This document shows, piece by piece, positions 1 to 32,000 of a stretch of 32,000 bases of DNA (positions are counted from its first letter, which is position 1; each line of letters starts with the position of its first letter). Under the pieces are notes generated by a model. It was not told the origin of the DNA and did no database searches. It worked only from the letters and a program-made list of their open reading frames with translations. This DNA is from Candidatus Saccharimonadota bacterium. GTDB taxonomy: Bacteria; Patescibacteriota; Gracilibacteria; BD1-5; UBA6164. The stretch is from NCBI GenBank assembly GCA_963677765.1, contig OY782392.1, positions 360,001 through 392,000 of the forward strand, written 5' to 3'. A program made the translations under genes and the position numbers.

Positions 1-336
1 ATAGATGCAAATAAACAAATAATTGATTTACTTAGCCAATTAAATGAGAAAGAATTAAAACTATTAGTATATATAAATCAAGCTATTTTAAATACAATAA
101 TTTGAAATGAAGATATACAATCACAATTAAGTAAATCAATTTGAAAACAAGATATTTTTAGTGTTATAATTGATGATAGAGACTTGAATTTAGCAAAAGA
201 AGTAAATAATTCAGAATATGAAAAAATATATATAACATACTGATTACTTCATTTTAAATGATTTTTCAACAAACTAAAAAGTATGGATGAAAATTGGGAA
301 ATAGTAGAAGTAAAAAATCTATATCCTATAGACTAA
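1..336 (+). CDS. C-terminal part of a TraB/GumN-like family protein (5' end outside window)
   Basis: Frame 1 is open from the window edge to TAA 334-336 if 4 in-frame TGA are read as Gly. The tail ...RDLNLAKEV...YITYGLLHFKG... resembles the RNxxM and GxxHLxG end of TraB/GumN proteins. A hairpin terminator follows. Confidence 0.45.
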
Positions 337-368
337 AAAAAGAATTAGATAAACTAATTCTTTTTTTT
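337..368. terminator. Bidirectional intrinsic terminator shared by convergent genes
   Basis: A-tract, stem AGAATTAG (341-348) / CTAATTCT (354-361), then T-tract. It lies between the + gene ending at 336 and the - gene whose stop is 369-367. Confidence 0.7.
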
Positions 369-1335
369 AATCGTTATAAAATATCGAACTAACATATAAA
401 TACCCCCCTATAAAATATATAAATAAAACAAAACTAAATCATAAAGTTAAAAAAACATTAAAAATAGTATGAAGTAATATACTAACAACAAGTCAAAATA
501 AAAATATTTTTAAATATGGAAAGCTTAATTCTTTTTCTCTATATAAAAGTAATGCTTTTGAAAAATAATAAGCTACAACACTACTAGCCAATATATGTAA
601 AACAACTGAAAATGTAGAGCGAAAAAAGTATAGTTTTAATAATTCTCAATTTAATCAATATCATTGGTAATAATTGTATAAATATAATATATTTTCTACA
701 AAACTAAATCATAAAGCTATAAATATAGAGTATAAAACTCAATCTTTTATAGATTTTATTTTAAAAACATCTGATTGTAAAAAATTGAAATGCTTAGCTG
801 CCTCTTCTATAAATGCTACTATAAAATAATAAAAAATTATTAATTTAAATGTATCAAAAATTATAGATCAAAAGTTAATGGGGTTATTTATTTCAAAATC
901 TATATATATTAATAAATAATTAAGAAAATATAAAAAAATACTTGATATAAATATAAAAAAAAGAAAAACTAATATATTTTTTATAAATATTTTTAATATA
1001 TTAAATTTATTCCTTAAAAAAGCTCATAAAATAAAAGAAAAAATAACTATCAATCACAAGAAAAAACTAAGAGACAATCAAAATTCAAAACTTGTTAATA
1101 TAGATTTTAACTCTGAAGCAAAATAAAAAACATTTAAATATTTAAAATCTAAAATATCCAATATTTTATCCATATTTAAAATTGGAAAAACAGCTAATGA
1201 TCAACCTAGAATTCATAAAATAAATCTTTTTTTATTTATAGGGTTATCATCTATATAAGTAAAAGAATAAGCCCAAATAACAATAGGAAAAAATGAAATA
1301 AGAGCTAAAAGTAAGTATAAAAAAATATCTTTCAT
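367..1335 (-). CDS. PrsW-family intramembrane metalloprotease
   Basis: ATG at 1335 and TAA at 369-367 are in frame (322 codons) with TGA=Gly. Polytopic hydrophobic protein with FIEEAAKH (EExxK) and LLHTIFN (HxxxN) motifs typical of PrsW proteases. Confidence 0.75.
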
Positions 1336-1389
1336 AAGTTATTTTTATTTTGTTAATTAATTTAATTATAACATTTTTTATAACAAAAT

Positions 1390-1418
1390 AAAATAGAGTT
1401 TTTAAAAAACTCTATTTT
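1390..1418 (-). terminator. Intrinsic terminator of the murA/small-ORF transcription unit
   Basis: Stem AAAATAGAGTTTT / AAAACTCTATTTT with a 3-nt loop, immediately after the stop at 1422-1420. T-rich on the minus strand. Confidence 0.65.
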
Positions 1419-1419
1419 A

Positions 1420-1623
1420 TTATTTTTTATTTCTATATATTTTATAATTTCAAAAACTTACATAATCTTCCCTATTTTCTTTATTTGATTTAAAAAATCA
1501 AAAAAAAGCTAACATATTAAGTCAAATAAATATGAAAAATCCTCAAATTAAAAAAACTAATATTGCAGGAAATGCTATTATAACTACTCAAAAGATAACT
1601 AATCAAATTGCTAAACCTTTCAT
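1420..1623 (-). CDS. Small two-helix membrane protein (67 aa), function unknown
   Basis: ATG 1623, TAA 1422-1420, in frame. MKGLAIGLVIFGVVIIAFPAILVFLIGGFFIFIGLNMLAFFG... has several TGA-encoded Gly. Starts 18 nt downstream of the murA stop. Confidence 0.5.
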
Positions 1624-1641
1624 AAATTTTAATATTAATAA

Positions 1642-2901
1642 TTATTCTATTTCTTCTATATCAGCTCATAAAGATTTTAATTTATTTAAAAAATCTTCAT
1701 AACCTCTATATATATATTCAACATTTGTTATTTTTGTTTCTCATTCTGAAATTAATCAAGCTATAACCATAGCAGCTCAAGCTCTAAGATCCCAAGAAGT
1801 TACTGTAGCTCATCATTTTAAATGATTTGGTCAAAAAATTACTGCTTCATGAGGATTCATTATAGCTAAATTAGCAGCCATTTTTTCTAACTCAACTAAA
1901 AAGTTTAATCTTCATTCAAACAAAACTTCATGTATTTTACTTACTCAATTAGCTTGTGATAATAATATAGTAAATGGTGATTGCAAATCAGTTGGAAATC
2001 AAGGAAATATATTTGTTTGAATATTTATCGCTTTTAAATCTTTTGATTTATAGACTCTTAATGTATCATTACCTAAATCCTCTACTTTTACTCAAGTTTC
2101 TTTAAGTTTCTCAATATAAACATATAAATCCTCTATTCTAGCATCAATAATATCTATATATTCTTTTGAGGCTAATGCTCATATAACCATATAAGTTCAT
2201 GATTCAATATAATCAGCAACTATATCAAACTCAAAATCTGAACTTAACTCTTTTACTCAATTAATTATAATTTCATGATTATATCTTATTTTAATATCTG
2301 CTCAAGCTTTTCTTAAAAAACTTATAAGATTCATTACATGAGGTTCAATAGCAGATGATTTAATAACTGTTTTTCATTCTCTCAAAACATTTGCAACAAT
2401 CAGGTTCTCAGTTGAAGAAACTCAAAAACCTCAATTTAATACTTTATCCCCTGAACTAAGTTTTCAATTTAAAGAAATATCTTCATTCTCATAAATATAA
2501 TCATATCATATTGCCTTTAATCAATTTAAATGAGAATCAATTGGTCTTCTTCATATTTTACATCATCCTGGAAAAGGAATTTTTATACTACCAAAAAAAT
2601 GTAATAATGGTGATAGTAAAAATATAGATGATCTTATTTTTTTTATTTTTTCAAAATTTAAATTTTCATTAGTAATATTAGAAGAATCAAAAATAAGGCT
2701 AGTTCCCTCCCAACTATACTTTACTCAAATTCATTCTAGTATATCAAGAAAAGTCATAACATCCCCTATTTTTGGCATTCTATTCAACTTAACTTTTCAA
2801 TTTAACATCAATGCTGCTCACAATATAGGCAAAGCTGCATTTTTAGATCAGCTTATTTTAACACTACCTGATAATTCTTTTTTTCATTTAACTACTAACA
2901 T
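1642..2901 (-). CDS. murA: UDP-N-acetylglucosamine 1-carboxyvinyltransferase
   Basis: ATG 2901 and TAA 1644-1642 are in frame (419 codons). MLVVKGKKELSGSVKISGSKNAALPILGAAL..., FPGGCKIGRRPIDSHL (catalytic Cys loop) and FPGFPTDLQ are present. Roughly three quarters of Gly codons are TGA. Confidence 0.93.
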
Positions 2902-3026
2902 CTAAAAAAATTAATTAATATTTAGAAAAGAATTATATATAAAAATATTTTTATTTCAATTTTGAAATTTAAAACTTTTTTATATAATTTTTATTAGATA
3001 TTAAAATAATATTTAAATACAAAAAA

Positions 3027-4931
3027 ATGTTTGAAATAAGTGCAAAAAAAGTCGACTTAGAAAAAAATAATACAATATTAAAAAGAAATATAAACTTAGA
3101 TAAAAATTTAGATTGTTTTATATTAGTTAGTTCTAATAATTCTAAATTAGCTGAAAATATATTAAATAATACTTTAGAATTTTTAATAGATAAAATTAGC
3201 AAAAAAGATGCTTATAAAGATTTTTCTATAGCATTAGAAAGTGTTAATTCATATTTAAAAACTTGGAGAAATGAAGAATCTGAAAAAGATAATAATTCGC
3301 TGGATATGATTATATCTATATTAAATGAAAATAATTATATTTTTTCTAATATATGAGACTCTTCAGCCTATTTAATAAATAAAAATTCGGAAGTAATAGA
3401 ATTAACTGAAAAAAATGAAAATAAAAAATTATTTTCATATATTTCAAGTTGAAGCTTAATGAATTGAGATATTGTTATTAATTCTACAATTAGTTTACTA
3501 AAATTCTTAACAAAAAGTGATTTAATAGATTGATTAGTATTATCAGAAGATATAGAGATTTTTAATAAAAATATAAAAAATATACTATCTAGTGAATTGC
3601 TATGAAAAAACTGTCTAGTTAGTTCATTAAAATATGAAAATAAATCACAAAAACAAAAAAATGAAAAAATTGAACTAATTAAAGATTATTGTATAAAATG
3701 ATTAGATAATAAATTTATAAAGCAAGTTATTTGAAAGTCGTTATTATTAAAAGAAAAACTAAGTTCAAAATCTAAAAGTATTAAAAGTGCTATATTTATA
3801 TTATGAATTTCAGTGTCTATATTTTTTCTATATACTACTTTAGACAAAATAGTTTCAGTTACAACACAAACAGAAAAAAAACAAGAAGCTAAAAATGATA
3901 TTATAGAAATAAGAAACTTTGTTAGAATAGCAGCTGAAAATGTATCTAATCAAGAAGTTTTTGAAGCAAATATACTTAAAGCTGAAGAATTAATAAGCAA
4001 AACAAAAGACAAAGAATTATTTTTGAATGATTTAGAACAAATAAATCAAAATATAAATATATTAAAAAATCAATTTAATAAAATTGAAACATTCAAAACA
4101 ACTGATGATAATTTAATATATGATTCTAAAGAATTAGATTCTGTAAAATTAATAAGATACAACTCAAGAAATTATATTATAAATAAAAACTCTGTTGTTT
4201 GACCTATAATATCAGAAAAATCAGATGCTAAAATATATATGTTTAATTCATTATCTGATTGAGAAGAATTTATTGATGCTGTAGCAATAAATTGAGATTT
4301 ATACATACTTACAAACAAATCAAAAATTGTAAAATTTACAAATAATGGATTTTTTAGTTTTATAAGTGTTAATGGACAAGCATCATGGTGAAATATAAAA
4401 GATATAGAAGCTTATTCGTCAAGCCTATATACATTAACAGATAATAATCAAATAAATAAACATACTCTTTGAGTTAATGAATTTAGAGCAGGGACACCTT
4501 ATTTAAAAGATTGAGATTTAGAGCAAAATTGAAAAATAAGAGATATTTGAATAGATTGATGATTTTATATGATAAAAGAAAATCTATCAATGATAAAATT
4601 TTTCTCTTCACCATATAGAATAGAATCTCTTATACTAAATAAATTGCCTGACAATTATTCTTATGACAATGAAAGTTCAATAGCAATAAAAGCAAGAAAT
4701 GAATTAAAATATGCTTATATGCTTATGAATAATAAAATATGGATATTTAACACAAACACTAATAGTTTTGTTAATACAAAAAGTTTAACTTATGTATGAC
4801 AAATAGAATGATCAGACGAAAAAATAATAGATTTTTATGTTAATTATGACTGAGAATTATTAGTTCTGAATAAAAAATGAATATACAAATTAAACTTTGA
4901 AGTTAGCGATGATAAACTAATTTTGAAGTAA
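3027..4931 (+). CDS. Membrane-anchored protein: degenerate PP2C-like N-terminal domain, TM helix, coiled coil, C-terminal repeat (beta-propeller-like) region
   Basis: One frame is open from 3027 to TAA 4929-4931. It joins track ORFs 3027..3356, 3813..4202 and 4569..4799 through in-frame TGA. PP2C-like motifs NIGDSSAYLI and NGDIVINST are present, but the DGxGG position reads FILVSSNN. TM segment AIFILGISVSIFFLYTTL. The function call is an inference. Confidence 0.6.
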
Positions 4932-5054
4932 GTAAAAAGTAAATAACAACATAAAAAAACATTTTTTCAAAAAAGTTTTGCAAATTTTTGTTTTATGAAT
5001 AGAATTTGCAAGCTTTTTAATATAACATTAATTATTTATATCAAAATCAAGATT

Positions 5055-5663
5055 ATGGAAAATTTAAACTTAAATGCTCAAATCAGAAAAGATGATGAGA
5101 AATTAAATGAAGTAAGAAACTCAAAGATGATACCAGCTGTAGTTTATGGTAAAAAACAAGAAGCTATAAAAATAAAAGTTGATTATTCTGAGTTTTTAAA
5201 ATTATTTAGAGTTTCTGGTGAATCACACATTATTAACTTAAATGTTGAATCTAAAAAAATAGAAGTATTAGTACATGAAGTACAATATGCTCCTATCAAC
5301 GGAAGTTATTTACATGTAGATTTCATAGCTGTTACTAAATGAGAAAAAGTACATACTAAAATTCACTTAGATTTTAAAGGTACTTCTAAAGCTGTAAAAG
5401 AAGGTGGTATATTAGAAGAACACTTAAAAGAAGTTGAGGTAAAAGTATTACCAAAAGATTTAGTTGACTCTATAGAAGTAGATTTATCTAAATTAGAAGA
5501 AATGGGAGACTCAATAAAAGTTTCTGACTTAAACGTAGATTCTTCTAAAATAGAAATTTTAAACAATAGTGATGATGTTGTTGCTATAGTTTCTAAACCT
5601 AAAAAATTAAAAGAAGAAGATGAAACTACTACTGAAGAAGTAGCTACAGAAGAAAATAAATAA
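5055..5663 (+). CDS. rplY: 50S ribosomal protein L25 / general stress protein Ctc
   Basis: MENLNLNAQIRKDDEKLNEVRNSKMIPAVVYGKK... followed by a Ctc-type C-terminal beta domain and an acidic tail. ATG 5055 chosen over the track start 4995. TAA 5661-5663. There is one in-frame TGA (5340-5342). Confidence 0.88.
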
Positions 5664-5671
5664 AAATTTTA

Positions 5672-5709
5672 AAAAAATACAATTTAATATATAATTAAAT
5701 TGTATTTTT
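5672..5709 (+). terminator. Intrinsic terminator after rplY
   Basis: Stem ATACAATTTAAT (5677-5688) / ATTAAATTGTAT (5694-5705), followed by a T-run. Confidence 0.65.
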
Positions 5710-5728
5710 AATTTAATAAAAAAAAGAT

Positions 5729-6049
5729 ATGAAAGTAAAATTATTTTGAACTGAAGAAAATACAAAAAACTTATTAACTAAAGTTGAAAGTTCTCTAGAT
5801 GAATTATGACTTAGAGATTTTATAGAATTAGAAATAACTAATGATGAATCTTTAAAAAATGAATTAAATATAGAAAAAGAACCTGCTCTAATTATAGAAG
5901 AAGAATCTATAGATTTTAAAGATACTATATTCGAATGAATTGAACCAAGTAATGAAGAAATAAAATCTATGTTTATAAGTATAATTTGATGATGAGAAGC
6001 TTGATGATCATGTGCACCAGGTGGATGTGGAAGTTGATGTAGTTGTTAA
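5729..6049 (+). CDS. Thioredoxin-fold (MTH895/Thioredoxin_3-like) protein lacking the N-terminal CxxC, with a Gly/Cys-rich C-terminal tail
   Basis: ATG 5729, TAA 6047-6049 (106 aa). MKVKLFGTEENTKNLL...EPALIIEE... matches the small thioredoxin-like pattern, but GTEEN replaces GxGCxxC. The tail is GGGEAGGSCAPGGCGSGCSC, with TGA TGA TGA at 5987-5995. Confidence 0.55.
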
Positions 6050-6052
6050 AAT

Positions 6053-6086
6053 AAAAAAACTAACTTTTAAAAGTTAGTTTTTTTTT
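6053..6086. terminator. Bidirectional intrinsic terminator
   Basis: Perfect palindrome AAAAAAACTAACTTTTAAAAGTTAGTTTTTTT between convergent genes. It overlaps the stop (6087-6085) of the minus-strand gene. Confidence 0.7.
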
Positions 6087-7482
6087 ATACATCAGTTTCT
6101 CATGATATTATTCATGAAGTAGTATTAGATCTTTTTATTATTGTATAATAATTAGTATATATTAATTCTTCTCATGAATAATATTTAACTTCATAAACAT
6201 TAGTTCAATCAGCTAAATTATTATAATCAACATCAGCATGATATCTCCATGTATTACCATTAAAAGATGATAATTCATATCAATTTACTGTTACCATATC
6301 AATTCTATCATCACTAACAGCACCTCTTATAGTAACAAAAGTTTCTGTAGTTGTATAAGAATTACTAGTACTTGGAGAAGTAAATTTATAATCTGTTCAA
6401 TCTACATCATAAGTTTTTACATTAAATCAAGAACTTGATTGATTTCAAGAACTAGAAGATCATTCTGAATAATATACTGTATAAATAAATTTTGAGACTA
6501 ATCAGTTTGATTCATTATATACTTTAAAAACAAGGTCATTTATAGATTTAGAAGTATCAACTCAAGTTACCTTAAAAGTTCAATTTGAAGAATCAAGTTC
6601 TGCTTTTTTTCAATTAACACTAAAATCATATACTACATCCATATTATAATTTCAACTTATATCAATTGAAGAAGATGAAACATTAGATTCATCTATTAAA
6701 TTAGAAAAAGTTAAATAATTATTTCATCATAGTATGGCTTTATTATTATTCTCTGTGTCAATGCTACCTGAAGAAGTTTCTTCTGTATCTAATGATGAAT
6801 CAATATATGAATCTCAATTATTAAGTATATACCAATCTGATCTTAGAAAAAATTGGTCAAGAGAATCTTTATTTAAAGATAAATCTATAGAATTATCTGA
6901 AGCCTCAGATCTAGATATACTTATTTTTTCTCAAGAAGTTAAAACAGTATTTCTTCAAACTAAATTATTTATTTCTAAAAAACCTGATAATAAATAAACA
7001 GTAGAAGATACTTCATTTTGAGATAAAGAAAGGTGAGAATTTTCTCATATTTTTAATTTTGCAAAATTCATTGAAACATCAACTGGCTTAGTAGTATTTA
7101 ACCAAACTTCTCAGCTAGTATGACTAAAACCTCAGTTTTCTAAATATTTAACTTCTCATAATTTATCAATTTTGAAATCAAGACCTAAATCATCTGATTT
7201 TAATGATATTTTTCAATCTCTAACTATTATTTTTTCTCATTTATAAAGATCTGTATCTCATTCATAATCTACCCTATTACCTCAAGAATATTCTATAACA
7301 GCATCAGAAAAATCATTATCTAAAGATATTTTTATTCAATTTTGATTTTCTAAATTAGGAGTTTTATCTTCTCATCATATAAAAAAAGATACAATTAATA
7401 TAAAAATAAGAAAAACTCAAATAATAGGAACTATATAATCTTTTATGTTTTTTTGTAATGAATTTCATCTTCTTCTATTCAT
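6085..7482 (-). CDS. Membrane-anchored secreted protein of unknown function with an Ig-like C-terminal domain
   Basis: ATG 7482 and TAA 6087-6085 are in frame (465 codons) with TGA=Gly. N-terminal basic stretch plus TM (IVPIIGVFLIFILIVSFFI). The C-terminus ...VTIRGAVSDDRIDMVTVNGYELSSFNGNTWRYHADV...GTNVYEVKYY resembles bacterial Ig-like/CARDB-type domains. Confidence 0.6.
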
Positions 7483-7699
7483 ATTAAAATATGTGATTTA
7501 TAAATTAAATTATTACTAATAATAATAAACATAATTGTAAAAATTACAATATAAAAATTTTTTTATAAAAAAATACTATATTATAAAATATAATTAGTAT
7601 ATGTAAAACAAAAAATAGCAAAAAAAAGCTATTTATATTGATTTAAAAAAAAATTTACTATAATGAAAAGCACTTTTATATATGTATAATATAGTTATT

Positions 7700-7933
7700 A
7701 TGAAAAAAATTATAGCATTAATAAGTGTTTTATCTTTAGCTTTATTAGCTTCTTGTGGAACTACTGAAGTTGTTGAAGAAGAAAACACTAACAGCGGTAA
7801 CGTTGTTGAAATGGAAGAAACTACTACTGAAGAAAATACTGAAGTTGTAGAAGAAATGAATAACGAAGAAGAAGCTACTGAAGTTGAAACTGAAGAAGTT
7901 GAAACTGAAGAAGTTATCGAAGTTATTAGATAA
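7700..7933 (+). CDS. Small acidic lipoprotein (Glu/Thr-rich)
   Basis: MKKIIALISVLSLALLAS|CGTT lipobox, followed by low-complexity E/T/V-rich sequence. ATG 7700 preferred over the track start 7682. TAA 7931-7933. Confidence 0.75.
   Translation: MKKIIALISVLSLALLASCGTTEVVEEENTNSGNVVEMEETTTEENTEVVEEMNNEEEATEVETEEVETEEVIEVIR
7880..7915 (+). repeat. 15-nt in-frame tandem repeat (about 2.4 copies) inside the lipoprotein gene
   Basis: GAAGTTGAAACTGAA occurs at 7880-7894 and 7895-7909, then a partial GAAGTT. It encodes (EVETE)n. Confidence 0.8.
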
Positions 7934-7944
7934 TTATATCTAAA

Positions 7945-7976
7945 TAAAAAAACACACTTTTTGTGTGTTTTTTTAT
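7945..7976 (+). terminator. Intrinsic terminator after the lipoprotein gene
   Basis: AAAAAACACAC TTTTT GTGTGTTTTTTT hairpin with a T-run. Confidence 0.7.
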
Positions 7977-8034
7977 TTGTTTTATTAATATTTTTTTATA
8001 AAATCACTCTAATATTATAAATTAAAAAATAAAA

Positions 8035-8787
8035 ATGAGTTCATTAGAAAAAAAATTGATGAAAAAACTACGTAATGCTATATGAGACTTTGAAATGATT
8101 AAAGAGTGAGAAACTGTCTTATTATGAGTATCTTGATGAAAAGACTCAATGGTATTATGATATTTACTAAATGAGTACAGAAAACACGCAAAAGAAAAAT
8201 TTGAAATAAGAGGAGTATATATTTTTAAAGAATTTTTAATTGATTGTGATATAAAATTCGAAGAAAAAAGGCAATATTTTGAAGATGTATTATGAATACC
8301 TCTAGAAAAAGTAAACATAAACCTACCTCCTGAATCAAAACTAAACGATTGAGTATGACAAAGTTGCCAATGGTGTGCTTATGCTAGAAGAATAGCAATG
8401 TTTAAGCTTTGTAAAAAATATAATGCAACAAAGATAGCATTTGGTCATCATATGGATGATATAGTAGTTACAGCAATGATGAATATGATAGAAGGTAGAA
8501 AATTAAAAATTATGCCTCCTGTAAACAAAATGAGTAAATGAGATATAACTTTTATTAGGCCTATGGCATATATAAGAGAAAAAGAAATATTAAACTTTGT
8601 AACTCAAAAAGAAATTCCATATTCACCTTGTTCTTGCCCTGTTTGAGAAACTACTATGAGAAACAAAATAAAATTTAATATTGTATGGGAAAATGAAAGA
8701 AAATTTCCAAAATATACAGAAAATATGTTCTGGGCATTAATAAAAGACTTTAGAGAAAAATATGAAAAAGATTGATATAGTATGTAA
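8035..8787 (+). CDS. ttcA: TtcA-family PP-loop ATPase (tRNA 2-thiocytidine synthetase-like)
   Basis: ATG 8035, TAA 8785-8787 (250 aa). LLGVSGGKDS has both Gly encoded by TGA (8134-8139). CQWCAYARR, ATKIAFGHHMDD, MPPVN and IRPMAYIREKEI are collinear with the TtcA motifs CxxCSRLRR, TKIALGHHxDD, MPPKL and IRPLAY. Confidence 0.75.
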
Positions 8788-8851
8788 TTTTGCAAAAATA
8801 AAAAAAGAGTGTTAATATTAATTTATATTTAAATATTAAACTCTTTTTACT

Positions 8852-9244
8852 ATGCCAGAAAGTATATATTCACTTAAAATTTTTGAATGATTTGATAAAG
8901 AAATAATTGATAGTATTATAAACAATTGTGAAATAAGATATATTACTGCTTGAGAGATGATAATAGTTGAGTGAGAAGAATCAAATTGAGAATGATATAT
9001 TTTAAAAAGATGAAAAGTTTCTATCTCAATTAGATGAAATAGAATTGCAGAATTAAGCTCAGGTGATATTTTTTGAGAAATAGCTTTATTAAATGAGGAA
9101 GAAAGAACTGCAACAGTAACAGCAAGTACAGATATAGAAGTAATAGTTTTAAAACTAGAAAACTTAATAGAAATGATAAATAATGATGAAAACAAAATAA
9201 ATAAAACTATAATGAATAGAATAGAAGAAAATTTAAAAATGTAA
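8852..9244 (+). CDS. Stand-alone cyclic nucleotide-binding domain protein
   Basis: ATG 8852, TAA 9242-9244 (130 aa). ...GDIFGEIALLNEEERTATVTA... is the phosphate-binding cassette signature FGExALxxxxxRTATV. There is no attached output domain. Confidence 0.75.
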
Positions 9245-9245
9245 T

Positions 9246-9277
9246 AAAAAAACTATGATAAATATCATAGTTTTTTT
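9246..9277. terminator. Bidirectional intrinsic terminator
   Basis: AAAAAAACTATGAT AAAT ATCATAGTTTTTTT. It overlaps the tyrS stop codon at 9278-9276. Confidence 0.7.
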
Positions 9278-10556
9278 ATTTTAATATAATCCTAAAGTTT
9301 TTCTTACCTTTTCTAATAAGCATAAATTTATTATCAATAAAATTTACTGATACATCAAAGTTAAAATTATCTATTTTTTCTTCATTTATATATATAGCTC
9401 ATGATTTTACACTATTTCTTGAATTAGAATTTGAAGATTCTAATCAAGATTTAACTATTGTTTCAAATAAGTTTTCTCAATTATATATGAAACCTCACAT
9501 AGCTTCTTTAAATGTATTTAATTCTCATTCATCAAGAGATTTTAAAATTTCTAATTTATCTACATCTCAAAACATAAAATTAGATATTTTTTCAGATAAT
9601 TCAGCTTCTTTTGTTCAATGAATAATTTCAACAACCTTAAAAGCAAGTAATCTTTGTCATTCTCTGTTTTCTGGTTGAGCTAAGTGTTTTTTAACAATTT
9701 CATCTATTTCTTCAGTTTCAATTAAAGTAAGCATTTTCATATACCTTGATAAATCTTCATCAGAAGTATTCATAAAATATTGATATATAAAATATGGCGT
9801 AGTTTTTGTTTTATCTAAAAACATAGCATTTCACTCACTTTTACCAAACTTTTTTCAAGTAGAGTCAGTTATTAAAGGCCATGTTAAAGCATGAACTTCT
9901 TTTTCATATTTTTTTCTGATTAATTCAGTTCAAGTAACTAAGTTTCACCATTGATCTTGTCATCAAATTTGTAAAGAAACTCACATATCTTTACTTAATT
10001 TTGAATAATCATATCATTGTAATAATTGATATGAAAACTCTGTATAACTTATTGATTTTGTAGGATCTTCTATTCTTTTTTTAACATTATCCTTAGAAAT
10101 CATATTGTTAACAGTTATAAACTTTCAAACTTCTCTTAAAAAATCTAAATAATTCATATCAACATAGAAATCCTTATTGTTTACAAAATCATATTTAAAA
10201 TTGTCTCATGTAAAGTTTTCTAAGTTTATTAATACATTTGATATTTGATTTGATATCTTTTTTTGATTATTATCTAAATCATCCATAGATAAAAAACTTC
10301 TTTCACTATCTTTTCATCCAGGATCTCATATCATTCATGTAGCTCATCATGTTAAAGCTATATACTTGTTTCATCTTCTCATAAAATGAATTGCAACCAT
10401 AAATCATATAAAATTTCATAAGTGAAGTGAGTCAGCTGTAGGATCAAAACCACAATAAAAAACTCCTTCTCAATTATCAAATTTACTAAATAATTCATCA
10501 CTTGTATATTGATATAACAATCATCTATCTGATAATTCCTGTTTTAAACTTTTCAT
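9276..10556 (-). CDS. tyrS: Tyrosine--tRNA ligase
   Basis: ATG 10556 and TAA 9278-9276 are in frame (426 aa). [13 protein letters not shown] (HIGH), KFGKSEGNA (KMSKS) and a C-terminal S4-like domain are present, with many TGA-Gly codons. Confidence 0.93.
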
Positions 10557-10697
10557 ATCACTATATATCATCTTAAAAATTAAATATATTATGATAAATA
10601 TATTTAAAAATAGCATTAAATCAATTAAAATTTGATTTTTAAAATCTTTTAGTTAAATTTATACAAATGTTTAAATTTTTTATACAAAAATTTCTAT

Positions 10698-11102
10698 ATG
10701 ACATTCTATAACAGAAAAGATTACATAAAAAACAATCCATATACAACAAAAGAAAATTGCCAATTTTGTAAAGTATGAAAATGAGAACAATGATTATTAT
10801 TACATAAAACAAAATATTGGGAAATTAGATTTAATAAGTTTCCTTATTATTGATACAAACAAAATTTATTAGCATTCCCTATTAGACATATAGCATATAC
10901 TTATGAACTAAAAAAAGAAGAATTAGAAGATTTTATAAATGTCGAATTTTTTATGAAAGATTATTTTTGAGAAAAAAACTATTTTTCATTTATTAGACAA
11001 TGAACTTGATGAAGAAGTGTGGAACATATACACTATCATTACCTAGAATGAATTTTTATACATTCTAAAGAAAATGAAAAATTATTTGAAGTAATTAATT
11101 AA
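10698..11102 (+). CDS. HIT-family (histidine triad) nucleotide hydrolase/transferase
   Basis: ATG 10698, TAA 11100-11102 (134 aa). CQFC near the N-terminus and the histidine triad SVEHIHYHYL. Confidence 0.75.
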
Positions 11103-11110
11103 AAATAAAA

Positions 11111-11716
11111 ATGAAAGAATTAGATATATCTAAAATTTTTTGATCAAAATGTAGAACAAAACTTTTAGAAAAATTTTTTTTAGAATATGAGTCATGAAAT
11201 AATGATTGATTTCATATGAGATGACTAGCAAGAGATTTAGATGAACAAATAAACTCTATAAAAAGAGAGTTAGATAGCTTAACTGAATTATGAATATTAA
11301 AACATAAATTAGAATTAAGAAAAAAAATATTTTTTGTTAATCCAAAATTTTATTTAATAGATGATTTTACAAATATTTTTATAAAAACATATAATCCTTT
11401 AGATAAAGTTAAAAATTATTTCAAAAATAAACAAGATCTAGAGTTAATAATAATTAATGAAACTGTTAAAAATAAATTAATGACTCCTTGAAAATCTATA
11501 CTTGATATATTTTTAATATGAGAAATAGATAAAGAAGAGTTATGAAACTTTTTAGCAGAAACATTTTATTGAAGAAAAATAAAATATGCAATAATTACTA
11601 CAGAAGATTTCTATAGAAGACTTGAATTTTGAGATAAATTAATAAAAAACATATTAACTGAAAGATGAAACATATACCTTAGAGATAATATGAAAATAAA
11701 AGAAAAGTTATGATAA
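11111..11716 (+). CDS. Winged-helix (ArsR-like) DNA-binding protein with a C-terminal domain of unknown function
   Basis: ATG 11111, TAA 11714-11716 (201 aa). ...FHMRGLARDLDEQINSIKRELDSLTELGILK... is a typical wHTH recognition segment. Confidence 0.55.
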
Positions 11717-11748
11717 AAAAGAAGATAGATTTACTATCTTCTTTTTTT
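11715..11748. terminator. Bidirectional intrinsic terminator
   Basis: AAAAAAGAAGATAG ATTTA CTATCTTCTTTTTT. It overlaps the tsaD stop codon at 11749-11747. Confidence 0.7.
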
Positions 11749-12763
11749 ACATTTTAACAGCTCATATTTTATAAGTAAAGTTGTTATGTTTTATTTTATA
11801 ATAAGTTAATATTCAAACCATAGCAGCATTATCCATACAATAACTTATTTTTGTAGGATATATGAAATTAAGTCAATTTTGTGATGCAAGTTTTGATATA
11901 CTATCTTTTAGTTTATTATTAGCACTTACTCATCATGCTAACATTATAGTTTTCAAACTATGCTGTTTTGCAGCTTCAATAAGTTTCCATGACAAAACTT
12001 CCGTTACTGCATTTTCAAATTCATAACTAATTTCTCTTTTGTCATCTAAAGTTAACTCTCATTTTTCTGTTATTCTTTTATCTACTTCCCTTTTTACACT
12101 TGACTTTAATCATGAAAATGAAAAGTTAAACTCTCTTTTTACCAACCAAACTCTAGGAAAAAGATTGGTAGATTTTCATCATAAATCTTCATATTCTTTT
12201 GATAACTTTGATATAATAGGTCATCAAGGATATCATAATCACATCATTTTTGCAGCCTTATCGAAAGCCTCTCATCATGCATCATCAGAACTAGATCATA
12301 ATTTTTCCAATTCCCACATAGAATTCATTAGATAAATATCGTTATGTCCCCCTGAAACTGTAAGACAAGCTAAAGGAAATTTAATTTCAGACTCATCTCT
12401 ATCTAAAAAATTAGAAAATATATGAGCTTCAATATGATTTATAGGAATAATAGGTATATTTAAAACACTTGATATAGTTCAAGCAACTGTAGTTCATGTT
12501 AATAAAGATGGTAACAATCAGGGACTTGTTGTAACTCATATATAATCTATTTCATCCAATTTTATTCATGTTGAAGATAATACATTATCTAAAACCGAAA
12601 ATATAGAATTTGCATGTTCTCTAGCTGCAACCTCTGGAACAACTCATCAAGTTTCATTATGAATTTTAATTTGACTAGCTGTATCCATAAAGATTAATTT
12701 ATTATCTTCAAATAAAGCAATACTAGTATCATCACAACTTGTTTCAAAAGCCAAAATTTTCAT
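11747..12763 (-). CDS. tsaD: tRNA N6-adenosine threonylcarbamoyltransferase (Kae1/Gcp/TsaD)
   Basis: ATG 12763 and TAA 11749-11747 are in frame (338 aa). MKILAFETSCDDTSIAL..., INHIEAHI, SGGHN, DAGGEAFDKAAKMMGLGYPGGP and MLAGGVSAN are present. Confidence 0.92.
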
Positions 12764-12842
12764 CCTTTTTTTAAAAAAATTATTAATAAATATGAATTAT
12801 TATATATACATTTAAATTAAATCAAAAATAAATGTATTTAAT

Positions 12843-12870
12843 TTGACTAAAATCAAAATTGTTTTATCAT
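12843..12870 (+). promoter_or_regulatory. Putative sigma70-type promoter of the CDP-alcohol phosphatidyltransferase gene
   Basis: TTGACT (12843-12848), 16 nt spacer, TATCAT (12865-12870). -10-like strings are common in DNA this AT-rich, so this is weak. Confidence 0.3.
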
Positions 12871-12902
12871 TAAAGTAGCAATTTTTCAACAGTAATTTAA
12901 AA

Positions 12903-12907
12903 GGAGG
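12903..12907 (+). promoter_or_regulatory. Canonical Shine-Dalgarno sequence
   Basis: AAAGGAGGT with GGAGG 6 nt upstream of ATG 12914. I could not find a comparably spaced GGAGG upstream of any other gene in the window. Confidence 0.7.
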
Positions 12908-12913
12908 TACTAA

Positions 12914-13702
12914 ATGGATAACATTGCAAAAGAAATAAATCTACTTTTTTCAATGTTTGAAGAAAATTTAATTCTTCAAATGGAGATTATAAGTAGTTTA
13001 ATAATAGTTAGTTTAGTTTTAGTACTAGTCTATTTTGGGCTAAAACTAAAAAAAGTAAGAAATTGCTTTGATTGCCATATATATGACAATGAGCCAACAA
13101 ACTTTAAAGAAAGATTAAACTTATACTTATCTGCTCCTCTTATGAGTGGAAACGGTATTTGTATGTGGAGAGTGTATCTCTCAATACCATTGGCAATTAT
13201 CACTGTTATAGTATATGATAACCAAATCCTTTCTTCTATTGTTCTACAAATATATGTTTTTCTTTTTGTGACAGATGCTCTAGATGGAGCTGTTGCAAGA
13301 AGTTTAAATAATGTAACAAATATAGGTAAAGTATTAGATCCATTTGCAGATAAGTTTTTGGATTTAGTAGTCTTGTCTATAGTTGTATATTTTTCTGAAA
13401 ATGTTTTTTTCATGATATCAACAGCTATAATAATAATCTTTGATATCATAGGACAAACAATAAGAGGAAAAACAAAAAATCCTGCTGCTAACTGGGTTGG
13501 AAAAACCAAAACTGTATTCAAAATAATAACAATCTATCTAATAAGCCTAAATAGATATGATTTGAATTTAGAGTACATTGGAACTATATTCATAACTATA
13601 AGCTTAATTTTTACTATTGCCTCTTTTTATCTAAAAGCAAAAGAAAAAATAAAAGCTAAGTTTGAAGCATTAAGAAGACTAGTTATAAAGGATTTAGTAT
13701 AA
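12914..13702 (+). CDS. CDP-alcohol phosphatidyltransferase family membrane protein
   Basis: Uninterrupted 262-aa ORF even in the standard code. It carries the signature DALDGAVARSLNNVTNIGKVLDPFADKFLD (DGx2ARx8Gx3Dx3D). All 9 Gly use GGN and both Trp use TGG. It has its own SD and a GC-rich terminator. Confidence 0.88.
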   Translation: MDNIAKEINLLFSMFEENLILQMEIISSLIIVSLVLVLVYFGLKLKKVRNCFDCHIYDNEPTNFKERLNLYLSAPLMSGNGICMWRVYLSIPLAIITVIVYDNQILSSIVLQIYVFLFVTDALDGAVARSLNNVTNIGKVLDPFADKFLDLVVLSIVVYFSENVFFMISTAIIIIFDIIGQTIRGKTKNPAANWVGKTKTVFKIITIYLISLNRYDLNLEYIGTIFITISLIFTIASFYLKAKEKIKAKFEALRRLVIKDLV

Positions 13703-13706
13703 ATTT

Positions 13707-13735
13707 AAAAGCCGCTTAAGCGGCTTTTTATTTTA
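13707..13735. terminator. Bidirectional intrinsic terminator with a GC-rich stem
   Basis: AAAAGCCGC TTAA GCGGCTTTTT. This is the only all-G/C stem core among the terminators in the window. It overlaps the M3 peptidase stop codon at 13735-13733. Confidence 0.8.
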
Positions 13736-15724
13736 TATTCAATATCTTTGCATAAATGCTTTATTATCTAAATCTCTTCACATAAAATCATAAAATAATT
13801 CTCATGCTTTTTTTCTAGTTCATTGTCATATAATAGTATTCAATAATTTTTGTCATGTTTCTGGAGAAAACATTCATAATTCTTTGATTCTTTCAAAAAC
13901 ATCAGCTTCTAGCATTTCTGCCCACATATATGAGTAATATCAAGCAGAATAACCTCATCAAAAAATATGATTAAATGAACAATACATCTTATAATCATTT
14001 CATCTCTCAAATATAGAATATTTATTAACAATTTCTAAAGTTTTTTTATCTAATTCTTCTATACTATTTGGAATATCTGATGAGTAAAGTGACATATCTA
14101 ATAATGAAAATTCATTTTGTCTTGCAACAAAAACTCAACTCATAAAATGTTTTAAACTTTCAAGTTTTGATATAAGTTCGTCACTTATATTTTCTCAAGT
14201 TTCTACATGTTTAGCTAATTTTTTTAAACTATTTTTATCACTTACCCAGTTTTCCATAAGCTGGCTTGGTAGCTCAACAAAATCCCGTTCTACTCAAAAT
14301 CATGATAATTCAGAATATTTACTTTGAGATAACAATTCATGTAAAGCATGTCAAAATTCATGAAATAAAGTTTCAACATCTCTCATATATAATGTAGTTT
14401 TTCAATAATTAGATTTTTGGAAATTACAAACATTTAATATAACAGGAACTATATTTTCTGGAAAATACTCTTTTGATCTCATATTATCTGCCCAAGCTCA
14501 AGGTCTTTTACCTTTTCTATAAAATGCATCTAAAAAATAATAAGAAATTAATTCACCTCATTTATATATTTCATAAATTCTTATATTTTCATTATAAGAT
14601 TCTTTTTTTAGTTCTTTTATTTCAATAGAATAAAATTTTTCAACAAAAGAAAATAAATAATTTAAAACATTTTCAAATTCAAAATATTTTTTTATTTCTT
14701 TTTCATCCAAACTATACTTTTCTTCTTTTAAAATTCTTGAATAATATGCTAAATCATGAGATTCTATATTATCTAAATTAAAATAACTCTTCAATTCAGA
14801 AATATCTCTATTAGCTTTTACTCTAGCTTTTTTAGATATACCCTCTACTAACTCAAATATTTGTTCAGGAGATTCAGCCATTTTAGAATTCAAACTTAAT
14901 TCTGCATAATTTTTATATCAAAGTATTTTAGCCTTTTCATCTTTTAGTTTTAAAATCTCTAAAATATTTTCTCTATTATCATATTTTCATTTTGATGCAG
15001 TTGTGTAAGAAGCTTTAGAAATATCTTTTCTAACATTAGTATCATGACAATATTTCATAAGGGCTTGATTACTTGTTGGATCAGCATCAAATAAATATCA
15101 TCATTTATCTTTTCATGCATCTTTTGCTATTTCTAATATTTCCGCTGGTAAATCTTTTATAATTTCAAAATCTGTAATAAGATATTCAAACTCTTTTTCT
15201 TCATCAACTATATTATTTGTAAACTTATCACTTAACTCTCATAGCTTTTTATTTATTTCTTTTATTCTATTTTGTTTGTCAGAACCTAAGTCTATTCATC
15301 TATCTTTAAATGCCTTTATTCTTAAATCCATTATCCTTCTTTGTTCATCATCTAACTCAAAATTTTCACTAACAAATAAATATTTTTCAAATAAATCCTT
15401 AGAATAAGCTACTTCATTTGAAAAGTCTTGTAATTCAGGCCTAAATGACTCAATTATACTTCTTAATTTGTCACTTGAATCAACATTTTCTAAATGATTT
15501 AATAAACTCCAAAAATAATCTAAAGAACTCTCATCTTCAAATGAATCAAAAGTTAAATCTTTATTATCAATCTTTAAAAGTTTTTCAAATTCTTGTTTTT
15601 CTTTTTCTAATAATTCTTTTAATAAATCCAAAGAAACATCTAAAACTTCTTCACTAAAAAGAAACTTTAAATCAGGAAAATTTTTATTTCTTAATTCATC
15701 TAATATTCTTTCTTTTAATTTCAT
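13733..15724 (-). CDS. M3-family zinc metallopeptidase (oligopeptidase A / peptidyl-dipeptidase Dcp-like)
   Basis: ATG 15724 and TAA 13735-13733 are in frame (663 aa). It joins track ORFs 15296..15724 and 14558..14893. The zinc motif [15 protein letters not shown] is at 14362-14348, in frame, with its Gly encoded by TGA. Confidence 0.88.
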
Positions 15725-15770
15725 TTATTTTTATTTAATTTACTAATTTTTTGTAAAGTTATTTTAATAA

Positions 15771-15798
15771 AAAAACTAGATTTTACAATCTAGTTTTT
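15771..15798 (-). terminator. Intrinsic terminator of the large orphan gene
   Basis: On the minus strand: AAAAACTAGATT GTAA AATCTAGTTTTT followed by a T-rich run. The TAG stop (15792-15790) lies inside the stem. Confidence 0.6.
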
Positions 15799-18213
15799 AA
15801 TTTCAAAACTATCTAAAAATCCCTTTAAATAATCACTAAAAATTGAATCGAATAATCATTCGACAATAACTAACTTATTATATTTTTCAGAATAAAAAAT
15901 TTTTTGATATGTTGGATTTACATTACAAAAAGGATTTGGTCAATCTCAATCCTTATAATCAGGAAATTCTTCATAAAGTTTTTTAGTACTAACCGTTATA
16001 TCAATAGTAAAATAATCTTTATTATTTATGATGATTTTATCTGAAGCTCAACAATCCAATCAATATTTATTTTTGATAAATTTATCTAAATCTGAAAAGT
16101 CAGAAATATTATAAATAAATATATTAGTTCAAAATTCACTTTTTGTTTTATTATCTATGAATTTAATAAAATTATATCATTCATATATAGATACATCAAA
16201 CTCATCATATAAACTAAAAAAAGTATTAAATTTTATTCATTTATTATTATATATATCACTTAAAGGTTTATAATAACCATCTAAATAATAAAAATAACTC
16301 TTTTTCTCTTTTATTCATGAAGAATTAGATTTATAATATTCTATTTTAAGAATATCTCATAATAATTCATAAGATATAAACTCAGTGAAAATATTAGGTC
16401 AATCCTTTGGAGAAAAAATATTATTTATATCTAAATTATTATTTATTTCTAGTATAAAGGTACCTCAATAAGTATTTTGTTCTAAAATTATTTTTTCATC
16501 ATTTTTATAAATTTCTTTATAGTACAATAATCCTATTTCTTTTTTTTCTAGAGTATTAGTATTAAACAATATGGATTTTCATCACTCATAATAATACCTA
16601 TTAATTAAAAATATATCTCAATATAAATGATTAATATCTATTTTTTTTATTAATTCTCTTTGAATTTCATCTAAATCAATATCTGGTTTAACATCTCAGT
16701 TAGATATACAATAATTAAAATGATCACATGCATATCAAGGAGAAAAACTATCTAAATCATTTTTTTCTTCATATATAATATTTCAATCATATTCTACATA
16801 AGTTTTTTCATCATTTTGCAAAATATTAATATTATTAAATAATGAATCTTCATTATTTTTAATACTCTTGCTTGAAGTCAACTCTTGAGTTTCTAAAGCC
16901 TCTATTTTTTCTTCTATATTTTTTATTAAGTTAACTCTATTCTCATGAATTCTTTCCTCTTTTTCAAATAAATAATCATTATCATATGAATTTAATGAAA
17001 TAATTTTTCTTCAAATATAATTAGATATTCATTTATAATTAAATAAGTTTTCTTTAATTTTAATAAATATATCAGTTCCATTATTTTTATCTAAAAAATT
17101 ATATCAAATATAGTAATTTAATAATATAGTTTCTTCAGCTGAAAAAAACAAATTATTAGAAATTTTTTCTATTAATGTTCTATTCGAATAAGATTTTGTA
17201 TTATCTAATATTTCTGATGTAATATCTGTAATTCACAGTCAGTATTTTTTTAATTTTAATATATTTTCTTCAAATATTTTATATTCACGCTTTATTGGAT
17301 TAATAAGAAAATTCTCATCTATATAATTATTTTTAAAATAATATCTAATTTTATCTAAATTTTCTTTTCATAAATTATAATTATTAATAAAATATTCTAT
17401 TGTTAATAAATTATCATTATTATTATTTAATAAAATAAGAGATGGAAATATATCTGCATCAAATTTATTAATCAAATAATCTAAAAATTCCTGATTCTCT
17501 ATTATAATATCTACTCACATATCAATATTTCAAGATTCAATCAAGCTATAAGATAGATATCTTACAGCTCTGAAATAATCTATAGAGTAATCTTTCATAT
17601 TTAATTCTGAACTATAATCAATTGGATATAAAAAAAATTCATTTTTCATTATATCATCATAGTAATATTTATTTGTCTCATAAAACTCATTAAATAATAT
17701 TAATGATTTTTGTAAATCCTCTTTATATTTATTTTCAAAAAATTCTTCTTTATATGAATTAATTATATTATCTACTTCTTCAAGACTTAATCAATCTTCC
17801 CTATATTCTATTTTTATTTTTATTATTTCATTATTTTTATAATTTTCATAAATAGACTCTTCACATTTATTTTTATTATATATAATACAATCAATTTTAC
17901 TTCACAAAATTTTTAAGTGATTATAATTATCAAAATATAAACCATTATCTTTATCTAAAGATAGTAAATCTATACTATATGATTTTCAAAAAGATTCCAT
18001 AAATTTTTGATAATCTTCATATCAATTCTCTTCTGAATATATATCTTTATCTTGATATTTAGTATCAAAATATCATTTTGGAATATTAAAATCTGATTCT
18101 GTATAAAGGTTTTGTTTTGATAAATATAAAACTATAGAAAAAATAGTTATTAATAAAATAATAAAAAAGAAAATATATTTAAATATTTTTCATAAAAGTT
18201 TGATTTTATTCAT
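15790..18213 (-). CDS. Large (807 aa) N-terminally membrane-anchored protein of unknown function
   Basis: ATG 18213 and TAG 15792-15790 are in frame with TGA=Gly. TM segment IFKYIFFFIILLITIFSIVLYL, then an Asn/Tyr/Glu-rich sequence with no motif I recognise. Confidence 0.6.
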
Positions 18214-18273
18214 TTTAATGTTATTTATAAATATATATTATCATAATATCAAAATAATAAATAAAAAACAAAT

Positions 18274-18942
18274 ATGATTAATAATTCATGGAAAGAAATT
18301 TTAAATGAAGAGTTTAATAAAGATTATTTCAAAAAAATAGAAGAAAAAATAAAAGAAGACAAAAAAAATTGAATAACTATCTACCCTGAAGAAAAAAATA
18401 TTTTTGCAGCATTTGAAAAAACTGACTTCAAAGACTTAAAAGTAGTTATAATATGACAAGATCCATATCATCAAAAATGACAAGCTCAAGGTTTTTGTTT
18501 TTCTGTACCTAATTGATTTAAGCTTCCACCAAGCTTAAAAAATATATATAAAGAATTAAATAATTCATTAGGAATAGATAATTGATTAAATTGAGATTTA
18601 ACACCATGGACTAAAGAGTGAGTATTTTTATTAAATGCAAGCTTAACCGTTCAAGAATCAAAACCAATGAGTCATGCAAAAATATGATGGGAAATTTTTA
18701 CTGATAATATAATAAAGCATATATCAGATAAAAAATCAGATGTTATTTTTCTTTTATGGTGATGATTCGCTCAATCTAAGAAAAAACTTATAGATCAAGA
18801 AAAACATCATATTTTAGAAACAAGTCACCCATCTCCATTGTGAGCATATAGATGATTTTTATGATCTAATTGTTTTAAAGAAGTAAATAATATATTAAAA
18901 AATATATGAAAAAAAGAAATTAATTGGTTAATAACAAGATAA
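18274..18942 (+). CDS. ung: Uracil-DNA glycosylase (family 1)
   Basis: ATG 18274, TAA 18940-18942 (222 aa). VVIIGQDPYH has its Gly encoded by TGA at 18454-18456. GQAQGFCFSV, LLNASLTV and HPSPLGA motifs are present. Confidence 0.93.
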
Positions 18943-19187
18943 TGAAAGAATTTATTAGAAAAATATTATTATTCATTTTATATTGAGCAATATCAATATG
19001 GCCATGAATGATTATATGATATGCTGCATACTGATACTTTTGTCAAAATATAAATTTTGAAAATTTTTGTAAAATAAAACAATCATGAGATAGGATATAT
19101 GATTTTGAATTTTGAGTACTATCAATTTTATTAATATGGTTAATAATATTAATTATTATTTTTAGAAAAACTAAAAAAGAAGACTAA
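18942..19187 (+). CDS. Small two-helix membrane protein (81 aa), unknown function
   Basis: The ATG overlaps the ung stop (TAATG). TAA 19185-19187. Hydrophobic segments ILLFILYGAISIWPGMIIGYAAY and GVLSILLIWLIILIIIF. Confidence 0.5.
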
Positions 19188-19204
19188 TATGTTAGTCTTC
19201 TTTT
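19174..19204. terminator. Bidirectional intrinsic terminator containing both convergent stop codons
   Basis: AAAAGAAGACTAA TATG TTAGTCTTCTTTT. Each arm carries GAAGACTAA, the last codons and stop of one gene. Confidence 0.7.
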
Positions 19205-19503
19205 AATAATATTTTTTTATTAAAACCTCACCTTAGTTCCCTTTTAGTTTTTTGCATATTTAAAACATCTTCTTTATCAATTTTTTCATTTTCTAAAATA
19301 GAATCAATAACTTCATATAAATCTGCTATTTCTTCTATTATTTCAGATTTTGTTTTTGCTTCTATTACTTCTTTTGATTCTTCAATTAATTTTTCAAATA
19401 ATTTTATTTTGAACTCTTCTTGATTAGCTATAAAAATAGAAATTTGTTCTCATTTTGATTTAACTATTTCAGGAATTTTATCACGGATTAATTTTGTTTT
19501 CAT
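19192..19503 (-). CDS. MazG-like / PRA-PH-like nucleoside triphosphate pyrophosphohydrolase (house-cleaning type)
   Basis: ATG 19503, TAA 19194-19192 (103 aa). MKTKLIRDKIPEIVKSKGE..., EEIADLYEVIDSIL and ...RGGFNKKILL match the small all-alpha NTP-PPase pattern. Confidence 0.7.
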
Positions 19504-19507
19504 ATTG

Positions 19508-20533
19508 TTATGATAATTGATTTAAAATTTCATCAGTTTTTTTAGAATAACTAATTCATAAAAATGGTATTTCATAAACATGGCTTAATATTATTGAATG
19601 TAATCTCATAGATATACAAAAATCAATTTTTTTATTTTTATATATATCATAAACTCATTCCATATTTTCTATTATTTCAACTCACTTTTCTCAAGCAAAA
19701 TTAGTTAAAAACAAAAAATCATTAGCCATATCATCATAAGGATGAAAGCTATGTGGCATAAGTATAACCTTAGCTCAATTACTTACTAAATAATTTATTA
19801 TCTCCCTTATTCTTCACTCCTCCATTCTATTTGAAATATTTGATTTTTTAACAAAATATCACTGCCTAATTGCTAATCAAACTTTTTTTCCTTCTAAATC
19901 AAAATCTTTAAAAATATTTTTATTAAAACTATATGAATTTACAACTCATATAAGTGATTTAACAGATGTAATAACATCTCATTTATCAAAAAAAACTGGA
20001 TCTTTTTCTAAAAAACTATCAATTCATAAATTTGATAATAAATCTTTACTATAAGAATCTCTAACTTCTATTTTATTCGCTTTATAAAAAATACTTTTTA
20101 CTTTTTTTAAATTAGATTCATTTTTTATATTTATTCATACTCTAAAAAAATTATACTTTTTTCTAAAAAAATTAAAAAATCTAACTCTAAAAAGCCAAGA
20201 ATCCAAAGGAGATTTATTTTCTTGAATCTCATTATCATATATTATTCAACCTCATCATAATATAATTAAATCTGATATAATAATAATTCTTAAAAAATTA
20301 ATAAATGATATAAAATTTTTAAAGAAATTAATAGGCTTTTTAATTCATATAGGAAAATAATTACAATAAAAAACATTATCTTTTTTTAAAAAAAGATTTT
20401 TTTTATCATATGTAAAAACATAAAACTCTGTTTTATTTCAATATTGTTTTTCTAAAATATTTATTTCATTTTTTAAAATTAATTCATCTCCTAAGTTCTG
20501 TGCTCATATTGAAGCAAAAATAGCTATTTTCAT
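19508..20533 (-). CDS. Polysaccharide pyruvyl transferase family protein (CsaB-like)
   Basis: ATG 20533, TAA 19510-19508 (341 aa). IGAQNLGDELIL, LIILGGGGII and ISMRLHSIILS motifs are present. Confidence 0.75.
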
Positions 20534-20604
20534 TTTTTATACTAATTTAACTTATATAATTTTTAGTATTATATATAATTTAACAAAAAACACACAAAAA
20601 AAAA

Positions 20605-22140
20605 CTAATTATCATCTTTTTTTCTGTAACCAATAGCTTCTAATAAATGATGTTTTTCAATATCTTTTGCTCAATCTAAGTCTGCTATAGTTCTTGATAA
20701 TTTAATTATTCTATAATAGCTTCTAGCTGATAAATTCATATTATCTACTGCTTTTTTCAAAATTTCTTCTGTTTCAATATTCAAATGACAATATTTATTT
20801 ATATCTTTCGTAGTCATTTCACTATTGAATTTTAAATTACTTCATTTAAATCTTAGTTCTTGTATTTTCCTAGATTTTTCTACTCTATTTTTTATATCTA
20901 AACTTGTTTCTACATTAGAATAATCTCAATTTACTTTAAACTTATTTGTATCAACTTTTGAAACTTCGATAAATAAATCAATTCTATCAACCAAAGGTCA
21001 TGATAATTTAGATCTATATTTTTTTATTTGCTCTGCACTATCAATACATTCTCTATCAGGATCTGTCAAAAATCAACAAGGACAAGGATTCATACTTCAA
21101 ACAAGTATAAATTTTGATGGATATTTAAAACTAGCATTTGCTCTATTAATATTAATTTCTCAATCTTCTAATGGTTGCCTTAAAACCTCTAAAACTGACT
21201 TATTAAATTCTAATATTTCATCTAGGAATAAAACTCATCTATGAGCTAAAGATATTTCTCAAGGTTTTGCATTTCTTCATCATCAAATAATAGAAATAGA
21301 ACTTGCTGTATGATGAACAGCTCTAAAAGGCCTCTTTATTATTAAAGGATTATTAGAATCGAGATATCAACATATACTATAAATTTTTGAAACTTCTATT
21401 GATTCATCAATAGTCATATCAGGTAATATAGTTGAAAAAGTTTTTGATAACATAGTTTTTCACGATCATGGAGGTCAAGACATAATTATATTATGTCATC
21501 AACTAGCAGCTATTTCTAAAGCTCTTTTTGCATGTTCTTGTCATAATATATATTTGAAATCATAAATAGATTTTTCAAATTTATTTTTAAAATTTAAAAA
21601 ATCTATTTTTTCAAGAATATTTAATGGTTTATTCTTATTTAATTGATTTATTAAATCACTTAATGATTCAACTCAAATAATATCTATTCATGGTATAATA
21701 GAAACTTCATAAGAATTATCTATAGGAATAAAAATTCTTTTAAATCAATTTTCTTTGGCTCATATAACACTAGGTAAAACCCCCTCTACTCTTCTAAGTC
21801 TTCAATCAAGAGATAATTCTCATATAAAGATTGATTTTTTTATATAAAAGTTTGATAATACATTTTGATTAAGCAAAATTCAAACTGCAATTGATAAATC
21901 AAATATAGGGCCTGTTTTTTTTATATCTGCTGGTGCCATGTTTACTGTAATTCTAGAACTTGGGATTTTAAAATTACTAGATTTTATAGCAGATCTAAGC
22001 CTTTCTTTACTTTCTTGTACTCACTTATCTGGTAATCAAACTATTGTAAAACTAGGTAATCAATTATTTATATCAACTTCAACTTCAATTATATCAAAAT
22101 ATAATCAATTAATAGCTATAGAGTTAATTTTACTAATCAT
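20605..22140 (-). CDS. comM: YifB/ComM-family Mg-chelatase-like AAA+ ATPase (competence-associated helicase family)
   Basis: ATG 22140 and TAG 20607-20605 are in frame (511 aa). N-terminal Lon-like MISKINSIAINGLYFDIIEVEVDINNGLPSFTIVGLPDKGVQESKERL... and C-terminal ...HHLLEAIGYR. Confidence 0.85.
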
Positions 22141-22278
22141 AATAAAATAGTTATTATTAAATAATAAACCAAATATAATGAAGCTATATTAAAAAAACAT
22201 TAAAATAATTAATAATTTTGATTTTTTTTATTTTTTATTAAAATAATAATAACAATTTTAAAAATAATTTTTAAAGAT

Positions 22279-22647
22279 ATGAAAAAAATAGCACTAATAG
22301 CAATTATGACTCTTTTATTAGCTTCTTGTGGAACTAAAAATGAAACAGAAGAAACTACTACTTCTACATGAACTCAAGTTGTAAATGATGAAAATACTAA
22401 TGAAGAAACTAGTTCATGAGAAGTTCAAAATGAAGATACTAGTTCAATAGAAGTTTCTGCTTCAGGTTCATCTCAAGTAGAAATATCAGATATAGTTATA
22501 ACAAATGAAGAAGATCAATTAGAAGAAAATGAAGAATCTGAAATTGAAAATCAAGATGACATTACAGAAGAAGAAATATTAAAAGATATTGATGCTTTAA
22601 TTGATGAAATAATTAATTCAACTGAAAATGAAGGAAACACTAAATAG
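22279..22647 (+). CDS. Small acidic lipoprotein (second copy of the type)
   Basis: MKKIALIAIMTLLLAS|CGTK lipobox, then an E/T/S/N-rich acidic sequence. TAG 22645-22647. Confidence 0.75.
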
Positions 22648-23317
22648 TTTAATAAAAAAAATAAATAAGGAGGAAGAAATATCTCCTTTTTTATTTGTAT
22701 CTAAAAATTTAGAAATATTAAATGAAGAAATAAGTTGATTTTGATTAAATCTATTAAAAGAATTTAATATCCCTAATATATATTTGTATATTTTAAAAGA
22801 CAATTGAGAAAAAATAAAAGTAAAAGAAGTTAGAGATTTTATAAAAAAATCTGAATCAAAATCATGATATAAAATTCAAATTTTTTTTATAGAAAATATT
22901 TCTAGACTAACTACTCAAGCAAGTAATAGTTTATTAAAATTTTTTGAAGAACCTTGAATATGAAATATAATACTATGTACAAATAAATGAGAAAGTAATG
23001 TACTAGATACAATACTTTCAAGAGTTCAAACTATAAACATAAAGTTAAAAAAAACTGATTCAGTAGATAATTATTTACAAAATATTATTGATAAATATAT
23101 TAAAAATCAATCAAATGAGTTAATAAAATATATGTTTTCAAGTAAAAAAGAAAAAGATGACTATTTATCTTTTTTAGAAAATTTATTATTATATATGATG
23201 AATAATTTCTCTAAGATATGATTTTTAAATGAGTTAAATCAAGATATAAATTTAATAAAATCAAATAATTTAAATCCAAAATATTTTTCTGACAAATGGA
23301 TATTAAAAATAAAATAA
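22628..23317 (+). CDS. holB: DNA polymerase III delta-prime-like clamp-loader subunit
   Basis: The frame is open back to ATG 22628, overlapping the lipoprotein gene by 20 nt. EISPFLFVS aligns with the HAYLF box. VKEVRDFIKKSE..., IFFIENISRLTTQASNSLLKFFEEPG and LDTILSRVQ (SRC motif region) are present. TAA 23315-23317. The start is uncertain. Confidence 0.7.
22667..22696 (+). terminator. Terminator-like hairpin just downstream of the lipoprotein gene but inside the predicted holB 5' coding region
   Basis: AAGGAG (22667-22672) pairs with CTCCTT (22683-22688), followed by TTTTATTT. The 5' arm is also an SD-like AAGGAGG. Confidence 0.4.
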
Positions 23318-24837
23318 AAGCTTTTTCTCTTGTAGAATTAGTTGTATGAATAACTATATCAATGATATTAATGGCCTCAATATGAGTCTTTGTTAATTCA
23401 GGGATGAGTAATATTTTTTTACAACAAAAATCTTTACAAAATGCATCTAATATAAATGATTTTGTAAAAAGTATGTATGAAAATTTTTCAAATATAGAAG
23501 AAAAAAAAATATACAATATAGCTGCTAGTAATCAGGATATTATATTTAGATCATGACAAAATTTAAATACATGATGATTTACATATATCTGAATTAGTGA
23601 TATAGATTGATACTATTGTAAAGATACAGAAAGTGTTAATACAATAACTAAACATATGTTTATAAAAAACTTTATACCATATATAGAAAATAGTGAAACT
23701 ATTACAAATTATAGTGATGTTTTAGAGTCAAATTATATAACATATAACTGAATTGATTATAAAACAATTCAAAAGGAAAATATAGTAGTAGATAATTTAT
23801 GAAACACTATTATATGAAATGAAATTTTCTGAGATAAAATATCATCATGATTTAGCTGAACACTAACTCAATTAAATTCTCCTACATGAATAGCAACAGA
23901 TTCTGAAGTTTTATATATTTCTGATACATTAAATGATAGAATTTTATATATGTCATGATCTAATGTATATAAACTACTGGATCAAAATGATTGAATAAAT
24001 GAAGCTACATGATTATTTTATGATGATATAAATAATGAATTATATATTTCTAATAGTTGAATGTGAGAAATATTAAAAGTATCTAGTACAATTTATACAA
24101 ATCCTCCAGATAGAACATTTAGTTTTTCATGAATAACAAATTCTTGAACAAGTAGATTTTATATAAGTTTTTTTAGAAATTGATTAGAGTATGATATAAG
24201 TTCAAGTCCAATTGATCATACAAATATAGAGTTATTATGAAAAAATTCTATACATGATAAAATAGAAAAAATTGATAATAAAATAGAATATTCATTTAGA
24301 GATGAGCTATTGAACTCAAGTTGAGCTGTTGTATTGGATTGATTATGAAACCCTATGTATACTAATAGATATGAAAGTTTCACATCATCTCAAACATATA
24401 ACTTAGAATTTAAAAACTTAAATAATATTTTTACTCAAGAGTGAAATTATACTATAGAACTAGAAATATGAAATTCTGATATTAATTTTTATTATTATAC
24501 TCAATGAGATAATAAAATATATACTCAAAATAATAATAAAATAGAAATTGTAAGAAGTTGATTAAATTATCCTAATGCTATATGGTGAAACCCTTGAAGT
24601 AATTCTAGCCCTCAAGATTCAAATTTTAATCAATTTGATATAAGTAGTTTATGAACTTTAAGCATAGATGAAGATTATGATATAATATTAAATACTCCTA
24701 TAAAAAATTTAAATATATCCGAAAATAATCAAATAATAAACATAATAACTCAATACTATAAAAATTATGATTGTTATAATTTAGACCTAAATGAAAGCAA
24801 AATTTCAACTTTTATATCAAAGTTTAATGTAAAATAA
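23296..24837 (+). CDS. Type IV pilin-like (prepilin N-terminal methylation motif) protein with NHL-type repeat C-terminal region
   Basis: ATG 23296 overlaps holB by 22 nt. TAA 24835-24837 (513 aa). MDIKNKIKA|FSLVELVVGITISMILMASI is a class III signal (F+1, E+5). LNSPTGIATDSEVLYISDTLNDRILYM and ATGLFYDDINNELYISNSG are NHL-like blades. Confidence 0.7.
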
Positions 24838-24869
24838 AAGAACTAGAAAATTAATTTTCTAGTTCTTTT
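24836..24869. terminator. Bidirectional intrinsic terminator
   Basis: AAAAGAACTAGAAAA TTAA TTTTCTAGTTCTTTT. The GT4 gene stop codon (24853-24851) lies in the loop. Confidence 0.7.
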
Positions 24870-25966
24870 ATAAAACTCAAAATATTATTTCTAAAATTAT
24901 CCTTATCAAATAATCTAGAATGCTCTCTTATTTTGTTGGAATTAAAACTTATATTTTCAAAATCTTTAATAGTATTATTTAAACTTTCTACAGTTTGTTC
25001 GTTAAAAAATATACCTGTAACTCCATCTATAACGGTTTCTTTTGCTCATCATTTATTATAAGCAATAACTGGTGTTCAACTAGCCATTGCTGCAATAGGA
25101 ACGAGTCAAAAATCTTCCTCTGGAGGAAAAATAAAAGCTTTTGCTCTACTATGTAATAAATTAATTGTTGTTAAATCATTAGTTAAAATCCACTCAATAT
25201 TACTAAATGATTTTTCTTTTAATTCTCTATACAATTTATTATCAGTATTAGTTGCTATTTTTATTTTTTTTCAATTTTTATTAAAAGCATCAACAATTAA
25301 ATCAAATTTTTTATATGGTATACATCTACCATTATAAAAATAATAATCATCTTTTTCTTCATTATAAGGAATAGAATTAATATCTAAACAAGGATAAATA
25401 ACTTTTGACTCCCTATTATAATATTTTTTTATTCTTAATGATGTATTAAGACTATTAGATATAAAAAAATCAACTCTTTTGCTAGCCAAATAATCCCATT
25501 CTCTTAATTTATGAACTATCTTTGGCATTAAATATTTTCAAAGTGGGTTTAATATTCAAAATTCCATCATATTTATATACTCATGATAATGACTCCAATA
25601 ATATCTAGTTGGGGTATGACAATAACAAATATGTATTGTTGAAGGTTTTGTTATTATTCATTTACTTTCTGCTGTAGAAGAACTAATTACAATATCATAA
25701 GAACTAAAATCAAAATTCTCAAAAGCATATGGTCTAAGAAATAAAGCCAATTTATGAGATTTATTTAAAAATGGTATTTTTTGAATAAAACTAGTATAGA
25801 TACTTCTATTTTTAAAAATAGTATTATTTTGTTGAAAAAAAACTGAACTATAAATATCTGCATTTGGAAAAATTTCTAATAACTGCTCTAAAACTATTTC
25901 TGCTCATCACCAATCTTTTATCCAATCACAAACAATAGCTATTTTTTTACTCTCTATATTTTGCAT
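24851..25966 (-). CDS. GT4-family (GT-B) glycosyltransferase
   Basis: ATG 25966 and TAA 24853-24851 are in frame (371 aa). It contains track ORF 25271..25528. [33 protein letters not shown] is the EX7E region. Confidence 0.85.
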
Positions 25967-26039
25967 TTTTTTCAATTTATTTATACTTAAGAAAACTAAC
26001 TATAGATATAATAAAACTAAAAAAAACTTATGCAAATCT

Positions 26040-26852
26040 TTTGAGTAAATATAAACAACATAAAATACAATACTCTACTAGAAAAAATAAAAAAACTTGA
26101 TGAACAAAATATAATATTTACACCTAACCCTGAAATATTATTAAAGGCAAAAAGTGATGAAAATTTCAAAAAAATTTTAAATAAAGCAAATTATTTAACT
26201 GCTGATTGAATCTGATTATATATAGCTTTTCAAATAAATGATAATAAATATGGAAAAATAATTAATACTGCTCTTATACCCTATTATTTTTTTAATTTAT
26301 TTTTCAGAAGAAACTTCTTATACAAAAAATACTCTAAAAGAATTTGCTGAAGTGACCTAACAAAAGATTTAACAATTTGGGCAGAAAAAAATAATATAAA
26401 AATAACAATTATAGATTTATACAACCCTCTTGATAAAAATAAAGTAGAATCTCAAAAAGTATTTAGAGATAAACTTCAAAATAAATTTAAAAATCTTGAT
26501 TTTGATTATTTTATATATAAAGATTCGCAAAAAGAACAAATTATAGAAAAAATAAAAAACTCAAACTCAAAAATAGTTTTTTCTACTCTATGAATGAAAA
26601 AACAAGAAGAATCTATAATAGAGATAATAGAAAGATGCGAAAATATAAAAATATGATTAGCAATTTGATCTAGCTTCGATTATATGGTTTGATTTCAAAA
26701 TAGAGCTCCAGTTCTATGGAGAAAAATATGACTAGAATGGCTTTATAGGCTAATTACTGGTCCTAAAAAAATAAATAGAATTAAAAGGTTATATAATGCA
26801 ATATTTGTATTTATTTTCGAATTAATAAAAGAAAAAAAATAATTTTTATTTG
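26040..26852 (+). CDS. WecB/TagA/CpsF-family glycosyltransferase
   Basis: Checked codon by codon from ATG 26040 to TAA 26850-26852 (270 aa). FTPNPEILL, TADGIGL, STLGMKKQE and IGSSFDYMVGFQNRAPVLWRKIGLEWLYRL are present. Confidence 0.85.
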
Positions 26853-26859
26853 ACTTATA

Positions 26860-26887
26860 TTAAAAAAAGGTTATTTATTTTTATATA
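26860..26887 (+). promoter_or_regulatory. Putative promoter of the aro leader/operon
   Basis: TTGACT (26860-26865), 16 nt spacer, TATATA (26882-26887), about 28 nt upstream of the leader ATG. Weak evidence in AT-rich DNA. Confidence 0.3.
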
Positions 26888-26914
26888 TTTATATTAAAAA
26901 ACTAAAAAACAGAC

Positions 26915-26992
26915 ATGAAAAATTTAATGTTAAATACATATTTTTTCTTTTTCTATTTTAGTCCTTGAAATAAGTTCAAAGGTGTTTTTTAG
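26915..26992 (+). CDS. Aromatic-rich leader peptide (25 aa) of the aroG-tyrA-pheA attenuator
   Basis: ATG 26915 ... TAG 26990-26992 encodes MKNLMLNTYFFFFYFSPGNKFKGVF. Seven consecutive Tyr/Phe codons lie at 26939-26959. There is an in-frame TGA at 26966-26968. Confidence 0.65.
26963..26987 (+). promoter_or_regulatory. Attenuator segments 1 and 2 (pause hairpin; segment 2 is also the antiterminator strand)
   Basis: CCTTGAA (26963-26969) pairs with TTCAAAGG (26975-26982), with one bulge. TCAAAGGTGTTT (26976-26987) can pair with AAACTCTTTTGG (27033-27044) at 11 of 12 positions, including 2 G-U pairs. Confidence 0.55.
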
Positions 26993-27032
26993 CATGAAAA
27001 TATATAAATGTAAATTTTGCAGTTATTAAGCT

Positions 27033-27070
27033 AAACTCTTTTGGACTACCAAAAGAGTTTTTTTATTTTT
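27033..27070 (+). terminator. Attenuator terminator (segments 3:4) 21 nt upstream of aroG
   Basis: AAACTCTTTTGG ACTA CCAAAAGAGTTT followed by TTTTATTTTT. It sits inside a 5' leader, not at a gene end. Confidence 0.8.
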
Positions 27071-27090
27071 ATTAATTAACATAAAATATT

Positions 27091-28185
27091 ATGAATGACA
27101 AAGCATTATTAAGTGACAAAACCTCATTAGTAGATGATAAAAGAATTATTGATATTGAAGAAATAACTACTCCTGAAAGTCTAATAAAAAAATACCCTTT
27201 AGATAAAGATACTGAAAGATTTATTGATACTAGTAGACAAATAATAAGCGATATTATAAATTTAAAAGACGATAGATTAGCTGTTATAACTTGACCTTGT
27301 TCAATAAACGATCCAAAACTAGCAATGGAAATAGCACAAAAAATAGTAGAACTAAAAGAAAGGTATCCTAATGTATACCCTATAATGAGAGTATATTTTG
27401 AAAAACCTAGAACAACAGTTTGATGGAAATGATTAATTAATGACCCTGATCTAGATGATTCTTGTAATATAGATAAATGATTGGAAGTTGCTAGAGAGTT
27501 ATTATTAAAAATAAATAAATTAGGAGTAGCTACTGCTGTAGAATTTTTGGATGTTATAAATCCTCAATATTTTGCAGATTTAGTCCATTGGGGGGCTATT
27601 TGAGCAAGAACTACTGAAAGTCAAGAACATAGAAAAATGGCTTCATGATTAAGTATGCCTGTTGGTTTTAAAAATGGTACAAATTGAGATATACAAATAG
27701 CAATCGATGCAATTAAATCAGCAAAAGGAAGTCATAGATTTTTATCAAATACTAAAGAATGAAAAGTAGCTAGAATAACAACTCAATGAAACCCTGATTG
27801 ACATATAATACTTAGATGATGAAATAATTGAACTAACTATGATAGAGTAAGTGTTGCAAATACAATAGAAAGATTAGAAAATGCATGAATAGATAATTGA
27901 GTTATTATTGATTTTTCACATGCTAATAGTAAAAAAGATCATAAAAACCAACCTATAGTATCTGATAAGGTAGCATCTCAAATAGCAGAATGAAATAAAA
28001 AAATAGTTTGAATTATGATAGAAGCAAATATAAAAGAAGGTGCTCAATCTCATACTCCAGGAAAAGATGATCCGAGAAAAATAGAATATTGAGTCAGTAT
28101 AACAGATAAATGTGTTGATTGGAAAACTAATGAAGAAATGATTGAAAAATTAGATAATGCAGTTAGAATAAGAAAAGAAAAATAA
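27091..28185 (+). CDS. aroG: 3-deoxy-7-phosphoheptulonate (DAHP) synthase, class I (AroF/G/H type)
   Basis: ATG 27091, TAA 28183-28185 (364 aa). ITGPCSI, EKPRTTVGWKGLINDP (TGA TGG AAA TGA at 27421-27432), GARTTESQEHR, VGFKNGT and IDFSHANS are present. Confidence 0.92.
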
Positions 28186-28203
28186 TATATTAAAATATTA
28201 AAA

Positions 28204-29247
28204 ATGAAAAACATTGCAATAATATGATGAAGTGATTGATTTTGAAAATGGCTAGCAAATTATCTTAACAAAAATTTTTTAGATAATATTTCTATAACTA
28301 TAACATGAAGAAATATAGAAAAATTAAAAAAAACAGCACTTGAAATATGATGTAATTACTCTGATAATAATAAAGATACAATAAAAAATGCAGATATTAT
28401 AATATTCGCTGTTCCTATATGAATAATGGAAGATACTATTAAAAAATATATAATTTATGCAAAAGAAAATTCAATTATACTAGATGTAACATCTATAAAA
28501 GATGGTCCTAGTAAATCAATGTTTGAAAATGCTCCAAAAAACTCTTTGGTAATTCCAACTCATCCTATGTTTTGACCATATGTATCAACAATAGCATGAC
28601 AAATATTTGTTTTAACTCCTAAGCAAAAAGATAAAAAAGATTCTAGATATTTATTTTTGAAAAATTATTTAGAAAAAAATGATGCAAAAGTTATTGAGAC
28701 AACTGCTATAGAACATGATAAAATGATGGCAGTAGTTCAGTGATTAACTCATTTTGATATGTTTGTATTATGAGAAACTATTAAAAGATTAAATCTAGAT
28801 ATTAATAAATCAATGAATTTTGTATCACCAATATACAAAATAATGATTTCTTCTGTTGCTAGATATTTAAATCAAAATCCAAAACTATATTCAGATATAC
28901 AAATTCATAATAAAGAAATTTTAGAAGTACATAATGTATTTATGTCAGTAACAAATGATTTTAATAATTTTGTAAAAGAAAAAGATGAAACTAATTTTAT
29001 AAATACTATAAAATCAACAGCAAATTATTTTTGAGAAAATACTAAAGAGTGACAAGAATATACTGATAAAATAATATATCTTATATGAAAACAAATTGAA
29101 AAAGCTCACGAAAAAGTTTGAGAAACAATTAAAATAGAAAATATATATAATAATGAAGTAATAACTTGAAAGTTAGATGAATTTAGAGATAACTTAATGG
29201 TAATTAATAATAATAAATATAATTTAAATACTTGGGAAATAAAATAA
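28204..29247 (+). CDS. tyrA: Prephenate dehydrogenase
   Basis: ATG 28204, TAA 29245-29247 (347 aa). IAIIGGSDGFGKW (Rossmann), DVTSIK, PTHPMFGP and HDKMMAVVQGLTHF are present, plus a C-terminal extension of about 65 aa. Confidence 0.88.
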
Positions 29248-29254
29248 AAAATTT

Positions 29255-30067
29255 ATGAAAATATACTATCAATGAAACCCCTGAAGCTATATGAATATAG
29301 CTTCTAAAGAAATAACAAAAAAATTAGATATAGAAATAGATGATTACATATGAAAACCTGAGTTTTTAGATGTATGGGAATCAATATCTGATGATTGAAT
29401 ATGAGTACTAGCAATAGAAAATTCATATATGTGAAGTATACATCCAAATATATATAACTTTTTAAAATATGATTTTAAAATAATATGAGAATATTATTTA
29501 GAAATAAAACACTGTATTTGTTCATTAGAAAACGATATAAGTAAAATAAAAGAGGTATATTCTCAAATGCCTGCATTAGAACAGTGTCATATGTATTTAA
29601 AAGAAAAAAATATCAAAGCTAGAGAATTCAGTGATACTGCTCTTTCTGCAAAGTATATATCTGAAAAATGACTAAAGTGAGTATGAGCTATATGCTCTGA
29701 AGAAGCTGCTAAAATATATTGATTAAATATTATTGAAAAAAATATTGCTGATCAAAAATGAAATACTACAAGATTTATTATAGTTGCAAATAAAAATACT
29801 AAATTAGAATATAAAAATATATCAAATAAAACAAGTATTATATTTGAAGCAAAAGATATACCATCTAGCCTATACAAATGTTTATGAGCATTTGCAACAA
29901 ATAATATAAATCTAAAAAAAATTGAAAGTATGCCAAGCTATCAATGAAGCTTTAGTTATTATTTTTGGTTAGAATTTGAATGAAAGCTAAATAATGAGAA
30001 AACAAAAAAAGCTATAGAAGAATTAGATTTTTTTACAAAAAAAATAAGAATATTATGAGAATATTAA
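29255..30067 (+). CDS. pheA: Prephenate dehydratase (PDT + ACT domains, no chorismate mutase domain)
   Basis: ATG 29255, TAA 30065-30067 (270 aa). YYQGNPGSY, LAIENSYMGSI, NTTRFIIV, and the ACT region TSIIFEAKDIPSSLYKCLGAFA...IESMP are present. Confidence 0.9.
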
Positions 30068-30100
30068 AAAAGAGATGTTATAATAACATCTCCTTTTTTT
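30068..30100. terminator. Bidirectional intrinsic terminator after pheA
   Basis: AAAAAAGAGATGTTA TAA TAACATCTCCTTTTTTT. Confidence 0.7.
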
Positions 30101-30183
30101 GCAATAAGGTATATTTTTATAAATGTAACAGCTCTCCCAAACATGACATTTTATTTAAAAAGACTTTTTTTACCCTTATTGCA
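30100..30183. other. Intergenic long-range stem (10 bp) enclosing about 62 nt; candidate structured RNA element or small RNA of unknown function
   Basis: TGCAATAAGG (30100-30109) is complementary to CCTTATTGCA (30174-30183). The enclosed segment contains the least AT-rich stretch of the spacer (CAGCTCTCCC). Confidence 0.25.
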
Positions 30184-30264
30184 TTTTGCATTTTAATAAT
30201 CATATATTAAAATTATATTAAAATTTTGAATTTCATTAACAAAATAACTTTACAAATTATATTT

Positions 30265-30663
30265 TTATTTTATAAGTTTATTTAATTCATTATGATATTC
30301 TTGAGCCTTCTTTTTTAATATACTTCAAGTTACTAAATCAAATTCATGAACTAATTTATTTCTTAGTTTATGCAATTCCCAGATTTTATCTATATCATCT
30401 ATTTCATTAGGATATAATTTCAATATATCTCAAAAACTTCATTCATATCATAAAGAAATTAATATTTTATGATATATTTTATCATACTCTATTATTCTTT
30501 CCTTATAACTTGTTCATACTGAAGTTTTTTTAATAATTTTTTTATAAAATCTAATTTTTAGTTTATCTAGCTTTTTTTTCTTTCAAAACTGTATAACAAC
30601 AGTTATTCAATAAATTATTATTGATAAGAAAAATATCAAAGCTATAAATAAGTATTGTTCCAT
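30265..30663 (-). CDS. Small N-terminally membrane-anchored protein with an Rx4H (HEPN/DUF4145-like) motif
   Basis: ATG 30663 lies 2 nt after the hflX stop. TAA 30267-30265 (132 aa). TM segment YLFIALIFFLSIIIYGITVVI. C-terminal helix IWELHKLRNKLVHEF. Confidence 0.5.
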
Positions 30664-30665
30664 TT

Positions 30666-31892
30666 TTAATCTAAGTTAAGTTGTTCTATAATTTTTTCTT
30701 TTAACTCATCTAAATTTTCTTTGTTAGATGCAGAAATAAATATAGGATTTAATTTATCATATTTATTTAATAAATATGATTTTTTTGATTCATGTACTAT
30801 ATTCTCTCCATCTTTTACTTCCTCAATAAACTCTCAATTCTCTAATGAATCTTTTTTATTAAAAACATATATTCTTTTTTGTTCAGCTCAAATATTAGAA
30901 AGAATATCTTCAACAACAGATATTTTTATTTCAAGCTTTGGGTCACTACAATCAATAACATGTAACAAAATATCTGATTCGATAGAATCTTCAAGAGTTG
31001 ATTTAAAAGCTTCTATAAGTTGAGGTGGTAATTCTCTAATAAATCATATAGTATCATTAATCAATATTTCTTTAGGAGCAATATATTCCCCTGTTTTTTC
31101 ATTATAAGATGCTTCTACAAACATTTTTCAAACACTTGTTCAAAGTGTTGCAAAAAGCTTGTCTTCAGCAAGAACTCATTTCTTAGTTAATGAATTTGTT
31201 AATGTTGATTTTCAAGCATTTGTATATCATACAACTCATACTGTAGAAATTCATTTTCTTGATCTTGATTGCCTATGTTGTTGTCTAACTTTCGCATAAT
31301 GCTCTAAATCCTTTTTTATAGCTAATTCCCTTCTTTGTAAATGTCTTTTCATTATCTCAGTATTTGTTTCTCAACTTCATTTTCATCATTGTTTTCATAA
31401 CTCCATTCACATATCAAATATACGAGGTCACATATGCTTAATAGAAGCAAGCTCTATTTGTAATTTAGCCTCTTTACTTTTAGCATTCTTTTCAAATATT
31501 TTTAAAATAAGATCTATTCTATCCCAAGCTTTTGCTCATATAGGTTTTAATTTTTCATTTATAGCATATATTTGTTTAGGCTTTAATATATTTCATAAAA
31601 TCAATATATTAGCATCATTCCTTTGCATTTCTTCTATTATTTCATCAAGTCTACCTTCTCATATAAAAGTTTTATAATCAGGAACTGACTTATTTTGAAT
31701 ATGCTTAACTATAACAACTCATCAATATGTATTTACAAGGTTTTCTAACTCAATCATTCTATCTTCCATATTGTGCCTAATTTCAGCATCTTCTGGTAGT
31801 ATATCAGCAACAAAAACTCTTAATTCTTTATTTGAATACTCCAGATTTTGTTGCAACTGTTCTAATTCTCTTTCACTAACTCTTCTATTCAT
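30666..31892 (-). CDS. hflX: GTPase HflX
   Basis: ATG 31892 and TAA 30668-30666 are in frame (408 aa). The HflX N-domain is present, including KLQIELASIKH. G1 GVVGYTNAGKSTL has the GKS Gly encoded by TGA at 31214-31212. DTIGFI and NKKD are also present. Confidence 0.9.
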
Positions 31893-31947
31893 AAATATTT
31901 TTTTAATTCTAATCTTTATTTATTATAAATATAATATATCTTTTATC

Positions 31948-31978
31948 AAAAAAAAAGCTTCTTTAAAAAAAAGAAGCT
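31948..31978 (-). terminator. Intrinsic terminator of an upstream minus-strand gene that ends at the window edge
   Basis: On the minus strand: AGCTTCTTT TTTTT AAAGAAGCT followed by T9. A possible in-frame TAG lies at 31979-31977. Confidence 0.55.
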
Positions 31979-32000
31979 AATTATAGCAAGAAAATTTTTT

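What the first reader, a model, noticed from the sequence alone, without database searches (positions are those of the whole stretch)
12843..13735. A code-neutral gene cassette: the only TGA-free gene, with the only canonical Shine-Dalgarno sequence and the only GC-rich terminator
The CDP-alcohol phosphatidyltransferase gene (12914-13702) is the single long ORF that survives standard-code translation. All 9 Gly codons are GGN (GGA, GGT, GGG). In the neighbouring murA, about three quarters of Gly codons are TGA, and in-frame TGA is likewise common in tsaD and the M3 peptidase. The gene is preceded by AAAGGAGGT at optimal spacing (GGAGG 12903-12907). I could not find a similarly placed GGAGG upstream of any of the other roughly 32 genes. 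It is followed by a GCCGC/GCGGC-stem terminator, whereas the other clear intrinsic terminators have mostly A/T stems with at most 3 G-C pairs. By eye it is also less AT-rich and uses TTG Leu codons. Together this looks like a self-contained expression cassette that would be read identically in code 11 and code 25. That fits a recent horizontal acquisition from a standard-code donor (host bacterium or phage) that has not yet acquired the recipient codon signature. The roughly 100-aa N-terminal extension before the transferase domain matches nothing I recognise.
Basis: partly seen in the sequence, partly recalled or inferred. Interest (0 to 1): 0.7.

Follow-up and report, generated by a model that had tools for sequence, protein, structure and literature searches.

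The report
Gene kept free of recoded UGA
[quoted passage not shown] It also carries classical promoter and ribosome-binding signals that its neighbours lack, so it is an old, actively maintained "standard-code" gene and not a recent import.

Summary
The window is a 21.7% GC, code-25 (UGA=Gly) Gracilibacteria genome. ORF 12914-13702 is a PgsA-like CDP-alcohol phosphatidyltransferase with 0 TGA among 9 Gly codons; the other 27 genes use TGA for 85% of Gly. It has the only Shine-Dalgarno site (-13.1 kcal/mol against -4.2 or weaker elsewhere), the only TTGAC[AT] -35 box within 120 nt upstream of a gene start, and the most GC-rich terminator.

The recent-HGT reading is refuted. Orthologues at 38-94% identity sit next to the same M3 peptidase, and in the closer clades also next to tsaD, in 17 code-25 genomes. 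No close standard-code or viral homologue was found.

All 17 orthologues keep 0 in-frame TGA (177 GGN), an SD, and (15/15 with enough upstream sequence) TTGACT. Neighbours switch freely between TGA and GGN. Six orthologues have TGA exactly where close relatives have TAA. The gene also uses CGA for invariant Arg, a codon absent from about 42,000 neighbouring codons. Its codon usage is unlike DnaK or L25.

Best reading: long-term purifying selection keeps a self-contained cassette readable under the standard code. Why is inferred only. The mRNA may need translating when UGA is not read as Gly, either in the cell itself or in a standard-code partner.

The parts
12843..12870 (+). Sigma-70-type promoter: TTGACT (-35, 12843-12848), 16-nt spacer, TATCAT (-10, 12865-12870)
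   Evidence: Found by the consensus scan. TTGACT is present 55-72 nt upstream of the start in 15 of 15 orthologues with enough upstream sequence, including the 38%-identity clade and L005. None of the other 27 window genes has TTGAC[AT] within 120 nt upstream. Promoter function is inferred from conservation, not measured.
12900..12908 (+). Shine-Dalgarno sequence AAAGGAGGT (GGAGG 12903-12907), 6 nt before the ATG
   Evidence: Duplex energy -13.1 kcal/mol against -4.2 or weaker for the 27 other genes. An SD-like motif (GGAGG, GGAGA or AAGGA) is kept in all 17 orthologues. 0 of 129 neighbour gene starts reach -5.5.
12914..13702 (+). CDS of 262 aa: a PgsA-like CDP-alcohol phosphatidyltransferase with no in-frame TGA and a TAA stop
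   Evidence: PF01066 E 7.8e-21. TIGR00560 pgsA scores 82 bits, below the 109 cutoff. AlphaFold2 pLDDT 87.5; best fold match is S. aureus PgsA 7DRJ, TM 0.71. 0 TGA among 9 Gly codons here and 0 among 177 across 17 orthologues.
12914..13150 (+). Family-specific N-terminal extension (residues 1-79): amphipathic helix, predicted transmembrane helix, and a conserved KK(I/V)xECFxxHxYxxEP segment
   Evidence: Conserved across the family alignment. Modelled with block pLDDT 84-94 as helices 2-17, 19-40, 46-49 and 64-73. Not covered by the Pfam match, which starts at residue 80.
13274..13351 (+). Catalytic motif D121-x2-D124-G125-x2-A128-R129-x8-G138-x3-D142-x3-D146
   Evidence: All motif residues are invariant in the 22-sequence family alignment. 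The Gly codons here are GGN in every orthologue.
13707..13728 (.). GC-rich intrinsic terminator hairpin with an A-tract before it and a T-tract after it, lying between the convergent CDS and the M3 peptidase gene (probably bidirectional)
   Evidence: 9-bp stem with 5 G-C pairs. GC-rich hairpins of different sequence sit at the same place in clades A and B and in L025 (-11 to -23 kcal/mol). They are absent in L016, L017, L019 and L024.
11747..12763 (-). Divergent neighbour tsaD (23 TGA, 2 GGN), used as a synteny anchor and native-codon control
   Evidence: PF00814 E 3.7e-76. Adjacent to the gene in 10 related loci.
13733..15724 (-). Convergent neighbour, an M3 peptidase gene (26 TGA, 5 GGN), used as a synteny anchor
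   Evidence: PF01432/PF19310 annotations in related loci. Conserved downstream of the gene even in the 38%-identity clade.

Best explanation
Shown:
- The gene is a native, vertically inherited PgsA-like phospholipid synthase, found so far only in code-25 genomes.
- It is a monocistronic unit with its own canonical -35/-10 promoter, the only Shine-Dalgarno site in the region, and a terminator shared with the convergent peptidase gene.
- Purifying selection has kept its reading frame free of UGA in every lineage examined.
- It tolerates standard-code features that the rest of the genome has purged: TGA at the stop position and CGA for arginine.
- It is therefore held in a form that reads the same whether UGA means glycine or stop.

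Inferred, and much less certain:
- The selective reason is that this mRNA must stay translatable where UGA is not decoded as glycine.
- I think the most likely setting is a state of the Gracilibacteria cell itself. Examples are phage takeover, loss or cleavage of tRNA-Gly(UCA), or a ribosome-dependent toxin acting at UGA.
- A less likely setting is the cytoplasm of a standard-code partner cell.
- The promoter and SD may simply be this gene's working expression signals, conserved because the gene is monocistronic and depends on them.
For: Vertical inheritance:
- Same tsaD / gene / M3 peptidase order in related code-25 genomes. Convergent M3 peptidase is kept in the distant clade.
- In L005 two native genes are inserted upstream, and the promoter, SD and GTG start moved with the gene.

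Selection against UGA:
- 0 in-frame TGA among 177 Gly codons in 17 orthologues.
- In neighbour genes, 126 of about 216 invariant-Gly columns mix TGA and GGN among 11 or fewer species, and only 4 are all-GGN.
- Synonymous codon identity in this gene is lower than in its neighbours, so synonymous sites do turn over.
- Avoidance is frame-specific: 0 in-frame TGA against 53 and 94 out-of-frame.
- L016 has normal GC3 (0.09) and still 0 TGA among 10 Gly codons.

Not a high-expression signature:
- DnaK and L25 prefer GGT, ATT and ACT and avoid G-ending codons.
- This gene prefers GGA and is enriched in TTG, AGG, CTC, CTG and GGC.

Standard-code traits:
- First stop under code 11 is TAA in 9, TAG in 1 and TGA in 6 orthologues, with at least 3 switches on the tree. 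L006 (TGA) and L009 (TAA) are identical across the last six codons and differ at one base in the next 60 nt.
- CGA occurs 7-8 times at invariant Arg or K/R columns, against 0 in 41,951 neighbour codons, p = 2e-8.

Signals: SD in 17/17 orthologues against 0/129 neighbour starts; TTGACT in 15/15 against 0/27.

Precedent: most phages predicted to infect Gracilibacteria lack in-frame TGA (PMC10746230).
Against: - No direct evidence exists for any cellular state in which UGA decoding fails.
- prfB is reported absent from BD1-5 genomes (PMC6851277). A TGA at the stop position would then be read through, or would stall the ribosome, in the native cell.
- An impaired-UGA state does not explain the raised GC3, the CGA use or the rare GC-rich codons.
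- Highly expressed genes can also lose TGA: DnaK in L024 has 0 TGA among 57 Gly codons. Ordinary codon selection can therefore produce TGA-free genes.
- The anti-SD of these organisms was not examined. Sister lineages reportedly lack CCUCC (PMC10783764), so it is unknown whether the SD works in the native cell.
- Only about 300 kb of related sequence was surveyed, so how rare such genes are genome-wide is not established.
Confidence: 0.55

Rival explanations
1. Ancient foreign origin plus ordinary selection. The cassette entered the ancestor of these code-25 lineages from a standard-code, SD-using source. Its promoter and SD persist because they work. UGA is excluded because it is the less efficient or less processive Gly codon and this gene is strongly translated or intolerant of truncated products. 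TGA at the stop is a tolerated stop-loss.
For: - TGA use falls in highly expressed genes: L25 has 15 TGA against 20 GGN at invariant Gly; DnaK has 0/57 in L024 and 13/53 in L025.
- Low-level UGA mistranslation is reported in BD1-5 (PMC4032931).
- L024 and L025 hold other SD-led, TGA-free ORFs with TTGAC[AT] boxes (7 of 8), which suggests a pool of standard-type genes.
- The C-terminal tail of the protein varies in length.
Against: - The gene's codon usage is the opposite of the DnaK/L25 optimum: GGA rather than GGT, many G-ending and rare codons, and CGA.
- Exclusion is absolute (0/177) and stronger than in a ribosomal protein or in DnaK of L025.
- Non-conserved Gly positions also avoid TGA, so missense cost at critical residues cannot explain it.
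- Other membrane proteins use TGA freely; PrsW has 13 of 16.
- Read-through tails of 15-82 codons run through the terminator, and in several orthologues into the antisense of the next gene.
Confidence: 0.2
2. Host-directed cassette. The gene is kept in standard bacterial form (sigma-70 promoter, SD, standard code, intrinsic terminator) because its selected function is exercised in a standard-code partner or host cell after transfer of DNA or RNA. The logic is that of Agrobacterium T-DNA genes, which carry plant expression signals.
For: It is the only hypothesis that accounts for all the codon-level and signal-level features together:
- no in-frame TGA;
- TAA, TAG and TGA used interchangeably as the stop;
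- CGA read as Arg;
- balanced, lineage-variable GC3 (0.09-0.37);
- SD and -35 box absent from native genes;
- GC-rich terminators.
Sister lineages reportedly lack the CCUCC anti-SD. Gracilibacteria are inferred to be host-dependent and to lack lipid synthesis.
Against: - No delivery mechanism is known.
- No copy was seen in any non-Gracilibacteria context.
- A polytopic lipid synthase is also exactly what the symbiont's own membrane needs.
- The prior probability is very low.
Confidence: 0.1
3. Recent horizontal acquisition from a standard-code donor that has not yet adjusted to the recipient genome.
For: The gene is compositionally atypical within the window: highest GC3, no TGA, an SD and a GC-rich terminator.
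Against: - Syntenic orthologues exist in 17 code-25 genomes down to 38% identity.
- No close standard-code or viral homologue was found.
- Synonymous sites are saturated.
- There are no mobility genes at the locus.
Confidence: 0.03
4. A local GC-favouring process, such as biased gene conversion at a recombination hotspot, drives AT-to-GC changes in this gene: TGA to GGA, TAA to TGA, AGA to CGA, and GC-ending codons.
For: All the deviations are in the AT-to-GC direction: raised GC3, CGA, CTC, GGC, TGA at the stop, and GC-rich hairpins.
Against: - It cannot give absolute TGA exclusion while AGA stays about 92% of AGA+CGA and AAA stays 84%.
- L016 has GC3 of 0.09 and still 0 TGA among 10 Gly codons.
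- It does not explain the SD or the -35 box.
- It may still be a contributing factor.
Confidence: 0.05

Closest known systems
Code-11-compatible phages predicted to infect Gracilibacteria and Absconditabacteria (Liu et al. 2023, mBio, PMC10746230)
   Same: These are genetic elements associated with code-25 hosts whose genes have no in-frame TGA. They use TGA as one of several stop codons, backed up by other stops, and so read the same under both codes.
   Different: Those are whole phage genomes, and the proposed explanation is broad host range. Here it is a single chromosomal gene of housekeeping type, syntenic and vertically inherited. It has no phage hallmark genes nearby and no viral homologue. 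Its backup stops lie 15-31 codons downstream (82 in L011), not close by.
Standard-code-compatible early genes in stop-codon-recoded phages (Borges et al., bioRxiv 10.1101/2021.08.26.457843; seen only as a search hit, content from my own knowledge)
   Same: A subset of genes is kept free of the reassigned codon because they must be expressed while the other decoding regime is in force.
   Different: That case is a phage in a standard-code host, with timing of infection as the rationale. This case is a cellular gene in a recoded host, and no second decoding regime has been demonstrated.
S. aureus phosphatidylglycerophosphate synthase PgsA (PDB 7DRJ)
   Same: Same fold (TM 0.71 normalised to the target, rmsd 3.1 Å, 26% identity) and a complete CDP-alcohol phosphotransferase motif.
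   Different: It has an extra conserved N-terminal region of about 80 aa with an added helix pair and a Cys/His motif. It scores below the PgsA equivalog cutoff (82 against 109 bits). The head-group substrate is unknown.
rpsU (bS21) of Flavobacteriia, the rare SD-bearing gene in an SD-poor lineage (from my own knowledge, not checked here)
   Same: A lone, strongly conserved SD in a lineage that otherwise does not use SD. It marks a gene translated under a special ribosome state.
   Different: That case is autoregulation of a ribosomal protein that occludes the anti-SD. Gracilibacteria reportedly lack bS21 (PMC9297842), and this gene is a membrane enzyme.
ACA-less mRNAs that escape the MazF toxin (from my own knowledge)
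   Same: Transcripts kept free of one triplet so that they remain expressible when a stress or defence factor disables all mRNAs containing it.
   Different: MazF avoidance is independent of reading frame. Here only in-frame TGA is avoided, which points to the decoding step and not to an RNA sequence motif.

Membership tests
CDP-alcohol phosphatidyltransferase (Pfam PF01066) | Profile match above the gathering score | tested here: met
   75.5 bits against a cutoff of 22, E 7.8e-21, residues 80-235.
CDP-alcohol phosphatidyltransferase (Pfam PF01066) | Signature D-x2-DG-x2-AR-x8-G-x3-D-x3-D | tested here: met
   D121, D124, G125, A128, R129, G138, D142 and D146 are invariant in 22 family members (sequence).
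CDP-alcohol phosphatidyltransferase (Pfam PF01066) | Polytopic helical fold of solved family members | tested here: met
   AlphaFold2 pLDDT 87.5, pTM 0.81, all-helical. Top PDB matches are PgsA, PIP synthases and PSS, and AF2299.
PgsA equivalog (NCBIfam TIGR00560) | Score at or above the curated equivalog cutoff | tested here: not met
   82.1 bits against a cutoff of 109.1. I call it PgsA-like. The head-group specificity is not established.
Recently transferred foreign gene or genomic island | Absent from the same locus in related genomes | tested here: not met
   Present at the tsaD/M3 peptidase locus in all related loci recovered.
Recently transferred foreign gene or genomic island | Nearest homologues belong to another (standard-code) taxon | tested here: not met
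   Every family member whose genomic context was examined lies in a code-25 genome. The next hits are at 30-36% identity.
Recently transferred foreign gene or genomic island | Atypical composition relative to the host genome | tested here: met
   No TGA, highest GC3, rare GC-rich codons and CGA. The same signature is present in all orthologues, so it is not a sign of recent arrival.
Code-11-compatible phage gene (Liu et al. 2023) | No in-frame TGA; TGA stops backed by other stops | tested here: met
   0 of 177 Gly codons are TGA. Six orthologues have TGA at the stop position, followed by TAA or TAG 15-31 codons later.
Code-11-compatible phage gene (Liu et al. 2023) | Located on a phage or prophage, or has viral homologues | tested here: not met
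   No relative in IMG/VR. The only PHROG hit is a generic CDP-OH transferase family of unknown function. The flanks are core genes.
Highly expressed gene under translational codon selection | Codon usage resembles ribosomal-protein and chaperone genes of the same genomes | tested here: not met
   DnaK and L25: GGT 0.45-0.70, TTG 0, AGG 0, AAG 0.08 or less. This gene: GGA 0.52, TTG 0.22, AGG 0.27, and CGA present.
Shine-Dalgarno-led gene | The organism's 16S rRNA carries a complementary anti-SD | not testable with these tools
   No 16S rRNA is present in the 317 kb held. Sister lineages (SR1, Peribacteria) reportedly lack CCUCC.

The most novel reading that the evidence does not exclude
The gene is not merely compatible with the standard code but is actually decoded by it, with UGA as its stop codon and CGA as arginine. 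That would mean one of two things. Either a symbiont-borne cassette is expressed inside a standard-code host bacterium, a bacterial counterpart of T-DNA. Or UGA terminates translation in a context-dependent way in bacteria that lack RF2.
Probability: 0.12. Interest if true: 0.95.

Novelty: new variant of a known kind. Interest (0 to 1): 0.78.

Why it matters
Codon reassignment is usually treated as genome-wide. Once UGA means glycine, mutation pressure spreads it through every gene. Here one chromosomal gene family, found so far only in recoded genomes, has resisted the new codon across its whole observable history. It also keeps classical promoter and ribosome-binding signals that the rest of the genome has abandoned.

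This gives a concrete, testable handle on several questions:
- whether recoded bacteria pass through states in which the reassigned codon cannot be read (phage takeover, tRNA loss, toxins);
- why most phages predicted to infect Gracilibacteria avoid TGA;
- whether these uncultured episymbionts carry genes meant to work under another cell's rules.

Practically, the cassette should express unmodified in E. coli. That would make it one of the few Gracilibacteria proteins that can be studied directly. It is also a marker that annotation pipelines mishandle, for example by adding C-terminal extensions through the terminator.

Tried and rejected
- **Overlapping antisense gene (13030-13521, minus strand, 163 aa).** Rejected. 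That antisense frame is open for 57-248 codons in essentially all window genes, and the ORF is not conserved in L004.
- **Known structured RNA in or around the gene.** No Rfam match at gathering score in the window or three related loci.
- **RNA-level or recent-introgression constraint.** Rejected. Synonymous codon identity is lower than in the neighbours.
- **Avoidance of the TGA triplet as a DNA or RNA motif.** Rejected. Out-of-frame TGA is present, about as dense as in the neighbours in one frame and about half as dense in the other.
- **Phage or mobile origin.** No IMG/VR relative and no informative PHROG hits for this gene or for the other SD-led small ORFs.
- **The 358-aa SD-led ORF of L024.** It is an orphan.
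- **A second, canonical PgsA in Gracilibacteria.** The candidate P0109 turned out to belong to a code-4 genome, where TGA aligns with Trp in MetK. This question remains open.
- **Expression evidence.** The Gracilibacteria metaproteome paper's held supplements do not mention the protein.
- **Prior literature.** Four searches found no report of UGA-free chromosomal genes in code-25 bacteria. Campbell et al. 2013 was not available.
- **Promoter consensus scanning.** Uninformative in this AT-rich DNA: 135 sites found against 141 expected. Only cross-species conservation gave signal.
- **Anti-SD check.** Could not be done because no 16S rRNA is in the held sequence.
Full report
**1. What is in the window**

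The window is 21.7% GC. Under the standard code it holds only two ORFs of 150 aa or more: 12914-13702(+) and its own antisense shadow. With TAA and TAG as the only stops, 28 genes appear. In the 27 others, TGA supplies 459 of 540 Gly codons, or 85%. Among orthologues, TGA alternates with GGN at invariant glycine columns. The code is therefore 25 (UGA = Gly), and related contigs are labelled Candidatus Gracilibacteria.

The target ORF has 0 TGA and 9 GGN, P about 4e-8. Its GC3 of 0.18 is the highest in the window.

The target also carries three expression signals that stand out in the window.
- AAAGGAGGT sits six bases before its ATG. The duplex energy with a canonical anti-SD is -13.1 kcal/mol. 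It is -4.2 or weaker for every other gene, including the ribosomal protein L25 gene.
- A TTGACT-N16-TATCAT promoter lies at 12843-12870. No other window gene has TTGAC[AT] within 120 nt upstream.
- The hairpin at 13707-13728 has 5 G-C pairs. All other terminator-like sites found in 6000-32000 have 3-4.

**2. The protein**

- Pfam PF01066 matches residues 80-235.
- The full D-x2-DG-x2-AR-x8-G-x3-D-x3-D motif is present and invariant in the family.
- The best curated model is pgsA (TIGR00560), but at 82 bits it falls below the 109-bit equivalog cutoff.
- An AlphaFold2 model (pLDDT 87.5) matches S. aureus PgsA 7DRJ best, with TM 0.71.
- The first 79 or so residues are a conserved, family-specific extension. 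It consists of an amphipathic helix, a predicted transmembrane helix and an ECFxxHxYxxEP segment.

I call it a PgsA-like CDP-alcohol phosphatidyltransferase. Its head-group substrate is unknown.

**3. It is not a recent import**

A search of 5.8 billion proteins returned about 43 full-length relatives at 47-94% identity, all covering the N-terminal extension. A second tier lies at 35-42%. Beyond that there are only generic PgsA hits at 30-36%.

DNA for 17 distinct orthologues was recovered.
- In the closer clades the gene lies between tsaD and a convergent M3 peptidase gene, as here. The same further neighbours are present too: TyrRS, a cNMP-binding protein, UDG and Mg chelatase.
- In the 38%-identity clade the gene still converges on the M3 peptidase.
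- Identities to the window rank like those of the neighbouring genes.
- Every neighbourhood is rich in TGA, so every one is code 25.
- No relative exists in IMG/VR viral contigs.
- In L005 two native genes, one with 79 TGA, have been inserted between tsaD and the gene. The TTGACT promoter, the SD and a GTG start moved with the gene.

**4. The signature is lineage-wide and maintained by selection**

Across the 17 orthologues there are 177 GGN glycine codons and no in-frame TGA before the first TAA, TAG or TGA. The neighbours turn over quickly. About 126 of 216 invariant-Gly columns mix TGA and GGN among 11 or fewer species, and only 4 are all-GGN.

The gene's own synonymous sites are not frozen. 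Codon identity at identical residues is 0.36-0.74, lower than in its neighbours. Avoidance is frame-specific: 0 in-frame TGA against 53 and 94 in the other two frames. It is also separable from GC3, because L016 has GC3 of 0.09 and still 0 TGA among 10 Gly codons.

An SD-like motif is present in all 17 orthologues and at 0 of 129 neighbour gene starts. TTGACT is present in 15 of 15 orthologues with enough upstream sequence. GC-rich hairpins of unrelated sequence occupy the same position in most clades, but not in L016, L017, L019 or L024.

**5. Further standard-code traits**

*TGA at the stop position.* In six orthologues (L006, L007, L008, L020, L014, L024), and also in the partial L011, a TGA sits where relatives have TAA.
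- L006 and L009 are identical across the last six codons and differ at one base in the next 60 nt, apart from TGA against TAA.
- The NJ tree needs at least three switches, in both directions.
- Sequence after the TGA is not conserved in frame; L007 and L008 differ by a 1-nt indel there.
- That sequence contains the terminator hairpin. The next TAA or TAG lies 15-31 codons on (82 in L011), mostly beyond the T-tract.
- None of 129 neighbour orthologues shows such an extension.

*CGA for arginine.* CGA is absent from 41,951 neighbour codons, and from 5,280 more in L024 and L025. It occurs 7-8 times in this gene. The sites are invariant Arg columns (R86 and R184) or K/R columns, in different orthologues at different positions, p = 2e-8. 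Shulgina and Eddy report CGA and CGG reassigned to Trp in Absconditabacteria, and CGG possibly in some Gracilibacteria (PMC8629427).

*Rare GC-rich codons.* CTC is enriched 34-fold, GGC 13-fold, and CTG and TGC 7-fold.

**6. Is it just high expression?**

TGA is under-used in genes expected to be highly expressed. L25 has 15 TGA against 20 GGN at invariant Gly. DnaK has 0 TGA of 57 in L024 and 13 of 53 in L025.

But those genes favour GGT, ATT and ACT and avoid G-ending codons. They have no SD. DnaK of L025 has a TTGACA box upstream, whereas DnaK of L024 and L25 do not.

The target prefers GGA, the mutationally favoured GGN, and is enriched in rare codons. Its pattern is "TGA forbidden", not "optimal codons preferred".

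**7. A wider class?**

L024 and L025 contain several small SD-led, TGA-free ORFs, and 7 of 8 have TTGAC[AT] boxes upstream. One is a 358-aa ORF ending TGA-TGA-TAA. They are orphans. In the window's own clade, the target is the only such gene in about 20 kb per genome.

**8. Interpretation**

Shown: this is a native, ancient gene family, seen only in code-25 genomes, held by purifying selection in a self-contained cassette that can be read under the standard code.

Inferred: the mRNA must be translatable where UGA is not glycine. The closest precedent is the finding that most phages predicted to infect Gracilibacteria have no in-frame TGA (PMC10746230).
- A state of impaired UGA decoding in the cell itself is my preferred reason. 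It does not explain CGA, the rare codons, or TGA as a stop in organisms without RF2.
- Expression in a standard-code partner cell explains every feature but has no known mechanism.
- Ancient foreign legacy plus ordinary translational selection, and local GC-biased conversion, each explain part of the pattern.
- Whether the SD can pair with the native ribosome is unknown. Sister lineages reportedly lack CCUCC, and no 16S sequence was available.

**9. Verdict**

The recent-HGT interpretation is refuted. The "code-neutral cassette" description is upheld and extended to a lineage-wide, selected trait. I found no prior report of such a chromosomal gene in four literature searches.

Noticed in passing
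window 5055-5663 (+): The ribosomal protein L25/TL5 gene has only 1 TGA among 8 Gly codons. Its orthologues have 2-5 TGA (15 TGA against 20 GGN at invariant Gly). UGA therefore appears to be a disfavoured Gly codon in highly expressed genes of code-25 bacteria. DnaK in L024 has 0 TGA of 57.
   Followed up: partly
all neighbour genes in window and L004-L025: Codon CGA is completely absent from about 47,000 codons of ordinary genes. CGG occurs about 4 times and CGC about 2. This suggests CGA is unassigned or undecodable in these Gracilibacteria. Compare the CGA/CGG-to-Trp reassignment reported for Absconditabacteria.
   Followed up: partly
L024 4076-5205, 12240-12509, 14776-15852; L025 647-889, 3094-3842: Several small orphan ORFs, plus one of 358 aa ending TGA-TGA-TAA, have an SD-like site and no in-frame TGA. 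Seven of eight have a TTGAC[AT] -35 box upstream. This may be a minority class of standard-style genes in code-25 genomes.
   Followed up: partly
window 11111-11716 (+) and orthologues: The 201-aa hypothetical gene ends with TGA immediately followed by TAA in most species, with AAT or TCA in others. It could be a terminal Gly or a relic tandem stop. In three loci a TAA-to-AAA change adds two residues.
   Followed up: no
L005, L006, L009, L010: first 15 nt after the stop codon of the orthologue: A GGAGG motif (aaaaaggaggaaaa) sits directly after the stop codon, upstream of the terminator hairpin. This is a second SD-like element in genomes that otherwise lack them. Its purpose is unknown, and it is absent in the window.
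   Followed up: no
L001/L004 about 8844-10384 (L001 coordinates), corresponding to window 15790-18213: Downstream of the M3 peptidase, the 78%-identity relative carries a reverse transcriptase plus a bAvd gene (a likely diversity-generating retroelement). The window has an 807-aa hypothetical gene there, so this is a variable spot.
   Followed up: no
L005 6996-9862: An 821-aa type IV pilin-like gene (79 TGA) and a small lipoprotein gene are inserted between tsaD and the cassette in one species. The NCBI annotation of that orthologue (P0031, 183 aa) misses the GTG start.
   Followed up: yes
L026 (P0045, 1376-bp scaffold): A predicted protein joins 63 residues of this family to a DUF5131 (phage Gp37/Gp68) domain. 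It is probably an assembly chimera or a junction with a mobile element.
   Followed up: partly
window 5729-6049 (+): A 106-aa protein has a Gly/Cys-rich C-terminal tail (...GGGEAGGSCAPGGCGSGCSC). Its Gly codons switch heavily between TGA and GGN among species (9/3 here, 2/9 in L007). It has no Pfam match.
   Followed up: no
L007, L008, L011, L014, L020 (database proteins P0005-P0010, P0013, P0014, P0019): Public annotations of the TGA-stop orthologues differ by prediction code. Lengths run from 248-251 aa to 269-417 aa. Some carry W or G at the TGA and tails that run through the terminator into the antisense of the peptidase gene.
   Followed up: yes

Follow-up and report, generated by a model that had tools for sequence, protein, structure and literature searches.

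The leader region of aroG-tyrA-pheA very probably forms a ribosome-mediated attenuator that would tie transcription of the operon to the availability of tRNA-Phe and tRNA-Tyr in charged form. This reading, put forward in a preliminary description of the same DNA, is supported by comparative evidence and agrees with folds calculated with a simulated ribosome. At the level of sequence, the decisive support comes from the relatives and not from the statistics of the window, by which we mean the whole stretch of 32,000 nt that was analysed.

The leader region and its operon

The window has a GC content of 21.7% and uses UGA as a glycine codon (code 25). The features of the region are as follows.

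26850-26877, + strand: promoter-like site, with a -35 element TTGACT (26850-26855), a 16-nt spacer and a -10-like TATTTA (26872-26877); consensus match only
26915-26992, + strand: leader ORF of 25 codons, ATG at 26915, TAG at 26990-26992
26939-26959, + strand: putative regulatory codons TAT TTT TTC TTT TTC TAT TTT, seven consecutive Tyr/Phe codons
26963-26969, + strand: segment 1, CCTTGAA, which holds the in-frame UGA
26975-26988, + strand: segment 2, TTCAAAGGTGTTTT, ending 2 nt short of the leader stop
26975-27045, + strand: predicted antiterminator, a long imperfect hairpin with the 2:3 helix at its base (MFE -11.9 kcal/mol, z -1.0)
27033-27070, + strand: intrinsic terminator, with arm 3 (27033-27044), loop ACTA, arm 4 (27049-27060) and a T tract (27061-27070)
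27091-28185, + strand: aroG, class I DAHP synthase (Pfam PF00793, E 8e-85)
28204-29247, + strand: tyrA, prephenate dehydrogenase (Pfam PDH_N and PDH_C)
29255-30067, + strand: pheA, prephenate dehydratase with an ACT domain (Pfam PDT match)
30072-30100, + strand: operon-end terminator, a 9-bp stem GAGATGTTA/TAACATCTC followed by CTTTTTTT

The Pfam matches thus identify the genes after the leader as those for DAHP synthase, prephenate dehydrogenase and prephenate dehydratase; the ACT match of pheA (23.5 bits) lies under the 27-bit cut-off. In aroG, 18 of the 364 codons are in-frame UGA, every one of them in a glycine column.

The mini-ORF previously claimed at 26915-26992 does begin with ATG and end with TAG at these positions, and its seven-codon aromatic run is found exactly at 26939-26959 in the frame of the ATG. 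Under code 25 the leader peptide reads MKNLMLNTYFFFFYFSPGNKFKGVF, or MKNLMLNTYFFFFYFSP-G(UGA)-NKFKGVF when the UGA is written out. The ORF has no Shine-Dalgarno sequence, like 30 of the 31 genes in the window, and its A-rich start context is the same as that of ordinary genes of the genome. Runs of Phe/Tyr codons and U tracts are common because the genome is 78% A+T, and the window contains four runs of at least seven Phe/Tyr codons when all six frames are counted. The leader is the only ATG-started ORF of at most 40 codons in the window with an aromatic run of at least five codons. Comparable mini-ORFs occur four more times in 184 kb of related loci (both strands), which amounts to about one per 46 kb.

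The UGA at 26966-26968 lies within a UUGAA/UUCAA stem. Its position and its reading-through under code 25 had been described correctly; the special role assigned to it did not hold, as 18 of the 364 aroG codons are UGA as well. As a regulatory or code-dependent signal we rejected it, since UGA is a common glycine codon, is missing from 5 of the 12 leaders compared below and is here located inside a stem. The in-leader UGA is an ordinary glycine codon.

The terminator is a perfect 12-bp hairpin (27033-27060) followed by TTTTATTTTT to 27070, and it is clearly non-random (z -5.3, with none of 200 shuffles as good). Its strength and its position 21 nt before the aroG ATG at 27091 agree with the preliminary description, and a separate promoter would not fit into the interval. 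Among the terminator-like sites in the window it alone is located just 5' of a gene. The others are found at gene 3' ends, starting no more than about 20 nt from the stop codon, whereas the leader terminator lies about 190 nt past the preceding stop codon. Comparison with shuffled sequences, which had been proposed as a check, gave a divided outcome: the terminator beats the shuffles, but the stretch upstream of it (26930-27032) folds like them (z +0.65).

The pairings proposed for the rest of the leader are present but weaker. Segment 1 pairs with TTCAAAGG (26975-26982) at the positions that had been claimed, forming 7 bp with one bulge; at -3.2 kcal/mol and p = 0.4, the hairpin is weak and no better than those of shuffled sequences. 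Segment 2 is the best partner of arm 3 in the entire upstream region, and between 26976-26987 and 27033-27044, as previously stated, 11 of 12 positions pair; two of the pairs are G-U. The 2:3 duplex (-7.7 kcal/mol) is marginal, with p 0.04-0.06 in shuffle tests and 0.12 when compared with other genomic windows (tests span 0.03-0.12). The antiterminator had been described as this 12-nt duplex; the 2:3 helix is retained, but the predicted structure extends over the long hairpin 26975-27045. Judged by the window alone, neither the 1:2 nor the 2:3 pairing can be distinguished from chance, which only the terminator beats.

These weak window-only statistics lend some weight to a chance origin, in which a Phe/Tyr run that arose in AT-rich DNA happens to lie next to the terminator of the preceding wecG-like gene, or in which the terminator is leaky and constitutive. 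Phe/Tyr runs are indeed frequent in the genome, and among the terminator-like sites in the window none was found that belongs to the wecG-like gene itself. Yet a terminator about 190 nt past a stop codon is unlike the other terminators of the window, mini-ORFs of this kind are rare at the frequency given above, and the unit is kept in relatives where the upstream gene is a different one or lies on the opposite strand. We regard a chance origin as extremely improbable, and judging by the sequences of relatives it is already contradicted by the comparative data.

Conservation of the leader unit in relatives

For the comparison we used the window and 11 other fetched lineages with a UGA-containing aroG, four of the loci coming from NCBI Gracilibacteria MAGs. 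AroG of the 11 other lineages is 59-81% identical to that of the window. An AroG scan of genome contigs recovered one Gracilibacteria locus, which was already in the comparison set, and a scan of metagenome contigs recovered no Gracilibacteria locus; the remaining matches (48-55% identity) belong to other phyla and were used as outgroup only; the Burkholderiaceae-type leaders described below came to light among them.

Absence of the mini-ORF and of the alternative pairings from relatives had been set beforehand as the refuting outcome. The result favoured the attenuator: the unit was found in all 12 lineages, which share ancestry and are not 12 independent trials. Each of the 12 has a promoter-like site, an ORF of 24-28 codons with a run of Phe/Tyr(/Trp) codons, an antiterminator and a terminator. 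The putative promoter, TTGACW-N16-TAnnnn, lies 49-65 nt 5' of the leader ATG in 11 of them; in the remaining lineage (L088) a related TTGCAT-N16-TATAAA was spotted by eye upstream of the leader. The terminators (-10 to -16 kcal/mol in all 12) represent six different, unrelated sequences, and each directly precedes aroG or an ORF that leads to it, with about 15-35 nt between the hairpin and the next gene. The upstream neighbours vary and include WecG, PNP, a glyoxalase-like protein, an HflX-like GTPase and an AI-2E transporter. The leader unit tracks aroG, not the upstream neighbour.

The aromatic runs comprise 5-7 codons in the frame of the ORF in all 12 lineages, with a maximum of two in the other two frames. 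The runs of class A differ only by synonymous third-position changes between TAT and TAC and between TTT and TTC. In L005 a one-codon indel 5' of the run preserves the frame, and the frame shifts directly after the UGA. Of the leader peptide, only the Phe/Tyr run is conserved among lineages; its length varies, as do the residues at both termini. In the sequences compared, the leader is thus conserved as a reading frame and not merely as a sequence.

A conserved, aromatic-rich ORF, similar in this to some small membrane peptides, is also what would be expected of an independent gene for a hydrophobic micropeptide with its own terminator, aroG being expressed by read-through or from another promoter. 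Such a gene would hardly conserve its Phe/Tyr run alone while its termini and length vary and, in L005, its frame is lost after the UGA. In every lineage, moreover, the ORF goes with aroG, an alternative RNA fold extends over the 3' end of the ORF, and the gap between terminator hairpin and next gene is short. We therefore consider the micropeptide very unlikely, and return to the RNA of the proposed attenuator.

Segment 2 changes in step with arm 3, the 5' arm of the terminator, across lineages. The native pairings of segment 2 with arm 3 sum to -71.5 kcal/mol, compared with -57.8 kcal/mol for the best of 265 derangements, and 4 of 720 permutations are as good as the native arrangement. Five positions of the 2:3 helix change on both sides, in agreement with the compensatory changes that the preliminary description had proposed to look for; 113 of 133 cells are paired, a fraction that is inflated because the pairs were taken from the MFE fold of each sequence. 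Pairs were counted by anchoring on the conserved AAGG of segment 2 because the full-leader MAFFT alignment was unreliable: it was dropped since L095 was misaligned in it and the arms of the terminator fell into two registers.

From segment 2 through arm 3, the MFE structure is a single hairpin in all 12 lineages; z is -2.7 or lower in seven of them, with a minimum of -5.8, and the hairpin ties up 9-14 of the 9-15 nucleotides of arm 3. For the 1:2 hairpin, significance is reached in four classes, B, C, E and F (p = 0.000-0.013); class D is only marginal (p = 0.083), and class A falls short. In class E the Phe/Tyr run itself is segment 1.

Simulated ribosome positions and the nature of the sensor

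In the 12 lineages, the distance from the run to segment 2 is 4-17 nt and that from segment 2 to the stop is 2-16 nt, so that the stop codon lies just 3' of segment 2 in every one. We masked the nucleotides of a ribosome in the predicted folds. With the ribosome stalled at the fourth codon of the run, arm 3 pairs with segment 2 in 11 of the 12 lineages, L089 being the one that forms no antiterminator. With the ribosome at the stop codon, arm 3 has no pairs with segment 2 in any of the 12; it is fully unpaired in six, and the other six have weak local pairs of no more than 1.4 kcal/mol, so that over all 12 such pairs take up 0-10 nt of arm 3. A terminating ribosome would cover segment 2 only partly in class C (L089, L090), where its core lies 16 nt before the stop.

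These folds are consistent with the following scheme. Transcription would start some 30 nt ahead of the leader ATG, from the TTGACT-type promoter, and a ribosome would translate the 25-codon leader as RNA polymerase moves ahead; the weak 1:2 hairpin and the U run after it may act as a pause site. When Phe and Tyr are ample, the ribosome would pass the Phe/Tyr codons and the UGA (Gly), reach the TAG at 26990 and cover segment 2 (26975-26988), leaving arm 3 to pair with arm 4 and transcription to stop at 27061-27070. When Phe-tRNA or Tyr-tRNA runs short, the ribosome would stall on 26939-26959, a position in which segment 1 would be covered and segment 2 would stay free. The free segment 2, the spacer and arm 3 could then fold into the 26975-27045 antiterminator before arm 4 is made, and the polymerase would read on into aroG. 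We infer that the leader is translated, that its transcription and translation are coupled and that Phe and Tyr are the signal.

A different sensor might set the same switch: a PyrR-like or TRAP-like protein, a tRNA bound in the manner of a T-box, or a riboswitch, with the Phe/Tyr ORF playing no part in sensing. A protein might conceivably bind the pyrimidine-rich run, and the region gives a weak match to the PyrR site RF00515, which has the same three-hairpin layout. This candidate was rejected. Its score of 30.9 bits (E 0.008-0.02) is far under the gathering threshold of 54, and in the alignment 14 model positions of the first hairpin, taken as the recognition loop, are reduced to 3 nt and many pairs are non-canonical, so that the recognition loop is missing; nor are the genes downstream of the leader pyr genes. 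No T-box or riboswitch matched 26700-27200 in Rfam 15 even at E up to 10. At gathering thresholds, Rfam 15 yielded no family match in the window or in 20 related loci, and RF01859 (Phe_leader) reached 16.4 bits against a gathering threshold of 55 (E 1.8-4.6), with the terminator part alone aligning. Within the run, the frame and the identity of the amino acids are conserved while codons vary, no RNA motif is conserved there, and the stop codon is always found just 3' of segment 2. The involvement of another sensor appears highly improbable, and sensing by a translating ribosome remains the preferred reading.

Known attenuators and implications for Gracilibacteria

In the trpL-trpEDCBA attenuator of E. 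coli, 2:3 pairing becomes possible when the ribosome stalls and segment 2 is left exposed; a ribosome that has reached the stop codon masks segment 2, and 3:4 pairing then terminates transcription. The logic is the same as that proposed here; the amino acid sensed is another and the sequence is unrelated. The E. coli pheL-pheA attenuator (also pheM-pheST), whose mechanism is described in PMC3082878, shares with the window a short leader ORF in which Phe codons form a run, a four-segment RNA with 1:2, 2:3 and 3:4 pairing, and an intrinsic terminator just before a gene of Phe biosynthesis; in both leaders a Pro codon and then UGA follow soon after the run. UGA is a stop codon in E. coli and a glycine codon in the window, so the window ribosome would continue across segment 2. 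In contrast to pheL, the window run mixes Phe and Tyr, the operon opens with DAHP synthase and includes tyrA, and the host genome is of the Gracilibacteria type (22% GC); neither the sequence nor the covariance model shows similarity to pheL.

A Phe/Tyr-codon leader before an operon that opens with a DAHP synthase gene is known from aroR-aroF of Corynebacterium glutamicum (Neshat et al. 2014, via PMC11802643), where ribosome stalling under Phe limitation raises read-through (PMC11802643). The layout of leader and DAHP synthase gene is the same as in the window, and the analogy, per PMC11802643, is functional only. The C. glutamicum system differs in belonging to Actinobacteria with high GC and the standard code, and in having a motif of Phe-Tyr-Phe only, compared with 5-7 consecutive codons in the window lineages.

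Leaders with Phe/Tyr/Trp runs before aroG, such as MQTRIAFYFYFWFSVPGGREASA, were also found in Burkholderiaceae-type metagenome contigs; AroG of one of these loci (L113) matches proteins of Burkholderiaceae, Ramlibacter and Variovorax. The leaders lie about 110-235 nt 5' of aroG, and each is followed by a terminator, to whose 3' arm the 3' part of the leader is similar. They gave no family match in Rfam 15. They differ from the window in GC content (46-70%), in using the standard code and in including Trp codons; they have no detectable sequence similarity to the Gracilibacteria leaders, and their AroG is only about 50-54% identical. We rejected the FSP-G(UGA) of the window leader as a homologue of the Burkholderiaceae-type FSVPGG: one falls in segment 1 and the other in segment 2, and because the motifs occupy different segments their resemblance is probably coincidental.

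It is conceivable, though we think it unlikely, that the leader did not arise locally but is an old companion of the aroG lineage, that gene and leader were transferred jointly between Gracilibacteria and a Burkholderiales-like lineage, and that the switch survived the drop to about 22% GC and the change of UGA from stop to glycine. Survival across the code change would be possible because the logic works under either code, as a ribosome stopping at the UGA at 26966 would still mask part of segment 2. If co-transfer were true, a cis-regulatory RNA switch would have been carried across a change of genetic code, and this would be the first ribosome-sensing attenuator family documented in CPR.

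Our literature search found no report of such an attenuator for Gracilibacteria or CPR, in line with the preliminary description, which knew of no such case; the mechanism itself is known from C. glutamicum aroR-aroF (PMC11802643). Because control of DAHP synthase by a Phe/Tyr leader is already known there, the novelty is one of lineage and genetic code, not of mechanism. According to a 2010 survey, leader-peptide attenuators had until then been known from two phyla only, Proteobacteria and Actinobacteria, to which the survey added Firmicutes (PMC2965389). The attenuator proposed here would extend leader-peptide attenuation to another lineage, and the leader unit would constitute an RNA family missing from Rfam 15. 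The gain is in taxonomic reach and annotation and involves no new principle, since the mechanism is textbook. The leader would also provide an internal check of code 25, as it needs reading through UGA to reach the stop just past segment 2.

Gracilibacteria and other CPR bacteria are uncultured and usually described as having minimal biosynthesis, and to our knowledge almost nothing is known of gene regulation in Gracilibacteria or other CPR/Patescibacteria. The leader suggests that intrinsic terminators and sigma-70-type promoters are in use in Gracilibacteria, and that transcription is likely coupled to translation so closely that the position of the ribosome can decide termination. Gracilibacteria cells thus appear to run, and to regulate, part of aromatic amino acid synthesis.

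The aromatic operon and its leader

The window has a GC content of 21.7%, and its ORFs are broken up under table 11: long ORFs total 14,074 aa under code 25 vs 2,942 aa under table 11. UGA makes up 18 of the 364 aroG codons (tyrA and pheA have 16 each, the wecG-like gene 9). In an alignment with homologues, each aroG UGA lines up with Gly, or with W where a database had applied code 4. The closest named AroG proteins belong to 'Candidatus Gracilibacteria bacterium' MAGs, one of which has the identical gene order.

Features of the locus (window coordinates, forward strand)
26030-26842: WecG/TagA-family glycosyltransferase (Pfam)
26915 (ATG) to 26990-26992 (TAG): leader ORF, in front of aroG
26939-26959: seven aromatic codons of the leader
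26963-26969: segment 1
26966-26968: in-frame UGA of the leader
26975-26988: segment 2
27033-27060: intrinsic terminator, perfect 12-bp hairpin (arm 3, 27033-27044; arm 4, 27049-27060), then TTTTATTTTT; ends 21 nt before the aroG ATG
27091-28185: DAHP synthase, aroG (Pfam)
28204-29247: prephenate dehydrogenase, tyrA (Pfam)
29255-30067: prephenate dehydratase with ACT domain, pheA (Pfam)
30072: operon-end terminator, 3' of pheA

The mini-ORF, its aromatic run, its in-frame UGA and the strong terminator (pairing 3:4) all lie where a preliminary description had placed them. The terminator is far stronger than shuffled sequences (z -5.3) and is the sole terminator-like site of the window just 5' of a gene; the others begin ~20 nt or less from a stop codon. 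The two other pairings are in place as well. Segment 1 (CCTTGAA) is complementary to TTCAAAGG as proposed, but the resulting 1:2 hairpin has only -3.2 kcal/mol (p = 0.4). The proposed antiterminator base, 2:3, pairs 26976-26987 with 27033-27044 at 11 of 12 positions, but within the window its duplex of -7.7 kcal/mol gives p = 0.03-0.06 vs shuffles and 0.12 vs other stretches. The region 26930-27032 folds no better than its shuffles (z +0.65). Runs of at least seven Phe/Tyr codons occur four times in the six frames of the window, mostly antisense to Lys/Glu/Ile-rich coding sequence. The window has no second comparable mini-ORF, and only four others occur in 184 kb of related loci (both strands). 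Given these window-only statistics for the fold, the two pairings and the codon runs, base composition could by itself produce much of the attenuator picture.

The leader starts without a Shine-Dalgarno sequence, after A/T-rich sequence, like the genes of the window, where one of 31 has such a site (AAGGAGG, 12914); the sequence suggests that initiation in this genome is largely Shine-Dalgarno-independent. The wecG-like gene lacks its own terminator, and the -35 box of the leader promoter begins 8 nt after the wecG stop (26843-26850), so wecG transcription may run on into the leader. Elsewhere, two convergent genes are separated by a 13-bp palindromic hairpin (19175-19204) that has T tracts on both strands and is likely a bidirectional terminator.

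At threshold, Rfam 15 gave no family matches in the window or its relatives. The element belongs neither to T-box nor to Phe_leader (16.4 vs 55 bits) nor to the PyrR sites (30.9 vs 54 bits, recognition loop missing).

Recurrence of the unit in relatives

We fetched aroG neighbourhoods for homologues at 59-90% identity. All 11 further distinct lineages covering the region carry the same unit (12 with the window): a promoter-like site, an F/Y leader ORF, an antiterminator and a terminator, 5' of aroG or of an ORF leading to aroG. The mini-ORF and terminator are conserved; the preliminary description had named absence of the mini-ORF from relatives as refuting. The contig of L001 (90% identity) is too short, and the terminator alone is visible.

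Leader peptides of the window and of related aroG loci (L handles; g = UGA)
Window: MKNLMLNTYFFFFYFSPgNKFKGVF
L002: MKNIISNTYFFFFYFGPgNEFKGVF
L005: MKIFTNTYFFFFYFSPgKSSKVFFAV
L006: MKTIVVNTYFFFFYFSPgYKFKGFLA
L088: MKSLRNTFFYFYFNLSILKDVFgg
L089: MRNLRQNYFFFFFgNIFFFKGCFFSI
L090: MRNLKQNYFFFFgNKFFFKGgFFSI
L091: MKNLMQNTYFFFYFWTQFSSRNIFCV
L094: MNTQKLHLSWNFFFYFFFLKNGRVSLCI
L176: MNHISLHSTWAYFYFFFSKNGRVSLCV
L177: MNHITLHTSWTFFYFFFTKNGRVSLCV
L095: MNKLITTTSYFFFYFFSKAEGYFWCM

In all 12 lineages the ATG frame holds an aromatic run of 5-7 codons, and the other frames at most two. Within the window's clade the runs differ by TAT/TAC and TTT/TTC exchanges only, and the N-terminal codons vary freely; L005 has a one-codon indel that preserves the frame. 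In 11 of 12 lineages a TTGACW-N16-TAnnnn site precedes the leader ATG by 49-65 nt; L088 has a related site. The upstream neighbour is WecG on the same strand in some lineages, PNP, an HflX-like GTPase or a glyoxalase-like gene on the opposite strand in others, or else an AI-2E transporter. Since these neighbours vary between lineages, the unit travels with aroG.

One or two other ORFs separate terminator and aroG in L094, L176, L177 and L095. Those of the first three have no Pfam match, and in L095 (1893-3583) the attenuator is followed by a 90-aa ORF, chorismate mutase (CM_2) and aroG. In L089 (aroG 2501-3571) and L090 (2501-3565) aroG stands alone behind the attenuator, and L088 (706-2720) has aroG and pheA without tyrA. 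The public gene call for aroG of L006 (2168-3331, protein P0004, 387 aa) begins 23 codons early, into the terminator region. The leader ORFs are uncalled as genes in every public record examined.

A probable conserved switch and its predicted operation

The terminators of all 12 lineages (-10 to -16 kcal/mol) begin 15-39 nt past the leader stop, lie ~15-35 nt before the next gene and fall into six sequence classes (A-F). In every lineage the best upstream partner of the terminator 5' arm is a homologous AAGG-containing segment, which starts 4-17 nt past the run and ends 2-16 nt before the leader stop. Segment 2 : arm 3 energies were summed over one representative per class and compared under permutation of partners: the native sum of -71.5 kcal/mol is equalled by only 4 of 720 permutations, the best of 265 derangements reaching -57.8. 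In the helix anchored on AAGG, 113 of 133 cells are paired, a fraction inflated by drawing pairs from each sequence's own MFE, which leaves the coordinated base changes unaffected. Five positions changed on both sides (e.g. C-G / U-A / G-C at one), two alternate between G-C and G-U, and two are invariant. The predicted alternative pairing recurs in relatives with compensatory changes. From segment 2 to arm 3 each of the 12 lineages forms a single long hairpin of -9 to -22 kcal/mol (z -1.0 in the window to -5.8), occupying 9-14 of the 9-15 arm-3 nucleotides. The 1:2 hairpin is significant in classes B, C (L089 and L090), E and F; in class E the F/Y run itself serves as segment 1. Within 26963-26992 of the window, and in the equivalent region of all relatives, a U run (GUGUUUUUU in the window) directly follows this hairpin; together they look like a weak terminator or pause signal inside the reading frame of the leader. 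In the antiterminator, this U run is additionally paired to the A-rich 5' end of arm 3.

We simulated the ribosome by masking its position while folding nascent transcripts that stop where arm 3 ends. Masking at the fourth run codon gave pairing of arm 3 to segment 2 in 11 of the 12 lineages. Masking at the stop codon gave this pairing in none; arm 3 was wholly unpaired in six, and in the other six its only pairs were local and weak, not exceeding 1.4 kcal/mol.

The comparison with relatives decides the question, on which the window alone is only partly convincing. The unit is a real, conserved feature and very probably works as a leader-peptide attenuator that senses Phe/Tyr, for which classical ribosome-mediated attenuation is the best explanation. 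With Phe and Tyr plentiful, the ribosome would reach the stop just past segment 2 and mask it, and the 3:4 hairpin would end transcription at 27061-27070. With Phe-tRNA or Tyr-tRNA scarce, it would stall on 26939-26959 and leave segment 2 free; the antiterminator (26975-27045) would then form before arm 4 is made, and aroG-tyrA-pheA would be expressed. We infer that the leader is translated, that this translation is coupled to transcription and that Phe/Tyr supply is the signal.

The in-frame UGA had been singled out as noteworthy; we argue that it is unremarkable. UGA is among the commonest Gly codons of this genome, so a single one among 25 leader codons is close to expectation. It is missing from 5 of 12 leaders, the L005 frame shifts directly after it, and it sits within the 1:2 stem, in the UUGAA of segment 1 complementary to UUCAA of segment 2. 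Footprint sizes suggest that a ribosome stopping at 26966 would cover the RNA as far as ~26980, including the first part of segment 2, and the switch outcome would probably be alike under either code.

Leaders beyond Gracilibacteria

Among 159 outgroup aroG loci, 12 metagenome contigs (L107, L110, L113, L115, L122, L129, L137, L145, L147, L149, L163 and L168; 46-70% GC, standard code) have F/Y/W leaders and GC-rich terminators of the same design before aroG. Their leader ORFs (e.g. MQTRIAFYFYFWFSVPGGREASA, MQNAFARFYFYFAFPMPLAEEGSRVA) lie at ~2265-2395, with aroG at ~2501, and are covered by no Rfam family. For L113, the AroG protein has its matches in Burkholderiaceae, Ramlibacter and Variovorax. 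The 79 GTDB representative loci (Verrucomicrobia, Gammaproteobacteria, Myxococcota and others) yielded no F/Y/W leader. Gracilibacteria are therefore not alone in having aromatic leader control of aroG; common ancestry of the two sets of leaders has a low probability.

The window element shares the logic of E. coli trpL. The same logic operates in the E. coli pheL-pheA attenuator (PMC3082878), and in Corynebacterium glutamicum a Phe-Tyr-Phe leader (aroR) is known to precede the DAHP synthase gene aroF (Neshat et al. 2014, summarised in PMC11802643). Leader peptides were known from Proteobacteria and Actinobacteria only until a 2010 survey added Firmicutes (PMC2965389). Our full-text searches, of incomplete coverage, returned nothing relevant on leader peptides, attenuators or the shikimate pathway in Gracilibacteria or CPR. 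The attenuator would bring a textbook mechanism into a CPR lineage in which a stop codon is reassigned, and it supplies genome annotation with an unannotated RNA/sORF family.
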